Below are positions 1-64,000 of a DNA stretch of 64,000 nt, piece after piece. A model generated the notes under the pieces. The model saw only the letters and a list, made by a program, of their open reading frames with translations. It ran no database searches and was not told where the DNA came from. Made by a program: the position numbers and the translations under genes. Each line of letters opens with the position of its first letter. Position 1 is the first letter of the stretch. Source of the DNA: Bacteroidales bacterium (lineage in GTDB: Bacteria > Bacteroidota > Bacteroidia > Bacteroidales > JAIOZK01); contig JAIOZK010000021.1 in NCBI GenBank assembly GCA_021740625.1, positions 2,289 through 66,288 on the forward strand. The letters are read 5' to 3'.

Positions 1-2151
1 GAGGAATCTTTCGAGTCTTGCACTTGAATGCTCGGGTCCCTGGCCTTCATATCCATGTGGAAGATAGATCACCAGGTCATTCATGACATTCCATTTTTCT
101 TCTGCGCTGCTGATGAACTGGTCGATTATGATCTGGCCCCCGTTGTTGAAATCGCCGAACTGAGCTTCCCAGATGGTCAGGTTATGAGGTGAAACAAGCG
201 AGTAACCATATTCAAAACCCAGTACACCGTATTCATTCAGGGGGGAATTATAAACTTCAAAAAGAGCTTGCTTCTTGCTGATATTGTTCAGGGGAACATA
301 CTCTTCTTCCGAGTCTTCAACGCGCAATACCGAATGCCTGTGTGAAAAAGTACCCCTTGCTGAATCCTGTCCGCTCAGTCGTACCGGGATGTTCTCATCA
401 AGCAGGGTTCCGTAGGCAAGCAGCTCTCCCATGGCCCAGTCAAGTTTGCCGGGCTTGTGAAGCATGTCATTGCGCTGCTTCTGCATGTTCAGGGTTTTTC
501 GAAAAAATTTCTTGTCCTCAGGCAGCTTCGTGATCTTCCTGGCAATCCTGAACAAGGTTTTTTCATCCACACTGGTATCAGGAGATTCCTGAAAGTCTTC
601 TGTATCTGCCTTTTCTATTTCTTCCCAGCTTTCTTCATAGATGGATTCAATATGGGCTTTTTTAATTTCTTTGGCTTTTTCAAGGCTTTTTTCAAGGGAA
701 TTGTTGATCCGGTTTTCGATTTCCTTGCATTCCTCTTCTCTAAAGTCGCCCTGTTCGATCAGTTTCTTGCGGTAGATTTCCTGTGGGTTTTCATGCTTCG
801 CGATCAACTTATAAAGCAGAGGTTGTGTGAAACGAGGTTCGTCACCTTCATTATGTCCGTATTTCCTGTAGCACAAAAGATCGATGAATACATCTTTTTT
901 GAATTTTGCACGGTATTCCAGCGCCAGTTGCACAGTGTAAACCACTGATTCCACATCATCCCCGTTCACGTGGAACACGGGTGATTGCGTTACCTTCGCA
1001 ACATCTGTAGAATAGGTGCTGGTGCGTGCATCCAGGTAATTGGTGGTAAACCCGATCTGATTATTGATGACCAGGTGAACCGTTCCCCCGGTCTGGTAGC
1101 CCAAAAGACCAGACATTTGCAATACTTCGTACACGACGCCCTGCCCGGCAATAGAGGCATCACCATGAATCATGATCGGGGCTAGCCTGCCGTAGTCGCC
1201 TTTGTAATCTGTATCGATTTTAGCCCTGGAAATACCTTCCACAACGGGATCTACTGCTTCGAGATGGCTTGGATTGGGACTCAGCGAGAGTTTTATTTTA
1301 TTACCCGAGGTTGTTTCGCGCTGGCATGTGTATCCAAGGTGGTATTTCACATCACCCAGGATGTGCTCTTCATCATATTCAATCTCTTTGAACTCATGAA
1401 AAATGTTTTCATAGGGCTTCTTCATGATATTGCCCAGCACGTTCAAACGTCCGCGGTGAGCCATACCAATGATAAACTCCTTGATTCCGAGTTCGTCACC
1501 TTTTTCAAGAATAGCATCCATGGCAGGAATTATGGATTCTGCACCTTCGAGGGAGAATCTCTTTTGACCGGGGAATCTTTTGTGGATAAATTTTTCGAAA
1601 AGAACCGCCCTGCTCAGGTTCCTGAATATAAACCTCTTTTCTTCTTTGTTGAAAGGATAGGTGTTTTTGCTCTTTTCCATTTTTTGCCGGAGCCATTTGT
1701 TTTGCTCGGGTTTGCGTATGTAAAAGAACTCGGCTCCTACCGATTGACAGTATGTTTGCTGCAAATGGTCAATTATTTCCCTCAGACTGGCTTTTCCGAT
1801 TCCAATCTCACTACCCGCACTGAATGTTTTGTCGAGGTCTTTGTTGCTCAGGCCGTAATTCTCAATATCAAGCTTTGGACTGTATTGCCGGCGTGTTCTA
1901 ACCGGATTTGTTTTGGTAAACAGATGCCCCCTTCTGCGGTAATCGTTGATCAGGTTGATAACTTTAAACTCATCCGGGTATAGCTGGCTTTCTGTTAAAG
2001 TTCCTGAATCATATTGTTTTGAGGCAAATTCAAAGCCTTCAAAAAATTTTTGCCATCCGGTATCAACACTTTCAGGATTATCGAGATACTTCTGGTAAAG
2101 ATTTTCAATTGCAGATGGGTCTGAATTATTGATATATGAGAATTTATCCAT
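1..2151 (-). CDS. sucA: 2-oxoglutarate dehydrogenase E1 component, 3' end beyond the left edge of the window
   Basis: The minus frame is open from ATG at 2151 to the window edge. It is absent from the ORF track because it runs off the edge. The N-terminus reads MDKFSYINNSDPSAIENLYQKYLDNPESVDTGWQKFFEGFEFA. The in-frame ThDP-binding stretch IHGDASIAGQGVVYEVLQMSGLLGYQTGGT is the reverse complement of about 1090-1180. The + ORFs 457..948 and 1264..1983 are antisense shadows. Confidence 0.9.
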   Translation of the reverse strand, partial: MDKFSYINNSDPSAIENLYQKYLDNPESVDTGWQKFFEGFEFASKQYDSGTLTESQLYPDEFKVINLINDYRRRGHLFTKTNPVRTRRQYSPKLDIENYGLSNKDLDKTFSAGSEIGIGKASLREIIDHLQQTYCQSVGAEFFYIRKPEQNKWLRQKMEKSKNTYPFNKEEKRFIFRNLSRAVLFEKFIHKRFPGQKRFSLEGAESIIPAMDAILEKGDELGIKEFIIGMAHRGRLNVLGNIMKKPYENIFHEFKEIEYDEEHILGDVKYHLGYTCQRETTSGNKIKLSLSPNPSHLEAVDPVVEGISRAKIDTDYKGDYGRLAPIMIHGDASIAGQGVVYEVLQMSGLLGYQTGGTVHLVINNQIGFTTNYLDARTSTYSTDVAKVTQSPVFHVNGDDVESVVYTVQLALEYRAKFKKDVFIDLLCYRKYGHNEGDEPRFTQPLLYKLIAKHENPQEIYRKKLIEQGDFREEECKEIENRINNSLEKSLEKAKEIKKAHIESIYEESWEEIEKADTEDFQESPDTSVDEKTLFRIARKITKLPEDKKFFRKTLNMQKQRNDMLHKPGKLDWAMGELLAYGTLLDENIPVRLSGQDSARGTFSHRHSVLRVEDSEEEYVPLNNISKKQALFEVYNSPLNEYGVLGFEYGYSLVSPHNLTIWEAQFGDFNNGGQIIIDQFISSAEEKWNVMNDLVIYLPHGYEGQGPEHSSARLERFL

Positions 2152-2178
2152 ACAGTTTGTAATACTCTTACTGGCTTA

Positions 2179-2186
2179 CAAAGTTA
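2179..2186 (-). promoter_or_regulatory. Bacteroidota-type -7 box TAACTTTG upstream of sucA
   Basis: The plus strand reads caaagtta, which is TAACTTTG on the minus strand. This matches the TAnnTTTG consensus and lies 28 nt upstream of the ATG at 2151. Confidence 0.4.
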
Positions 2187-2322
2187 CATTTTTTTAACTT
2201 ATTTAAAACGAATTTAATTAAGCTAAATTATTTGCAAAAAGGGCATGAAAAAAGTCCGTTAGCGAAGAGCACACGGACTTTCAGATGTTCTATTTATTTT
2301 CGTATTTCTGGCAATTTAGTTT

Positions 2323-2490
2323 TTATTCCGGCTCAATGGCTTCTACCGGACAAACATCAGCGCATGATCCACAGTCTGTGCAGATATCAGGGTCAATTAC
2401 ATAAATGTCGCCTTCCGAAATTGCATCTACCGGACATTCGTCGATGCAAGTACCACAAGCCGTGCAATCTTCTGTTATTTTGTAAGCCAT
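2323..2490 (-). CDS. 2x[4Fe-4S] ferredoxin, 55 aa
   Basis: Hand translation of the minus strand gives MAYKITEDCTACGTCIDECPVDAISEGDIYVIDPDICTDCGSCADVCPVEAIEPE followed by a stop. It carries two CxxCxxCxxxCP cluster motifs. It is too short (under 60 aa) for the supplied ORF track. The + ORF 2232..2492 is its shadow. Confidence 0.85.
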   Translation of the reverse strand: MAYKITEDCTACGTCIDECPVDAISEGDIYVIDPDICTDCGSCADVCPVEAIEPE

Positions 2491-2534
2491 AATGTAAAAG
2501 ATTTAATTGTTAATAATTGTTTGTTTTCTGCCTG

Positions 2535-2542
2535 CAAATATA
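2535..2542 (-). promoter_or_regulatory. -7 box TATATTTG upstream of the ferredoxin gene
   Basis: The plus strand reads caaatata, which is TATATTTG on the minus strand, about 45 nt upstream of the ATG at 2490. Confidence 0.35.
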
Positions 2543-2814
2543 TACAGTTTCTTGTTAAAATGATTAAAAACAGCAATTTATAGGTATTCTAAATTACATA
2601 TTTTTAATGCTTAATCTCCTTTCTGTTAATTTATTAACATTACTATACAATACAAACAAATATTCAGGTGTTATATTGCCTGAATGAATTATTGTTTCAC
2701 AAAAAGTTTTACGGTGATAATCAGGTGAGCAACTGCAATTAGAAATCAATCTAATTAAGGATTCTGTGTTAAAATTTTGTTAAGAATTGTTGGTACTGTA
2801 CAGAAAATTACCTG

Positions 2815-2822
2815 TAACTTTG
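2815..2822 (+). promoter_or_regulatory. -7 box TAACTTTG upstream of korA
   Basis: taactttg lies 28 nt upstream of the ATG at 2850. The box and the spacing are the same as for sucA. Confidence 0.4.
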
Positions 2823-2849
2823 TCACGGTATTTCAAGCATAAAATTATA

Positions 2850-4700
2850 ATGAGCACGAAGAAAAACAAGCTTGTTGAGAAAAGGGAAGATGTGGTGATC
2901 CGATTCGCTGGTGATTCAGGCGACGGGATGCAATTGACCGGTTCATTGTTCTCTGATTCCACTGCATTTGCAGGAAATGATTTTGCAACCTTTCCTGATT
3001 ATCCCGCCGAGATCAGGGCTCCACAGGGAACCGTGGCAGGTGTATCAGGTTTTCAGGTGCATTTTGGTCATACCAACATTCATACTTCTGGCGACCTTGC
3101 CGATGTGTTGGTGGCGATGAACCCAGCATCCCTGAAAGCCAATCTCAGGTGGTTGAAAGACAATGCCACCATTATCCTTGATACAAATGCTTTCGTTGAA
3201 AAGGCTTTTGAAAAGGCAGGCTATGATGATAATCCTCTCGAAAAGGAGGAACTGCAGGGATATAACATCATCAAAGCCCCTATATCGGAGATGACCAAAA
3301 AGGCAGTACAGGATCTTGATCTTGAAGTAAAAACAGCACTGAAAAGCAAAAATATGTTCGCCCTGGGTGTTGTGCTTTATCTCTTCAATCGAAAACTGGA
3401 TAAGGTTTTTCATGCATTCGAGGAGAAATTCAGATCGAATCCTGTCGTTGTTGAGGCCAACAAAAGGGTTTTGCAGGCAGGATTTAATTTCGCAGAAACG
3501 GTAGAAGCCATCAATCCTACTTTTAATGTAGAACCGGCTGAACTGGCCAAAGGTCTTTACCGCAATATTACAGGAAATACCGCCACTGCCTGGGGATTTA
3601 TAGCAGCCTCTGAAAATTCTGGCAGGCAACTGTTTTTGGGTTCCTATCCCATCACACCCGCTTCGGAAATACTGCAGGAACTAACCAAGCACAAAGAGTT
3701 GGGCGTTAAGGCCTTACAGGCTGAAGATGAGATTGCAGGTATTTGTTCTGCAATCGGTGCCAGTTATACAGGTTCTTTGGCGATAACAACAACTTCCGGT
3801 CCTGGTCTTTCATTGAAAAGCGAGGCCATCGGCCTGGCTGTTATGACAGAACTTCCTATTGTAATCGTTGATGTGCAAAGGGGAGGACCTTCTACAGGAT
3901 TGCCCACCAAGTCGGAACAATCGGATTTGATGCAAGCCCTATTTGGCAGGAACGGAGATTGTCCTGCCATTGTGATCGCTGCCAAAAGTCCGACGGATTG
4001 TTTTTATGCTGCCTACAAAGCTTCCAAGATTTCTATGGAGCATATGACATCTGTAATTCTGCTTACCGATGGTTCTCTTGCCAATGGCTCGGAGATCTTC
4101 AAGATTCCATCAGTTTCTGATATGGAGAAAATTGAGCCTCCCCTGGCCAAAGCAAATGATAAAAAATTTAAACCCTACCGCAGGGATGAAGAGAAATTAC
4201 GCCGGCAATGGGCCATTCCCGGAACGGAGGGGTTAAGACACCGGGTAGGCGGCCTCGAAAAAGACAGTGTGAACGGAAATGTTTCCCATGATCCCGTGAA
4301 CCATCAATTAATGACTGACCTGAGAGCCAGGAAAGTTGAAAAAGTTGCTGATTATTTGCCCGAACAGGAAGTTATCGGAAACGAGTCCGGTGAATTACTG
4401 GTGGTTAGCTGGGGGGGTACTTATGGAGTTATGCTTACAGCAGTAGAAGAAATGCTGAAGGAAGAAAAAAATATTGGTTTCGCTCATTTCAGTCATATTA
4501 ATCCACTGCCCCGAAATACAGAAGATATTTTTAAACGTTTCGACAAAATCCTGGTTTGTGAGTTGAACAATGGACAGTTTATCAATTGGCTTAAAATGAA
4601 TTTCTCTCACAATAACTACTTTGGATTCAACAAAGTTCAGGGTTTACCTTTTATGGTTTCTGAATTAAAAAGACGTTTTAACGAATTATTAAGTAAGTAA
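2850..4700 (+). CDS. korA: 2-oxoglutarate:ferredoxin (2-oxoacid:acceptor) oxidoreductase, alpha subunit with fused gamma-like N-terminal domain
   Basis: This is ORF 2787..4700 with the start moved to MSTKKNK at 2850, downstream of the promoter box. The N-terminal VIRFAGDSGDGMQLTG motif is followed by the alpha-domain GNTATAWGFIAA and SYPITPASEI motifs. Confidence 0.88.
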   Translation: MSTKKNKLVEKREDVVIRFAGDSGDGMQLTGSLFSDSTAFAGNDFATFPDYPAEIRAPQGTVAGVSGFQVHFGHTNIHTSGDLADVLVAMNPASLKANLRWLKDNATIILDTNAFVEKAFEKAGYDDNPLEKEELQGYNIIKAPISEMTKKAVQDLDLEVKTALKSKNMFALGVVLYLFNRKLDKVFHAFEEKFRSNPVVVEANKRVLQAGFNFAETVEAINPTFNVEPAELAKGLYRNITGNTATAWGFIAASENSGRQLFLGSYPITPASEILQELTKHKELGVKALQAEDEIAGICSAIGASYTGSLAITTTSGPGLSLKSEAIGLAVMTELPIVIVDVQRGGPSTGLPTKSEQSDLMQALFGRNGDCPAIVIAAKSPTDCFYAAYKASKISMEHMTSVILLTDGSLANGSEIFKIPSVSDMEKIEPPLAKANDKKFKPYRRDEEKLRRQWAIPGTEGLRHRVGGLEKDSVNGNVSHDPVNHQLMTDLRARKVEKVADYLPEQEVIGNESGELLVVSWGGTYGVMLTAVEEMLKEEKNIGFAHFSHINPLPRNTEDIFKRFDKILVCELNNGQFINWLKMNFSHNNYFGFNKVQGLPFMVSELKRRFNELLSK

Positions 4701-5737
4701 TGATGTCAGATAGTATTGTTAATACCGAAGAAAAGCTAGAGCTTACCAAAGAAGATTTTGTCAGTGATCAGATGGTGAAGTGGTGCCCCGGATGTGGTGA
4801 TCACGCCATCTTGTCATCGGTTGAAAAAGTATTCCCCAAATTAGGTGTAAGGAAAGAAGATTTTGTTGTGGTTTCCGGGATCGGATGTTCATCCAGATTC
4901 CCTTATTATATGAATACCTATGGAATTCATGGAATCCACGGCCGGGCTGCAGCCATCGCTACAGGAGTTAAATTGTCCAATCCAAAACTGTGTGTCTGGA
5001 TGATTACCGGCGACGGCGATTGCATGGCCATCGGTGGCAATCACTTTATTCATATGGTAAGAAGGAATATTGATCTGAATATTCTCCTGTTCAACAACAA
5101 GATTTATGGCCTTACCAAAGGGCAGTATTCTCCAACAACACCAAGAGGAACACGTACAAAATCATCACCACAGGGTACATTTGAACAGCCTTTTTATGCT
5201 GGTGAACTGGTAATTGGGGCACAAGGTAATTTCTTTGCCCGGGCAGTTGACAACAATCCGAAAATGATGGTGGAGGTGATGTTTGAAGCAGCAAAGCATA
5301 CAGGCGCATCCGTGGTGGAAATTCTCCAGAACTGTGTAATCTTCAACAACAGAATTCACGACATGATTACAAACCGGGAGACCAAGCACGATAACCAACT
5401 GATGTTACGACATGGCAAACCCATGATATTCGGTAAAAACAAAGAGAAAGGAATTGTTTTGGAAGGTACCCAATTGAAAGTTGTGAAAATTGGTGAAAAC
5501 GGATACGGGCCTGATGATATACTTGTGCACGATCAAAGCAATCCCGATCCCGGCATACATGTAATGCTTTCCAGGATGAAACCACCTGATTTCCCTGCTG
5601 CCATGGGAGTGATCAGGTCGGTAAAAGCGAAATCATATGAACAGGAAATGACCGATCTTATCGAGCATTCCAAAAAAGATTCAAAAATAAAGTCCACGCA
5701 GGATTTATTGCAAAGTGGCAATACCTGGACGATTTAG
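4700..5737 (+). CDS. korB: 2-oxoglutarate:ferredoxin oxidoreductase, beta (ThDP-binding) subunit
   Basis: The protein carries WCPGCGDH, GIGCSSRFPYY and GDGDCMAIGGNHF motifs. Its start overlaps the korA stop (TAATG), which indicates translational coupling. Confidence 0.9.
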   Translation: MMSDSIVNTEEKLELTKEDFVSDQMVKWCPGCGDHAILSSVEKVFPKLGVRKEDFVVVSGIGCSSRFPYYMNTYGIHGIHGRAAAIATGVKLSNPKLCVWMITGDGDCMAIGGNHFIHMVRRNIDLNILLFNNKIYGLTKGQYSPTTPRGTRTKSSPQGTFEQPFYAGELVIGAQGNFFARAVDNNPKMMVEVMFEAAKHTGASVVEILQNCVIFNNRIHDMITNRETKHDNQLMLRHGKPMIFGKNKEKGIVLEGTQLKVVKIGENGYGPDDILVHDQSNPDPGIHVMLSRMKPPDFPAAMGVIRSVKAKSYEQEMTDLIEHSKKDSKIKSTQDLLQSGNTWTI

Positions 5738-5762
5738 CGTATAATCAATACCTGAATAGCAT

Positions 5763-5796
5763 GCCGGATTCATGGGAAATGATCCGGCTTTTTTTT
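5763..5796 (+). terminator. Rho-independent terminator after korB
   Basis: The stem is gccggat (5763-5769) paired with atccggc (5782-5788), with a 12-nt loop. A run of 8 T follows at 5789-5796. Confidence 0.6.
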
Positions 5797-5803
5797 ACAT
5801 TTG
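5796..5803 (+). promoter_or_regulatory. -7 box TACATTTG upstream of tilS
   Basis: tacatttg lies 36 nt upstream of the ATG at 5839 and directly after the korB terminator. Confidence 0.4.
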
Positions 5804-5838
5804 TTACAATTAATGTTATTGGCTTTTGCATTTTGTTT

Positions 5839-7167
5839 ATGCTAAGAGAATTCAAAAGTTTTATTGCCCGGGAAAATTTGGTAAGACCCGAACAGAAGAC
5901 GCTACTGGCAGTGAGCGGGGGAGTTGATTCCATGGTGATGACCGAGCTTTTTTACAGAAGTGGTTTTAAGTTCGGGATTGTACATTGCAATTTCCAGCTC
6001 CGCGGAATAGAAGCCGATGAAGATGAAAGGCTCGTTAAAAGAACCGCTGATTCACTGGGTGTTCCATTTTATTCGAAAAGTTTCGATACGAAGAATTATG
6101 CCAGCAATAACAATATTTCCATTCAGATGGCTGCAAGGGATCTGCGCTATGGCTATTTTGAAGAGGTCAGGAAAAAGCATGATTACAAATCGGTGGCTAC
6201 AGCTCATCACCTGGATGATCAGATCGAAACCTTTTTTATCAACCTGTTGAGAGGAACCGGCATCAGCGGTTTGCACGGAATCAATGTAAAATCAGATACC
6301 ATTATCAGACCGCTCTTGTTTGCCGGCAGAAAGGAAATTGAGAATTACTGCAGAAAGAAAAAAATTGAATACCGCGAAGATGCCTCAAATCAATCTGTGG
6401 CTTACATGCGGAACAAGATACGCTTGAAACTGCTGCCGGTGCTGGCTGAGATCAATGAGGATTACAGGCAGGTTTTTAACACCAATTTCAATCATATTCG
6501 CAGCATCGAAAAAGTATACCAGGACAGGGTAGAAAAGGTGAGAAAAATGCTGATTGCTGAAGATGAAAAAGGTACATGCCGGATTTCAATTGATAATTTG
6601 TTTCATCTTAACCCACTGAATACATTGTTGTATGAAGTATTGTCACCATACAACTTTAAGCTCAGCATCGTGGAGCAATTAATAGAATCCCTGGATGATA
6701 TACCTGGAAAGCAGTTTTATTCAGATTCGCACAGGATCATCAAAGACAGGGATGAACTGATCATTTCACCCCTGCATTATCCTGAAGAAGGCGAGTACCT
6801 AATCGGACCTGCTAAAGAAAGCATTGATGAACCCATTCATTTGAAAATGTCGGTAGAACCATATAATGAAAATTTTGTACTTCCTATCGTTTCCGAAATC
6901 GCCTGCCTGGATTACGAGCTGTTGAAATTTCCCTTGCGACTGAGAAAATGGAAGAAGGGTGATGCTTTCAGACCTCTGGGAATGCACGGCAAAAAAAAGC
7001 TCAGCGATTATTTCACCGATAATAAGTTTTCCATTAACCAGAAAGAGAATGCCTGGCTTTTATTGTCGGGAGATAAAATTGTATGGGTTGTAGGACACCG
7101 CTTAGACGAGCGTTTTAAGATTACTGCTGCAACAAGGCGGGTATATGTTGTGCAATTTATAAAATAG
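5839..7167 (+). CDS. tilS: tRNA(Ile)-lysidine synthase
   Basis: The protein has the PP-loop LLAVSGGVDSMV and HHLDDQIETFFINLLRGTG motifs. The start is moved from 5761 to MLREF at 5839 because the korB terminator and a -7 box lie inside the longer ORF. Confidence 0.85.
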   Translation: MLREFKSFIARENLVRPEQKTLLAVSGGVDSMVMTELFYRSGFKFGIVHCNFQLRGIEADEDERLVKRTADSLGVPFYSKSFDTKNYASNNNISIQMAARDLRYGYFEEVRKKHDYKSVATAHHLDDQIETFFINLLRGTGISGLHGINVKSDTIIRPLLFAGRKEIENYCRKKKIEYREDASNQSVAYMRNKIRLKLLPVLAEINEDYRQVFNTNFNHIRSIEKVYQDRVEKVRKMLIAEDEKGTCRISIDNLFHLNPLNTLLYEVLSPYNFKLSIVEQLIESLDDIPGKQFYSDSHRIIKDRDELIISPLHYPEEGEYLIGPAKESIDEPIHLKMSVEPYNENFVLPIVSEIACLDYELLKFPLRLRKWKKGDAFRPLGMHGKKKLSDYFTDNKFSINQKENAWLLLSGDKIVWVVGHRLDERFKITAATRRVYVVQFIK

Positions 7168-7252
7168 TCTAAATTTCATCAGCACACAATATTTTTGATA
7201 AGCAACCCTTTAGCATCTTGTGGTTGTCATACATCCCAAACGGATAAATCAG

Positions 7253-7260
7253 TACTTTTG
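7253..7260 (+). promoter_or_regulatory. -7 box TACTTTTG upstream of the DsbD-like gene
   Basis: tacttttg lies 10 nt upstream of the ATG at 7271, which implies a very short leader. Confidence 0.3.
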
Positions 7261-7270
7261 CATTTTGAAA

Positions 7271-9727
7271 ATGAGTAAAATGAAAATAACTACCAGGAAT
7301 TTATTTTTATATGCCGGAATTGCATTTACTTTTCTTTTCCTAACCAGCAATGGATTTGCACAGAGTGGTATTTTTGAACCGGTAAAATGGGAGTTCAGCA
7401 GTAAAAAGATCTCCGACACGGAAGCTGAACTGATCTTCCGTGCAGAAATTGAAAACAAATGGCATTTGTACTCGCAGGATATTCCCATGAGTCCTCCTGC
7501 CACAGGTTTTATCTTCGAAGAAAACGATACTTATAAACGTATTGGTGAAGTCATAGAAGTGAGTGAAGCCATTGAAGAATATGACCCCAACTTCGAGATG
7601 GAACTGAAGTATTTTGCGGAAGAAGCGGTCTTTAAACAAAAAGTGGAATTGACACCTGGTGTGCCTGTGACAATCAAAGGATATGTTGAATACATGTGCT
7701 GTGATGACACCCGTTGCTTGCCACCCACGGAAGAAGATTTCAGGTTCAGCTTTAACCAGCAGATGCCTCAGCAACAAAGCGGAATTCTTGAACCGGTAAA
7801 GTGGGAGAAAAGCCTCGAAAGGATTTCTGATGATACCTACGATCTTCACTTTAAAGCCAATATCGATCCTGGCTACCATTTATATACACAGGAAAAATTT
7901 GAGAATGGTCCCCTTCCAACCGAATTTATTTTTGAAGAAAGTAAAAATTACAAATTGCTGGGGAACCCTGAACCTGACAAAGCAGCGGTTACCGAATTTG
8001 ATGAGGTTTTTGAGCTTGAAATCGGATATTATGAAAATGAAGTAAGTTTTACCCAGAGAATTGAGATCGAAACACAAAAGGTTTTCAATATCAAAGGTGA
8101 GATCGCATATATGGTATGCAACGATGTTGGTTGTGTGTCGCTGTATGAGGATTTTACCTTTGCCTTTGAGGATGGTACTCCCGCCGATGCAAAAGCTGTG
8201 CTGGCAGATGCTGAAGAGGATTTTACAGGAAGCAACAAAAAGACACTTTGGGGCTTTTTTATCCTTTCATTCGTTTTTGGTTTAATAGCGATCCTGACGC
8301 CCTGTGTTTTCCCGATGATCCCGATGACGGTTTCTTTTTTCATGAAAGAATCCGGAAACAAAGGAAAAGCCAGAAGACAGGCAGTGGTGTACGGTATTTC
8401 CATCATTGTTATATATGTACTGGTTGGTTCGCTGCTTGCGATATTTCTGGGACCTGGATTTGCCAATTTCCTGAGCACGCACTGGCTCCCAAACATATTG
8501 TTCTTCCTGATTTTTATGATCTTTGCGGCTTCCTTCTTTGGAATGTTCGAACTGACCATTCCCAACTGGATGGTGAATAAATCCGATAAACAAGCCGATA
8601 GAGGTGGATTTGTGGGAGCTATCTTTATGGCGGTCACGCTGGTACTTGTTTCATTTTCGTGCACCGGGCCTATCGTTGGGATGATACTTGTTGAGTCGGC
8701 AGGTGGATTGGTACTGAAACCCATCGTTGGTATGCTGGGCTTTTCGCTTGCTTTTGCATTGCCTTTTACCTTATTTGCATTCTTTCCGCAATGGCTTTCC
8801 GGCTTGCCCAAATCCGGAGGATGGCTGAATTCAGTGAAAGTGATACTCGGTTTTATCGAGCTGGCCCTGGGTTTGAAGTTTTTAAGTGTGGCCGATCAGG
8901 TATACCACTGGGGCATTCTGGATCGTGAGGTTTACATTGCATTCTGGATCGTGATTTTTACTTTGATGGGATTTTATTTGCTCGGTAAACTGAAATTTGC
9001 ACATGATACTGATTTGAAATTTATCAGTGTTCCGAGGCTCACATTGTCCATCATTACCTTTAGTTTTGTTGTTTACCTGATACCCGGTATGTTTGGTGCT
9101 CCGTTGAAGGCTCTGTCAGGCTATCTTCCGCCGCAATCGACGCATGATTTTGATATCAATGCAATTGTTCGGAAAAATGTACAATTGTATTCGGGCAGCA
9201 TGTCAGAAAAAGCAAGCATTTCTAATACCAGGGATTTAAAAGAAACATGTGAAGATCCGAAATATTCTGACTTTTTGCATTTGCCTCATGGATTGGAAGG
9301 ATATTTTGACTTTGAGCAGGGCATGCGATGTGCCAAACAGTTGAATAAGCCGATTTTTATCGATTTCACCGGTCATGGTTGTGTGAATTGCCGTGAAATG
9401 GAAGCCAATGTCTGGGCTGATCCCGAAGTGCTGAAACGACTCAGGGATGATTACGTCATCATCGCATTGTACGTTGATGATAAAACGAAGCTTCCTGAGC
9501 AAGACTGGATCAAATCCGAATATGATGGTAAATTAAAAAAATCCATCGGGAAAAAGTACGCAGATTTTCAAATCAGTAGGTTCGGAGTGAATGCCCAACC
9601 GTTTTACGTCCTCATCGATCACAAAGGTGAAAAGCTGGTGCAGCCAAGAGCCTATGATCTTGACGTGGATGAGTTTGTTGATTTTCTCGACCGCGGTTTG
9701 AAAGAATTTAAGCGTAGAAGCAATTGA
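7271..9727 (+). CDS. DsbD-family thiol:disulfide reductase: two tandem N-terminal domains, a CcdA-like membrane core and a C-terminal thioredoxin domain
   Basis: A signal peptide is followed by two paralogous N-terminal modules (GIFEPVKWEF...YMCCDDTRCLPP and GILEPVKWEK...YMVCNDVGCVSL). The membrane core carries LTPCVFPMIP and FSCTGPIVG. The C-terminal thioredoxin domain carries FTGHGCVNCREME. Confidence 0.85.
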   Translation: MSKMKITTRNLFLYAGIAFTFLFLTSNGFAQSGIFEPVKWEFSSKKISDTEAELIFRAEIENKWHLYSQDIPMSPPATGFIFEENDTYKRIGEVIEVSEAIEEYDPNFEMELKYFAEEAVFKQKVELTPGVPVTIKGYVEYMCCDDTRCLPPTEEDFRFSFNQQMPQQQSGILEPVKWEKSLERISDDTYDLHFKANIDPGYHLYTQEKFENGPLPTEFIFEESKNYKLLGNPEPDKAAVTEFDEVFELEIGYYENEVSFTQRIEIETQKVFNIKGEIAYMVCNDVGCVSLYEDFTFAFEDGTPADAKAVLADAEEDFTGSNKKTLWGFFILSFVFGLIAILTPCVFPMIPMTVSFFMKESGNKGKARRQAVVYGISIIVIYVLVGSLLAIFLGPGFANFLSTHWLPNILFFLIFMIFAASFFGMFELTIPNWMVNKSDKQADRGGFVGAIFMAVTLVLVSFSCTGPIVGMILVESAGGLVLKPIVGMLGFSLAFALPFTLFAFFPQWLSGLPKSGGWLNSVKVILGFIELALGLKFLSVADQVYHWGILDREVYIAFWIVIFTLMGFYLLGKLKFAHDTDLKFISVPRLTLSIITFSFVVYLIPGMFGAPLKALSGYLPPQSTHDFDINAIVRKNVQLYSGSMSEKASISNTRDLKETCEDPKYSDFLHLPHGLEGYFDFEQGMRCAKQLNKPIFIDFTGHGCVNCREMEANVWADPEVLKRLRDDYVIIALYVDDKTKLPEQDWIKSEYDGKLKKSIGKKYADFQISRFGVNAQPFYVLIDHKGEKLVQPRAYDLDVDEFVDFLDRGLKEFKRRSN

Positions 9728-9819
9728 TCATTCTACAATCAAAGAGTTACATTTAATATCTATATATCTAATCATTTTTATATCTTAGCAGGCAAATTTC
9801 AATTACAATTACAGCTAAG

Positions 9820-11541
9820 ATGAAGAATTATTTACTCAGTTTACTTTTGCTTTTCCTGGTCTTTGGCTTGAATGCACAAAACTTTACCAGCCTGGATCCC
9901 GGCTTCCCGGGACTGGATGAGGCATCATTGAGCCTTGGTGATTATGACAACGACAATGACCTGGATATCATCCTTAGCGGGCGGAAAAGCAATGATGAAC
10001 GGACCACAATCATATATCATAATGATAACGGGAATTATTCGCCCCTTGCCATGGGTTTGGTACCGGTGAAAACCGGAGCTACCTGCTGGGGTGATTATGA
10101 TGCGGATGGTGACCTGGACCTGCTGGTTACAGGAAATGATATCGATGGGGCTTCCGCCAGGATCTATAACAATAATGATGGAGCTTTTACGGATATACAA
10201 GCAGGACTGCAAGGTGTTGAGGAAGGAAATTCCGTTTGGGGTGATTTTGATAATGACGGTGATCTCGATCTGGTGCTGACTGGTGACTGGATCGCGAAAA
10301 TCTACCGCAATGACGATGGAGTTTTTATAGACCTGGAGATTGATTTCGGATATTTTAACAGCAGTGCTGCAGCATGGGGTGATTATGATCAGGATGGTGA
10401 TCTTGATCTTTTACTTACAGGCGACAGCGGGGCTGGAGCGGTGACATACATCTACCGGAATGATGAGGGTGAATTTGTGAAAATAGAAGCAGGACTGCCC
10501 GGAGTAATGGCCGGTGCCAGTGGATGGGTGGATTTTGATAATGATGCTGACCTGGATATTTTTCTTACCGGTTTCGATGATGCCCTGGAAGCAAAATTCT
10601 ATCGCTACAGGAATGATGGTCACGGCGTATTTGAACAAGTAACAGCCTGGATGCCGGGAGTTGCAAAATCTTCGGTAGCCTGGGGAGATATGGATAATGA
10701 TGGTGACCAGGATGTTGCATTTTGTGGCAAAGGATCCGGGTGTGGATTATACATCAATGGAATATACAGAAATGAAGGTGATTATTTTTCTGATATCAAC
10801 GTTGATATTTATCCTCTGACAGATGGTAAAATGGAATGGGCAGACTATGATAACGATGGTGACCTCGACCTGTTCTCAACAGGTGCCAGGGTAGATGAAA
10901 CCCCGCAAACTTTGATTTACCGGAATGACGCCGGAAGCAATACATTTCATCCCAATACTGCACCTTCGGGACCCACAGAATATGATACACAGGTTTTTGG
11001 AAACAGCGTTGAGTTTTCCTGGAATGCAGGTTCAGATAACGAAACACCCGCCGAAGGACTCACTTATAATATACGGGTGAGCACCATTTCGAATTCATGC
11101 AATGTATGGTCTCCGATGGCTGAAGAAATCGCTGGCTTCAGGCGTGTGGTTGGCAAAGGCAATGCCAGGCAGAACCAGAATTGGCGTTTGCAAGGATTGC
11201 CCGAAGGTGAGTATTTCTGGAGTATTCAAACCATTGACCAAGGCTGGGCAGGTTCCGGTTTTGTTGCAGAAAAGACATTCACGCTTACTACCACTTCGGT
11301 TTATGAAATGAACGCAACCGAAGATATTTTTATTTATCATGCGGCGGATAAATATATTGAATTAGATGATGACCTGCAGCAGAATAACAGGATCAGAGTG
11401 TTTGATGTACAGGGGAAAATGTTGCTTGATAAATCCAATGTGGATATAATTTCACTGCAGGATTACCATGCAGGGATTTACATTTTACATTATGCTGCTG
11501 CAGGGAAAACGGCTACGAAAAAAATCTCCGTTCTTGAATAA
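9820..11541 (+). CDS. FG-GAP/VCBS repeat protein with T9SS type A C-terminal sorting domain
   Basis: A signal peptide is followed by at least 7 repeats of WGDYDNDGDLDL-type calcium-binding loops. The C-terminus (RVFDVQGKMLL...GIYILHY...KKISVLE) resembles a Por secretion tail. Confidence 0.85.
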   Translation: MKNYLLSLLLLFLVFGLNAQNFTSLDPGFPGLDEASLSLGDYDNDNDLDIILSGRKSNDERTTIIYHNDNGNYSPLAMGLVPVKTGATCWGDYDADGDLDLLVTGNDIDGASARIYNNNDGAFTDIQAGLQGVEEGNSVWGDFDNDGDLDLVLTGDWIAKIYRNDDGVFIDLEIDFGYFNSSAAAWGDYDQDGDLDLLLTGDSGAGAVTYIYRNDEGEFVKIEAGLPGVMAGASGWVDFDNDADLDIFLTGFDDALEAKFYRYRNDGHGVFEQVTAWMPGVAKSSVAWGDMDNDGDQDVAFCGKGSGCGLYINGIYRNEGDYFSDINVDIYPLTDGKMEWADYDNDGDLDLFSTGARVDETPQTLIYRNDAGSNTFHPNTAPSGPTEYDTQVFGNSVEFSWNAGSDNETPAEGLTYNIRVSTISNSCNVWSPMAEEIAGFRRVVGKGNARQNQNWRLQGLPEGEYFWSIQTIDQGWAGSGFVAEKTFTLTTTSVYEMNATEDIFIYHAADKYIELDDDLQQNNRIRVFDVQGKMLLDKSNVDIISLQDYHAGIYILHYAAAGKTATKKISVLE

Positions 11542-11561
11542 TGCTTCTTTTTCATAAGCAC

Positions 11562-12272
11562 TTATCGTATTTTCTGTACATACGGATTTCTCCTTCTTAT
11601 CAAACGGTTTTGTGTTCTTTTGAATGATTTGTTATTCCCTTCGGAAATGGAATTCAGGAAATCCCTGGCCTTGCTGAAGTTTCCCAGTTCGCGATAGATC
11701 TCAAGCATGTAATATATATCATCAGGGTTGACTTCCGGATTGAGCAATTTTAGCAGTTGTTGCAAGTTTTCTTCCTTATCCTTCAGCCATGATTTATATT
11801 CCCGGTAGTTGCGGTGTAGTTTTTTGCAATTCCTGAACGGTTTAAATAGGTAGTTTACCGCATCCATGAACTTGCTTCTTTTGCTTCCGATCCCCGACTC
11901 AAACCTGATCAGGTCATTGGTCTTCCACCAGTATAAAATCCTTAACTGGTATTCCTCATCTTTGTTGAGCCCTTTCATAATTTTCAGTGCCAGCTTATAA
12001 TCAGCAATTTGAGGATGGCGCTCCTCGAAGCTCAGGTCTTCATAATCGTAGGTTTCATCTTCATCCTGCAAAACTGCTGATTCGAATAAATAAAATCCAC
12101 TGCATTGTCTGCATTTGATCAGGACAGGATCAAAACTGATCATTCCACTGATGACATCCGTTTTGCCATCCGTGTAATTCTCGCATTCGTGTATGGTGCC
12201 CGACATGCCCATGTAGTGGGAGGATTTCAAATGGCAATGAGGACATACAATATTCACAGGTTCCAGTATCAT
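11562..12272 (-). CDS. Hypothetical protein with N-terminal CxxC...CxxC zinc ribbon, acidic linker and helical (TPR-like) C-terminal half; last gene of the E2/JAB/E1 operon
   Basis: CPHCH is separated by about 40 aa from CRQC. The acidic stretch QDEDETYDYEDLSFEE follows, then helical repeats such as DDIYYMLEIYRELGNFSKARDFLNSI and a basic tail. I recognise no family. Confidence 0.55.
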   Translation of the reverse strand: MILEPVNIVCPHCHLKSSHYMGMSGTIHECENYTDGKTDVISGMISFDPVLIKCRQCSGFYLFESAVLQDEDETYDYEDLSFEERHPQIADYKLALKIMKGLNKDEEYQLRILYWWKTNDLIRFESGIGSKRSKFMDAVNYLFKPFRNCKKLHRNYREYKSWLKDKEENLQQLLKLLNPEVNPDDIYYMLEIYRELGNFSKARDFLNSISEGNNKSFKRTQNRLIRRRNPYVQKIR

Positions 12273-12336
12273 ATTGTTGGTTATTATGAATTATATACTT
12301 TATTATAAAGGTATTGCTGCATGTGCTGCTTACCTT

Positions 12337-12792
12337 TTAATCAATCATTTTAGTTGCCAGCCAAACGGAGTAAAGACCATATAAGAAGGACCAGACATAT
12401 GGCCAAACACTCAAGTCATTATCCCAGAGCATTCCGATGGTATAAGGGACTGCGAAGATCAGGAATGCATAGAGGAAAGCATACAGTTTGTATCTGCTTT
12501 CATTCCTGTATGCCAATCCTTCCAGTGCCCCGCTAATATAGATCGGGAACAGGATGAGGTTCAGGATCATTGCAACTGTAGAAAAAGTACCGGCATTCCA
12601 CCAGCTCAGGTTAAAGATAAATCCGCCCAACCAGCCGATACCTGAAAGGATCAGAACAAACAACACGGAAACAATGATCACGGAGATGAAACCAAGGAAA
12701 AAACCAATATTTTCCGAAGGGCTTTCGGTATTTACCGGTGTAAACTGCCTTACATGCCTTCTAATGATCCTTCCGTCGGGTCCTATTGCCAT
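12337..12792 (-). CDS. Small integral membrane protein, about 4 predicted TM helices
   Basis: About 30 polar N-terminal residues are followed by four hydrophobic segments rich in aromatic residues. The ATG lies 3 nt after the E1-like stop. Confidence 0.6.
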   Translation of the reverse strand: MAIGPDGRIIRRHVRQFTPVNTESPSENIGFFLGFISVIIVSVLFVLILSGIGWLGGFIFNLSWWNAGTFSTVAMILNLILFPIYISGALEGLAYRNESRYKLYAFLYAFLIFAVPYTIGMLWDNDLSVWPYVWSFLYGLYSVWLATKMID

Positions 12793-12795
12793 GGT

Positions 12796-14127
12796 TTACT
12801 GCTTAGCACAAAGTTTACAATTCCTGTTTTTATCTACTTCTATACTGGTTGTTACCTGCAGGGGATAGGAAAAAATTTCGGCCTGCTCTCCGCCAATTTC
12901 TTTCTTGTTGGTATTGGAGACCAGTGTAAACTGCGTGAGATCATCCAGAACTCTTGGTACAAATTTTTCGTTATTCCTGTTCAGTATATCCAGAATGATC
13001 TTTAGGCCGACATTGGTTACGAAATTTATATCGACCGAAATGCCCGGCATAAAACTGACTTTTGAAAGATCCTGCTGCGTTGTGTAAAAACGCCGGTTGA
13101 CTGATTCCCTTGCAGAAAGATCGCCGAGGGCTTCCGTAAAGCATTTGTAGCAGGCCAGTTCCTTTTGCCCTGGTATCCAGTAAAAGATTTCACCGGCAAA
13201 AGCCCTTTCCCAGAAACCGATCGAAACCATAGGGATTCGGTAATGAGCTGCAATTTTATTGGCAAAGAGGTCACCCTGCCGGTTATCGGCACAGCCTATG
13301 ATGATGCTGTCCTTATTACAATTCCTTTTGAAGGATTCAGGTAAAACATTTTCAATAATCTCATTTTGACATTCAACTCTGGCTTCCGGGTTGATGAGCC
13401 GGATCCTTTCTGCAACTGCATTGGTTTTGAAATTTCCTACATCTGGAATATTGCACTGGTGCCTGCAAACATTGGCATAGCTGAGGATGTCGTTGTCGAT
13501 CAGCAAGAAACGGCCAACTCCTGAACGGGCCAGTTCAAGTGCCACATAACTTCCCACCGAGCCACAGCCACTGATGATGGCTGTTTTGTCCTGCATCATA
13601 TCGGTTTCAAGGATGCCTGTATTTCTTGAGAATACATCCAGTTGGAGACTGTAATTTTCCAGTTTGCATTGTTCAATACCCTTGTTGCTGAGTTGAAAGA
13701 AAAGTTGTTCGTCCCGCTGGTATGCACCCAGAATAAATGAGTCGCTTGGTATATCTCTCGCAAGCTCATGCGATTTTAGGAATGAAATGATGTTTTCAAC
13801 ACTTTCTGCAGAAATATTTTTGAATTCCTGATCAAGTCTTTGTTCCAATAGCTTTTTTGAGGAAGTCCCCAGAAATACACCTTTTGTGCAGGCAGCTTTC
13901 CGGTCAAAAACAGTGTGGTGCCATACTTTTTTCGTCTCGTAAACTTCTGTAAAGTCGACAATGTTGTAGGTATTGGTGTTTTCGAAGTAATATCCTTTCA
14001 GGAGATAATCATTATCAGGATCCAGATTTGCAGGTGCAATGACGCTGGGAGAAAAGTGTTTTTCTTTTCTCAATGAAATCCTGTTTAGCTTTTTGATCAA
14101 TTCCGGTTGACTGTTTTTTTGATTCAT
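12796..14127 (-). CDS. ThiF/MoeB/E1-like adenylating enzyme with about 170-aa N-terminal extension
   Basis: The Rossmann loop reads ISGCGSVGSYVALELARSGVGRFLLIDND. Other E1-type motifs are YANVCRHQ and IIGCADNRQ. The two CxxC pairs (ACYKCF and CKLCAKQ) match the ThiF/MoeB zinc site. Confidence 0.85.
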   Translation of the reverse strand: MNQKNSQPELIKKLNRISLRKEKHFSPSVIAPANLDPDNDYLLKGYYFENTNTYNIVDFTEVYETKKVWHHTVFDRKAACTKGVFLGTSSKKLLEQRLDQEFKNISAESVENIISFLKSHELARDIPSDSFILGAYQRDEQLFFQLSNKGIEQCKLENYSLQLDVFSRNTGILETDMMQDKTAIISGCGSVGSYVALELARSGVGRFLLIDNDILSYANVCRHQCNIPDVGNFKTNAVAERIRLINPEARVECQNEIIENVLPESFKRNCNKDSIIIGCADNRQGDLFANKIAAHYRIPMVSIGFWERAFAGEIFYWIPGQKELACYKCFTEALGDLSARESVNRRFYTTQQDLSKVSFMPGISVDINFVTNVGLKIILDILNRNNEKFVPRVLDDLTQFTLVSNTNKKEIGGEQAEIFSYPLQVTTSIEVDKNRNCKLCAKQ

Positions 14128-14981
14128 GCCTGCTTGTTTTTTTGTTTATTTCCATTTTCAAGACCGGCTGTTTTATAAAGATGGTCAATGAATAGTCCTT
14201 CCCGATAGGGATATTGCTCATGATCATTCGACAAGAGAGTGCATAATCCGTTTTCAAAACTGATGTTCCATTCTATTTTTTGGGGTAATTTTTTTCCGAT
14301 TAACTTTTTTTGCAGCAAACATGTGTAATGAATTGTATGCTCGTCAATACGTTCAAATTCGCAGTTATATAATTTTTGTTTTTCGAGTGCTTCATTTTCA
14401 AGTATCAGCAGGTTCAATGTTTCTTCCGGTATTTCATCCATGTTCTCTGTTTTCTCCTGCACTGGTTTTACAATAGATCCCTTGTCTTTGTATTTTTTCT
14501 GGAGAAATGCTTGAGGTATGACTTCATCAGAAACTTCAAATGCAGTTTTAGTATATACCAGCTTATCATTTACATGATAGAGTGTGAATCTTAATTCGGG
14601 ATCAATATTTACAAGGCCTGAAATAGCACCATGTTTGGATTTGCGGGCAAATTCCAGGTTGGTTTCATCATCGGTTGCGCTGAATTTATCAAAACTGCCG
14701 GGATGCCGGTGCCAGAGTCCCAGCAACTTCAGCTTCTTTCTGTACCGGCGTGCACGGGCATTTGCCAGGTAGTTTACAAAGGCATGATCATACTCAAAAT
14801 AGTGTTGCTTAAAAACCGATTCCGGACCGGGTTCAATAGATTCGATCACATACCAGGTACCATTTTCAATCTGGCCAAGCAATATCCCGCCGGTTTCCAC
14901 CGGATGTTTGTGCATGCTTTCGGTAATAATGGTATTAAATGCATCGGTTGTGATCAGTACTTTTTTACATACTTCATTCAT
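14124..14981 (-). CDS. JAB/MPN (JAMM) metalloisopeptidase with about 130-aa C-terminal extension
   Basis: The catalytic Glu is in HPVETGGILLG. The canonical HxHx7Sx2D motif is WHRHPGSFDKFSATD (H91, H93, S101, D104). The stop overlaps the E1 start as ATGA. Confidence 0.85.
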   Translation of the reverse strand: MNEVCKKVLITTDAFNTIITESMHKHPVETGGILLGQIENGTWYVIESIEPGPESVFKQHYFEYDHAFVNYLANARARRYRKKLKLLGLWHRHPGSFDKFSATDDETNLEFARKSKHGAISGLVNIDPELRFTLYHVNDKLVYTKTAFEVSDEVIPQAFLQKKYKDKGSIVKPVQEKTENMDEIPEETLNLLILENEALEKQKLYNCEFERIDEHTIHYTCLLQKKLIGKKLPQKIEWNISFENGLCTLLSNDHEQYPYREGLFIDHLYKTAGLENGNKQKNKQA

Positions 14982-14992
14982 CAGTTGAAGAA

Positions 14993-15607
14993 TTAGAAGG
15001 TGTGTGACTGGAATTCTTCTGTTGTGACTTTTCCGTCGAGCCAGAGCTCAAAAACGGTAATCCATTTTACCGCCCAGGCTATGGCGGAAGCTGCAGATGA
15101 ACTTTCCTGCGGACTTGCATGGAAGTCTTGCTGGCGGGCCGTACATATGTATAGATGTTTATTTTCGTCGACCAGCATATGCGGAATTCCGCCAATTTCT
15201 TTGGCCATGGCTTCCAGATCAGGATCAATGGAGTAAATCCTGATGGAACCGCCATAGCTGGTATTGTCGGGATGATTATTCTGATAGATTACCTGTAAAT
15301 ACCATTCCCTGTCAGGATTCAGCACTTTTGTTTTTACCCCACCGTGCCAGAAAAGACGGCCATCATCCAGTTTTTCCAACTGGAAATGGGGAAAAAAACG
15401 CTCCATGGCGTTTTTTTCCTCCTTTAAAAGTTCGGGATCATTTTCGTACCATTGATAGGCAAGCTTTCCTTTTGGAATTTCAATTCCGTCATCTTTGCCT
15501 TCTTCATCAACTTCACCGTCTTTTTTAATGGTTACTTTTTTCCCTTTTTTTAACTTCTCGGCCAGCCTTTTGCGTGCTTCTTCGGCTGAATCTTTTGAGT
15601 TTGACAT
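14993..15607 (-). CDS. Prokaryotic E2-like (UBC-fold) protein, tentative
   Basis: A Lys/Glu-rich N-terminal tail of about 45 aa is followed by FPHFQLEKLDDGRLFWHGG, then NHPDN (HPN-like), then GGIPHMLVDENKHLYIC. Cys155 is the only Cys in the protein. The gene lies 11 nt upstream of the JAB gene. The call rests on motif pattern and operon context only. Confidence 0.6.
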   Translation of the reverse strand: MSNSKDSAEEARKRLAEKLKKGKKVTIKKDGEVDEEGKDDGIEIPKGKLAYQWYENDPELLKEEKNAMERFFPHFQLEKLDDGRLFWHGGVKTKVLNPDREWYLQVIYQNNHPDNTSYGGSIRIYSIDPDLEAMAKEIGGIPHMLVDENKHLYICTARQQDFHASPQESSSAASAIAWAVKWITVFELWLDGKVTTEEFQSHTF

Positions 15608-15632
15608 AATATTGATTTATTGGTTATTTTTC

Positions 15633-16142
15633 TCATCCAATGGTTTGTATTACACCATTGTTATTGATGTAATCCTCGAGCAGGTCTGTAAAACCATCGT
15701 ATACGATCTGGGTTTCCCATTCTGTGGGAAATGTTTCATGCCAGATGTCGTATACCTTGCTTTCAGTTTCATCTTCATCGTAAGGCCATCGAAAAGCCAG
15801 GTATTCCTGGCCGCTTGTATGCATAAAAGGTATATATCTTTTACCATCTTCGTGGAACTTATGCTCAATCCTTTCATAAGCTGATCTTATTTCCTGCAGG
15901 CTTAAAATATAGTTGCTGTTCCATGCACTGGATTCGATGTCGTCAGTCTTAGCAGGTCCAAGCAAACTGATGAACCCGCCATTAAAATGACACAGAAAAA
16001 CCTTGAAAGAAACAGGAAAGACATAGATCAGGTCATCTTCCAAACTTTCTATTTCGTCCCATTCGGCTGGTGCATTAAAAAAGCATTGATCCGGATTGGT
16101 TTCAATCTTTTGTTTTAATCTATCGACAAGTTTATCTATCAT
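15633..16142 (-). CDS. SUKH-1 (SMI1/KNR4-like) domain protein ending in ...GVIQTIG-stop
   Basis: FPVSFKVFLCHFNGGF and YIPFMHTSGQEYLAF match SUKH hallmark segments. The start is set at MIDKLV (16142) because a TATATTTG box sits at 16186-16193 inside the longer ORF. The alternative start is 16196. Confidence 0.6.
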   Translation of the reverse strand: MIDKLVDRLKQKIETNPDQCFFNAPAEWDEIESLEDDLIYVFPVSFKVFLCHFNGGFISLLGPAKTDDIESSAWNSNYILSLQEIRSAYERIEHKFHEDGKRYIPFMHTSGQEYLAFRWPYDEDETESKVYDIWHETFPTEWETQIVYDGFTDLLEDYINNNGVIQTIG

Positions 16143-16185
16143 GAAGGGATATTCTGGTTTGTAGCATTTTGCGGACAGGCCTGAG

Positions 16186-16193
16186 CAAATATA
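16186..16193 (-). promoter_or_regulatory. Candidate -7 box TATATTTG for the SUKH/E2/JAB/E1 operon
   Basis: The plus strand reads caaatata, which is TATATTTG on the minus strand, about 43 nt upstream of the ATG at 16142. An out-of-frame ATG at 16167 lies in between, so this call is uncertain. Confidence 0.3.
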
Positions 16194-16328
16194 CATGAAT
16201 CAGTGAAGACAATTTGAGCAGCAATATGACAACAAGCCTGGCCATATTTTTCAATAAAAAGGCAATCATATTTAGTAATTGATCATGTAAAATTATACAT
16301 TATCAGTAAGAGATCAAAAACAATGACT

Positions 16329-17114
16329 TTATTTATACTCGTTCTTTTTGGCTTTTTCCCAGTAAACATCCATTTCGGTCAGACTCATGTCTTTCAGGTT
16401 CTTTCCCAGTTTCTTGATTTCTTTTTCGAGATACTGAAATCGTTTGATGAATTTTTTATTGGTTCTTTCCAGGGCATCTTCCGGGTTAACATCGATAAAC
16501 CTGGCGTAATTCACGAGGGCAAACAGGAGGTCGCCCAGTTCATGTTCTATTTTTTCTTTGTCATGACCGTTGTTCACTTCAGCTTTTAGCTCATTCAATT
16601 CTTCAATCACTTTATCCCATACCTGGCTGGGGATTTCCCAGTCGAAACCAACACCTTTGGCTTTTTCCTGAATACGATAAGCTTTTACAAGTGGTGGCAG
16701 GGACACGGGCACCCCACCAAGCACCGATTTACGGCCTTCCTGAAGTTTGATTTTTTCCCAGTTATCTTTTACTTCTTTGGCATTGGCAACTTTTGTTTCT
16801 CCGTAGATATGAGGATGTCTTTTGACAAGCTTTTCGTTGATTCCCCGCAAAACATCTTCAATCTGAAAAGCCTGTTTTTCGGAAGCTATTTTTGTGTAGA
16901 ATACCAGATGCAACATCAGGTCGCCAAGTTCTTTCCTGATCCCGTCCATGTCCTGCTCAAGAATAGATTCGGAGAGTTCATAAGTTTCCTCTATGGTAAG
17001 ATGCCTTAAGCTTTCCAGGGTTTGTTTGCGGTCCCATGGGCATTTCTCCCGCAATTCATCCATGATGTCCAGCAATTTTTCAAATTGCCTTATCGCTTCC
17101 TTCCTGTCTTTCAT
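16329..17114 (-). CDS. mazG: Nucleoside triphosphate pyrophosphohydrolase MazG (tandem MazG domains)
   Basis: The N-terminus reads FEKLLDIMDELREKCPWDRKQTLESLRHLTIEETYEL. A second EExGD-type repeat (ELGDLLFALVNYARF) is present. Confidence 0.9.
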   Translation of the reverse strand: MKDRKEAIRQFEKLLDIMDELREKCPWDRKQTLESLRHLTIEETYELSESILEQDMDGIRKELGDLMLHLVFYTKIASEKQAFQIEDVLRGINEKLVKRHPHIYGETKVANAKEVKDNWEKIKLQEGRKSVLGGVPVSLPPLVKAYRIQEKAKGVGFDWEIPSQVWDKVIEELNELKAEVNNGHDKEKIEHELGDLLFALVNYARFIDVNPEDALERTNKKFIKRFQYLEKEIKKLGKNLKDMSLTEMDVYWEKAKKNEYK

Positions 17115-17115
17115 T

Positions 17116-20001
17116 TTATTGCTCTTTGTTTCTATCCGTATATAATTTTCCGATCAATTGGTCGGCCTTATATGGTTTTCTTAAATAGTCATCAATACCG
17201 GCCTGATAAAACCTTTCCTCATCTCCTTCCATGGCGTATGCTGTCACTGCCACAATCCGGGTAGGATCCTGACCTTTCTCTTTTTCCATTTGGCGTATAT
17301 TCCTGGTTGCCTCGATTCCGTCCATCACTGGCATTTGTATATCCATTAGTATAACATCATAATCATTTTTATCAAAATATTCTACACCTATCTTCCCGTT
17401 TTCAGCTACATCAATTTGATGCTTGTATTTTTTTAATATGGCGATCGCAAATTTCTGATTAAGCAAATTGTCTTCGACGAGTAAAATATTCAATGGTTTT
17501 TCATTCTCAGTTTCCATGTTATTCTTGCCTTTCTCTCTGTTTTCCTTTGTTTCTTCATTTGTGGGCTGTTTATGGTCTTTTTTGAATTTTACGGTAAACC
17601 AGAATTTTGAGCCTTTTCCTTCTTCACTCTCCAATCCAATCTCACCATTCATCAATTGTACAAAATGTTTGGAAATTGCCAGTCCAAGGCCTGATCCCCC
17701 GTATTTACGAGCAATGCTCTGGTCGGCCTGCGAAAAGGCCTGGAATAGTTTGTCTCTTTGTTCGACCGAGACACCAATCCCGGTGTCGATCACCTGGAAC
17801 TTTGCCAGCAGATTGTTTTCGTCCTCATCCAGGACTTCAGAATGTATGCTAATGATTCCGTTTTTTGTGAATTTAATGGCATTGTTGACCAGGTTGATCA
17901 GTATCTGTGTCAGCCGGTAGGGGTCTCCTAATATGTCATTGTTAAGTTTTTTGTCAATCCTGAAATCGATCTTATTGTTTGAATCCCTGGCTTTTACTTC
18001 AAGCAATGATACCACCTCCTCCATCACTTCTGTCAGGTTAATTTCAACTTCTTCAAGTTTTAATTGTCCGGATTCAATTTTGGCAAAGTCGAGGATATTA
18101 TTGATCAGGTTTAATAAATTATTACCTGAGATATTGATGATGTCGGTACATTCTTTTTGTTCTTTTGTAAGTTCTGTTTCTTCCAGGATACTGGTTACTC
18201 CGATGATGCTGGTGAGAGGTGTCCTGATTTCATGACTCAGACTGGCCAGGTACATGGATTTGGCATCCAGTGCTTTTTGCATTTCATCCCTGGCTTTCTT
18301 AAGTTCTCTTTCCATATTTAACCTTTCGGTTACGTTTCTGGCGATCATCAGAAAGGTTCCGTCCTCGATAGGGGTAATGCGCAGCTCCATGTCAAGCTTT
18401 CGCATGTTAACCCAATCGTTGTGCATGAATACCTGTACTTTATTTTCCTTTGATGCTCTGCTGATGCCCTGCAGGATTTTGTTGGCAAATTCTTCGGGCA
18501 GCTCTTTTTTTACATTGCTTCCAATCAGGGAATTGCCTGTCTTAATAATGTCTTTATCTTTCTTTGCATGATAATAGATGTAGTTGCCCTTTGCATCAAA
18601 AATGAACATCACGTCAGGAATTGCTTTCAGTATTGCATTGGTTTTGCGTTGGTTTTCCTGTAATTCAAGAAGTGTTCTTTCCTGCAATTCACGTTGCCTG
18701 ATTACTTCCTTGTTTTTCTCAAGCAGGGTTTTGTTAACTTTCTTTTTTTGCCGGTTGCTGTTAAAGATAATAAACAACAAAAGGATAATCAGCAGAATAA
18801 CAAACAATAATACTACAATCGTGTATGAGTACCTGAGTTGTTTCAGATTATTGCGATTTTGAATTTCTTCGATTTCCTGCTCCTTTTCATAGTTCATTTG
18901 AAGTTTTGCCAGCCGCTCTTTTGTTTCCATATTGTGCAGTGAATCGGAAATCTGCTGATATTTTTTGTAATACTGATAGGCATCTTTGTACAAACCTGAT
19001 ATGGCACAGTTTTCTGCCAGATTACGGTAAATATCAACAGCCAGGATTTTATATCCATTTTCTGTGGCGAGCCGGAGTGCTTTCTGATAATCAGCACGTG
19101 CTTTTTTGAATTCCTTTTTAATGTCTTCGATGAGAGCCATGTTGTTGTACAGAATAGCAATTTGGTAAAAATCATTGAGCTTTTGCGCTATTTCAACCGA
19201 TTGTTGATAATAATAAATGGCAGAATCATAATTTGCACGTTCATAATGAAACACGCCAAGATTATTCAAAATGAGGGTTATGTTGCGAAAGTTTTCTATA
19301 TCCCGGTAACCTTGAAGTGCTTCGAAGTAGGCTGTTCTTGCAGAATCAATATTACCCAATTCTTCATACACACTTCCCATGTTCATGTATGATGTGGCCA
19401 TCCCATTGGTGCTGCCTGTTTCCCTGAAATAGCCAAGTGCTCTTTTAAAATTTTTTAAGGCACTGCTCAAATTGCCGTTTAAATAGTACACATTGCCTAT
19501 CTTGATGAAGGTTCTTGCGTAAGAATTGATATCGGGCAGCTCCTCTCGAATATCCTGGCTCTGGTATAATACGGTGAGGGCTGAATCCAACTTCCCCGAT
19601 CTGGCGAAGGCTTCTCCTGTTTTATCAAGAATTTCTGCAAGTTTTTCCTGGTTGTCATCCGGAGGCAAATGCAGATATGCTTTCTTCAGCATCGCCAATG
19701 CTTCATCCAGCAAGCCCTTGTCCAGGGCCAGGGTACCTTTATTGTAACTGACCCTGGCAATCAAACTGTCAATATCAGTGTTAATGGCAATTTGAAGTGC
19801 TGTATCCATGTAAGTTTCCGATAATCCGGGATCAATATCATGAAAGGCTTCGGAGAGCAAAATGTAAGTGTTTACTCTTTCTGAGCTTTCTTGATTTTTC
19901 AGGGCATTCAACAGGCTGTCTGTTTTCTGGGCTGATGCCCAAAAAACAATCAAGCTGGCCGCGAAAAAGAAAAACAATTTTATCAGTCCAGGTTTTTTCA
20001 T
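17116..20001 (-). CDS. Hybrid sensor histidine kinase/response regulator with periplasmic TPR array
   Basis: In order, the protein has a signal peptide, multiple TPR repeats, a TM segment (IVVLLFVILLIILLLFIIF), a PAS-like region, the H-box SHEIRTPLTSIIG, HATPase N/G boxes and a C-terminal receiver (LLVEDNLLNQ...DVILMDIQMPVMDG). Confidence 0.9.
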   Translation of the reverse strand: MKKPGLIKLFFFFAASLIVFWASAQKTDSLLNALKNQESSERVNTYILLSEAFHDIDPGLSETYMDTALQIAINTDIDSLIARVSYNKGTLALDKGLLDEALAMLKKAYLHLPPDDNQEKLAEILDKTGEAFARSGKLDSALTVLYQSQDIREELPDINSYARTFIKIGNVYYLNGNLSSALKNFKRALGYFRETGSTNGMATSYMNMGSVYEELGNIDSARTAYFEALQGYRDIENFRNITLILNNLGVFHYERANYDSAIYYYQQSVEIAQKLNDFYQIAILYNNMALIEDIKKEFKKARADYQKALRLATENGYKILAVDIYRNLAENCAISGLYKDAYQYYKKYQQISDSLHNMETKERLAKLQMNYEKEQEIEEIQNRNNLKQLRYSYTIVVLLFVILLIILLLFIIFNSNRQKKKVNKTLLEKNKEVIRQRELQERTLLELQENQRKTNAILKAIPDVMFIFDAKGNYIYYHAKKDKDIIKTGNSLIGSNVKKELPEEFANKILQGISRASKENKVQVFMHNDWVNMRKLDMELRITPIEDGTFLMIARNVTERLNMERELKKARDEMQKALDAKSMYLASLSHEIRTPLTSIIGVTSILEETELTKEQKECTDIINISGNNLLNLINNILDFAKIESGQLKLEEVEINLTEVMEEVVSLLEVKARDSNNKIDFRIDKKLNNDILGDPYRLTQILINLVNNAIKFTKNGIISIHSEVLDEDENNLLAKFQVIDTGIGVSVEQRDKLFQAFSQADQSIARKYGGSGLGLAISKHFVQLMNGEIGLESEEGKGSKFWFTVKFKKDHKQPTNEETKENREKGKNNMETENEKPLNILLVEDNLLNQKFAIAILKKYKHQIDVAENGKIGVEYFDKNDYDVILMDIQMPVMDGIEATRNIRQMEKEKGQDPTRIVAVTAYAMEGDEERFYQAGIDDYLRKPYKADQLIGKLYTDRNKEQ

Positions 20002-20225
20002 TGCGAACTTTTGTTAATCAACCAAAGTCACTTTGGGAGAAAATGATTTGGTTTGAAATATTTTGATAGTTGCCTGACTCAAACAAATAAATACTTACCA
20101 CCAGAACAAAATTACGATTTTCTATTAAAGAAAGTAAATTGCATTTACCAGGCTGCCGGAATCAGGGATTAATGAATCCATGCTGCATCAGGAGTTTTTA
20201 TAGTTTTGTGGAGAATTATTTGCTG

Positions 20226-21383
20226 ATGAATCCTGTGCGTTTAAATATCATTTCGAAAGCATTATTGACAGGTGTCTTGCTTTTAATTTGCATGAATGAT
20301 TCCCTGGCCCAGGAAAAATTCAAGCTGATTCAATCAAACCTGATCCTGGAAACAAAGGCTCACTATGGATTTTTGATACCCCATCACCGGGAAATGGATA
20401 TTTTGAATTCACATATGAGCTGCTGGGAGTTTACGATATCCAAGGCTACCTATGGGGGAACCCGGTGGGAATATATGTACGATTATCCGGTTATCGGGCT
20501 TGCACTTTGGTATTCCGACCTGGGCAAAAGTCCATACCTGGGCAGCGGTACAGCTTTCTATCCTTATATTAATTTTCCATTGATCAGGAACCGGCAAACT
20601 ACACTTTCATTCCGTTTGGGTGTTGGTCTGGGTTATATCAGCAAGCCTTTCGACAGAATTGAGAATTATAAAAACATTGCCATTGGCTCGCATCTGAATG
20701 CTGCTGTTAACCTAATGTTTGAATACAGTTTGCGCATGGGTGAGCGATTTATTGTTTCAGGTGGTATGGCTTTGACTCATTTTTCGAATGGATCGATGAA
20801 AACACCAAATTTTGGAATTAATATTCCAAGTATCAGTGCCGGCTTTGCTTACCGCCTGAGCAGGGAGAATCCCTACCAGCGAAAAAAACTGATGCCCGAG
20901 CTCTATCCTTTCGAATTTGACGGAAAACGGTTTTTTAATATCAATCTTTCGCTTGGTTTTGGTTTTAAGAATATGGAAGCCGAATTTGGAAAAAGATATT
21001 TCGCCACTACTTTTTTTGCCAATGTTTTCAAAAGAATAACATATAAGAGCAGTATTGGTTTGGGTTTTGACCTGTCGTATGATGAATCAGACAAAGTAAT
21101 CCTGGAGAAAAAGAACATTCCCTTTCAAAATGAATTACAGATCATCCGACCCGGGATGAACATAGCATATGAAATGATTATGTCGCGCTTTTCAATTGTT
21201 GCCAACCTGGGCATCTACCTGGGTGGAAAAGAAAAAAGCGACGGAGATATTTACGAAAAACTTGCTTTTAAATATCATATATCCAGATTGGTTTTTACCA
21301 ATGTTACGTTAAAAGCTCATGCTGCAAGAGCTGATTATATTGCATTCGGGATTGGATACAGGATAAATGTAATGTATTACTAA
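20226..21383 (+). CDS. Acyloxyacyl hydrolase / PagL-like lipid A deacylase family outer-membrane protein
   Basis: The start is moved to MNPVRLNII, which begins a signal peptide. The protein has beta-barrel-like alternating segments and an LTHFSNGSMKTPNFGIN motif typical of this family. Confidence 0.65.
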   Translation: MNPVRLNIISKALLTGVLLLICMNDSLAQEKFKLIQSNLILETKAHYGFLIPHHREMDILNSHMSCWEFTISKATYGGTRWEYMYDYPVIGLALWYSDLGKSPYLGSGTAFYPYINFPLIRNRQTTLSFRLGVGLGYISKPFDRIENYKNIAIGSHLNAAVNLMFEYSLRMGERFIVSGGMALTHFSNGSMKTPNFGINIPSISAGFAYRLSRENPYQRKKLMPELYPFEFDGKRFFNINLSLGFGFKNMEAEFGKRYFATTFFANVFKRITYKSSIGLGFDLSYDESDKVILEKKNIPFQNELQIIRPGMNIAYEMIMSRFSIVANLGIYLGGKEKSDGDIYEKLAFKYHISRLVFTNVTLKAHAARADYIAFGIGYRINVMYY

Positions 21384-22130
21384 ATGAGAAAAGGATTATT
21401 GATCATATTATCGTTTATATTGATTTTTGCAGTAAGTGCCTGCAAAAAAATGGGGTTTGATAATTGTTTCCGCAATACTGGGGAGATCATTCTCCAGGAA
21501 AGGGAGGCGAATGAAATACATTATGTTTTACTTGAAAATAATGTAAATCTTGTCGTGAAGCAGGATACTGCGCCTTCGTTGCGTGTTGAGGCTGGTGAAA
21601 ATATCATTGATAAAGTCATCACCGAGGTAAATGGCTCTAATTTGTACATCAGAAATGAAAATAATTGCAATTGGATGCGGTCCTACGAAAATGAAATTAC
21701 GGTATATCTGGGTATTGGTAAACTGGACAGCCTGGATTACAGGGGCTCCGGGGATGTGTCGTCGCAAAACACAATTCGTAATGACTCCATTAATATCAGT
21801 GTTTGGGAGGGTTCAGGGACAATCGAAATGAGTCTGGATGTTGACAAATCGAGTTTGAATTTGCATTACGGAACTGTTGATATGCATTTTAAAGGAAAAA
21901 GCAATGTGACTTATATTTACGCGAGTAGTTACGGTCCTGTTTATTGCGAAAATCTGGATTCGAAATTCACTTATGTGAATAATCGGGGAACGAATGATTG
22001 TTATGTAAGGGCATCTGTTGCACTGGAGGTTACAATAGAGTACCTGGGGAATATTTATTATTACGGTACCCCGGCTATTGTAAAAGAGAATGTCACAGGT
22101 GAGGGAGAATTGATAAAGCTGGGTAATTAA
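21384..22130 (+). CDS. Lipoprotein with DUF2807 / head-GIN-like beta-helix domain
   Basis: The lipobox is FAVSAC. Repeated GSGDV and GSGTIE strands are present. The start directly abuts the preceding stop. Confidence 0.6.
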   Translation: MRKGLLIILSFILIFAVSACKKMGFDNCFRNTGEIILQEREANEIHYVLLENNVNLVVKQDTAPSLRVEAGENIIDKVITEVNGSNLYIRNENNCNWMRSYENEITVYLGIGKLDSLDYRGSGDVSSQNTIRNDSINISVWEGSGTIEMSLDVDKSSLNLHYGTVDMHFKGKSNVTYIYASSYGPVYCENLDSKFTYVNNRGTNDCYVRASVALEVTIEYLGNIYYYGTPAIVKENVTGEGELIKLGN

Positions 22131-22145
22131 AGTTAAAAGATTGAG

Positions 22146-23480
22146 ATGAAAAAGACTGGGTCTGCCATTGATTGGATAATCATTTGCCTTACAGGCATTG
22201 TGCTTGTCTGGGTGTCATCCAACTATAAATGGGGGGATGAACGCTGGTATGGTATCTTAAAAAGCGATGGACCGGGTTATTATGCGTATCTGCCGGCTGC
22301 GGTAATTTATCAGGATTTGAACTTTGGTTTTATTGACAGTCTGAGGAAGGAAAAGCCTGGTTTGCATGCGTTTGAGTATGAGTTTCGAAGATCGCACAAT
22401 GGCCAAAATGTAAACAAGTACTATGCTGGCACTGCTGTTTTACAGCTTCCCTTTTATATGGCAGGGCACTTGCTCAGCATAATCCTGGATCGTCCGCCAA
22501 ATGGTTATTCTGCCTTTTATCTGATTTTTGTGCATATGGCAACCCTGTTTTACGCTCTGCTCGGACTGTTATTTATACGCGCTTTTCTGAAGACCTGGGC
22601 AATCAAACATGGATTAATAGCCTTTGTATTGATTGCCATAGTTTTTGGGACCAACTTATTCCATTATATCGTTTCTGAACCTGCCATGTCGCATGTTTAT
22701 TCTTTTGTAGCTATATCTGCTTTTGTGTTTTTCATGCGCAGATATTTCATGGTGTACAAGATCAAGTATCTGTTTCTTTCTTCTGCCTTACTTGGAATTA
22801 TTGCACTAATCCGTCCTGTGAATTTATTGATATTGTTTTCGATTCCCTTCCTTTCGGGGGGCATCGGGCCCTTAATGAAAGGATTTGATTTGCTGGTAAA
22901 AAAGCCTGCACTAATACTTGGAAATCTGGTTGTTTTTTTAGCAATCATCAGCATACAGATGTTCATTTATAAGATCCAGTGCGGAGATTTTCTCGTCTAT
23001 ACCTATAAAGGGGAGGGATTTCAGTTTTTTGATCCGGACATGATCAATATTCTGTTCAGCTATAGAAAAGGTTTATTTATCTATACCCCATTGCTTTTCT
23101 TTTCTCTTGCAGGTTTTGTCAGGATATTCAAGGAAAGTAAATTTCAATTTTTTACTTTGATAGGTTTTCTGTTATTTACGGTTTATGTTCTTTCATCCTG
23201 GGAACAATGGTACTATGGGGGAAGTTTTTCAGGGCGTGTTTTTATTGAATATTATGTGTTTTTTGCCTTACTGCTTGCCTTATTGTTGCGATCGCTCAAA
23301 TCATGGATAAAAAACGCGGTAATTTTGCTTATTTGCTTGCTGATCCTGCTATGCCAGATCCAAACCTATCAATATCGTACTGCACAAATTCACTGGTCTG
23401 AAATGACGAAAGAAAAATACTGGGAAGTATTTCCGACCCCGGCTTATATCATGAATAAGTATAAAGATTACTCCGATTAA
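22146..23480 (+). CDS. Polytopic membrane protein (possibly a GT-C-type glycosyltransferase, unverified)
   Basis: There are more than 10 hydrophobic segments and an N-terminal loop [14 protein letters not shown]. The family assignment is not secure. Confidence 0.5.
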
Positions 23481-24949
23481 TAAGCTCTGGCAAAGACAAC
23501 CCTTTGATTAGAATCTTTGCCCGAAAAAACACATTGTCCCTTTTCTTTTGTATTATTCAGTGGAATTGTCCTGATGGTAGCTTTGGTTTCTTCTTTGATC
23601 TTTTGCTCGGTTTCTTCGGTACCATCCCAGTGGGCAAGGATAAATCCTCCTTTTTCGATTTGCTTTTTAAAGTCACTCCAGGTATCTACCTTGAATGTGT
23701 TTTCTTCGCGGAAGGCAAGGGCTTTCTCATAAAGATTTGATTGTATGGCATCAAGCAGATTAGCCACTTTTATATCTATATCTGTAATGTTCAGGATTTC
23801 TTTTTCAAGTGTGTCTCTCCGGGCCACTTCAATGGTCCCATTTTCGAGGTCACGAGGCCCGATTGCCAGCCGCACGGGAATACCTTTGAACTCATATTCA
23901 GCGAATTTCCATCCGGGTTTCTGTGTATCCCTGTCGTCGTACTTGACCGTTATGCCTCTTTTCTCGAGAGCTTCTTTTATCGGCAATATTTTTTTCGTGA
24001 TTTCTTCAAGTTGTTCATTTTTCTTATAGATTGGTACGATTGCCACCTGAATGGGTGCCAGTTTGGGAGGCAGTACCAGTCCTTTATCATCAGAGTGGGC
24101 CATGATCAGGGCACCCATTAAGCGTGTTGATACCCCCCACGAAGTAGCCCAAACATACTCAAGTTTATTTTCTTTGCTGAGAAATTTAACATCAAATGCC
24201 CTGGCAAAATTTTGCCCCAAAAAATGAGAAGTCCCTGCCTGGAGAGCTTTTCCATCCTGCATCAAAGCTTCAATGCAATATGTTTCAACAGCCCCTGCAA
24301 ACCGCTCATTGGGTGATTTTAATCCTTTCAGTACCGGTAAGGCCATCCATTTTTCGGCAAATTCTTCATACACATGCAGGATCTTTTCTGTTTCTTCGAT
24401 GGCTTCTTCTTTTGTTGCATGGGCAGTATGACCTTCCTGCCATAAAAACTCTGCAGTTCTCAGGAATAATCTTGTCCTCATTTCCCACCTTACAACATTT
24501 GCCCATTGATTAATCAACAGAGGCAGGTCACGGTAAGATTGTATCCAGTCTTTGTATGTATTCCAGATAATCGTTTCAGATGTGGGCCTTACGATCAGCT
24601 CTTCTTCTAACTTTGCATCATCGTCGACGATTATATCTTTACCATCTTTTGAGTTTTTCAATCTGTAATGGGTGACTACAGCACATTCTTTGGCAAAACC
24701 TTCGACATGAGCAGCTTCCCTGTTAAAAAAGGACTTCGGGATGAATAAAGGAAAATACGCATTTTGATGTCCTGTATCCTTGAACATTTTATCAAGGTTT
24801 GCCTGCATTCTTTCCCAAATTGCATATCCATAAGGTTTAATGACCATGCAGCCTCGTACTGCACTGTTCTCCGCCATATCTGCCCTGATAACCAGCTCAT
24901 TATACCATTGGGAATAATTCTCTTTTCTGCTTGTGAAATTTTTTGCCAT
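23477..24949 (-). CDS. proS: Proline--tRNA ligase (archaeal/eukaryote-like type)
   Basis: The N-terminus reads [42 protein letters not shown]. Class II motifs and the C-terminal ...VVFARAY are present. Confidence 0.92.
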
Positions 24950-25058
24950 CTTTTTTTGGTATAGATTTTGCTTTTTTTGGATGAATTCAGACGCAAAAGT
25001 AAGAAACTTGAAGGAAATTAAAAATATATATAATTTTACAGCAAAGGAGGAAAATAAA

Positions 25059-26558
25059 ATGAAAACTTTAACAACCCTATTGATCGGAATGACATTCTTC
25101 CTCGTATCATGTTCTACAACTTATGAAGCATCAACTCCTTACGATGATGTTTATTATGCTGTAGATGTTAAGAAGGGAAAAAAGAAAGCAGACAATCCTG
25201 GTAATACGAACACTTATCGTTCAGGAACAGTTACAACAACTGAAGAATATCAATATACCGAAGAAGTCGGTGAAGCCGAAACTGAATATATAGATGAAAG
25301 GGACTATTCGGATTATGAACCTGCCGAACAGGAATCAGAATCTGAATACTATGAAGAAGAGGTTGTAATGGATGATTATTACGATTATTCATATACTTCC
25401 AGGATCAGAAGGTTTCATAACCCTCATGTTGGATTCTCATATTATGACCCTTATTATACAAATTTGTACTATTACGACTATGATCCCTGGCATTGGGGTT
25501 CAAGCATATATTTAGGCTATAACTGGTGGTATCCCCGTTCATACTATTATGGTCCTTCGTTCAGTTTTGGATTTAACTGGGGATGGGGTAGTTTTTATTA
25601 TGGATTCCCACACTCTTATGGATGGGGTTATCCTTACTATCGCAGCTACTGGGGTGGCGGTTACTGGAACGGCTACTGGAATGGCTACTGGGATGGCTAT
25701 TATGCCGGAACCTATCCATATTACTATAACAGTTATGATTGGAATTCCGGATACTACAGAGGCCACAGACCATCAAGGGGAGGACCCACAAACGGTTATT
25801 ATGCAAATAATGCAAGAGGTACAAGAACCTTTGGTGATATGTATGAGGAAAAATATTCGGCCAGTAGAGCTGCAAGAGAATTCAAAGGCGATCAGGGTAA
25901 AAGAACTACACGAAGCATTCAATCCTCAGGCAGATTATCGGAAGCTAAAAGAGATGTCAGAAGCAGTAAAAGCATCAGACCATCCAAAGACACGGATGTA
26001 ACCAGAACGGCCAGAAGAGTAGATGCAGATAATAGGTCGCGGAAAAGTAATGTTCCTGTGAATACTCGCACCCGTGAGCAAAAGGCACAGGAAAGATACA
26101 GCGCTAAGGATACATACCGGTATACAAAACCAAACAGGTCTTCTGCAAAACCAGAAAAGGTTTACAGGAAACCGCAGACATACCGGACACCTGACTCAAG
26201 AAAAGCACGTTCCAGTCAGGAATACAAAACACCTAAGCCTGTGAACAGGAAGATTGACAGTCGGCCTTCCAGCCGGAATTATACAAATCCGAGCAGGAGC
26301 AGTTCCAGCAGATACTCCCAGCCCAGCAGGTCAAGCAGGAGTTATTCAACACCCAAAAGATCTTCTAACAGGAGTTATTCATCTCCCAGCAGGTCTTCAA
26401 GCCGGAGCTATTCTTCGCCTAGTAGATCTTCAAGCAGAAGTTACTCGAGTCCCTCAAGATCGAGTAGCAGAAGTTATTCTGCTCCCTCAAGGTCGAGTGG
26501 AAGTTCAAGGTCTTCGGGAAGCAGTTCTTCATCCAGATCGGGCCGTGGAAGAAGATAA
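25059..26558 (+). CDS. Lipoprotein with acidic region, Tyr/Trp/Gly-rich YXWGXW-like region and Ser/Arg-rich tandem-repeat tail
   Basis: The start is moved to [19 protein letters not shown], which carries a lipobox. The central segment reads [15 protein letters not shown]. The C-terminus carries [11 protein letters not shown] three times plus a variant copy. Confidence 0.7.
26373..26504 (+). repeat. Four tandem 33-nt (11-aa) repeats encoding [11 protein letters not shown]
   Basis: The units are 26373-26405, 26406-26438, 26439-26471 and 26472-26504. Units 1-3 encode identical peptides but use different codons, including switches between the AGY and TCN Ser families. Confidence 0.85.
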
Positions 26559-26588
26559 GAAGCGTTTAACAGTTAAGAAGGAATTATC

Positions 26589-28106
26589 ATGAAAAATACA
26601 ATTTTATCAGTGTTAATGATACTGGTCCTGGGGCCAGTATCTTTTTCGCAAAACGAAGTGGATGCTTTAAGATTTTCAGAAACCCGAGTAATAGGTACAG
26701 CCAGAAGCGCCTCGATGAGTGGAGCATTTGGAGCACTTGGAGCCGATTTTTCAAGTCTAAGTACAAACCCGGCGGGAATAGGACTTTACAGAACTTCAGA
26801 GTTTGTTCTAACCCCACAATTGTATTTTGCAAGTGTGGATGCAACCTATCAGAACTCCCTCAGAAACGACCAAAAAGAAAACTTTAATTTCTCAAATATC
26901 GGACTTGTGCTTACACAGGATATTCCAGACAGGTTGAATAAAGGAGGATGGAAATATATCCAGTTTGGTGTTGGTATGAATCGACTCAAAAATTTTAATT
27001 ACAGAACAATCATGGAAGGTGTCAATTCACAAAATACCATGGGTGAATATTTTGCTGATATTGCCAACAACTCAGGATTATCATACAGTGTAATTGAAAA
27101 TGATGAATTTGATGAGTTTCCATATCTGAACCCAGCATGGTGGTCTTATGCAATTGATACCTTGCCGGGAGGCGGAGGTAATCAATATGTAAGCCGTTCG
27201 GCAGATGCGCCTTATAACCAAAAACAAATCAATCATACCTGGGGCTCCATGAATGAAATAAGTTTTTCATTTGGAGCAAATTATAATGATAAGCTCTTCC
27301 TGGGCGCTTCGCTTGGATTCCCATATATCAGGTATTACCAGGAAAGGAGCTACACCGAAACCAATACTGCACAAGGAATTGACGAGGTTTCATATCGAAG
27401 GTTCCAGGTAAATGACGAACTGATCACAAAAGGAACCGGATTTAACCTGAAGCTAGGTCTTATTTATAAACCGGTCCAATGGTTGCGTATTGGTGGCGCC
27501 GTTCATACACCAACATGGTATTCTAACATGACAGATGAACTGGTGGTTGATATGAATACATCTTATGATACACCTGATAGTGAAGGAAACTATGATTACT
27601 ATGCTTCATTTCCTTATTATTCAAATTCGGCCATTTATGAATATGATCTGAAAACACCTTTCAGGGCCATGGGTAATCTGGCGTTGTTTTTTGGTCCTTT
27701 TGGCTTGCTGAGTGTTGATTATGAGTTTATCGACTATTCAACAGCCAAGCTCAGGGGTTATGATTATGATTTTGATATGGAGAATCAGGCAATTGCCAAT
27801 AAATACATTGCCACACATAATTTTAAATTTGGTACGGAATGGCGTTATACCAATTTCGCTTTCAGGGGTGGTTATGCTATTTATCAAAGCCCTTTTTCCA
27901 ATAATATTAATGATGGAGCACAAACCTATTATTCTGCAGGAATTGGCTATCGAATCGATAATTTTTTCCTCGATTTCGCATGGCTGCATATGACTGAAAA
28001 AGAAGACTATTACCTTTACGGAAACCAGGATATTCAGGTTGCACCTGCCAATATCGACTATAATACCAACAGATTCATGCTTACATTGGGATTTAAATTC
28101 AACTAG
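26589..28106 (+). CDS. FadL/PorV-like outer-membrane beta-barrel protein
   Basis: A signal peptide is followed by an N-terminal ARSASMSGAFGALGADFSSLSTNPAGIG motif. The protein has alternating beta-strand character and a terminal aromatic residue (GFKFN). Confidence 0.55.
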   Translation: MKNTILSVLMILVLGPVSFSQNEVDALRFSETRVIGTARSASMSGAFGALGADFSSLSTNPAGIGLYRTSEFVLTPQLYFASVDATYQNSLRNDQKENFNFSNIGLVLTQDIPDRLNKGGWKYIQFGVGMNRLKNFNYRTIMEGVNSQNTMGEYFADIANNSGLSYSVIENDEFDEFPYLNPAWWSYAIDTLPGGGGNQYVSRSADAPYNQKQINHTWGSMNEISFSFGANYNDKLFLGASLGFPYIRYYQERSYTETNTAQGIDEVSYRRFQVNDELITKGTGFNLKLGLIYKPVQWLRIGGAVHTPTWYSNMTDELVVDMNTSYDTPDSEGNYDYYASFPYYSNSAIYEYDLKTPFRAMGNLALFFGPFGLLSVDYEFIDYSTAKLRGYDYDFDMENQAIANKYIATHNFKFGTEWRYTNFAFRGGYAIYQSPFSNNINDGAQTYYSAGIGYRIDNFFLDFAWLHMTEKEDYYLYGNQDIQVAPANIDYNTNRFMLTLGFKFN

Positions 28107-28111
28107 TGGAG

Positions 28112-28136
28112 ATCCCGCATTTTGCGGGATTTTTTA
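28112..28136. terminator. Hairpin terminator between convergent genes
   Basis: The stem is atcccgc paired with gcgggat, with a 5-nt loop. A T run follows at 28131-28135. It lies between the + gene ending at 28106 and the - gene ending at 28134. Confidence 0.6.
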
Positions 28137-29612
28137 TTTAATCCTTTCCAGCCTGGCCTTTGCTTTGTGTTTGATGCTTCTTTCATATTCATCAAAATCC
28201 ATGTCCAGGCATAAGGTATAGTATCTTTTGGCTGATTCAAGATCACCCTGTTCCTCACTGATAATTCCGCTTTGCAAGGCAGCATTTGCGGCAAAATATG
28301 TTTTTGATGATTTTCCGGAAAGTATACTTCCCTTAAAACATTCAAGTGCTTTCTCGAAGTTATGCATTTGCTGATATATCCGTCCGTGCCTGTAATTATA
28401 CTCGGTAATAATGGAATTGTTTTTTCCTGACAGATTGATTGAATCCAATGTAATAAGTGACTCTTGATAGTATCCTCCGTCAAACAAAAGGCGGGATCTT
28501 AAAAGGGAGACATCAGGAATTTCCTTTTGCCTGGCTTCTTTCAACGCTTGATGATCAGCATCTGCAATGGATTCAGGAGCCTTCGTAACTGATGCGATTG
28601 TTTTTTTGTAAGCCAGGGTATCACCATAAATTAAATATGACCAGGCAATTTTTTGCCTGGCAGAAGCCAGATAAGATCTTCCTTTAAAATTTTGGATATA
28701 CAGTCTGAAATCATTCCTGGCGCTTGTATCCAGCTTTCTGAGCAATGTCAGTCCTCTGAGATAGTTTAGATAATAAAATGGATAGCTGTTCGGGCCGGGT
28801 TCATAATTACTAAGAACTTTCAGGGCCTGTTCATTCTGACCAGACTTTATATAATAGGAGGCTTTTACAAATACCATCAAAGGGCTTTTGATATCAAAGG
28901 TGCTCATACTTTGTTCAATCATTGAAAGATAATCCTTTTCCAGCCCAATATTCATTTGAATAAAAGATAAAAGGAAGAGGGCTTCGGGTATAAAATCCTG
29001 GTATGAACCATCATGCTTTGCACTATCTATGAAGGTTAAAAGTTCACTGATGCCCTCATTCACATTGCCTTCCATGCCGATGAGGTTGGTGATCCATTTA
29101 TAATTATCGGGCACTGTACCAATGATTGTATGCAGCAATCCCAATCCGATCTTGTTGGGATAAAAATCCGGGAATTTTTCCTGGTTTTTTTCTAATTTCC
29201 GATAGGCCCGGTTAATCTCGAAAAAGGCTGTAAAATATTCTTCGAATTTGATCCTGGCGAAGGCCCACTGCAGGTTAATGTTGGCTTCACAAAATAAATA
29301 ATAAGGAGAGTTTTCCGGTCCATCAGAGATTTCCTTTAGCCTTGCTCCCTTGTTATTTTCAAGATTTTGGAATTCTTCACGGTTTTCACCGATAATAATT
29401 CTCAGGAAATCCATGTAATTCTCCAGGTAAAGCGGCATCAAGTTGTTCGGATTGACTTGATTTTCACTTTTAAGGATGTTATCGGCCTCTTTAAAATCCA
29501 GTTCAATTATTTCCCGGTAGGCACTTTGGCAATTTTTGTTAAAATCAAACTCCTGGGGTATTCCTTTCAGGTTGAGCAGAAGTAAAAATGATATGAAAAG
29601 CAATGATTTCAT
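28134..29612 (-). CDS. Secreted TPR-like repeat protein, function unknown
   Basis: The start is moved to MKSLLFISFLLLLNLKG, which begins a signal peptide. The protein has helical repeat character throughout, with TPR-like A/Y/L spacing near the C-terminus. Confidence 0.55.
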   Translation of the reverse strand: MKSLLFISFLLLLNLKGIPQEFDFNKNCQSAYREIIELDFKEADNILKSENQVNPNNLMPLYLENYMDFLRIIIGENREEFQNLENNKGARLKEISDGPENSPYYLFCEANINLQWAFARIKFEEYFTAFFEINRAYRKLEKNQEKFPDFYPNKIGLGLLHTIIGTVPDNYKWITNLIGMEGNVNEGISELLTFIDSAKHDGSYQDFIPEALFLLSFIQMNIGLEKDYLSMIEQSMSTFDIKSPLMVFVKASYYIKSGQNEQALKVLSNYEPGPNSYPFYYLNYLRGLTLLRKLDTSARNDFRLYIQNFKGRSYLASARQKIAWSYLIYGDTLAYKKTIASVTKAPESIADADHQALKEARQKEIPDVSLLRSRLLFDGGYYQESLITLDSINLSGKNNSIITEYNYRHGRIYQQMHNFEKALECFKGSILSGKSSKTYFAANAALQSGIISEEQGDLESAKRYYTLCLDMDFDEYERSIKHKAKARLERIK

Positions 29613-29654
29613 TGTTGGATAAAAATAAAAAAAAGAGAACAAAGTCCTCTTTTT

Positions 29655-30500
29655 TTATTTTTGTTCAACTGCTTCTGCAATTTCATCATCAACCAAAATC
29701 CTTCCGCAATATTCGCAAACAATGATCTTTTTATGCATCCGGATGTCCAATTGATGCTGTGGTGGTATCTTGTTGAAACAGCCGCCGCAGGCGTCTCTTT
29801 CGATCTTAACAACAGCAAGGCCGTTTCTTGCATTTTTCCTGATTCTTTTATAAGCGGCAAGCAATCGATCTTCAATATAATTTTGGTTTTGCTCAGAGTT
29901 CTTGATCAATTGTTTTTCTTCCTTCTCAGTTTCCGCGACAATGTCTTCCAGTTCATTTTTCTTTACCTCAAGATCATTGTTTCTTTCTTTCAGGTTTTCT
30001 TCTGATTCTTTGATGCTTTCTTTGATCTTTTCTGATTTTTCCTTGTATTCAGAGATCCTCTTTTCGGCGAGTTGTATTTCCAGTGTCTGAAACTCTATTT
30101 CCTTGCTTAAACTATCATATTCGCGATTGTTCCTGACACTCATCTGCTGATCTTCGTATTTTTTGATCAGGGCCTGGCTTTCCTTGATTGTGTTTTCTTT
30201 TTCCGAAATCTGCTTCTTTAGATTGTCAATTTCATTCTTGTGATTTTCAAGTCTTGTTTCAAGACCTGCAATTTCATCCTCCAGGTCCCGGACTTCAAGA
30301 GGCAGTTCTCCCCTGACGATCCTGATCTTATCAACCTGGCTGTCGGTTTGCTGTAAGTTGTAAAGGGCGATTAACTTTTTTTCAATACTAACCTCAATAT
30401 TCTCCTCCCCTTTACCAGCTTTTGCGTTGGCTTTTATTTCACCTGCTTTTTTAGTTTTTTCTTTTGTAGCTGCTTTATCTTTCGCTTGCTTTTTTGCCAT
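29655..30500 (-). CDS. Coiled-coil protein with C-terminal C4 zinc ribbon (COG1579-like)
   Basis: A long heptad-rich Glu/Lys region is followed by CGGCFNKIPPQ...CEYCGRIL. This family is typically encoded next to Nif3, as it is here. Confidence 0.7.
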   Translation of the reverse strand: MAKKQAKDKAATKEKTKKAGEIKANAKAGKGEENIEVSIEKKLIALYNLQQTDSQVDKIRIVRGELPLEVRDLEDEIAGLETRLENHKNEIDNLKKQISEKENTIKESQALIKKYEDQQMSVRNNREYDSLSKEIEFQTLEIQLAEKRISEYKEKSEKIKESIKESEENLKERNNDLEVKKNELEDIVAETEKEEKQLIKNSEQNQNYIEDRLLAAYKRIRKNARNGLAVVKIERDACGGCFNKIPPQHQLDIRMHKKIIVCEYCGRILVDDEIAEAVEQK

Positions 30501-30511
30501 AATGTATTTGT

Positions 30512-31606
30512 TTACAAATAATTAACTGGGTTCGTGTTGATTTCCGAAATTTGAAGTGCAAAGTTAGGAAATTTTTGCTTAAGTATAGTGAAAATTAACT
30601 CCTTAGTATATTGCTCACTTTCATAATGACCAATGTCAACAATCATCATGCTTTTATCTGTTTTGAAAAAGTCATGGTATTTCACATCTCCTGTGATAAA
30701 AACGTCTGCACCCCTTGCTTTTGCAGCATCGATTAAAAAACTCCCGGAACCTCCACAAACGGCCACTTTTTTAATCCTGGTACTTTCGAGTCTGGTATAT
30801 TTAAGACAACCGGCTTTAAAATTATCTTTTATTCCGACCAGGAATTTATTTTTTTCCATGGCTTCAGGTAGTTCGCCAATGATGCCACTTCCCACCTGTT
30901 TAAATTCATTTTCCAGCGGGTATATGTCGTAAGCAACTTCTTCGTAGGGATGGGCTTCAATCATTTTTCCCAGTATCCCTTTTTCCTTATAGACAGGGTA
31001 AATAACTTCAATCCTGATTTCATCCTCAAAATGCAGTTTATTGATCTCACCAAGGTGAGGATTGCTGCCTTCACCGGCCCTGAAGGAGCCCTTACCAGTC
31101 AGATTGTAACTGCAACTGTCGTAATTGCCGATATGTCCGGCCCCTGCGGCAAACATCGCTTCACGAACTTTATCTGCATCGTCAACCGGACAAAAGGTTA
31201 CCAGCTTTCGAAGCAAATTCTGTTTTGTCTTCAGAATTGAAATATCCTTCAGGCCGATTAAATCAGCAATTTTTTTGTTAACTCCCATAAAAATATTATC
31301 AATATTGGTATGGGTCGCATATATACCTATTCGATTCCGTATGGCTTTCATGATGGTCTTTTCTAACATGCTCTGTCCGGTGAGTTTTTTTATACCACCA
31401 AAAATAAGCGGATGATGCGAAATAATCATTCCGCAATTGTTTTTTATTGCCTCGTCAAGTACTTCATCTGTTACATCAAGACAAATAAGTACCTTATTAA
31501 CGTCATCATTCGGATTGCCAATCAACAATCCTGAATTATCATAATCCTCCTGCAAAGACAGTGGAGCGATCCTTTCAATTTCAGATGTGATTTCTTTTAT
31601 TTTCAT
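30512..31606 (-). CDS. Nif3-like dinuclear metal centre protein (YqfO/YbgI family)
   Basis: The N-terminus reads MKIKEITSEIERIAPLSLQEDYDNSGLLIG. HHPLIF and HTNID motifs are present. The ATG at 31606 is preferred over the TTG at 31615. Confidence 0.85.
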   Translation of the reverse strand: MKIKEITSEIERIAPLSLQEDYDNSGLLIGNPNDDVNKVLICLDVTDEVLDEAIKNNCGMIISHHPLIFGGIKKLTGQSMLEKTIMKAIRNRIGIYATHTNIDNIFMGVNKKIADLIGLKDISILKTKQNLLRKLVTFCPVDDADKVREAMFAAGAGHIGNYDSCSYNLTGKGSFRAGEGSNPHLGEINKLHFEDEIRIEVIYPVYKEKGILGKMIEAHPYEEVAYDIYPLENEFKQVGSGIIGELPEAMEKNKFLVGIKDNFKAGCLKYTRLESTRIKKVAVCGGSGSFLIDAAKARGADVFITGDVKYHDFFKTDKSMMIVDIGHYESEQYTKELIFTILKQKFPNFALQISEINTNPVNYL

Positions 31607-31719
31607 GTTTAACAATTATTTTAATATGTAAATGAAATTTACAAAAATTTATTTCTCTATTCATATAATTTTAATGCGAAAATCCTTGCCGGCATTAAAA
31701 TACTTTTTAAATTTAAACC

Positions 31720-32817
31720 GTGAATCTAATAAGGATTATTCTTTACCCTTTTGCCCTTCTTTACGGAATAGTAATGTTCATTAGAAACAAACTATTCGAC
31801 TGGAATATTTTCCCATCAGAGAGTTTTGATATGCCCGTTGTTAGTGTGGGGAATCTTTCCGTTGGAGGTACGGGAAAAACCCCAACAGTTGAATTGCTGA
31901 TTCGGATTTTAAAGAAGAATTTGAAAATTGCCACACTGAGTCGTGGCTATGGTCGAAAAACGAGGGGTTTTATTCTGGCAGGCAAGGAATCAAGTTACCT
32001 GGAAATTGGTGATGAACCCCTTCAATATAGTCAGAAGTTTGATGAATTGACCGTAGCTGTTGATGAAAACAGGAGAAGGGGTATCCATATGCTCATGAAT
32101 GAGCATGAAGACCTGGATGTCATTATTCTGGATGATGCATTCCAGCATCGTTACGTCAAACCAGGTTTGTCAATATTGCTTACCGATTTTCATAATTTGT
32201 ATTGCAATGATTACCCCTTACCGACGGGAGATCTCAGAGAATTCAGGGTCGGTGCAAAGCGGGCTGACATCATCATCGTTACCAAAACACCTTGTGTTCT
32301 ATCACCCATTACCAGAAGGAGGATCACCAATCTTATCAAACCGAAAGTGCATCAGGAGTTGTATTTCTCATTTATTGCCTACAAAAAAATGAAAGCAGTT
32401 CCGGGCATCAGTCATACACCCGATGATTCAAAAATCAATACCCTCTTACTTTTTTGTGGGATTGCCAATTCATACCCTATTCAGGAACATTTGAAAACAA
32501 AATGTCAGGAGTTGATCGTACTGGAGTTTCCGGATCATCATAAATACAATCAAAAAGACATGCAGAAAATCATCAGCACCTACCGGGATATATTCAGCCG
32601 GAACAAAGCGATTATCACAACAGAGAAAGATGCCATGCGGTTGATAAAAACAAGTTTGATTGAATCATTGCAGGATTATCCTCTTTATTATTTACCCATA
32701 GAAATGAAGCTGCATAAAGAAGATAGTGATAACTTTGTGCAGAAAATAAAATCTTATGTTGGAAACGATCAAAGAAAGCGCCCGGTTCCTGCAGGCGAAA
32801 ACGAAAATTCAACCTGA
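31720..32817 (+). CDS. lpxK: Tetraacyldisaccharide 4'-kinase
   Basis: The protein has the P-loop VVSVGNLSVGGTGKTP and an ILDDAFQH motif. It uses a GTG start. The 3' end overlaps the next gene by 62 nt. Confidence 0.82.
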   Translation: MNLIRIILYPFALLYGIVMFIRNKLFDWNIFPSESFDMPVVSVGNLSVGGTGKTPTVELLIRILKKNLKIATLSRGYGRKTRGFILAGKESSYLEIGDEPLQYSQKFDELTVAVDENRRRGIHMLMNEHEDLDVIILDDAFQHRYVKPGLSILLTDFHNLYCNDYPLPTGDLREFRVGAKRADIIIVTKTPCVLSPITRRRITNLIKPKVHQELYFSFIAYKKMKAVPGISHTPDDSKINTLLLFCGIANSYPIQEHLKTKCQELIVLEFPDHHKYNQKDMQKIISTYRDIFSRNKAIITTEKDAMRLIKTSLIESLQDYPLYYLPIEMKLHKEDSDNFVQKIKSYVGNDQRKRPVPAGENENST

Positions 32818-33574
32818 AGCCGGGATTATCCTGGGTACAGGTCTCGGCGGCCTTACAAGTGAAATAGAGATTGATACCAGCATCCCATACAAACTCATCC
32901 CGAATTTTACAGTTTCTACAGTTGAAGGACATGAAGGTAAAATGATTTTTGGCAAACTGGGAAGGAAGGATGTTGTGGCCATGCAGGGGCGGCTTCATTT
33001 CTATGAGGGTCATAGCATGTATGATATAACCTTCCCGATACGGGTGATGAATGAACTTGGCGTCAGGCTCCTGATTATCTCAAATGCCAGTGGTGGCCTG
33101 AACCCGGAGTTTGAAATCGGAGATATCATGTTCATCAGGGATCATATCAACCTGATGCCAAATCCACTGATCGGACCGAACAATGTTAAAATTGGCCCCC
33201 GCTTTGTGGATATGAGCAAAGCATACGATCCTTTTATATTAAAACTCGTCAGTGATATTGCCCTGGATAAAGGGATCAAACATCATACGGGCATCTATGC
33301 CGGTGTGAGCGGACCTACCTTTGAAACCCCGGCCGAATACAATTATTTTCACAGGATCGGTGCGGATGCCGTTGGAATGTCAACTGTTCCGGAAGTTATT
33401 GTTGCCCGGCATATGAATATGAAGTGCTTTGCCGTTTCCATCATTACTGACCTGGGTGTGGAAGGAAAAATTGTTGAGATTTCGCATCAGGATGTTATTG
33501 AAGCTGCAAAACTCGTTGAACCCAGGATGACAACGATCATTAAAACGCTGCTTGAACAAATTCGCTTAAAATGA
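32756..33574 (+). CDS. Purine nucleoside phosphorylase (trimeric PNP family)
   Basis: The matching segments are GIILGTGLGGL, VEGHEGKMIFG, GRLHFYEGH, GVSGPTFETPAE and GMSTVPEV. Confidence 0.88.
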   Translation: MLETIKESARFLQAKTKIQPEAGIILGTGLGGLTSEIEIDTSIPYKLIPNFTVSTVEGHEGKMIFGKLGRKDVVAMQGRLHFYEGHSMYDITFPIRVMNELGVRLLIISNASGGLNPEFEIGDIMFIRDHINLMPNPLIGPNNVKIGPRFVDMSKAYDPFILKLVSDIALDKGIKHHTGIYAGVSGPTFETPAEYNYFHRIGADAVGMSTVPEVIVARHMNMKCFAVSIITDLGVEGKIVEISHQDVIEAAKLVEPRMTTIIKTLLEQIRLK

Positions 33575-34063
33575 AAAGTCAAGTATTTTAAGCTGCCACT
33601 TTTCTCCCAGGTGATATTGCTTGTATTTAAAAGAGGATAGTATCATGGCGCCGCCCATTACCCCGGCAGATATCGCAATGTCAGATGCCGGTAAAATCGG
33701 GTATTCCCGGTTCAGGCTTCGGTTGAAACCGGTCAATACAAAATAGGTCAGTCCTCCGACCAATGCTCCCTTCGAAATAAACTGCAGAAGACTTCTTTCC
33801 CGGTAAACCGCATTGATCCTTGATAGTTCAATTTCGATGGTGTTATTAATTTGCAGTATGGAATCCTCCAGAGAAGTAATTCTTCCATAAACATTCAGTG
33901 TGTCATTGATCTTCAGCATGATCTTATTACCAGGATAATATTTAATCGTTTTGAATTTCCCTGTCTTTTCAAGCACAAGTAAAGTTTGGGCAGGTGCTGA
34001 GTAAGTAAGCATGAGATAAAACAATACCGAAATTAAAACTCTCAGGATTATTGGTGAAATCAT
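33566..34063 (-). CDS. Hypothetical protein with signal peptide and C-terminal hydrophobic segments
   Basis: This is a 165-aa ORF with an N-terminal signal-like segment ending in APAQ. I recognise no family. Confidence 0.45.
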   Translation of the reverse strand: MISPIILRVLISVLFYLMLTYSAPAQTLLVLEKTGKFKTIKYYPGNKIMLKINDTLNVYGRITSLEDSILQINNTIEIELSRINAVYRERSLLQFISKGALVGGLTYFVLTGFNRSLNREYPILPASDIAISAGVMGGAMILSSFKYKQYHLGEKWQLKILDFSF

Positions 34064-34149
34064 AGATCGAAATTACAATAAAGCCTTTAAAATCTTCATT
34101 TAAAATGTTAAAAATTCTAATTTCGTACAAAATTCAATTCATTTTGTGT

Positions 34150-35307
34150 ATGAAAAAGCTGATCGTGCTTATATTCATTCTTGTTCTGGTGTTGCCTTCA
34201 TGTAAGGATAAACCTTCCGGAAATACAGCCATCGTCAAGGGTGAACTGAATCATGTGAGAAAAAACAAACTTTTCCTGGTTGAGTTGGATATAAAAAGAA
34301 TCAGAGATGTTGATTCCGTGGTGCTGAAGAACGGCAGGTTCGAACTTGAAGTACCGTTGGAAGAAGCAAGTATCTTTCTTCTGAAAGATGGAGAAGTCCA
34401 TTATCTTCCGCTTATCATAAAACCCGGTGATGTCATCGGGATCAGTGGAGATTCTTTTGGTGATCCTGCAAGCCTTACAATCACAGGATCAAATCCATCA
34501 GCAATGCTGAAAGACTATGAGGAACGCTTCCAGCAGAACAGAAGCTTCGTTGATTCACTGGTCCTGTTGCTCAGAAAGGCCGAAAACCAGGAGGCCCTGC
34601 TAAAAAAGCGTGATGAAACGCAACCCCTCTATGATTCGGTTGCTGAAGACCAGGCTCGGTTTGCCAAAAGTATTGTGGAAAAAAGTCCGGGCAGTCTTGC
34701 GGCCCTATTTTTATTGAATCAGCGTTTCGGGCAAAAGAACCTTTTTGATTCGGAAAAAGACCTGGCGTATTTTAAGATGATCGACAGCGGATTGATGGCC
34801 AATATTCCCCGGAACAAACACAGCATCGATCATCATATTCGTATGGAATCCCTTGAAAAGAAAAGAAAAGCCGACCGGGAGGCGGCCATCAGGCTGGCGA
34901 CCGGGAAAAAGGCACCTGAATTGTCGCTGCCAGATACCAGCGGGAACCCCATCTCCCTGCAATCTTTAAGAGGAAAGTACACTCTGCTTTATTTCTGGGC
35001 TGCCATGGACGTTTTCTCACGCAAGGCCAATGCAGATATGAAAAAATTCTACAAACAACACAAAAACAAAGATTTTGAAATATATGCTATTTCGCTTGAT
35101 AAAACCCCGAGTATGTGGAAGCATGCCATCAGAATGGATACACTCAAATGGGTGAATGTGGCTGATATAGGAGGTATGAAGACCCCGACTTCCAGGTTGT
35201 TCAATGTTCCCGACCTCAACTATATGATTTTGCTGGATCCGGAAGGTAAAATACGGTACAAGGGTTTTGATATAAAGGCCGTGCAAGATATAATCGGGGC
35301 AAAATAA
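34150..35307 (+). CDS. TlpA/AhpC-like thioredoxin-fold lipoprotein lacking the CXXC active site
   Basis: The start is moved to MKKLIVLIFILVLVLPSC, which carries a lipobox. The C-terminal thioredoxin-fold region reads LLYFWAAMDVFSRKA where homologues have FWASWCGPCR. The rest of the fold pattern (AISLDK, LLDPEGKI) is retained. Confidence 0.7.
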   Translation: MKKLIVLIFILVLVLPSCKDKPSGNTAIVKGELNHVRKNKLFLVELDIKRIRDVDSVVLKNGRFELEVPLEEASIFLLKDGEVHYLPLIIKPGDVIGISGDSFGDPASLTITGSNPSAMLKDYEERFQQNRSFVDSLVLLLRKAENQEALLKKRDETQPLYDSVAEDQARFAKSIVEKSPGSLAALFLLNQRFGQKNLFDSEKDLAYFKMIDSGLMANIPRNKHSIDHHIRMESLEKKRKADREAAIRLATGKKAPELSLPDTSGNPISLQSLRGKYTLLYFWAAMDVFSRKANADMKKFYKQHKNKDFEIYAISLDKTPSMWKHAIRMDTLKWVNVADIGGMKTPTSRLFNVPDLNYMILLDPEGKIRYKGFDIKAVQDIIGAK

Positions 35308-35333
35308 ATATTTGTCTTATCATTGTAAAAAAA

Positions 35334-36119
35334 TTGGTATTGGAAGAAATCAGACTTGAAAAGGGAAAGAAGATCTATTTTGCATCCGATTTTCATTTGG
35401 GTATTCCTGATCCGGAGCGCAGCCGGCTGAGGGAAACGCAACTGGTCAACTGGCTTGAGTTTGTCAGGCAAGATGCCGCGGAAATATACCTGATGGGTGA
35501 TCTTTTCGATTTCTGGTTCGAATACAAAACCGTTATCCCAAAGGGATATGTACGCCTGTTTGGCAAACTCGCCGAAATCACGGATTCAGGATTGCCTGTT
35601 TATCTTTTCCGGGGTAATCATGATATATGGGCTTTTGATTATCTTGAAAAAGAGGTAGGATTGTGCCTTGAAAGAGAATCCGTAACCAAATTGATCAATG
35701 GCAGGAAATTCTTCCTTGCACATGGAGATGGACTTGGACCTGGCGATAGGGGATATAAGTTCCTGAAAAAAGTCTTTGAGCTGAAATTCAATCAGTGGTT
35801 GTTCCGCTGGCTGCATCCCGACCTGGGCGCCAGGATGGGTTTATATTTTTCTAAAAAAAGCCGCATTGCTAACATTATCAAGGAGGGAAAGCCCGAAAAT
35901 CACGTCCCCCTGGAAAAGGAAATGCTTTACCAGTTTGCCCTTTCCGAATCAAAGAGCGATCCCGAAATTGACTATTTTGTCTTTGGACACAGGCATATGC
36001 CGGTGCAAAAGCAAATCACTGAAAAAACTGAATTGATCATCCTCGGCGACTGGGTGACCAATTTTACCTACGGGGTATTTGACGGAGAAAAGTTTGAGTT
36101 GAAATTCCTGGGAAAATAA
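35334..36119 (+). CDS. lpxH: UDP-2,3-diacylglucosamine diphosphatase
   Basis: The calcineurin-like metallophosphoesterase motifs are ASDFHLG, GDLFDFWFEY, GNHD and GHRH. The size is typical for LpxH. Confidence 0.78.
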   Translation: MVLEEIRLEKGKKIYFASDFHLGIPDPERSRLRETQLVNWLEFVRQDAAEIYLMGDLFDFWFEYKTVIPKGYVRLFGKLAEITDSGLPVYLFRGNHDIWAFDYLEKEVGLCLERESVTKLINGRKFFLAHGDGLGPGDRGYKFLKKVFELKFNQWLFRWLHPDLGARMGLYFSKKSRIANIIKEGKPENHVPLEKEMLYQFALSESKSDPEIDYFVFGHRHMPVQKQITEKTELIILGDWVTNFTYGVFDGEKFELKFLGK

Positions 36120-36254
36120 GAGGTAGTCCGGAAAGTGCATTATTTAATCAGGTTGGCCGGAGTTGAAGCCTAAGTTCTCTCTGATTATCAGCGTACCTCG
36201 AATACGCTCGAAGTTAACCAGATGGCTAAAGGACACTTTTGTGACAGCTCCATG

Positions 36255-37271
36255 TTAAACGAACTTTTCGATCAATTCCACCAGCCTTTGGGAGTAACCC
36301 ATCTCATTATCATACCAGGCAACGACTTTTACAAGTTTATTTTTATCGCCAAGCACAGCTGTGAGGCCGGCATCGAATACAGCCGAATGTGTGTTTCCGA
36401 GAATATCCATAGAAACAATGGGGTCCTCCGTATATTCCAGGATGCCTTTTAGTCTTCCTTCCGCAGCTTCTTTAAAAGCCTTGTTGATCTCTTGGGTGCT
36501 GGTGCATTTTTTCAGGGTACAGGTGAGGTCGGTCAGGGATGCATCCGGAACAGGTACCCTGATGCCTGCACCACCCAGGTTCTTTTTCAGATGGGGGAAT
36601 ATTCTTGTGGAGGCTTTTGCCGCTCCTGTTGTTGTTGGAACAATCGAATAAGCTGCTGCCCTGGCACGGCGAAGGTCTTTGTGCGGGGCATCCAGCAGAT
36701 TTTGATCTCTTGTATAGGAATGCACCGTTGTTATGAAGCCTTTTTCAACACCCCAGAGTTCATCCAAAATCATGATCAAGGGAGCCACATTGTTGGTGGT
36801 ACAGGAAGAGTTGGAAATGATGACCTCATTCTTATCAATGATGTGATCATTCACACCCAATACCACGTATTTTACATCAGCCCGTTCGCCTTTGGCAGGA
36901 GCTGAAATAATTACTTTCCTGGCACCCGATTCTTCCACATGGCGGATCGCTTGCTCGCGGTTAACAAACTGCCCTGTTGATTCTATCACCACATCAATGT
37001 CCAGCTCTCTCCAGGGAAGTCTACCCGGATCTTCAATTGAATAAACCCGGATGGGATCTCCATTCACGATGATATGATCACCATTGTTCTCAACTGTACC
37101 GGGAAATTGCCGGTGAACAGAATCGTATTTGAGTAGGTGGGCCAGAGTAGGAGTATCTGTGAGGTCATTGATGGCAACAACTTCCATTTTCTTGTTCAGT
37201 ACCAATCTCCTGAGGGTGATCCGTCCTATTCTTCCGAAACCATTGATCGCAACACGTATCTTCGACATCAC
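36255..37271 (-). CDS. gap: Type I glyceraldehyde-3-phosphate dehydrogenase
   Basis: The matching segments are VAINGFGRIGR, the active-site SNSSCTTN and WYDNEMGYS. Confidence 0.93.
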   Translation of the reverse strand: MMSKIRVAINGFGRIGRITLRRLVLNKKMEVVAINDLTDTPTLAHLLKYDSVHRQFPGTVENNGDHIIVNGDPIRVYSIEDPGRLPWRELDIDVVIESTGQFVNREQAIRHVEESGARKVIISAPAKGERADVKYVVLGVNDHIIDKNEVIISNSSCTTNNVAPLIMILDELWGVEKGFITTVHSYTRDQNLLDAPHKDLRRARAAAYSIVPTTTGAAKASTRIFPHLKKNLGGAGIRVPVPDASLTDLTCTLKKCTSTQEINKAFKEAAEGRLKGILEYTEDPIVSMDILGNTHSAVFDAGLTAVLGDKNKLVKVVAWYDNEMGYSQRLVELIEKFV

Positions 37272-37291
37272 ACAAACTTTATAATTTGCCG

Positions 37292-37299
37292 CAAATTTA
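37292..37299 (-). promoter_or_regulatory. -7 box TAAATTTG upstream of gap
   Basis: The plus strand reads caaattta, which is TAAATTTG on the minus strand, 21 nt upstream of the ATG at 37271. Confidence 0.35.
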
Positions 37300-37395
37300 A
37301 TGAAAAAGATGGAAGATAGAAGCCTTATACGTATACTTGATAATGGTTATTACTTGAATAGCATATTGACCGGGACCGGTATTGGCACAAGGGTT

Positions 37396-40056
37396 TTATT
37401 TCACCAGGGTAACGGTTCCCGTCACGATGTCGTTCTGCCCGTGGTCGTTGGTATAGTTGATCTGATATATGTAGGTACCTGTCGGGGCAATTTCTCCGTT
37501 GATTGTGCCGTTCCAGCCTTCATCCAAATTATCAGTTTCGAAAACTTTTTCCCCCCAGCGTGAAAAAATGAAGAGGCTGAATTTTTCTACCCCGGAAGCC
37601 CGAACCCTGAATTTATCATTGCCATGCGTGCTGCCCGGTCTGAAAGCATTGGGCGCAAAGAATTTTGGCTCTGAATGGATTTGTACCATTTTGGACAGGG
37701 AATCCCAGCATCCGTAATTGTTGTAAACGATCAACCTGATGTTAAAGTTACCGGCATCTTCGTATTTGTAGGCAATGTGTTTTTCATTGTATATGACGGT
37801 TCCATCACCCATATCCCAGATCCATTCATGCGGATCACCCGTGGAATGATCATCAACAAATATTTCAGGTTCATTGGTCGTGGTCTGATCTGTTGATAAA
37901 CTAAAGTCTGCATCAGGACTGTCATAAACAGAGATATACTGTTCCAGCGATTTTGAATCTTTGCATATGTCGTTTGTAACTTGCAGGGAAACACTATAAA
38001 TTCCTGCTTCCTTATAAACATAAGCAGGTTCTTGAACATTGGAATGCTCTCCATTGCCAAATGACCATGAAAAGGAAGAGTGGTCTGTTAAGCCCGTCGA
38101 AAGATTTTTGAACTGAATGTTTGCCGGAGCGCATGCCTCTACGATATCGCTGCTGAAGTCCACTTCAGGAGCGGACAGGATGTGCAATGTTTTTTGGGTA
38201 AGTTCGCTTTCAAAACCATCTAAATAAACCTTCAGGCTGATGTTCTTTTCCCCTGCTTCATTCCAGCATACCTCGTAAGGACCTTCTTCAGGTCCGGTTG
38301 CCTGGCCACCGTCAAAATCCCATTCGTATTCAGCACCGGGCAGATGAACTTCGGTATAACTGATGCGAATTTCCTCACCTGTGCATCCTTCGTTGGCACT
38401 GAATGAGAAATCTGATGAGATGGGGTCTACGATGATGATATTTAATGCTGCGGTATTGCTACAGGATGTTTGATCATTTATTCCTGTCAGGGTATATACG
38501 GTGAGCGGTTCTGTGGGACTCACAACTGGATTCTGGAGGTGTTCCTGTCCCGACAGGCTGGGATCCGGGGGAGCTGCCGACCAGAAATAGGAATCGGCAC
38601 CACCGGCATGCAATGTGATGGATTCGCCCGTTATGATATGATTTTCATCTGCAGTTGCCGTTAGTTGCGGCCTTGGATTTACAAAAACGGTAACAGAATC
38701 CTGATCGGAACAGTTGCCAAAAACATGGATGCAATAGGTGGAGGTTTCTTCAGGACTAACTTCCAGTTGGTAAGTTGAGTCACCCGTATTCCAAAGGCAT
38801 TCATTTCCACCACTGCCCATTAAAACTATGGTATCTCCTGCACAGATCTCCTGGTCCGGGCCTGCATCGGCCTGCACACTGTGATCCACAAAAACACAAA
38901 CAGTATCAGAAACGGTGTTGTTGCATGCATCTGTTACAAATACGATATAACATTCATCATTTTCCGGTCTCACTTCAATAGACCTTGTGTTTTCGCCGGT
39001 ATTCCATAAATAATCCTCGCCACCGCTGGCAGTCAGGGTGACAATCTCCCCGGGGCAAATACTTACATCTTCACCTGCATAAGCCTGCGGACTGTCAACA
39101 TAAACCCAAACCGAATCCGTATCCGAATTGTTGCAATCATCATACACTGTTACCGTATACATCGTATTCTCTTCCGGGCTCACCTTGATAAGGTCGGAAT
39201 TGTATCCACCCGGTTCCCAGTAGTAAGATGTTCCGCCTCCTGCTTTCAGGCTTGCAAAACCACCCAGGCAAATTGAAGTATCGCTGGAAACTGTAGCCAC
39301 GGGCCCCATCACTTCGATGAAGATGGAATCGATCTGCAGATCACCACATGCATCCGACTGGTGAACAATATACGTTGTTGAACTATCTGGATGGACTTTT
39401 GGCCGGGCAACGGAATCAAAAGGTATATGATTACCTGATATGAACCAGTAGTAAGAAAAGGGAGGCAAACCGCCATCATAAACTGTATAAAGCCTTACAG
39501 TATCTGAGCAATGAATGCCGCTAAATTCCGGGGTATTCATGGTGAATTCCGGCTTGTCATAAATATGAAAGGTTGTGGTTTTTAATTCAGGATTGGATCT
39601 TGGGCTATTCTGATCGTAGGATATAATAGCCATTTCAACGCCTTCTGGTATGTTATCTTCCCATGCAACTATATCAACATAAGCGAAGCGCTGCCCCTTG
39701 GGTATCAATATGGAATCAGGGATGGTGTCATAATCAACTCCGTTTCTGGCACTGCCTTCAATTAACAGGGGCACATAAATATCCTCGCTTGTATGTTCTG
39801 ACAATTCAATGATCAACTGGGCTATGTTGCATCCCTCAACGGCGATGGTGTCGGGTTCGAAAGGAGCCAACGGATCCATGGGATTAAGCTTGAAAAAATG
39901 ATTGAAAAACTGCTTTGAATCCGAATGAAAATAATCTGCCTTGTTGGTTTCAGATAATACCGTGCTGCAAAGTGCAGGCTTGCCTATCAAGAACAGTGCT
40001 AGCAATATATTGATAGATACACCTTTAATAAACGAAAATTTAGCAGCACACCCCAT
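37396..40056 (-). CDS. T9SS type B (gliding-motility-associated C-terminal domain) cargo protein with Calx-beta-like, Cys-rich Ig-like and PKD-like modules
   Basis: The C-terminus reads FAPNAFRPGSTHGNDKF...FSRWGEKVFE...GWNGT...GTYIYQI...TVTLVK. There are four repeats of about 55 aa with the pattern ICxG..L.A.GG..Y.W. The start is set at MGCAAKFSF, which begins a signal peptide. Confidence 0.8.
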   Translation of the reverse strand: MGCAAKFSFIKGVSINILLALFLIGKPALCSTVLSETNKADYFHSDSKQFFNHFFKLNPMDPLAPFEPDTIAVEGCNIAQLIIELSEHTSEDIYVPLLIEGSARNGVDYDTIPDSILIPKGQRFAYVDIVAWEDNIPEGVEMAIISYDQNSPRSNPELKTTTFHIYDKPEFTMNTPEFSGIHCSDTVRLYTVYDGGLPPFSYYWFISGNHIPFDSVARPKVHPDSSTTYIVHQSDACGDLQIDSIFIEVMGPVATVSSDTSICLGGFASLKAGGGTSYYWEPGGYNSDLIKVSPEENTMYTVTVYDDCNNSDTDSVWVYVDSPQAYAGEDVSICPGEIVTLTASGGEDYLWNTGENTRSIEVRPENDECYIVFVTDACNNTVSDTVCVFVDHSVQADAGPDQEICAGDTIVLMGSGGNECLWNTGDSTYQLEVSPEETSTYCIHVFGNCSDQDSVTVFVNPRPQLTATADENHIITGESITLHAGGADSYFWSAAPPDPSLSGQEHLQNPVVSPTEPLTVYTLTGINDQTSCSNTAALNIIIVDPISSDFSFSANEGCTGEEIRISYTEVHLPGAEYEWDFDGGQATGPEEGPYEVCWNEAGEKNISLKVYLDGFESELTQKTLHILSAPEVDFSSDIVEACAPANIQFKNLSTGLTDHSSFSWSFGNGEHSNVQEPAYVYKEAGIYSVSLQVTNDICKDSKSLEQYISVYDSPDADFSLSTDQTTTNEPEIFVDDHSTGDPHEWIWDMGDGTVIYNEKHIAYKYEDAGNFNIRLIVYNNYGCWDSLSKMVQIHSEPKFFAPNAFRPGSTHGNDKFRVRASGVEKFSLFIFSRWGEKVFETDNLDEGWNGTINGEIAPTGTYIYQINYTNDHGQNDIVTGTVTLVK

Positions 40057-40192
40057 TTTAGTTTGGATCCTTGAAGAAAAATCAAGTACGAATATAATAA
40101 AAATGTAAACTTTTCCACAAAAAATCTTTAACAATTTTGGAAAAATAAAAATCGTATGCTATAAAATAAGGTCAAAACCGGAAAAGCAACAA

Positions 40193-43100
40193 CTATTTTA
40201 TCAATGTAAGTGTGCCCGTTACTTCTTCAATTTGACCCAGATTATTGGTGTAGTTGATGCGATAGACATAGGTGCCCATGGGAGCGATCTCTCCGTTGAG
40301 TTTACCATCCCAGCCTTCGTTAATATTGCTGGTTTCGAAAACAATTTCTCCCCAGCGGGAATAGATCACCATATTGAATTTTTCGATGCCGGTGGCCTTC
40401 ACAACAAATTTATCATTACCCTGTGTGCTCTCCGGATTAAAAGCATTGGGAGCAAAAAGGTTCGGATGTGGTTTGATGGTTAGGGTTTTTGAAATCGAGT
40501 CTACACAACCATGCATGTTCTCAACCACTAACAATACGTTGAACGTTCCTGTTGTTTGGTATGGGTATTCCGGATTCTGATCATCCTCAATAATGTTCCC
40601 GTCGCCCATATCCCAAAGCCAGTTGACAGCATCTGCCGAAGAAAGGTCAGTAAAACTGATTTCAGGATTTTTAATGGATGTTAGTGTGGGGGAGAGGCTG
40701 AAATTAGCTTCAGGATTGTCATGAACACGGATATAATCCGTTATGGTCTTCTTATTCTGGCAATTTCCGTTTTGCACCTGCAGACTCACAGAATAGATGC
40801 CTGCCTGATCGTATGTTACCTGAGGGTTCATAGAATTAGCGTTCATCCCGTTGCCGAAATCCCAGCTATAAACAGCATCCTGAACAGTATACAGGCTGCT
40901 GTCGTAAAAGTTGAAGAGTGCGGGCACACAAGCTTCTGTGGTGTTTGCTGTAAAATCCACAAAGGGTGTTGGATTTACTGTGATTTCCTTGATGGTAGAA
41001 TCGCTTTCACATCCGGCTTCAAAAACTTTCAGGCTGATGACTTTCGTACCGGTATCTGCCCATGAAATGGCATATGGACCCTGCCCGGAACCACTGGCAA
41101 TAGCACCGTCAAAATTCCAGTCATAATCAGCACCGGATGAAGCATTTCCTGTGTAAAATATACTGATCGTGTCACCCGTACAAAGCGAAGTTTCTTCCGG
41201 ATTATAATCAGATAAAAGTGGTTCTTTAACCTGTATATCAATTGTGGTTGTATTTTCGCAAGCTGTTGCTGTCAGTGTTCCCGCAAGTGTGTAAGTTGTA
41301 AGTGGAACAGTCGGGCTAACCAGGGGATTCGGACTGTTTTCCTGTCCTGACAAACTCGGATCCACAGGTTCCGATGTCCAGTAATATTCATCGGCTCCGC
41401 TGGCCATTAACAAAACAGTATCTCCATAACAGAGCATATCATTATTTGCCTGGACTTCCAATTCCGGAAGGGGGTTTACAAATACCGTAACAGAGTCAGT
41501 ATCATCACACCCATCGCTCACCGTAACATAGTAAGTTGTTGTGGTAGCCGGAGAAACCTGGATGCTTTGCGTTTCCTCCCCGGTATTCCAGAAATATTCC
41601 ACTCCGCCGCTGGCTGCCAGGATTGCAGTGTCGCCATAACAAATGCTCTGATCTTCACCTGCATTGGCTACTACGGCATCATTCACAAAAACACAAACAG
41701 TATCGGATGCAACATTATCACAGGCATCGGTAACATAAACGATGTAACATTCATCGCTGTCAGGGGTTACAGTAATGGTCTGGCCGGTTTCACCCGTACT
41801 CCATTCATATTCAATTCCGCCGCCTGCGGTCAGGTTTGCCGACTCTCCAATGCAAATATTAACATCTTCGCCTGCATCTGCCTGGGGACTGTTCACAAAC
41901 ACTGTTACTGTATCTGTATCCGAATTATTGCATTCATCGAAAACCGTTACAATATATGTTTTTTCTGATGGGGGGCTCACTTTGATCGTTGCAGTGGTGT
42001 CTCCTGTTGGCGACCATAAATAAGTAAATCCGCCACCTGCCGTCAGGCTTGCCGAATCACCCAGGCAAATGGAGGTATCCGTTGAAACACTTGCTGTGGG
42101 ACCCACCACATCTACAAATACGGTATCGATCAATGTATCCCCGCAGGCATCCCATTGATGCACGATGTATTCCGTGGGGTTAAAAGGATTGATGTCCGGA
42201 TTGGCTGCGGTATCAAATGGGATCGTATCTCCTGAAACATACCAGTTATAAAGATACGGAGGCATGCCACCATCCTGCAAAGTAAATAATTGCATAGAAT
42301 CTGCACAATGCACCGTCGTATCTTCTCTTGCCTGCATGATATATTCGGGACGGTCGTATATTTTAATGACCAGGGTGGTATCGTTGGGTTCGCATAGAGA
42401 AGTATTGTATGTTATCGTAACAGTTTCGTATCCTTCGGCTATTGTATCATAAAAGGGGATTATGTCCAGGTAAGCATTTTTGTGACCTTGTTCAATGATC
42501 AATTCTTCGGGGATGGTGTCGTAATCAATTCCGTTTTGTGCAAAACCACCTATGGTTAAAGGCAGCACAAAATCCTCCGTTGCATGATCTGCAAGGCTGA
42601 ATTTAATCTGTGCACTGTTGCAATCTTCTACAGCGATGCTGTCGATATAGGGTGAGTCAAAATTTACCGTACTGCTAACTCCCACCGCATTAAAACTATT
42701 GGCTTCCAAAAAAACACCCGAATCAAGTGCTCGGTCAACAGCGTCTCCAACCGTCAGTTTAATATGATATGTTGAACAGGGTGTGACCTCGGCAATAGCC
42801 CTTAAAACCGGCCAGAGCATTCCTCCTTTTGTAAACCCGTCATATTCGATTGTTTGTCCATTCGGATTGTCATAATAAAACTCCGAATGATCTTCATTAT
42901 TCACACTATCGATTGTAACATAAGTATTATCTGTTCCTGGTATAACTGCGATATTGATACCATTGTTCGAAAAAGTTCCACTGATTCCTGGACCACTGAT
43001 GAAAAAGCCGAAAGCATCATTATACGAGTCCACAAATTCAAGGTATTCATCAGAACCAAATACATAACTGAATTGCATGTTTGAAGACTGGGGTACAAAG

Positions 43101-43477
43101 TCAAATTCAAGCACAGATGCATCATTGGTGGGATCATTTGCGAGTTGGGTTAGGTCGGGATCGCCACTTGCACCATTGTTGTAGCTTATACCAGTACTCG
43201 TAATCGGACCTATAGCATTGGTTGCTCTTCCGGAAGTTAGTATCAGCCCTGAGTCAATTCCCAGGTTGCTCTCTCCCCAGAACCTTCCCTGTGCAACATC
43301 AGCTCCTGTATAAGAAATGTTGCTTACAGAAACACCATCTCCAATTAGGAGGTCCACAAGTTCTTCCGGTGTCAGGGATTCTTCAACATTTAGCTGGGCG
43401 TAAACAGGATGTATTCCAGGTTGAACAAGTAATAAAGTAGTGATCAGAGTGAATAATCTGACAAATCTCAACTTCAT
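40193..43477 (-). CDS. T9SS type B cargo protein, paralogue of the downstream gene plus an N-terminal choice-of-anchor-L-like domain
   Basis: The N-terminal segments are LTPEELVDLLIGDGVSVSNISYTG, LTSG and SGDPDL..., and FVFGSDEY-type (YVFGSDEYLEF). The rest is colinear with the 912-aa neighbour through to an FAPNAFNPES...TLTLIK tail. The start is set at MKLRFVRLF. Confidence 0.8.
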   Translation of the reverse strand: MKLRFVRLFTLITTLLLVQPGIHPVYAQLNVEESLTPEELVDLLIGDGVSVSNISYTGADVAQGRFWGESNLGIDSGLILTSGRATNAIGPITSTGISYNNGASGDPDLTQLANDPTNDASVLEFDFVPQSSNMQFSYVFGSDEYLEFVDSYNDAFGFFISGPGISGTFSNNGINIAVIPGTDNTYVTIDSVNNEDHSEFYYDNPNGQTIEYDGFTKGGMLWPVLRAIAEVTPCSTYHIKLTVGDAVDRALDSGVFLEANSFNAVGVSSTVNFDSPYIDSIAVEDCNSAQIKFSLADHATEDFVLPLTIGGFAQNGIDYDTIPEELIIEQGHKNAYLDIIPFYDTIAEGYETVTITYNTSLCEPNDTTLVIKIYDRPEYIMQAREDTTVHCADSMQLFTLQDGGMPPYLYNWYVSGDTIPFDTAANPDINPFNPTEYIVHQWDACGDTLIDTVFVDVVGPTASVSTDTSICLGDSASLTAGGGFTYLWSPTGDTTATIKVSPPSEKTYIVTVFDECNNSDTDTVTVFVNSPQADAGEDVNICIGESANLTAGGGIEYEWSTGETGQTITVTPDSDECYIVYVTDACDNVASDTVCVFVNDAVVANAGEDQSICYGDTAILAASGGVEYFWNTGEETQSIQVSPATTTTYYVTVSDGCDDTDSVTVFVNPLPELEVQANNDMLCYGDTVLLMASGADEYYWTSEPVDPSLSGQENSPNPLVSPTVPLTTYTLAGTLTATACENTTTIDIQVKEPLLSDYNPEETSLCTGDTISIFYTGNASSGADYDWNFDGAIASGSGQGPYAISWADTGTKVISLKVFEAGCESDSTIKEITVNPTPFVDFTANTTEACVPALFNFYDSSLYTVQDAVYSWDFGNGMNANSMNPQVTYDQAGIYSVSLQVQNGNCQNKKTITDYIRVHDNPEANFSLSPTLTSIKNPEISFTDLSSADAVNWLWDMGDGNIIEDDQNPEYPYQTTGTFNVLLVVENMHGCVDSISKTLTIKPHPNLFAPNAFNPESTQGNDKFVVKATGIEKFNMVIYSRWGEIVFETSNINEGWDGKLNGEIAPMGTYVYRINYTNNLGQIEEVTGTLTLIK

Positions 43478-43636
43478 AAAACAGTAATTCTTAAGTTTTC
43501 CGCTCCAAAAAATTAGAAGGCTCAAAAATAGCAAAATAAATATAAAGAATGTAATATATGTTCATGTAAAAGCAAAAAATCATGAATCTTAACAAATAAT
43601 AAACAATTTAAAGCATTCAAAATCAAGTCAAATTCT

Positions 43637-43644
43637 TACCTTTG
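43637..43644 (+). promoter_or_regulatory. -7 box TACCTTTG upstream of the M20 dipeptidase gene
   Basis: tacctttg lies 30 nt upstream of the ATG at 43674. Confidence 0.4.
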
Positions 43645-43673
43645 AACGCAAAATTAATTTCAAGCATTACGAT

Positions 43674-45044
43674 ATGGAGAAAGCATTAAATTTTATTGAA
43701 GAAAACAAAGACAGATTTCTTGAAGAGTTGTTTGATTTGATCAGGATCCCTTCCATCAGTTCTGAGAAGGAGCACAAGGGGGATATGATCAAAGCGGCAG
43801 AATACTGGAAAGAAGCCATTTTAAAGGCTGGAGCCGACAAAGCAGAAATTTATGAAACGGAAGGTAATCCGATTGTTTATGGTGAAAAGATGATCGATCC
43901 TTCATTACCGACGGTGATCGTTTACGGTCATTATGATGTGATGCCAGTGGATCCTGTAGATCTTTGGAACACGGAACCTTTCGAGCCGGTGATCAAAGAT
44001 GGTAAGATTTGGGCCCGTGGCGCCGATGATGACAAAGGACAGGCCTGGATGCATGCCAAGGCTTTTGAAGCAATGGTGAAAACCGATACGCTGCCCTGCA
44101 ATGTAAAATTCATGGTAGAAGGTGAAGAAGAGATCGGTTCGGCCAATCTGGCAAAGTTCTGCGCGAAGAACAAGGATCTCTTATCAGGTGATATTATTCT
44201 GGTTTCCGATACCAGCATGTTAGGTCCCAAAATGCCTTCCATCACAACCGGCCTGCGTGGTTTGTCGTACTGGGAAGTGGAAGTTACCGGTCCCAACCGC
44301 GACTTACACTCCGGCTTGTTTGGCGGTGCAGTGGCCAATCCTATCAATGTGCTTTCCGACCTGATCGCCCAGATGGTGGATGAGAATGGACATGTGACCA
44401 TACCGGGATTTTACGATGATGTGCAGGAAGTATCGGATAAGGAAAGAGAACTGCTCAACAAGGCGCCTTTTGATGAGGATGTCTACAAAAAAGCCATTGG
44501 TGTAAAAGAGCTTTGGGGTGAAAAAGGATTCACAACCTTGGAAAGAACCGGTATCCGCTGTTCATTTGATGTTTGTGGTATCTGGGGTGGTTATACCGGC
44601 GAAGGTGCTAAAACCGTATTGCCTTCGAAAGCACATGCCAAGATCTCCAGCCGGCTGGTTCCGCACCAGGACAATGAAAAGATCGCACAACTGTTTAAAG
44701 AGCATTTCGAAAAGATCGCTCCGCCAAGTGTAAAAGTGGATGTAAAAGTACTGCATGGCGGACAGCCTTATGTTTGCCCGATCGACATCCCGGCCTATAA
44801 GGCAGCCGAAAAGGCTTATCAGGATGTGTACAATATTCAGCCTGTACCCGTAAGAAGCGGTGGCAGCATTCCGATTATTTCAACATTTGAAACGGAACTG
44901 GGTATTAAGTCGGTTTTGATGGGCTTTGGTTTGGAGGATGATGCCATCCATTCTCCCAATGAGAATTATCCCCTGGAACAATTCTATAACGGAATGAGAA
45001 CCATCCCGAGATTTTATAAATACTATGCAGAATTAATGAAATAA
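43674..45044 (+). CDS. M20 family dipeptidase/metallohydrolase
   Basis: The matching segments are VIVYGHYDVMPVD, GRGADDDKGQ, the EGEEEIGS metal ligands and the C-terminal HSPNE. Confidence 0.85.
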   Translation: MEKALNFIEENKDRFLEELFDLIRIPSISSEKEHKGDMIKAAEYWKEAILKAGADKAEIYETEGNPIVYGEKMIDPSLPTVIVYGHYDVMPVDPVDLWNTEPFEPVIKDGKIWARGADDDKGQAWMHAKAFEAMVKTDTLPCNVKFMVEGEEEIGSANLAKFCAKNKDLLSGDIILVSDTSMLGPKMPSITTGLRGLSYWEVEVTGPNRDLHSGLFGGAVANPINVLSDLIAQMVDENGHVTIPGFYDDVQEVSDKERELLNKAPFDEDVYKKAIGVKELWGEKGFTTLERTGIRCSFDVCGIWGGYTGEGAKTVLPSKAHAKISSRLVPHQDNEKIAQLFKEHFEKIAPPSVKVDVKVLHGGQPYVCPIDIPAYKAAEKAYQDVYNIQPVPVRSGGSIPIISTFETELGIKSVLMGFGLEDDAIHSPNENYPLEQFYNGMRTIPRFYKYYAELMK

Positions 45045-45050
45045 AAAAAA

Positions 45051-45078
45051 GCCCTGTTGGACAACAGGGCTTTTTTTT
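45051..45078. terminator. Bidirectional rho-independent terminator
   Basis: The stem is gccctgtt paired with aacagggc, with a 4-nt loop. It is flanked by an A run (45043-45050) and a T run (45071-45078). It lies between the convergent M20 and peroxiredoxin genes. Confidence 0.75.
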
Positions 45079-45718
45079 ATTGATCTTTCCTTTTACCAAG
45101 ATAACTGGCAATGCTGTCGGCTTCTTCTTTCAGGCCTTCATCACCTTCGTGCCAGTCGGCTGGACATACCTCCCCGTTTTCCTCGTAAAAATGCAATGCA
45201 TCTACCATTCGGAGGGTTTCGTCCACACTTCTTCCCAGCGGCATGTCGTTTACCACCTGGTGGCGAACAACACCCTGTTTGTCGATCAGGAACAGACCAC
45301 GGTATGATGCCGGTTCACCATCGAATTCCATTTCACCTTCTTCGTTGTAATCGTATTCGCCTGCCAGTACATCATAATTTTCAGAGATTGTTTTGGAAAG
45401 GTCGGCTACAATGGGGTAAGTAACGCTCTGGATACCGCCTTTCTCCTGTGGTGTATTGAGCCAGGCCCAGTGCGAATGTTTTGAGTCTACCGAGCAACCA
45501 ACAATTGCCGTATTTCTATCTTCAAATTCTTTAATCCTTTTTTGAAATGCGATCAGTTCGGTGGGACATACAAAAGTAAAATCAGCAGGGTAAAAGAAAA
45601 AAACTACATACTTTTTTCCGATATACTGCTGCAAAGAAAACTTTTCCTGAAATTCACCACCATTGATCACTGCGTCAGCTTCAAAAATGGGTGCTTTCTT
45701 TCCTGTTAATACTGCCAT
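45077..45718 (-). CDS. Typical 2-Cys peroxiredoxin (AhpC/Tsa family)
   Basis: The peroxidatic site is FTFVCPTE and the resolving Cys is in GEVCPADW. Confidence 0.9.
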   Translation of the reverse strand: MAVLTGKKAPIFEADAVINGGEFQEKFSLQQYIGKKYVVFFFYPADFTFVCPTELIAFQKRIKEFEDRNTAIVGCSVDSKHSHWAWLNTPQEKGGIQSVTYPIVADLSKTISENYDVLAGEYDYNEEGEMEFDGEPASYRGLFLIDKQGVVRHQVVNDMPLGRSVDETLRMVDALHFYEENGEVCPADWHEGDEGLKEEADSIASYLGKRKDQ

Positions 45719-45854
45719 GTTAATTTTTTTTTGGTTTATGAATTTGTTTTTCAGTGCAAAGATATAAAATTGCTGTTTATTTAGAAAAGATATAAATAAA
45801 TTAACGGATTGTTAACGGTGGAGAATCAAAAGCTGTTTGGTTCATCCAAACTTC

Positions 45855-45946
45855 GGCATTCGACATTGGACATTGGAATTCGAAATTCAAAAAATGTCGA
45901 ATGTCGAATTATAAATAACGAATGTCGAACAAAATGTCCTGTCCTG
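45855..45946. repeat. Cluster of short CGACATT / AATGTCG repeats in both orientations
   Basis: cattcgacatt (45857-45867) is the exact reverse complement of aatgtcgaatg (45893-45903). Tandem gacattg occurs twice (45862-45875) and tandem atgtcga occurs twice (45894-45907). A further cgaatgtcgaa is at 45919-45929, and tgtcctgtcctg is at 45935-45946. Confidence 0.7.
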
Positions 45947-45964
45947 AAAAAAAATATAGAAGTA

Positions 45965-47449
45965 CTATTGCAGCACCTCCATCACATCAAATTCAATCCT
46001 TTCATCTTCCCTGAAATCATAAAGCGTCATTTTGCGCAAGTTGAAGTAGCTGTTCCAGTAGGTTTTTAGTGCCTGGTAATAGCCCTGTTTGGCATTGTCG
46101 TTATCGATCTGGGCCTGGTTTAATTCCAGCACATCGTTTACCTTGCCGATCATGTAACGCTTTTGGGTAACATCAAAGCGTTTCTGGGCAACGGTATCGG
46201 CTTTGGCGGAAATGTATAATTGTTTTTCCTGCATATTGAACTGCATTACCTTAAGAAAAATATTCTGCTCAAAGTCTATCCTTTCCTGTTCAATGGAGGT
46301 TTTTGTTAATTCCAAACTGGATTCGGCCATTTTGATCTGCCCGCGTGCCTGTCCCCAGTCAAGGATAGGGATACTCAATCCCAGCACAAGCTGTTGCTGA
46401 TCGCGCGGATTTTTATATACATTTTCAAATTTGTCCGCTGTTTGCGTTAGTCCGAAAACTGCATAGAGGTCGGCATCAAAACGTCCGGTCATTTTCGCTC
46501 TTGCTAGATTGCTCTCTGCTTCCAGCAGTCTTCTTTCAAAAGACAGGCCTTCCGATGTGTTGTTCTTTGCTTCAAAAACGGCTGTTTCAATATCCACATC
46601 AAAATGAAAGGTTTTCGTAGGTGGGATCAATGTTATGACGGCATTGTCTTTAATCCTCAGAAATGATTTCAGGACAAAGAGCATATTCTCGTAACTTAGC
46701 TGTGCATTGTCAACAGATGCTTCTGCTTTCAGTAAATTCAACTCGAGTTGCAAAAGCTCGTTTTCTGCTATCTTGCCAAGATTATAGCGCCCCTGGGCAA
46801 TATGATAAAGGGTATCGTAATTAGCATAATTCTTTTTTGCAATTTCCAGGGATATTTGTGCGATCAGCAGATCGAAGAAATGATTGGTTGCTGTGATGGC
46901 AATTTGTTCATGATCTTCTGCATATGTCCGCATGGCTTCTTCATACTTCATAGGCTCTATCTTTTTATCCCAGCGAAAATCATTGTACTGAAATATGGGC
47001 TGATTATAACCAATGTTTACTGGTGTGGATAGGTAGGATGTTGTGGTTGTATCGGGAAAAATGTTGTCATTTCGCTTGAGTCCCGAACGTAAAAATATTT
47101 CACCACCTGTCAGACCTATCTTCTGTCGTAAGGAGAGATCACTGGAGATTTCGGTGAATTTCCGTTCCCTGTATTCAATACTGCCATCCGGTTGTGTAAC
47201 AGCATCAATGGATCTGTTAAAGTTGGGGACTGTTCCATCCAGTGAAAGATTCGGAAGATATGTTGCCTTGTATGACCGCCATTCCCAGTAACTTCTCCTG
47301 AATTTATGCTTGGCAATCAGAGCATCGGGAGATTGTTCCTGGGCAATATAAATTACATCTTCCAGGGATAATCGATTAATCTTATCCTGGGCTTTGATCC
47401 CAGATAAAAGTGAAATGAGAAAAATGCTTAAAACTAATTTCTTCATCAT
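45965..47449 (-). CDS. TolC-family outer-membrane efflux protein
   Basis: A signal peptide is followed by two tandem helical-barrel repeats typical of the TolC/OprM family. It is the last gene of the efflux operon. Confidence 0.82.
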   Translation of the reverse strand: MMKKLVLSIFLISLLSGIKAQDKINRLSLEDVIYIAQEQSPDALIAKHKFRRSYWEWRSYKATYLPNLSLDGTVPNFNRSIDAVTQPDGSIEYRERKFTEISSDLSLRQKIGLTGGEIFLRSGLKRNDNIFPDTTTTSYLSTPVNIGYNQPIFQYNDFRWDKKIEPMKYEEAMRTYAEDHEQIAITATNHFFDLLIAQISLEIAKKNYANYDTLYHIAQGRYNLGKIAENELLQLELNLLKAEASVDNAQLSYENMLFVLKSFLRIKDNAVITLIPPTKTFHFDVDIETAVFEAKNNTSEGLSFERRLLEAESNLARAKMTGRFDADLYAVFGLTQTADKFENVYKNPRDQQQLVLGLSIPILDWGQARGQIKMAESSLELTKTSIEQERIDFEQNIFLKVMQFNMQEKQLYISAKADTVAQKRFDVTQKRYMIGKVNDVLELNQAQIDNDNAKQGYYQALKTYWNSYFNLRKMTLYDFREDERIEFDVMEVLQ

Positions 47450-47457
47450 ATTATAAA

Positions 47458-48843
47458 TTAATCATGGCGCAATGATTCCACCGGATCCTGTTCAGCAGCT
47501 TTTTTGGCAGGCATATAACCAAACAAAATTCCTACAAAAACCGAAACACCGAATGAAATGATTATTGAAATCGGGGAAACAATGGTCAAAATATCGGTTG
47601 CCCGCATGATGATCTTCGATAGGGCAAAGCCCAGCAAAATCCCGATGATCCCGCCGGTGATACTGATCAAAGTAGCTTCGGCCAAAAACTGAAAAACGAT
47701 ATCGCTTTTCCTGGCACCTGTGGCCATGCGTACACCAATCTCCCGTATTCTTTCCATTACAGAGGCCAGCATGATGTTCATGATCCCAATCCCGCCTACA
47801 ATCAATGAAATGCTGGCAATGGCTCCCAGTACGATATTAAAGACATCCTTGGTTCTTTGTTCCTGTTTGAGCAATAATTCCGGAACTTTTATCTCAAAAT
47901 CGGGAACATTCTGATGCCGGCGTGTCAGGATCTTTTTCAGAGCTTTTGTGGTGGCTGCTAAATCTTCGGTTTCGTCTACCTGTACTACGATCTTATCGAG
48001 TTGGTTGTAGTTATTTTCTTCATCTGATCCACCCGATGATGAAAAAGATGTTACCATTCCACCACGGATCGTAATGGAGCTGCCTCCACTCAGCAATGAC
48101 CTGCCTGTAATCAGGGCCCTGTCCTTGTAGCGAAGCAAAACTGTTTGCAGGGGGGCGTAAATATTCTGGTTTGAATTGGCGATACCCAGGTTGGAGTTGC
48201 TGTTATCGCTAACAAAACGGTCTTCGAGGATGCCGATGACTTTCAGCCAGATGTGCCCGCATTTGATGGTTTTGCCCAGGGGATCTTCATTCGGGAAAAA
48301 GCGGGCAGCTATGCTGGAACCGATCACGCAAACCGGACCTCCATTCTTAAGCTGGTATTCATCAAAAAGTTTTCCTTCTTCTACCTGCAGGTTGAAGACT
48401 TCAAAAAATTCATCGCTTACTCCATTGAGGGTAGCAGGACTTCTTTTACCATCTTTGATGATATACGTTTCATAAGTTACTTGCGGACTGATACGTGTAA
48501 CCGTAGGAATGATTTCCCGGATGGCCTGGGCATCCTTCAGACTAAGGCCGGGTGTGTATTTTTTGCTCATGCTTTGGCCTTCAGCCTCCCCGTTTTCCCC
48601 ATTTCCGTTTCCCTCATTCAGCATTACCGGTGTAATGATGATATTGTTCACACCCACCATCTTGATCTGGTTCAGTATCTCCTGGCGGGCACCATTGCCG
48701 ATGGCCATCATGGCGATCACCGCCGCAACTCCGAAGATGATACCCAGGGCAGTGAGTACAGAACGGAACTTATTGGCAAGTACCGCATCCAGAGCAATGC
48801 TTATGAGTTGAAGGTATCTTTCCAAGGTGATGTTTTTTTGCAA
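47458..48843 (-). CDS. MacB/FtsX-type ABC transporter permease (no ATPase domain)
   Basis: The N-terminal TM segment (FRSVLTALGIIFGVAAVIAM) is followed by a large periplasmic domain and a C-terminal FtsX 3-TM bundle with ERIREIGVRMATGARKSDI. Confidence 0.85.
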   Translation of the reverse strand: MQKNITLERYLQLISIALDAVLANKFRSVLTALGIIFGVAAVIAMMAIGNGARQEILNQIKMVGVNNIIITPVMLNEGNGNGENGEAEGQSMSKKYTPGLSLKDAQAIREIIPTVTRISPQVTYETYIIKDGKRSPATLNGVSDEFFEVFNLQVEEGKLFDEYQLKNGGPVCVIGSSIAARFFPNEDPLGKTIKCGHIWLKVIGILEDRFVSDNSNSNLGIANSNQNIYAPLQTVLLRYKDRALITGRSLLSGGSSITIRGGMVTSFSSSGGSDEENNYNQLDKIVVQVDETEDLAATTKALKKILTRRHQNVPDFEIKVPELLLKQEQRTKDVFNIVLGAIASISLIVGGIGIMNIMLASVMERIREIGVRMATGARKSDIVFQFLAEATLISITGGIIGILLGFALSKIIMRATDILTIVSPISIIISFGVSVFVGILFGYMPAKKAAEQDPVESLRHD

Positions 48844-48850
48844 TGAAACT

Positions 48851-50263
48851 TTATTTGTCTTTTTTACCTCTTTTGATTGAAACGCCTTTTTCTTTCATCA
48901 GTTTCTGAATATCCTCCTTACTCATGTTCTTGTCAAATTTAAAACCCCTTTTATTCTTAAAATCGGATGAATCAATCTGTGGAGCTTTTTGCTTCTCTTC
49001 CAGGCGCTTGAATTTATTAATGATTGCTGTATCCAGCAGAACAAGTTTCTTTTCTTCAGCATCTTCCGGGGCAACCAGGTAGATCTCTTCTCCCTTTTCC
49101 AGCCCTGCCTTTACAATGATCTCATTTTCATTGCTTTTCCCGGTGATGATCTGCTTACGTCCACGGGTGGTAAAAACATAGCTCATGCTGTCGTTGTTTT
49201 GCACACACTCGATGGGAATATAAAATACACTATCGATCACCGCTGTGATAATACGGTTTTTGGTAGTCATGGCCGGTTTCAGGATGGTATCAGATTCATG
49301 CACATCAATGATCACCTCATACACCTTGGCATTGGAGTTTTGCATTTGCTGTCCCATGGTGGCCACTTCTCTCACCACGCCGGTATAGTGTTTTTCGGGA
49401 AAGGCATCCACGCCGATTTCAACAGGCTGCCCGGCTTTTACCTTGCTGATGTCGATCTCATTGATGTAGGTTTTGGAGATCATGGCATCCAGGTTGGGCA
49501 AACGGGCTACCACCGGATCCCAGGTGCTTACCTGGTCGCCTACCGCAATCTTTTTCCCGTTCCAGTTGCGACGGTAATTCAGCATGCCCGACTTGGGTGC
49601 TGTAACAATGAATTCCTTTTTTGCTTCCCGCATATCGGCCAGTTGGTTTTTTACCTTCTTCATGTTGGTGGTAACTTCCTGCATGTCGGCCCGGGCTTTC
49701 TGTAACTTAAGCTGGTAATTTTCAACCGCTTGTTTATAAGCTCTTTTGGCTTTATCCAGGTCGATCTTTGCCTGGCGTTGTGTGGCCGGGGGTTCGTAAA
49801 TAGACTGATCCACCACGATCTGTCTTTCTTCCAGATTGTATTTGAGGTTGACCAGTTCATCCCGGGCTGCCCGGAGGGTCATGGCCGTGTCAAGTTGGGT
49901 TTTTAAAAACTGCGTTTCCAGGTTTTCCAGTTCCAGTTCTTCATCCTGGATCTTGTTTTCCAGTTCACTGTCGTCGAGCCGGGCCACATAATCACCTGAA
50001 TCCACCTTCGTACCATCATCGATGATGTCTTTTATGGTCACATTCCAAATCCTGTAATCGCGCAGGGAGGAGGGGCCTTTGATGTCTTCTGATGTTTTGG
50101 CATCCAGCTCACCGGTGGTAGTTACATCTATTTCGAAAGTTCCGGATTTTACCGCTACCAGGATGGTTTCTTTTTCAGTTCCCGATGAACCCGTGCTTAA
50201 CCAGATAATCAGCAGGATAATGATTCCCAGTCCGGATAAGACATACACATTTCTTTTTTTCAT
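48851..50263 (-). CDS. HlyD/MFP-family periplasmic adaptor subunit
   Basis: An N-terminal TM anchor is followed by lipoyl-like, coiled-coil hairpin and beta-barrel segments. The gene is adjacent to the permease and TolC genes. Confidence 0.82.
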   Translation of the reverse strand: MKKRNVYVLSGLGIIILLIIWLSTGSSGTEKETILVAVKSGTFEIDVTTTGELDAKTSEDIKGPSSLRDYRIWNVTIKDIIDDGTKVDSGDYVARLDDSELENKIQDEELELENLETQFLKTQLDTAMTLRAARDELVNLKYNLEERQIVVDQSIYEPPATQRQAKIDLDKAKRAYKQAVENYQLKLQKARADMQEVTTNMKKVKNQLADMREAKKEFIVTAPKSGMLNYRRNWNGKKIAVGDQVSTWDPVVARLPNLDAMISKTYINEIDISKVKAGQPVEIGVDAFPEKHYTGVVREVATMGQQMQNSNAKVYEVIIDVHESDTILKPAMTTKNRIITAVIDSVFYIPIECVQNNDSMSYVFTTRGRKQIITGKSNENEIIVKAGLEKGEEIYLVAPEDAEEKKLVLLDTAIINKFKRLEEKQKAPQIDSSDFKNKRGFKFDKNMSKEDIQKLMKEKGVSIKRGKKDK

Positions 50264-50272
50264 TTTATATCA

Positions 50273-51253
50273 TTAATCATGGTTTAACAGTTCTGTGATA
50301 ATATTATCGAGGCTGATACCTTCGGCTTCTGCTTTGTAGTTTCTGACGATCCTGTGGCGGAGAATGGGTTTTGCCACAGCTTTTACATCTTCTATGTCGG
50401 GAGAATATTTTCCCTGTATGGCTGCGTGGCATTTTGCCCCGATGATAAGGTATTGGGATGCACGTGGCCCGGCACCCCAGGTCAGGAATTTGTCTGACCA
50501 TTCATGGGCGTTATTGGTTCCCGGCCTGGTTTTACCGACCAGTGAAACAGCATATTGAAATACGTTATCGGGAACCGGTATTTTCCTGATCAGGCCCTGG
50601 AAATAAAGGATCTCATCAGCAGTGAGTACCACCTGCGGATCGCCTGCTTCTTCGGCTGTAGTGCTTTTTACCACATCGATCTCTTCGTCAAAAGAAGGGT
50701 AATCAAGCCAGATGTTGAACATGAATCTGTCGAGTTGAGCCTCGGGCAGGGGATAGGTGCCTTCCTGTTCGATGGGGTTTTGTGTGGCCAGTACAAAGAA
50801 AGGTTCGTTCAGTACATAGCGTTTGCCTGCAACTGTAATGGCCTTTTCCTGCATGGCTTCCAGCAATGCCGATTGCGTTTTCGGAGGTGTCCGGTTTATC
50901 TCATCCGCCAAAATAATATTGGCGAAAACAGGGCCTTTGATGAATTTGAAATTACGGCTCTGGTCCAGAATCTCCGTACCGATTATATCGGAAGGCATCA
51001 GGTCGGGCGTGAACTGTATACGGCTATAGCTTAATCCCAGTACTTTGGCAATGGTGTTTACCATAAGGGTTTTGGCCAGTCCGGGCACCCCTACCAGCAG
51101 AACATGCCCCTTGCTGAAAATGGAGATCAGGGTGTTTTTCAGCACTGCATCCTGCCCCACAATGATCTTGGCTATTTCCTTTCTGAGTTGATCATACTTT
51201 TCTACGAGTGCGTCAACTGCCTCTACGTCCGTTTTATATTGCGTCATATTCAA
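50273..51253 (-). CDS. MoxR-family AAA+ ATPase
   Basis: Walker A is LLVGVPGLAKT and Walker B is ILADEINR. The sensor region ATQNPIEQEGTYPLPEAQLDRF is present. Confidence 0.9.
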   Translation of the reverse strand: MNMTQYKTDVEAVDALVEKYDQLRKEIAKIIVGQDAVLKNTLISIFSKGHVLLVGVPGLAKTLMVNTIAKVLGLSYSRIQFTPDLMPSDIIGTEILDQSRNFKFIKGPVFANIILADEINRTPPKTQSALLEAMQEKAITVAGKRYVLNEPFFVLATQNPIEQEGTYPLPEAQLDRFMFNIWLDYPSFDEEIDVVKSTTAEEAGDPQVVLTADEILYFQGLIRKIPVPDNVFQYAVSLVGKTRPGTNNAHEWSDKFLTWGAGPRASQYLIIGAKCHAAIQGKYSPDIEDVKAVAKPILRHRIVRNYKAEAEGISLDNIITELLNHD

Positions 51254-51266
51254 TTCAGTTTATCAG

Positions 51267-52637
51267 TTATTCCAGATCGGCTTTGAACCAGTCGTAGGTG
51301 AATTTGCAATCCCAGAATTCTTCATCGATCCTGATATAGGCATCATATATTTTTTCCTTGATCCACCTGTCGATCTCATTTTGTTTTTTCCGGTTCAGGG
51401 CCCATTCCTGCAAGGCATTATAATCTTCCCGCATATTCGCCCGGTGCGGTTTGGTCCTGGTTTCAAGCCGGAGTATCCGGTATGCCTGCTTGCCTTCTTC
51501 GTTTTCATACAAAACCGGTTTTGATATTTCTCCAACTTCCAGTTTATCGATCACGAAAAACATCTGTGGATCCAGTTCTTCTGCGTCCCATTTGGTTGCA
51601 CCAGTGGCAGGATTGATGATCATGCCTGCATTGTTCTTATTGGGGTCGTCAGAATATTTTTGTACGGCACTTACAAAAGTGATAGAATCTTTTTCGATCA
51701 AATCAGCAATGCTGTCGAGATAATTCTTCGCATCCACCAGATCCTGCGGAGTAGGTTTTACCCGTAGCAAAATATGTCTTACATTTACATAGTCCCCTCT
51801 TCTTTCCAGCAATTCGATAATATGAAATCCGGCCTTGGTTTCAAGTATTTCAGATACTTCCCCTTTCTTTAATTTAAAGGCTACTGCTTCAAATTCGGGA
51901 TACAGCTCCCCGCGGCCATGAAAACCTAGCTCGCCACCTTTTTTCGCCGAGCCGGGATCTTCAGAATAGAGGATTGCCAGTGCTTTGAAACTTTCTCCGC
52001 TGATGATCCTTTCCCGGATGTTTTTTAGTTTTTCCTTGATGAGCAACTTTTGTTCAATACTCACCGGGGGGTATTTAACGATCTGTGCTACTTCAACCTG
52101 GGCATTTATGTAAGGTATGGAATCTTCGGGAAGTTTTCTGTAAAAGGAACGGACTTCAGAAGGTGTAATGCTGACATCGGTGGTGATATTCCGCTGCACC
52201 TCTTCTACCATCATTTGCTCCCGCACCAGCTCTCTCATCTCTTCTTTGATCTCCAGAATGCTTTTGTCATAAAATTCTTCAAGTTTTTCTTCGGATCCAA
52301 ACTGAGAAATGAAATACCGGAGCCGCTGGTCCATGGAGAGTTCCACCTCACTGTCCGAAACCTCAATGCTGTCGACCTCAGCCTGGTTCAACAATAGTTT
52401 CTGATAAAGGAAATCTTCCATCATGCTACATTTTACCGTGGTTTCACTGCCTTTGATGCCTTCTTGCATGCGGTACTGGAAATACTGTGCTTCGATCTCC
52501 GATTTCAGGATGATGTTGTTACCGACAATGGCAGAGATCTCATCAACGATCTCTTCCTGTGCAATGAGTGTTGAAAGGGTTCCGAGCATCAGAATAAATA
52601 TAGAAAAGTACCTGAAAATCCTTGTCATGTGTGTCAT
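51267..52637 (-). CDS. SurA-like peptidylprolyl isomerase (parvulin domain)
   Basis: A signal peptide and a SurA N-terminal-like region are followed by the parvulin core YSEDPGSAKKGGELGF....GFHIIEL. Confidence 0.8.
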   Translation of the reverse strand: MTHMTRIFRYFSIFILMLGTLSTLIAQEEIVDEISAIVGNNIILKSEIEAQYFQYRMQEGIKGSETTVKCSMMEDFLYQKLLLNQAEVDSIEVSDSEVELSMDQRLRYFISQFGSEEKLEEFYDKSILEIKEEMRELVREQMMVEEVQRNITTDVSITPSEVRSFYRKLPEDSIPYINAQVEVAQIVKYPPVSIEQKLLIKEKLKNIRERIISGESFKALAILYSEDPGSAKKGGELGFHGRGELYPEFEAVAFKLKKGEVSEILETKAGFHIIELLERRGDYVNVRHILLRVKPTPQDLVDAKNYLDSIADLIEKDSITFVSAVQKYSDDPNKNNAGMIINPATGATKWDAEELDPQMFFVIDKLEVGEISKPVLYENEEGKQAYRILRLETRTKPHRANMREDYNALQEWALNRKKQNEIDRWIKEKIYDAYIRIDEEFWDCKFTYDWFKADLE

Positions 52638-52718
52638 ACCTTGGGTAAAAACTTAATGATTTTAACTGATAAAACCTCTTATTATTGCGATCTGCTTTGG
52701 ATTTAACTTATGCGAGAC

Positions 52719-53558
52719 TCAATATATATCAATTTCATTTTTCTGAAGAGCGGCATTGAACATATCCTCCTCCATCTGTTTGATCAGACTGGTTTTTCTT
52801 TTGTTCAGAATCACTCTTTTGATATCATCTTTCACATAGTTCACAGGGGGTGACTCACCTTCGATCTTGAAATCCCTAATGCGTAAAAGATAAATAAAAG
52901 GGTCCTCCTTAATTTCCGAATACGATTTATTGCGGATGAAGTTTTCCTCATCCATGGTTTTAATGGGGATTTGCCTGCTTAATTCGGAGAAACTGATCCA
53001 GTTCTGGTTGTTCAGATAGCAATCCAGACCAAGGCTATCGCATAAGAAAAGAATTTGCTCCTGTGCTGCTTCTTCATCCGACTTCAGTAGATCGGTGATT
53101 TTCTCCTTAATCTCTGTTCCTTCATCGAGTATGATATAATTGCATATCAGGACATTTTCCCGCAATTCGAAATTATGTTGGTTCTCTTCGTAATATTCCT
53201 GTATTTGTCTTTCGCTAACAACGGTGTCGAGTTTTTGTTCCACCAGTAATTTTTCATACTGGTATATAATAAGGGAATTCCTGTAGGATTCAAGCTGCTG
53301 CTCAAAATCCATCTGTTCCTCTGTAAGATTCCGCTCGGCCTGATGGATCACAAGGTTTTGCCTGACCCAGTTGTTGATGAAATTTTTTGCCAGCATCAGG
53401 CTGTCTTTTGGGCTTGTTCCTGCAGGTATTAATTTTTCCAGTTCCGAGGAATACAAGTATTTTTCGTACACCCTGGCCATTACATCATCATCTTCATGTT
53501 TGTTGTTGTTGCATGAAGCACAGATCAGTATTATAAAAAGTATTGGGATATATCGCAT
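52719..53558 (-). CDS. Hypothetical lipoprotein in the chaperone/PPIase cluster
   Basis: The lipobox is LICASC. The protein is helical and Glu/Lys/Asn-rich and has no parvulin core. Confidence 0.5.
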   Translation of the reverse strand: MRYIPILFIILICASCNNNKHEDDDVMARVYEKYLYSSELEKLIPAGTSPKDSLMLAKNFINNWVRQNLVIHQAERNLTEEQMDFEQQLESYRNSLIIYQYEKLLVEQKLDTVVSERQIQEYYEENQHNFELRENVLICNYIILDEGTEIKEKITDLLKSDEEAAQEQILFLCDSLGLDCYLNNQNWISFSELSRQIPIKTMDEENFIRNKSYSEIKEDPFIYLLRIRDFKIEGESPPVNYVKDDIKRVILNKRKTSLIKQMEEDMFNAALQKNEIDIY

Positions 53559-53566
53559 CCAAAATA

Positions 53567-55570
53567 CTATTTAATGGAGGAGAGGACTTGTTCATTCACT
53601 TCGACATCATACATTTCCCTCAGGTTTTTGATCCATTGTTTTTCGAGAAAAGATTGATAATCGGCTGTGATAAGTCCCCTGGCCTCATCGAGTTTTTTGG
53701 GTTCGGGACCGACAATTTCGTGAATCATTACAAAGACGATCTTGTCACCTTCTTTCATCTGTTTGCTGATACCTTCCTTCCATTCAATTTTATCAACATA
53801 TTCATTTTCACCTTTGGCAAATTTCCCCGATTTCCATGTCAGTACTTTCACGGAATCGTTGCGGTAAACATCGGCAATATCAGCAGCTTTCACCCCCGCT
53901 TTGGCTTTTGTTATGATCTCTTCCAGTTTTGATGAATCGCTTACTTTGAATATACTTGCTTTTACGCGTTCGCCCCACATATAATCATCTTTGTGTTTTT
54001 GGTGGAACTCCTGCAATCCGCTTGTGTCTTTCACTGCTTTCGACCATACTTTTTGATCTGTGAGTTCAAAAAGCAGAATGCCATCGCGGTATTCTTTCAT
54101 GAGCGCACCGAATTCAGGGTATATCTCTTCAAGTCTTTGATCCAGGTAATCAATGACTTTTTCGTCAACGAATTCATGGTAGGACGTTTGAAAGATTACG
54201 TCCAGGTTGGTCTCACGATTTCGTTTTTGTTTTTTTTCCAGGTAACGGGCAAAATCGTACTGGGTATATTTTTCCTTACCAATCCTGAAAAGTTTCTTGT
54301 TTAGGCTGGCTGCCGTATCTGCGCTCCATTGCTTTTTCAGGTAGCTTGAATCCAGCATTGCCCTTAGATCATCCTGGTTTTTGGTATATTCTTTAAATTT
54401 ATAATCTCTTTTAACTTTGGTGATGACGGCTTCTTCGCTTTTGTGGGAACGGGCATCCCTTTGCAGCCTTTCTTTGAGCTCATCTTTCTCATCCTCAAAG
54501 CTCCCGGGTTTCTTTCGCTCGATCAGTTTTACGATATGCCAGCCATACTGGGTGAGCACCGGTTCAGAATAATCACCTGGTTCTTCCAGAACAGCCACAG
54601 CTTCTATGAACTCGGGAACCATTCTGTTTACACCGAAGGGAGGAAGCTGGCCACCTTTTTCTACGGATCCCCTGTCTTCAGAATATTGTCGTACAACTTC
54701 CTCGAAGCTTTCTCCACTTTCAAGCTCGTCGTAAGCTTTTTGAATATTTTCAAGGGCCTGGGCAGAATCTTCAGTACTGCTTTCGGGTGTCATTTTGATG
54801 TAGATGTGTGCCACGGTGGCATTGCCCATGGCCTCTTTTCTGTCTTCTACCTTCAGTATGTGATATCCGAATTTGGTCCTGACAACATCGGAAATTTCAC
54901 CTTCCTCTGTATTGTATGCAGCAGTTTCGAAAGGATATACCATATCGAAGACACTGAAATATCCCAGGTCGCCCCGGTTTCCTTTTCTGAATGGGCGTTG
55001 TCCTGGAATTTCTTCCATGTCACGGGCACTGGGGTCATCGGAATATTCAACGGCCAGGTCCCCAAAATCTTCTCCAGCCAGGGCGCGTTGCCTGATATCA
55101 GTAATTTTATTGTAGGCCTCAAGTGTGTCTGCCGGGGAGGCATTTTTATCCACCCTGATCAGGATATGACTGGCGCGGATATCTTCCGTTTTCCTTTCAT
55201 AGGCTTCCTCAAGCAGTCGCTGATTCACCTCTTCGTCTATAAAGTAGGGTTTTGTGAGCTGCTTGCGATAACCATTCAATTCATCGATGAATGACTGCAC
55301 GGTATCCAGGCCGAGGTCTTCGGCTTGTTTTACCTTGAGCTTGAAGTTGATGAAAAGGTCGAGGTATTCCTCCAGTGATTTTTTATCGATCACTTCTGTT
55401 TCAACATTGTTTTTCTGGTAGATTCTCATGAATTCCGCAACGCTGATCTTTTCATCTTCAATTTTCAGCAAGGTGCGCTCATCCTCCGAATAATCCTGGG
55501 CCATAGAAAAGCCCCCGAAAAGAAGTGAAATCAAACCGAGGATAAAAAAACTTTTGAATATTTTTTTCAT
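53567..55570 (-). CDS. PpiD/SurA-like peptidylprolyl isomerase with two parvulin-like domains
   Basis: A signal peptide or anchor is followed by ASHILIRV...YSDDPSA...GDLGYF...GYHILKV and a second VAHIYIK...YSEDRGSVEKGGQL...GWHIVKL. Confidence 0.8.
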   Translation of the reverse strand: MKKIFKSFFILGLISLLFGGFSMAQDYSEDERTLLKIEDEKISVAEFMRIYQKNNVETEVIDKKSLEEYLDLFINFKLKVKQAEDLGLDTVQSFIDELNGYRKQLTKPYFIDEEVNQRLLEEAYERKTEDIRASHILIRVDKNASPADTLEAYNKITDIRQRALAGEDFGDLAVEYSDDPSARDMEEIPGQRPFRKGNRGDLGYFSVFDMVYPFETAAYNTEEGEISDVVRTKFGYHILKVEDRKEAMGNATVAHIYIKMTPESSTEDSAQALENIQKAYDELESGESFEEVVRQYSEDRGSVEKGGQLPPFGVNRMVPEFIEAVAVLEEPGDYSEPVLTQYGWHIVKLIERKKPGSFEDEKDELKERLQRDARSHKSEEAVITKVKRDYKFKEYTKNQDDLRAMLDSSYLKKQWSADTAASLNKKLFRIGKEKYTQYDFARYLEKKQKRNRETNLDVIFQTSYHEFVDEKVIDYLDQRLEEIYPEFGALMKEYRDGILLFELTDQKVWSKAVKDTSGLQEFHQKHKDDYMWGERVKASIFKVSDSSKLEEIITKAKAGVKAADIADVYRNDSVKVLTWKSGKFAKGENEYVDKIEWKEGISKQMKEGDKIVFVMIHEIVGPEPKKLDEARGLITADYQSFLEKQWIKNLREMYDVEVNEQVLSSIK

Positions 55571-55608
55571 GCTATTCTAATTATTAATTGTTAATTATTA
55601 ATTATTAA

Positions 55609-57093
55609 TTAAATCTTCCTGCTGTAGTTAGGTGATTCCCTGACGATTGTCACATCATGCGGATGTGATTCGGCCACGCCGGCAGCCGTTATTTTGATAA
55701 ATCTTGCTTTTCTGAGTTCCTTGATGTTTTTGGCTCCCACATAACCCATACCTGCGCGCAGTCCGCCCACCATCTGGTGCACAACTTCAGAGAGGGCACC
55801 TTTGAAAGGCACTCTGCCAACGATTCCTTCCGGAACAAGCTTTTTAATATCATCCTCAACATCCTGGAAATAGCGGTCTTTGGAACCCTGTTGCATGGCT
55901 TCTATGGATCCCATACCGCGGTATGTCTTATATTTTCTGCCTTCGTAGATAACTGTTTCACCGGGTGATTCATCCACGCCTGCGAAAAGTGATCCAGCCA
56001 TGATAGTCTCAGCCCCTGCAGCAAGAGCTTTCACAATATCACCTGTGAAACGGATGCCGCCATCGGCGATAACGGGGATATTGGATCCCTGTAATGCCTG
56101 TGATACGTTGTAAACAGCCGAAAGCTGGGGTATCCCAACACCGGCTATCACACGGGTTGTACAAATAGAACCAGGACCGATTCCAACTTTAATGGCATCG
56201 ACTTCCATTTTTGCCAGTTCTATGGCTGCTTCCGCAGTGCCAATGTTCCCGATTACCAGGTCGACATTGGGATAGGTTTTGCGGATATTTTTCGCCATTT
56301 CGAAAACACCCCTTGTATGGGCGTGAGCAGTATCGATCACAATTGCATCCACATCAGCTTCTATAAGGGCACTGCAACGTTCGAGCGTATCGGCCGCAAT
56401 TCCCACGGCTGCCGCCACCCGCAAACGGCCCCGATCATCTTTATAAGCATTCGGGTTTGCTTTGATCTTCATCACGTCTTTGTATGTGATCAGGCCTACC
56501 AGTTTATTTTCTTTGTCGACCACAGGCAGTTTTTCGATCCGGTGTTCCTGCAGTGTGTCGGCAATTTTTTCAAAATCGGTGAATTCGGTTGTGGTGATCA
56601 GGTTGTCTTTTGTCATGATGTCGGTCACGGGACGATCTGGCCTTCTTTCGAAACGCAGGTCGCGGTTGGTCAGGATGCCGACCAGCTTGTTTTCCTTGTT
56701 TACGATCGGTATGCCGCTGATCTTGAAATCATCCATCAGGCGAATGGCATCTTCAACCAGAGCGCCTTCCTGCAGGGTGACCGGGTCGAGGATCATGCCG
56801 TTTTCGGCACGTTTTACTTTTCTGATTTCATTGGCCTGGGCCTCTATTTTCATGTTCTTGTGCAGCACACCAATGCCCCCTTCCTGGGCAAGGGTAATGG
56901 CCATGGCTGATTCAGTCACCGTATCCATGGCTGCCGAAACAATGGGCAGGTTGAGTTTAATATTCCTGGAAAAACGGGTAGATATATCAACTTCCCTGGG
57001 AAGCACCTCGGAGTATGCCGGTTCCAGCAATACATCATCATAGGTAAGGCCTTCGCCAAGGAATTTCTGATTGTCGGATTGCATGTTTTTCAT
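55609..57093 (-). CDS. guaB: IMP dehydrogenase
   Basis: The matching segments are [10 protein letters not shown], a CBS pair and the catalytic loop [13 protein letters not shown], plus [17 protein letters not shown]. An alternative ATG is at 57084. Confidence 0.93.
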
Positions 57094-57198
57094 TTTTTCT
57101 AAATTGCTGCAAATGTATGAAAAATTGCTTATTTGGAGGTATTAAAAATTGTTAAGGAAGGGGGGTGACAATTAAAATTGGAAATTTGAAATTTGGGG

Positions 57199-57235
57199 TC
57201 AGTGAAGCCTTCACTCAAAGTGAAGGCTTCACTGA
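57199..57235 (-). terminator. Perfect 17-bp palindromic hairpin downstream of the T9SS cargo gene
   Basis: The sequence is tcagtgaagccttcact caa agtgaaggcttcactga. It starts 14 nt after the stop at 57249 on the minus strand. The U tract after it is only partial. Confidence 0.5.
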
Positions 57236-57248
57236 GACAAGCTTCTCT

Positions 57249-59318
57249 TTAGTATACTACTGTTATCGTCCCCTTTTTCTCAATGCTTTCTCCATTCCGG
57301 CTGTAGGTCACAACACAAATGTAGGTCCCCATGCTGACATATTCTCCATTGAACCGGCCATCCCATCCCTCCAGCGGGTCTCTGCTTTCATAGATCAATT
57401 GTCCCCAGCGGTCGAAAATGAACATGCGGTATTGACCATCTTCCAGAAATTTCAGAACAGGTTTAAACTCCTGTTTGTTTCCATTCGGTTTGAAAGCATT
57501 GGGTAGCAGGATTTCCGGTACGCGATTCAAAATGACATGGTTGGAACGGGAAGTATCCGAAAAACCAAAGCCATTGCCTTCGGCTTCGATTGCTTCCACG
57601 AAATATGCATAAACCAGGTTGCCTGCCGATACTTCCAGTTGCGTTTGCCCGGGGGATAGACTTTCGATGATCTCGACTGCACCATCTTCCAGCAGCCGGA
57701 ATACGTCATATTGTAATACCGGGGCATCCCATGCTTCATAAGTGTTCCATTGCAGGAGATACTGATCGCTGTTAAGTCGATCCATTTCCAGCAAAATATT
57801 CCGGCCTTCGTTGGATTGTATGCTTTCCCTGTTGCAACTGTCTAGGACTGTGATCCGGTAGTAATAATGTTGTGAGGAGAAATCCGCTTCAATGTCCTCA
57901 TAAAACAAACGGGCATTCGCTGTGTTAAAAACCGTATCAATCACATCAAAGGGCCCTCCGGAATTTTGTGAACGCAAGATCAGATAGCCCGTGCTGCTCG
58001 CTATGGTATCGGTGAAAAGTGTTAGTTCAACATGATCGTTGTCGACAACGCTAACATTTTGCAGGTAAATGAAATCAGCCGGATCAGGGTAGTTGGTCCG
58101 GTTGGATTTAATGCAGGATGTTGAAGTAATGCTTTCATCCGTATTGACCGCCCTGACAAAATAGGCATAATGTGTTTCATCATCCAGGTTGTCATGAACA
58201 TAGTGGTTTTGCTGACTGTCAACCCTGTCCAGCAAGGTAAAATCTCCTTCATCCGTTTGATAATAGATTTCATAGGCCTCAAGTCCGCCTTTCATGTTGA
58301 TATAGGCAGTCCATTCGAGCAGGTTACTGTTTTCACAGGTTTCATATACAATATCTTTCAGGTAGATATTTCGCATGGATTCACTTTCCTGCTGGGGGTT
58401 GATGCCATACGGACTTTTATTGCCACAGCTATCCACGGCGGCAATGCTGTATGCCTGTGACTGAAAACATCCCCCAGCTGTGCTGTCCACGTAAAATGTA
58501 TTTTCGATCCCGTAAACGATATCGATGGAATCGGTCTGGTTGCCGTTTTTCCTGTAGATAATATAACTTACTGTGCCGGCATCCTTGCTGGCTTCCCATC
58601 CCAGCAGTGCATTGCCGGAAGTATCAAGGCTTACCGAATCCAGCTCGGGCAAAGGTGGTTGTGTCAAATCATTCAGCCAGGCACCGGATACATTGGATGC
58701 AGATCGGCAATTGTTTTCATTTTTTACCTCGATCCTGTAATTGATCGAATCATAGCATACCCGGATGGTGTCCAGGTAAACATAATCCGTTATGGAATCG
58801 ATCAGTTCCCAGTTTCCAAAGGTGTATTTCCGGTAAATGTATTGATAGTCGGAGTTTCCGGGCAGCCCGGGATTGTGCATGGCATTCCAGTTGAGGCGTG
58901 CAATGTCTTTATCATCCGTTGGGATCACGCGCAGGCGGATGCTGCTGATGGTATCGGAAACAATAGAATCCTGTCCGTACATGGCCACTATATAGTAATA
59001 GTTTTGAAAAATGATGGGGTTGATATCCAAATGTGTGAAAGTTGTTGCATTATAGTCGGGAACGCTGCCTACCAGGTTGAAGGTGGCGGAAAGTGACAGG
59101 GCATGATAAATCTTGTATTTTTCGAATTGCCCGGGATTCCCTGCGGGTTCCCATTGAAGTTCAATATCATCATTGTCAATGATTCTCAGGCAATGCAGGA
59201 AATGCTCCGCCTGGGGGAAACAGGCCAGGCTAATGAAAAAGAATGATATTAACAATAAGCGCTTCAGCGGTATTTCTGTTTTGAATTTTACAGGCTTATA
59301 ACGTTTACTTTCCGACAA
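57249..59318 (-). CDS. T9SS type B (gliding-motility C-terminal domain) cargo protein with FN3-like repeats
   Basis: A signal peptide is followed by repeated modules of about 90 aa. The C-terminus reads LLPNAFKPNGNKQEFKP...FDRWGQLIYE...GWDGRFNG...GTYICVV...GTITVVY. Confidence 0.8.
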   Translation of the reverse strand: MSESKRYKPVKFKTEIPLKRLLLISFFFISLACFPQAEHFLHCLRIIDNDDIELQWEPAGNPGQFEKYKIYHALSLSATFNLVGSVPDYNATTFTHLDINPIIFQNYYYIVAMYGQDSIVSDTISSIRLRVIPTDDKDIARLNWNAMHNPGLPGNSDYQYIYRKYTFGNWELIDSITDYVYLDTIRVCYDSINYRIEVKNENNCRSASNVSGAWLNDLTQPPLPELDSVSLDTSGNALLGWEASKDAGTVSYIIYRKNGNQTDSIDIVYGIENTFYVDSTAGGCFQSQAYSIAAVDSCGNKSPYGINPQQESESMRNIYLKDIVYETCENSNLLEWTAYINMKGGLEAYEIYYQTDEGDFTLLDRVDSQQNHYVHDNLDDETHYAYFVRAVNTDESITSTSCIKSNRTNYPDPADFIYLQNVSVVDNDHVELTLFTDTIASSTGYLILRSQNSGGPFDVIDTVFNTANARLFYEDIEADFSSQHYYYRITVLDSCNRESIQSNEGRNILLEMDRLNSDQYLLQWNTYEAWDAPVLQYDVFRLLEDGAVEIIESLSPGQTQLEVSAGNLVYAYFVEAIEAEGNGFGFSDTSRSNHVILNRVPEILLPNAFKPNGNKQEFKPVLKFLEDGQYRMFIFDRWGQLIYESRDPLEGWDGRFNGEYVSMGTYICVVTYSRNGESIEKKGTITVVY

Positions 59319-60585
59319 TTAGTTCAAACAAGTCTTCCTTTTTCAGATATTTTGCGGCTAATTCCTGAACCTTTCCTGTGGTCATGGCATGGATCTCATC
59401 GATCATCCTGTCAAAATATTCCTGATCCAGGCCGAACAACAGCACATTCTTGTATGCTTCAGCCAGGGCAAAGGGCCCGTCGATGCTGTGCATGAAACTT
59501 CCTGTCATGTAGTTCTTAACCAGGTCAATTTCTTTATCGCTGACAGCTTCGATGATCAATCTCTCGATCTCAGCATATATCTCCTCAACAGCAGCTTTGC
59601 GCACATCCGCCCCCACTTCCGTGGCGATGAAGAAATAGCCCGAATGTTCCAGAGACACCAGGTTGGATCCAATACCATAGGTATAGCCTTTGTCCTCCCG
59701 GATGTTCGACATCAGACGCGAGCCGAAATAACCTCCCAGAAGAGTGGATACGAATTTCATGGGTATGTAATCGGGATGCAGTTTGTTGAACAGCGGCCTC
59801 CCGATCCTGATGGCAGATTGAAGCACATCTTTTCTTTCGATCAATTGATCTGTAGGTTCTAAGCTGGCTTCCAGGTATTCTTTTGGCTGTTCACGGAAGC
59901 CCGGTTCCAGAATTTTACCAACTTTGCTGTTAATGGTGCTGATTAGAGCATCATCCACCTTGCCTGAAATGATTGCAAAACAATTGTCGCTGCGATACTT
60001 TTCCCGGTAATAGTTTTTGATGGCGTTCAGTTCGATGTCATCGAAATCTTCCAGCTTGTTGATCTGCCCGTATGGCTTGTCTTTGCCAAAGATGAGTGGG
60101 AAAAAGTTTTCCCGGGCCACATGCCGCACTTTCCGCTGGTTGACCAGGAACAATTGTTTTTGTTTGCTGTTCAGGGTAATTAATTCAATCTCCGGGAAGG
60201 CAGATTCATTGATCAGCCGGGCAAAGAGGTCAATCATTTCATCCGCATATTTATTCAGGGAGTATACTGTAACCCCTGAAATATCCTTATCACAGTATGA
60301 CTTTATGGTTGCGCCATAATAATCCAGTTTTTCCGATATTTCTGCAGAAGTCATATTCGGGGTTCCTTCCGCCAGCATTTTATTCGTGTGAAAGGCGATC
60401 AGTGGAAAGTCTCCATCAGCGCTGCCCGAATTGAAGATCAGGTCCAACTTGAAAACTTCCTGATTCCCGCCAGTAACAAGATATGCAGGTATTCCGTTAT
60501 CCAGTGTGATCTTTTCAGCGTCCAGGATGGAAAGCCTGTCCATGGGTTTGATACCGGGTTGTATTTTTCTGTCAGGTAGTGGCAT
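59305..60585 (-). CDS. M16-family peptidase subunit lacking the HxxEH zinc motif (non-catalytic partner)
   Basis: The fold pattern is insulinase-like but there is no HxxEH motif. The start is set at MPLPDRK (60585), 1 nt after the upstream stop. Alternative starts are at 60606 and 60687. Confidence 0.75.
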   Translation of the reverse strand: MPLPDRKIQPGIKPMDRLSILDAEKITLDNGIPAYLVTGGNQEVFKLDLIFNSGSADGDFPLIAFHTNKMLAEGTPNMTSAEISEKLDYYGATIKSYCDKDISGVTVYSLNKYADEMIDLFARLINESAFPEIELITLNSKQKQLFLVNQRKVRHVARENFFPLIFGKDKPYGQINKLEDFDDIELNAIKNYYREKYRSDNCFAIISGKVDDALISTINSKVGKILEPGFREQPKEYLEASLEPTDQLIERKDVLQSAIRIGRPLFNKLHPDYIPMKFVSTLLGGYFGSRLMSNIREDKGYTYGIGSNLVSLEHSGYFFIATEVGADVRKAAVEEIYAEIERLIIEAVSDKEIDLVKNYMTGSFMHSIDGPFALAEAYKNVLLFGLDQEYFDRMIDEIHAMTTGKVQELAAKYLKKEDLFELIVGK

Positions 60586-60586
60586 A

Positions 60587-61831
60587 TCAGGAATTGTTTT
60601 TGGCATGGTAATACAATGTGCTGCAATTATTCTCGTCGAGGATCTCAGCGGCAAGCTGCTGTACGTCGGCGGGTTTGACCGCTGCATACATATCGATAAG
60701 CCGGTTGTTCAGCTCTGCCTTATCAACGATCTCCAGGTGCGAAAGATTGATCGCTTTATTCAGCGTATTGGCTTCGGCAAAGATCAGCCCGGACTCCACT
60801 TTGTTTTGGACTTTTTGCGTTTCACTATCGCTAGGCTTATTATCCTTCAGTTTGCTGACCTCCTCCTGAATGGCATTTTCAGCATCTTTCATTGCAACGC
60901 CTTCGATCAGGTTCCCGTTAATGACAAACATTCCTTTGTCAATATCACCGGTGATATAGGCACTGATATCGCTGAACATTTTCTTTTCTTTTACCAGTTT
61001 TTGGAACAAGCGGGAGGAATTGCCATTGGAAAGCACATCCGAAAGCAGATCGGTTGCATAGTATTCCGCATCCATCCTGGAACACATATGGTATGCTTTG
61101 TAGATGGCATCCAGGGGGACATCCCTATGCACGGTCAAAGAACGGCTCTTGGTTTGTTTGGGTTCCGCTGGCAGCGAACGAGCATTCTTGCCTTTGTTTT
61201 GTATCGGGCCGAACCATTTCTCGGCAAGCCGGAAAACTGCATCCGGCTTCACATTGCCGGATACAACCAGCACGGCATTGTTGGGATTATAGTAGGTATG
61301 ATAAAACGATTTCACATCTTCCATGGTAGCATTTTGCACATGCTCAATGCTTTTGCCGATGGTGGGCCACTGGTAGGGATGTTTTTTATACACCATGGGC
61401 CTGAGCAGTAGCCACACATCCCCATAAGGCTGGTTGAGGTAAACCTGCCGGAATTCCTCGCTGACAACATTTCTTTGCACCTCCAGGCTTTTAGGTGAAA
61501 AGGCCAGGTCGAGCATGCGGTCGGATTCCAGCCAGAAAGCTGTTTCAATGTTTTGCACAGGAAGGGTGCAGTAATAGGAAGTAATATCATTGTTGGTAAA
61601 GGCATTGTTGTGCCCGCCGATCTTTTCCAGGGGTTCGTCGTATTTGGGTATGTTCACCGAACCGCCGAACATCAGGTGTTCAAACAAATGTGCGAAACCG
61701 GTTTTCCCGGGGTCTTCATCCCGAGCTCCCACATCGTACATCACATTCACGGCCACAAGCGGGGTGGTTTCATCTTCATTTACAATGATGCGCAAACCGT
61801 TATCCAGTATATGTCTTTTGAATTCTATCAT
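60587..61831 (-). CDS. M16-family zinc peptidase (catalytic subunit)
   Basis: The inverted zinc motif is in GFAHLFEHLMFGG (HxxEH). The start is moved to MIEFKRHILDNGLRII (61831) because a -7 box lies at 61846-61853 and the longer ORF reads through repeat DNA. Confidence 0.85.
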   Translation of the reverse strand: MIEFKRHILDNGLRIIVNEDETTPLVAVNVMYDVGARDEDPGKTGFAHLFEHLMFGGSVNIPKYDEPLEKIGGHNNAFTNNDITSYYCTLPVQNIETAFWLESDRMLDLAFSPKSLEVQRNVVSEEFRQVYLNQPYGDVWLLLRPMVYKKHPYQWPTIGKSIEHVQNATMEDVKSFYHTYYNPNNAVLVVSGNVKPDAVFRLAEKWFGPIQNKGKNARSLPAEPKQTKSRSLTVHRDVPLDAIYKAYHMCSRMDAEYYATDLLSDVLSNGNSSRLFQKLVKEKKMFSDISAYITGDIDKGMFVINGNLIEGVAMKDAENAIQEEVSKLKDNKPSDSETQKVQNKVESGLIFAEANTLNKAINLSHLEIVDKAELNNRLIDMYAAVKPADVQQLAAEILDENNCSTLYYHAKNNS

Positions 61832-61845
61832 CCCGTAATTTTCCG

Positions 61846-61853
61846 CAAAGCTA
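61846..61853 (-). promoter_or_regulatory. -7 box TAGCTTTG upstream of the M16 operon
   Basis: The plus strand reads caaagcta, which is TAGCTTTG on the minus strand, 15 nt upstream of the ATG at 61831. Confidence 0.35.
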
Positions 61854-61934
61854 ATGAAAGTTGTGCAAGTGAAGGCATAACCGACCTTTGCCTTGCCTGT
61901 GAGGCTCTCGCTTCCCGCGAGGGTCTCGCTGCGA

Positions 61935-62019
61935 ATCATCCAATACTACCATAATATCATCGCTATGCGATTTGGGGCATGACATTTTCTTTATTTCCCT
62001 CTCGTAAGGCCCGTTAGGG
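61935..62019. repeat. Copy A of an approximately 80-nt intergenic direct repeat
   Basis: The sequence is ...actaccataatatcatcgctatgcgatttggggcatgacattttctttatttccctctcgtaaggcccgttaggg. It contains the mini-hairpins atcgc-tat-gcgat and gccc-gtta-gggc. Confidence 0.7.
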
Positions 62020-62119
62020 CCGGCAGTATGGTAGAAAAGGAAGCCATGTCCACCCCACAAAATCCCGTAGGGATGACATTATAAAATTGGGGTGGTATTG
62101 GTGAGGTGAGGTTTGAAGT

Positions 62120-62167
62120 GGCAGCGGCAGTAGCAGTGGCAGTTTCAGTTTCAGTTGCAGTTGCAGT
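62120..62167. repeat. Eight tandem degenerate hexamers NNCAGY
   Basis: The units read ggcagc ggcagt agcagt ggcagt ttcagt ttcagt tgcagt tgcagt. Confidence 0.8.
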
Positions 62168-62227
62168 CCCCACCCTAAAGCATTCAGGATAATGTCGTGC
62201 CTACGGCACTTTGGGGCCATATCCAGT

Positions 62228-62313
62228 ATATCCACTACTACCATAATGATCATCGCTACGCGATTTGGGGGAATAATGTTTTCTTCATTTTACTATCATA
62301 AGGCCCGTTAGGG
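62228..62313. repeat. Copy B of the approximately 80-nt intergenic direct repeat
   Basis: The sequence is ...actaccataatgatcatcgctacgcgatttgggggaataatgttttcttcattttactatcataaggcccgttaggg. By eye it is about 80 percent identical to copy A. Confidence 0.7.
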
Positions 62314-62386
62314 TGAGGACTTGGCTTTCACTCATAATACCAAGGGAGGAATGTTGAATCCTTTTAATTCCTATTTAAATTAATCT

Positions 62387-62394
62387 TAACTTTG
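62387..62394 (+). promoter_or_regulatory. -7 box TAACTTTG upstream of glyA
   Basis: taactttg lies 36 nt upstream of the ATG at 62431. Confidence 0.4.
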
Positions 62395-62430
62395 CATTCA
62401 CTGTGTGAAACTCCAAAAATTTAATAAGAT

Positions 62431-63711
62431 ATGGAACGCGATAAATTGGTTTTTGACATCATTGAAAAGGAAAAAGACAGGCAGTTGAATGGCATCGAAC
62501 TGATCGCCTCGGAGAACTTTGTGAGCGATCAGGTTCTTGAAGCCATGGGCTCTGTTATGACGAATAAATACGCCGAAGGCTATCCCGGTAAAAGATATTA
62601 CGGTGGTTGCCAGTTCGTAGATGAAACTGAACAACTGGCCATCGACAGGGCCAAAGAACTCTTTGGGGCAGTATGGGCCAACGTGCAACCTCATTCGGGG
62701 GCACAGGCCAACATGGCTGTTTTCCTGGCATGCCTGAAACCGGGCGATACCTTCATGGGAATGGATCTTTCGCACGGGGGGCACCTATCGCACGGATCAT
62801 TTGTCAACTCCTCCGGTATTCTTTACAATGCGATTTCTTATGAGGTGGACAAGGAAACCGGTATCATCGATTATGACAAGATGGAAGAAAAGGCACTTGC
62901 CGAAAAGCCAAAACTGATCATCGCCGGAGCCTCTGCCTACAGCCGCGACTGGGATTATAAACGCATGCGCGAGATCGCAGATAAGATCGATGCCATCCTG
63001 ATGGCAGATATTGCCCACCCTGCCGGCCTGATCGCGAAAGGATTGCTGAATGATCCGCTACCGCATTGCCATGTTGTCACCACCACTACGCATAAAACCC
63101 TGCGCGGTCCGCGTGGAGGTATGATACTGGTAGGAGAGGATTTCGACAATCCATGGGGCAAGAAAACACCCAAAGGAAAAATCAAGAGTTTTACACAGGT
63201 GCTTGATTCGGCTGTTTTTCCTGGTATTCAGGGCGGTCCCCTGGAACACGTGATCGCATCCAAGGCTGTGGCATTCGGCGAAGCCCTGAGCGATGATTTC
63301 AAAAATTATGTTCTGCAGGTGAAAAAGAATGCAGATGTCATGGCCCAGGCCTTTGTTGACAAAGGTTATCATGTGATCTCCGAAGGAACCGACAATCACC
63401 TCATGCTGATTGATCTACGCAGCAAGGTGCCGGAACTTTCGGGTAGAAAAGTGGAAAATACACTTGTACTGGCGGATATTACCGTGAATAAAAACATGGT
63501 GCCTTTCGATGATCGTTCTCCTTTTGCTACTTCAGGATTGAGGATCGGTACACCGGCAGTTACAACAAGAGGACTGAAAGAAGAACACATGCCCCTGATC
63601 GTGGAAATGATCGATGAGGTGATCATGGATATCGAGAATGAAGAGAAACTGAAAGATGTTAAGAAGCGTGTGAATGAATTGATGGGGGGATTTCCGATGT
63701 TTGCGTGGTAA
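62431..63711 (+). CDS. glyA: Serine hydroxymethyltransferase
   Basis: The matching segments are [24 protein letters not shown], and the PLP-lysine region [16 protein letters not shown]. Confidence 0.93.
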
Positions 63712-63756
63712 TATTTTTTTCAGTTTGATTTTTGCAAATTAAACTGAAAAAAATAT
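63711..63756. terminator. Bidirectional AT-rich hairpin terminator
   Basis: atatttttttcagttt (63711-63726) is the perfect reverse complement of aaactgaaaaaaatat (63741-63756), with a 14-nt loop. The hairpin exactly fills the gap between glyA and the convergent gene. Confidence 0.7.
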
Positions 63757-64000
63757 CTATGAAGTGAATTTTTTGTGGATGAATTCATAAATTGTTTCGG
63801 CTTTCTTTTTACCAATGCCTCTAATTTTCATCAGAGTTTTTACATCTGATTTTATCAGGTTTTCGATTGTTTGGAATTCCAGGAGTAACTGATGGGATAG
63901 TGTTTTGCTGATTCCCGGCAATCCCTGGACAAAAAATGATTGTTTGCTTCTGATCTTTTTTGGTTTTGGTTCCCTTTGCAAAAACATTGTTCTGGGATAA
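63757..64000 (-). CDS. Helix-hairpin-helix domain protein, probably the C-terminal fragment of a longer ORF running off the window
   Basis: LQGLPGISKTLSHQLL...IRGIGKKKAETIYEFI is a (HhH)2-like pattern. The frame stays open upstream of the ATG at 63987 to the window edge, so the true start may lie outside. Confidence 0.4.
   Translation of the reverse strand, partial: YPRTMFLQREPKPKKIRSKQSFFVQGLPGISKTLSHQLLLEFQTIENLIKSDVKTLMKIRGIGKKKAETIYEFIHKKFTS

What the first reader, a model, noticed from the sequence alone, without database searches (positions are those of the whole stretch)
11562..16196. Six-gene operon built around an E2-like / JAB / E1-like core with no ubiquitin-like gene and no CD-NTase
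Seen in the sequence: six co-directional minus-strand genes are packed tightly. The order is SUKH protein, then a 25-nt gap, E2-like, an 11-nt gap, JAB, an ATGA overlap, E1-like, a 3-nt gap, 4-TM protein, a 64-nt gap and a zinc-ribbon protein. The JAB protein has a complete JAMM site: Glu in HPVETGG and HxHx7Sx2D in WHRHPGSFDKFSATD. The E1-like protein has the GxGxxG Rossmann loop, CRHQ, CADN and two CxxC pairs. The E2-like protein has an HPN-like NHPDN flap and a single Cys in IPHMLVDENKHLYIC. Established knowledge: bacterial E1+E2+JAB cassettes are known as accessory modules of type II CBASS. There, Cap2 is an E2-E1 fusion, Cap3 is a JAB protease, and the substrate is the CD-NTase C-terminus. 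They are also known from Bil-type operons (Ubl, E2, JAB, E1). Both are antiphage systems. In this operon E1 and E2 are separate genes, no nucleotidyltransferase is present, and no ORF of 60 aa or more in or next to the cluster looks like a beta-grasp Ubl. The partners are instead a SUKH protein, a small multi-TM protein and a zinc-ribbon protein. Inference: this is a distinct conjugation-type system, plausibly a defence or conflict system, whose modifier and target are not obvious. The cluster sits between housekeeping mazG and a convergent FG-GAP gene. It has no integrase, tRNA or flanking direct repeats that I could see. It looks slightly more AT-rich than its surroundings by eye, but I did not compute this.
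Basis: partly seen in the sequence, partly recalled or inferred. Interest (0 to 1): 0.9.

Follow-up and report, generated by a model that had tools for sequence, protein, structure and literature searches.

The report
Ubiquitin-like tagging cassette with hidden mini-tag
The six genes are real, but only four form a widespread, apparently undescribed ubiquitin-like protein-tagging cassette, and its "missing" tag seems to be a 50-residue peptide fused to the front of the E2 enzyme.

Summary
The six minus-strand genes, their spacing and the catalytic motifs are confirmed. The E2 has a UBC fold closest to the CBASS E2. The E1 matches Cap2 over nearly its whole length, so E2 plus E1 is a split Cap2, and the JAB is Cap3-like. 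There is no CD-NTase and no separate Ubl gene.

In about 90 related loci from many phyla the conserved unit is four genes: E2, JAB, E1 and a membrane protein. SUKH and the zinc-ribbon gene form an independent pair. Syntenic genomes keep that pair but lack E2-JAB-E1 (or E2-JAB-E1-TM).

The main new result is a roughly 47-residue unit ending P-x-G-K-L-A directly before every E2 core (window E2 residues 1-50). It occurs once, as near-identical tandem copies, or as a separate small ORF that stops exactly after GKLA. This is the polyubiquitin / Ubl-E2 (BubAB) design. It is predicted to be a helix plus a disordered tail, not a beta-grasp.

The downstream membrane proteins share an N-terminal motif (window: IGPDGRIIRR), which is lost where E2-JAB-E1 are lost. 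About a third of loci lie next to type VII secretion-like genes; the window does not.

Verdict: an apparently undescribed variant of bacterial ubiquitination-like systems. The modifier is inferred, and the target and biological role are unknown.

The parts
15633..16142 (-). SUKH (SMI1/KNR4) protein, 169 aa from Met19 (the longest ORF reaches 16196). It is an accessory gene, not part of the conserved cassette. It ends ...NNNGVIQTIG.
   Evidence: Pfam SMI1_KNR4 7.7e-11. The NCBI protein and its homologues are 166-169 aa and almost all end T(I/M)G. Members with the same C-terminus also occur without E1/E2/JAB. It pairs with the zinc-ribbon gene in loci that lack the cassette.
15458..15607 (-). 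Candidate mini-modifier: residues 1-50 of the E2 ORF (MSNSKDSAEEARKRLAEKLKKGKKVTIKKDGEVDEEGKDDGIEIPKGKLA). The inferred JAB cleavage site is after Ala50 (GKLA|YQWYE).
   Evidence: My unit HMM hits here at 7e-15 and in 85 of 92 loci. In relatives the unit is single, tandemly duplicated, or a separate ORF that ends at GKLA-stop. P45, G47, K48, L49 and A50 are at least 90% conserved. AlphaFold2 predicts helix 7-20 followed by a disordered stretch 23-50.
14993..15457 (-). E2 (UBC-fold) core, residues 51-204 plus the stop codon. It has the H112-P113 flap and catalytic Cys155 (nt 15143-15145).
   Evidence: PADLOC CBASS E2 7e-13. PF26395 on the identical protein. The AlphaFold2 core has pLDDT about 88, and Foldseek's best hit is CdnG-E2 8yjy_B, followed by eukaryotic E2s. 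C155, H112, P113 and H143 are invariant.
14124..14981 (-). JAB/JAMM metallopeptidase (Cap3-like), residues about 1-120, followed by about 165 further residues. Residues about 165-285 form an unassigned C-terminal domain specific to this clade.
   Evidence: Prok-JAB 3.3e-10. PADLOC JAB 1.4e-13 and NCBIfam Cap3. Active-site motifs are kept in 77/77 relatives. The long form (276-287 aa) occurs in loci with SUKH and the short form (180 aa) in loci without it. The C-terminal domain shows no similarity to the E2 family.
12796..14127 (-). E1 adenylating enzyme: a Cap2-like N-terminal domain (residues about 28-160) plus a ThiF adenylation domain (about 165-443).
   Evidence: ThiF 9e-26. PADLOC CBASS E1-E2 1e-29 over residues 91-312. 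The AlphaFold2 model's best Foldseek hits are E. cloacae Cap2 7tqd/7to3 with 430-438 aligned columns, then BubCD, UBA5 and MccB. There is no conserved Cys in the crossover region; conserved residues there are Y327, S338, R340, N344 and Y348.
12337..12792 (-). Small membrane protein (151 aa). It carries the N-terminal motif IGPDGRIIRRH (residues 3-13, nt 12754-12786). It is the fourth gene of the conserved cassette.
   Evidence: The gene after E1 is a membrane protein in most loci. The N-motif scores 19.5 bits here. It occurs in the first 45 residues of 76/303 downstream genes against 8/416 other genes. The homologue in L095, which lacks E2-JAB-E1, is 53% identical but has lost the motif.
11562..12272 (-). 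Zinc-ribbon (CPHC...CRQC) plus helical TPR-like protein, 236 aa. It is an accessory gene that pairs with SUKH rather than with the cassette.
   Evidence: No Pfam family matches it. The family has about 300 representatives, with C10, C13, C54 and C57 invariant across 36 aligned members. None of 59 further loci has an E2 or JAB, and 5 have a SUKH gene. It follows the cassette in Prolixibacter (L003/L005) and lies just downstream of E1 in one Victivallis locus (L033).

Best explanation
The core is a four-gene protein-conjugation cassette, here nested inside an unrelated SUKH / zinc-ribbon gene pair.

Shown by computation:
- The E2 and E1 together are a Cap2 (CBASS E2-E1 ligase) split into two genes.
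- The JAB is Cap3-like.
- All catalytic motifs are conserved.
- The gene order E2-JAB-E1-membrane protein is kept across many phyla.

Inferred mechanism:
1. The E2 is made as a precursor. Its first 50 residues are the modifier: a short helix followed by a flexible tail ending P-K-G-K-L-A.
2. The JAB peptidase cuts after Ala50 (GKLA|YQWYE). This releases the mini-modifier and the mature E2, as the BubCD JAB domain does with the Ubl-E2 fusion BubAB.
3. The E1 adenylates the new C-terminal Ala and passes it to E2 Cys155.
4. The E2 attaches it to a target, and the JAB can remove it again.

Most speculative step: the target, or docking partner, is the small membrane protein encoded after E1. Its extreme N-terminus carries a conserved motif (IGPDGRIIRR) that is shared by the membrane proteins downstream of E1 in most related loci.

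The biological role is unknown. The frequent linkage with EssC-like ATPase and WXG100-like genes suggests control of a membrane or secretion process rather than classical nucleotide-signalling defence.

Confidence by step: about 0.9 that this is a member of the widespread four-gene family, about 0.6 that the unit is the modifier, and about 0.3 that the membrane protein is the target.
For: Enzyme identities and folds.

Conservation of order and active sites: in 84 loci, E2 is present in 80, JAB in 82 and E1 in 84.

The unit:
- It is found in 85 of 92 loci, always directly before the E2 core.
- The tail is GKLA in 120 of 134 units.
- Arrangements in 84 loci: 25 with one unit plus E2; 40 with two tandem units plus E2, the boundary being exactly GKLA|next unit; 11 in Firmicutes and Actinobacteria with a separate 60-77-aa ORF that stops at the unit's GKLA end (one has a single extra Ala), followed by an E2 starting at the core; 3 with the unit followed by a Cys-rich domain.
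- Tandem copies within one protein are a median 94% identical, against 35% between loci, as in polyubiquitin.

Precedents:
- The Type I Bub Ubl-E2 fusion is cleaved by its JAB after the C-terminal Gly (PMC11601596).
- Cap2 conjugates a non-beta-grasp substrate through a disordered C-terminal tail (bioRxiv 10.1101/2022.03.31.486616).
- JAB-E1 fusions exist in this family (P0020, P0021).

The N-motif:
- It is enriched at the N-termini of downstream genes: 76/303 against 8/416, in 58 of 81 loci.
- It is lost in the membrane-protein homologue of a syntenic genome that lacks E2-JAB-E1.
Against: - There is no experiment. Cleavage, adenylation and conjugation are all inferred.
- The unit is not a beta-grasp and is predicted with low confidence (pLDDT below 50 for residues 23-50). 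It could be a regulatory or docking extension of E2 rather than a modifier.
- A C-terminal Ala rather than Gly is unusual for Ubl systems.
- The E1 has no conserved Cys in the crossover region, so the transfer chemistry is unclear.
- The N-motif matrix was trained on 38 of the sequences it then scores, so that test is partly circular.
- The cytoplasmic N-terminus of the window's membrane protein has no Lys, so any acceptor would have to be the alpha-amine or another residue.
- The SUKH, membrane-protein and zinc-ribbon genes persist without E2-JAB-E1 in relatives. The membrane protein therefore has a function that does not need conjugation.
Confidence: 0.55

Rival explanations
1. The N-terminal unit is only a docking or regulatory extension of the E2 (for example, it binds E1, the membrane or EssC). 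The real substrate of E1 is another protein encoded elsewhere, as the CD-NTase is for Cap2.
For: The unit is predicted to be largely disordered. Parts of it (helix plus the G-x-V segment, without the GKLA tail) occur in other proteins of related loci (L015, L019, L038, L083). CBASS shows that the substrate need not be Ubl-like.
Against: A docking extension does not explain three things. The first is that separate ORFs stop precisely after GKLA in two phyla. The second is that tandem copies abut exactly at GKLA. The third is that a JAB peptidase is retained in nearly every locus. No other conserved candidate with a conserved C-terminus was seen among the neighbouring genes.
Confidence: 0.2
2. 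The cassette is a CBASS-derived antiphage or abortive-infection system. Conjugation switches on the small membrane protein as a membrane-disrupting effector.
For: The closest enzymes are CBASS Cap2, Cap3 and E2. The distribution across phyla is patchy. There is clean presence/absence polymorphism between syntenic genomes. An integrase lies next to the module in some Firmicutes loci. All characterised bacterial E1/E2/JAB operons are defence systems (PMC11601603).
Against: There are no PADLOC hits other than to the shared enzymes, and none for the membrane protein or the zinc-ribbon protein. Here the cluster lies among housekeeping genes and is syntenic in related genomes. The recurrent neighbours are EssC-like and WXG100-like genes, not defence genes. 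It is rare in viral contigs and absent from plasmids. This rival concerns the role and is compatible with the proposed chemistry.
Confidence: 0.25
3. The SUKH protein is the substrate. Its conserved C-terminal glycine (..T-I-G) is adenylated and conjugated, like the CD-NTase C-terminus in CBASS, and SUKH sits where BilA sits in Bil operons.
For: Nearly all members of this small SUKH clade end T(I/M)G, and one has a single extra residue after the Gly. SUKH lies directly upstream of E2 in the window, L003, L089 and L090. The long JAB form co-occurs with SUKH.
Against: SUKH proteins with the same C-terminus occur without any E1/E2/JAB (L092, L094, L095, L100, L101). Most cassettes (about 80 loci) have no SUKH. 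The tail differs from the GKLA tail that is universal in the family.
Confidence: 0.07
4. This is a RiPP-like pathway. An MccB/PaaA-type E1 modifies the C-terminus of a short ribosomal peptide, the JAB acts as leader peptidase, and the membrane protein exports the product or gives immunity.
For: MccB and PaaA are among the sequence and structure hits of the E1. The candidate substrate is a short peptide rather than a folded Ubl.
Against: The E1 aligns best, and over nearly full length, with Cap2. An E2 with an invariant Cys is always present and is fused to the peptide. No transporter or other tailoring enzyme is conserved in the loci.
Confidence: 0.05

Closest known systems
Type II CBASS accessory module (Cap2 E2-E1 ligase plus Cap3 JAB) and the E2-only CBASS regulator (CdnG-E2)
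   Same: These are the closest enzymes by profile and by fold. E1 matches Cap2 over about 430 columns, E2 matches CdnG-E2, and the JAB matches Cap3 models. In both systems the substrate is not a beta-grasp protein and is used through a flexible C-terminal tail.
   Different: There is no CD-NTase and no nucleotide-activated effector. Cap2 is split into separate E2 and E1 genes. The candidate substrate is a roughly 50-residue peptide fused to the E2. The conserved partner is a small membrane protein with an N-terminal motif.
Type I Bub operons (formerly 6E/DUF6527): BubAB Ubl-E2 fusion, BubCD JAB-E1 fusion, BubE
   Same: The modifier is encoded as an N-terminal fusion to the E2 and is released by the JAB (shown for Bub, inferred here). 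The modifier can be present in several tandem copies. JAB-E1 fusions occur in some relatives. The E1 crossover loop lacks a conserved Cys and has a conserved Tyr.
   Different: [quoted passage not shown] The Bub E2 uses Ser, whereas this E2 has an invariant Cys. No DUF6527/BubE protease is present. The E1 and E2 here are closer to Cap2 than to BubCD/BubB.
Bil operons (BilABCD; types I and II, formerly 6d and 6c)
   Same: E2, JAB and E1 are separate genes in the order E2-JAB-E1. The JAB is proposed to pre-process the modifier.
   Different: There is no bilA gene and no beta-grasp. The E1 has a single adenylation domain with a Cap2-like N-domain, not a tandem IAD/AAD with a CYS domain. The E2 belongs to the E2-CBASS family.
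Pupylation (Pup)
   Same: In working principle only: a small, intrinsically disordered modifier with a conserved C-terminal tail.
   Different: The enzymes are unrelated (PafA/Dop against E1/E2/JAB), and there is no sequence similarity.
Type VII secretion systems and their ubiquitin-like subunit (EsaB/YukD); 'mobile T7SS' with a YueA-like ATPase and solo WXG proteins (Zhang et al. 2012, PMC3482391)
   Same: About a third of related cassettes lie next to a 1150-1270-aa FtsK/SpoIIIE ATPase and WXG100-like small proteins. T7SS variants normally include a non-conjugated ubiquitin-like protein (PMC11217815).
   Different: The window has no EssC or WXG100 homologue. No published T7SS scheme that I could read includes E1, E2 or JAB genes.

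Membership tests
Type II CBASS | A CD-NTase (cGAS/DncV-like nucleotidyltransferase) gene in the operon | tested here: not met
   None of the six proteins has a nucleotidyltransferase hit in Pfam, NCBIfam or PADLOC. The flanking genes are mazG, a hybrid kinase, an FG-GAP protein and DsbD.
Type II CBASS | Cap2 as a single E2-E1 fusion protein | tested here: not met
   E2 (204 aa) and E1 (443 aa) are separate genes with the JAB gene between them. Together they match Cap2.
Type II CBASS | Cap3-type JAB peptidase with an intact JAMM site | tested here: met
   Prok-JAB 3.3e-10, with PADLOC JAB and NCBIfam Cap3 hits below their cut-offs. The motifs are conserved in 77/77 relatives.
E2-CBASS domain family (Pfam PF26395) | A match to the family model and a UBC fold with a catalytic Cys | tested here: met
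   PF26395 is precomputed on the identical protein P0121 and on all 92 homologues. Foldseek's best hit is CdnG-E2. Cys155 is invariant. The local Pfam copy lacks this model.
Bil (BilABCD) | A separate beta-grasp Ubl gene (bilA) upstream of the E2 | tested here: not met
   The upstream gene is a SUKH protein. The unit HMM finds its only copy inside the E2 ORF. That unit is modelled as a helix plus a disordered tail.
Bil (BilABCD) | E1 with tandem inactive and active adenylation domains and a mobile CYS domain | tested here: not met
   The AlphaFold2 model has one adenylation domain plus a roughly 130-residue N-domain. The best structural matches are Cap2, not canonical E1s.
Bub type I | Modifier-E2 fusion protein processed by a JAB | tested here: inconclusive
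   The fusion architecture is present. Processing is inferred only. The modifier is not a beta-grasp.
Bub type I | DUF6527 (BubE) serine protease and an E2 catalytic Ser | tested here: not met
   There is no DUF6527 hit, and the E2 has an invariant Cys.
6A-MBL | [quoted passage not shown] | tested here: not met
   There are only partial, sub-threshold matches to NF058523 (53-63 bits against a cut-off of 320). The genes are separate and there is no MBL gene.
Type VII secretion-like locus | An EssC/YueA-like FtsK-SpoIIIE ATPase and WXG100 proteins nearby | tested here: not met
   tblastn of the EssC-like and WXG-like proteins of L085 and L087 against the whole 64-kb window gave nothing below E = 0.2. 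The feature is met in 27 of 84 related loci.
SUKH (SMI1/KNR4) superfamily | A match above Pfam's gathering score | tested here: met
   SMI1_KNR4 43.1 bits (cut-off 25.4) and SUKH_6 32 bits (cut-off 27).
Polymorphic toxin / immunity pair | A toxin domain encoded directly upstream of the SUKH immunity gene | tested here: not met
   The gene upstream of SUKH is mazG (PAP2 in relatives). No toxin domain was detected in any of the six proteins.

The most novel reading that the evidence does not exclude
This would be a widespread bacterial ubiquitination-like pathway that does not use a beta-grasp protein. It occurs in gut Bacteroidales, Prevotella, Lachnospiraceae, Collinsella and many environmental phyla. 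Its tag is a roughly 47-residue, largely disordered peptide ending GKLA. The tag is encoded as a polyprotein with its own E2, released by a JAB peptidase, activated by a split Cap2-type E1/E2, and attached to (or docked on) small membrane proteins marked by an N-terminal motif. The pathway would control a membrane process such as type VII-like secretion.
Probability: 0.4. Interest if true: 0.9.

Novelty: new variant of a known kind. Interest (0 to 1): 0.8.

Why it matters
All bacterial E1/E2/JAB pathways characterised so far use either a beta-grasp Ubl (Bil, Bub) or a whole enzyme (the CD-NTase in CBASS) as the thing that is conjugated.

A third solution would widen the idea of what a ubiquitin-like modifier can be: a short disordered peptide made as single or tandem copies fused to the E2. 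It would also show polyubiquitin-style gene organisation arising independently.

The family is large. There are 135 species-level genome loci, and at least 120 protein clusters at 41% identity or more. It is common in human and animal gut bacteria and is annotated only as 'ThiF family' or 'hypothetical'.

Its frequent linkage with EssC/WXG100 genes in Gram-negative Bacteroidota also bears on an open question: what these 'mobile type VII-like' loci do, and why canonical T7SS carry a ubiquitin-like subunit.

The proposal can be tested directly, because cultured strains carry the cassette (Prolixibacter bellariivorans, Bacteroides nordii, B. congonensis, Dysgonomonas, Olsenella uli).

Tried and rejected
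1. SUKH as the modifier because of its conserved terminal Gly. Rejected as the main reading, because the same C-terminus occurs in loci without E1/E2/JAB.
2. A shared motif between the SUKH tail (INNNGVIQT) and the membrane-protein N-motif. The matrix gives negative or low scores for the SUKH tails, so this was dropped.
3. The JAB C-terminal domain as an inactive E2/RWD-like domain. hhalign against the E2 family gave a probability of 0.1%, so it stays unassigned.
4. A hidden beta-grasp in E2 or E1. The AlphaFold2 models show none.
5. The zinc-ribbon protein as a conserved component. Rejected, because none of 59 further loci has an E2 or JAB. It has no Pfam or PDB relative.
6. A genomic-island reading. 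GC is not distinct, there is no tRNA, integrase or flanking repeat, and the locus is syntenic in related genomes.
7. Plasmid or phage carriage. There are only distant plasmid ThiF hits, one unannotated faecal 'phage' fragment and 4 IMG/VR contigs.
8. Sigma-70 promoter and terminator scans were at or below shuffled expectation and do not suit Bacteroidota.
9. Literature searches for an E1/E2/JAB link with T7SS, or for a Cap2/Cap3 system without a CD-NTase, found nothing. Three Aravind-lab papers that might mention it are not held.

Full report
**Observation.** The gaps and the overlap are as stated (25, 11, -4, 3 and 64 nt). Profile searches confirm SUKH (SMI1_KNR4 7.7e-11), Prok-JAB (3.3e-10) and ThiF (9e-26). 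The E2 gave nothing in the local Pfam copy. It hits nine PADLOC CBASS 'E2' models (best 7e-13), and the identical database protein carries PF26395 E2-CBASS. GC content inside the cluster (0.39-0.44) does not differ from the surroundings. There is no tRNA in the first 30 kb and no flanking direct repeat. The SUKH gene most likely starts at Met19, giving 169 aa as in the NCBI record and its homologues.

**The enzymes.** An AlphaFold2 model of the E2, built on 44 homologues, has a confident UBC core (pLDDT about 88). Its best PDB match is the E2 of the Serratia CdnG-E2 CBASS complex, followed by eukaryotic E2s. Cys155, His112-Pro113 and His143 are invariant. The E1 model has a well-folded N-terminal domain (residues 28-160, pLDDT 87-96) and a ThiF adenylation domain. 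Its best matches are the two E. cloacae Cap2 structures with 430-438 aligned columns, then BubCD, UBA5 and MccB. A PADLOC Cap2 model also aligns to E1 residues 91-312, upstream of the adenylation domain. E2 plus E1 is therefore a Cap2 split into two genes, with a Cap3-like JAB between them.

Across the related loci the JAMM motif is intact in 77/77. GCGSVG is present in 84/85, CRHQC in 83/85 and ADNR in 81/85. The two CxxC pairs occur together in only 30/85 and are otherwise lost together, which fits a structural zinc site. In 80 distinct E1 sequences there is no conserved cysteine in the crossover region. The conserved residues there are Y327, S338, R340, N344 and Y348. This recalls BubCD, which uses a crossover-loop tyrosine (PMC11601596). 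I did not test that parallel.

**What is conserved.** The E1 has at least 120 database clusters at 41-64% identity. It also has 135 confirmed loci among GTDB species representatives. These come from Bacteroidota, Firmicutes, Actinobacteria (Collinsella, Olsenella), Thiomargarita, Cyanobacteria, Planctomycetes, Treponema, Victivallis, Anaerolineae and Fraserbacteria.

I called ORFs in 84 loci and searched them with iterated HMMs of the six window proteins. E2 was found in 80 loci, JAB in 82 and E1 in 84, always in the order E2-JAB-E1. In most loci one or more membrane proteins follow. SUKH was found in 2 of these loci and the zinc-ribbon protein in 3. Sequence homologues of the window's membrane protein were found only in the closest clade. 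Further contigs of that clade show two forms. One has SUKH and a long JAB (276-287 aa; window, L003, L089, L090). The other has no SUKH and a 180-aa JAB (L001, L091).

**The six genes are a four-gene cassette inside a two-gene pair.** Two records (L095 from a Bacteroidota MAG, and L100) share the window's chromosomal context: kinase, mazG (90% identical), PAP2, then FG-GAP and DsbD downstream. Both carry SUKH (58%), the membrane protein (53%) and the zinc-ribbon protein (59%), but no E2, JAB or E1. A metagenomic contig (L101) is syntenic with Prolixibacter bellariivorans (SUKH 71%, zinc-ribbon 63%, P-type ATPase 88%). In it, SUKH and the zinc-ribbon gene are only about 68 nt apart, whereas Prolixibacter has the 3.5-kb block E2-JAB-E1-TM between them. 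Of 59 further zinc-ribbon loci, 20 of them at least 8 kb long, none has an E2 or JAB, while 5 have a SUKH gene. SUKH proteins of this small clade also stand alone. SUKH and the zinc-ribbon protein are therefore an independent pair. E2-JAB-E1(-TM) is a dispensable cassette, most simply explained by repeated loss from a six-gene ancestor.

**The hidden modifier.** Alignment of the E2 proteins showed a unit of about 47 residues directly in front of every E2 core. In the window it is DSAEEARKRLAEKLKKGKKVTIKKDGEVDEEGKDDGIEIPKGKLA, followed by YQWYENDPELL. An HMM of this unit finds it in 85 of 92 loci and only once in the window. The last four residues are GKLA in 120 of 134 units.

Among 84 loci with complete units:
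- 25 have one unit fused to the E2 core, including the window.
- 40 have two tandem units fused to the core, with the junction exactly GKLA|next unit.
- 11, from Firmicutes and Actinobacteria, encode the unit as a separate 60-77-aa ORF. It stops at the unit's GKLA end (one, L076, has one extra Ala) and is followed by an E2 that begins at the core (MAGFYWYER...).
- 3 have the unit followed by a Cys-rich zinc-finger-like domain.
- 5 are more complex; three of these have three or more complete units.

Tandem units within one protein are a median 94% identical, against 35% between loci. This is the pattern of polyubiquitin genes. In the E2 model the unit is a helix (residues 7-20) followed by a low-confidence, extended stretch (23-50). 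It is not a beta-grasp, yet its sequence is strongly conserved.

The same design has been shown experimentally in Type I Bub operons. There the Ubl is fused to the E2, and the JAB domain of BubCD cuts immediately after its C-terminal glycine (PMC11601596). Cap2 shows that enzymes of this lineage can use a non-Ubl substrate through a disordered tail. I therefore infer that residues 1-50 of the E2 ORF are the modifier. It would be released by the JAB after Ala50, adenylated by E1 and carried on Cys155.

**The membrane partner.** The proteins encoded after E1 are diverse in sequence, and most have 1-7 predicted membrane segments. They nearly always begin with a short motif such as INEFGEIIR, DQYGRIIRR or, in the window, IGPDGRIIRR. 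A position matrix built from 38 examples scores at least 10 bits in the first 45 residues of 76/303 downstream genes, against 8/416 other genes, and in 58 of 81 loci. This test is partly circular. In L095, which has lost E2-JAB-E1, the membrane-protein homologue keeps the rest of its sequence but not the motif (MPEAPKKQVIQQTVRQY... against MAIGPDGRIIRRHVRQF...). This ties the motif to the enzymes. Whether it marks the conjugation target, a docking site or a JAB site is unknown.

Many JAB proteins, and a second E2-HMM-positive protein in some Bacteroidales loci, carry membrane segments themselves. The system therefore probably works at the membrane.

**Genomic company.** In 27 of 84 loci the cassette lies within 8 kb of a 1150-1270-aa FtsK/SpoIIIE ATPase, together with WXG100-like and other small helical proteins. 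This is the 'mobile T7SS' noted in a footnote of Zhang et al. 2012 (PMC3482391). The window has no such genes. The survey of T7SS variants that I could read does not mention E1, E2 or JAB genes (PMC11217815). The E1 is absent from plasmids and nearly absent from phage and viral collections.

**Comparison and novelty.** The known bacterial E1/E2/JAB operon classes are 6a (MBL), 6b (type II CBASS), 6c and 6d (Bil II and Bil I) and 6e (Bub) (PMC1779556, PMC10557695, PMC11601603). The present cassette fails the defining features of each (see the membership table). It shares the enzymology of CBASS and the precursor logic of Bub type I. I found no description of it, but several relevant subscription papers could not be read.

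I rate it a new variant of a known kind. I have high confidence in the family and its four-gene core, moderate confidence (about 0.6) that the unit is the modifier, and low confidence about the target and the role.

Noticed in passing
L085-L088, L004, L016, L022, L043 and others (27 of 84 related loci): The E2-JAB-E1 cassette sits beside a 1150-1270-aa FtsK/SpoIIIE (EssC/YueA-like) ATPase, WXG100-like 90-95-aa proteins and further small helical proteins. This occurs in Gram-negative Bacteroidales as well as in Firmicutes and Actinobacteria. It is a type VII-like locus that has not been linked to ubiquitin-like enzymes in the papers I could read.
   Followed up: partly
L011, L012, L017, L021, L031, L040, L054 (between JAB and E1): A second protein of 380-440 aa with 4-6 predicted membrane segments hits the E2/unit HMM. 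In many loci the JAB itself is 450-636 aa with 1-5 membrane segments. Parts of the machinery are therefore membrane-anchored in Bacteroidales.
   Followed up: no
L050, L087, L088 (gene before the E2): The unit ending GKLA is followed in the same ORF by a Cys-rich CxxCxGxG-type zinc-finger-like domain instead of the E2 core (GKLA|DHTCRCCGGSGKMKCPRCDGTG...). This resembles ubiquitin fused to other proteins.
   Followed up: no
L014, L024, L061, L064, L049 (start of the first unit): The few residues before the first unit often look like a degenerate copy of the tail motif (for example MNKIFIPKGRLA|EDD..., MNQTLYVPTGFLA|AEED...). It is as if the N-terminus were also a processing site.
   Followed up: no
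window 12918-12920 (E1 residue 404): This position is Cys in 94% of 80 family members (TLVCNTN) but Ser or Ala in the window's clade. The window's clade is also among the minority (30 of 85) that keep both CxxC pairs.
   Followed up: no
window 15633-15665 (SUKH C-terminus) and P0213-P0230: A very small SUKH clade (18 clusters in 5.8 billion proteins) has a strictly conserved C-terminal tail, ..NG-x-I-x-T-(I/M)-G-stop, beyond the Pfam domain. It is present even where no E1/E2/JAB is nearby, and this is unexplained.
   Followed up: partly
L103, L115, L117: More distant zinc-ribbon/TPR homologues lie close to a different, 354-358-aa SUKH-domain protein on the opposite strand (adjacent in L115; one or two membrane-protein genes lie between them in L103 and L117). 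This suggests a general SUKH / zinc-ribbon partnership of unknown function.
   Followed up: no
window 7220-9727 (+): A DsbD-like thiol:disulfide interchange protein (835 aa) has two similar N-terminal segments of about 125 residues (..SGIFEPVKWEFS.. and ..SGILEPVKWEKS..) before the membrane domain and a C-terminal thioredoxin-like part.
   Followed up: no
window 9820-11541 (+) and 16329-20001 (-): The flanking genes are an FG-GAP/VCBS-repeat protein convergent with the cluster, and mazG plus a 961-aa TPR-containing hybrid sensor kinase upstream on the same strand. The same neighbours occur in L089, L095 and L100, so the locus is chromosomal and vertically inherited.
   Followed up: partly
L004, L087, L088 (Blautia and other Firmicutes): A tyrosine integrase (Phage_integrase) and an HTH regulator lie directly upstream of the unit-E2-JAB-E1-EssC block. 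In Firmicutes the whole block may therefore ride on an integrated element.
   Followed up: no
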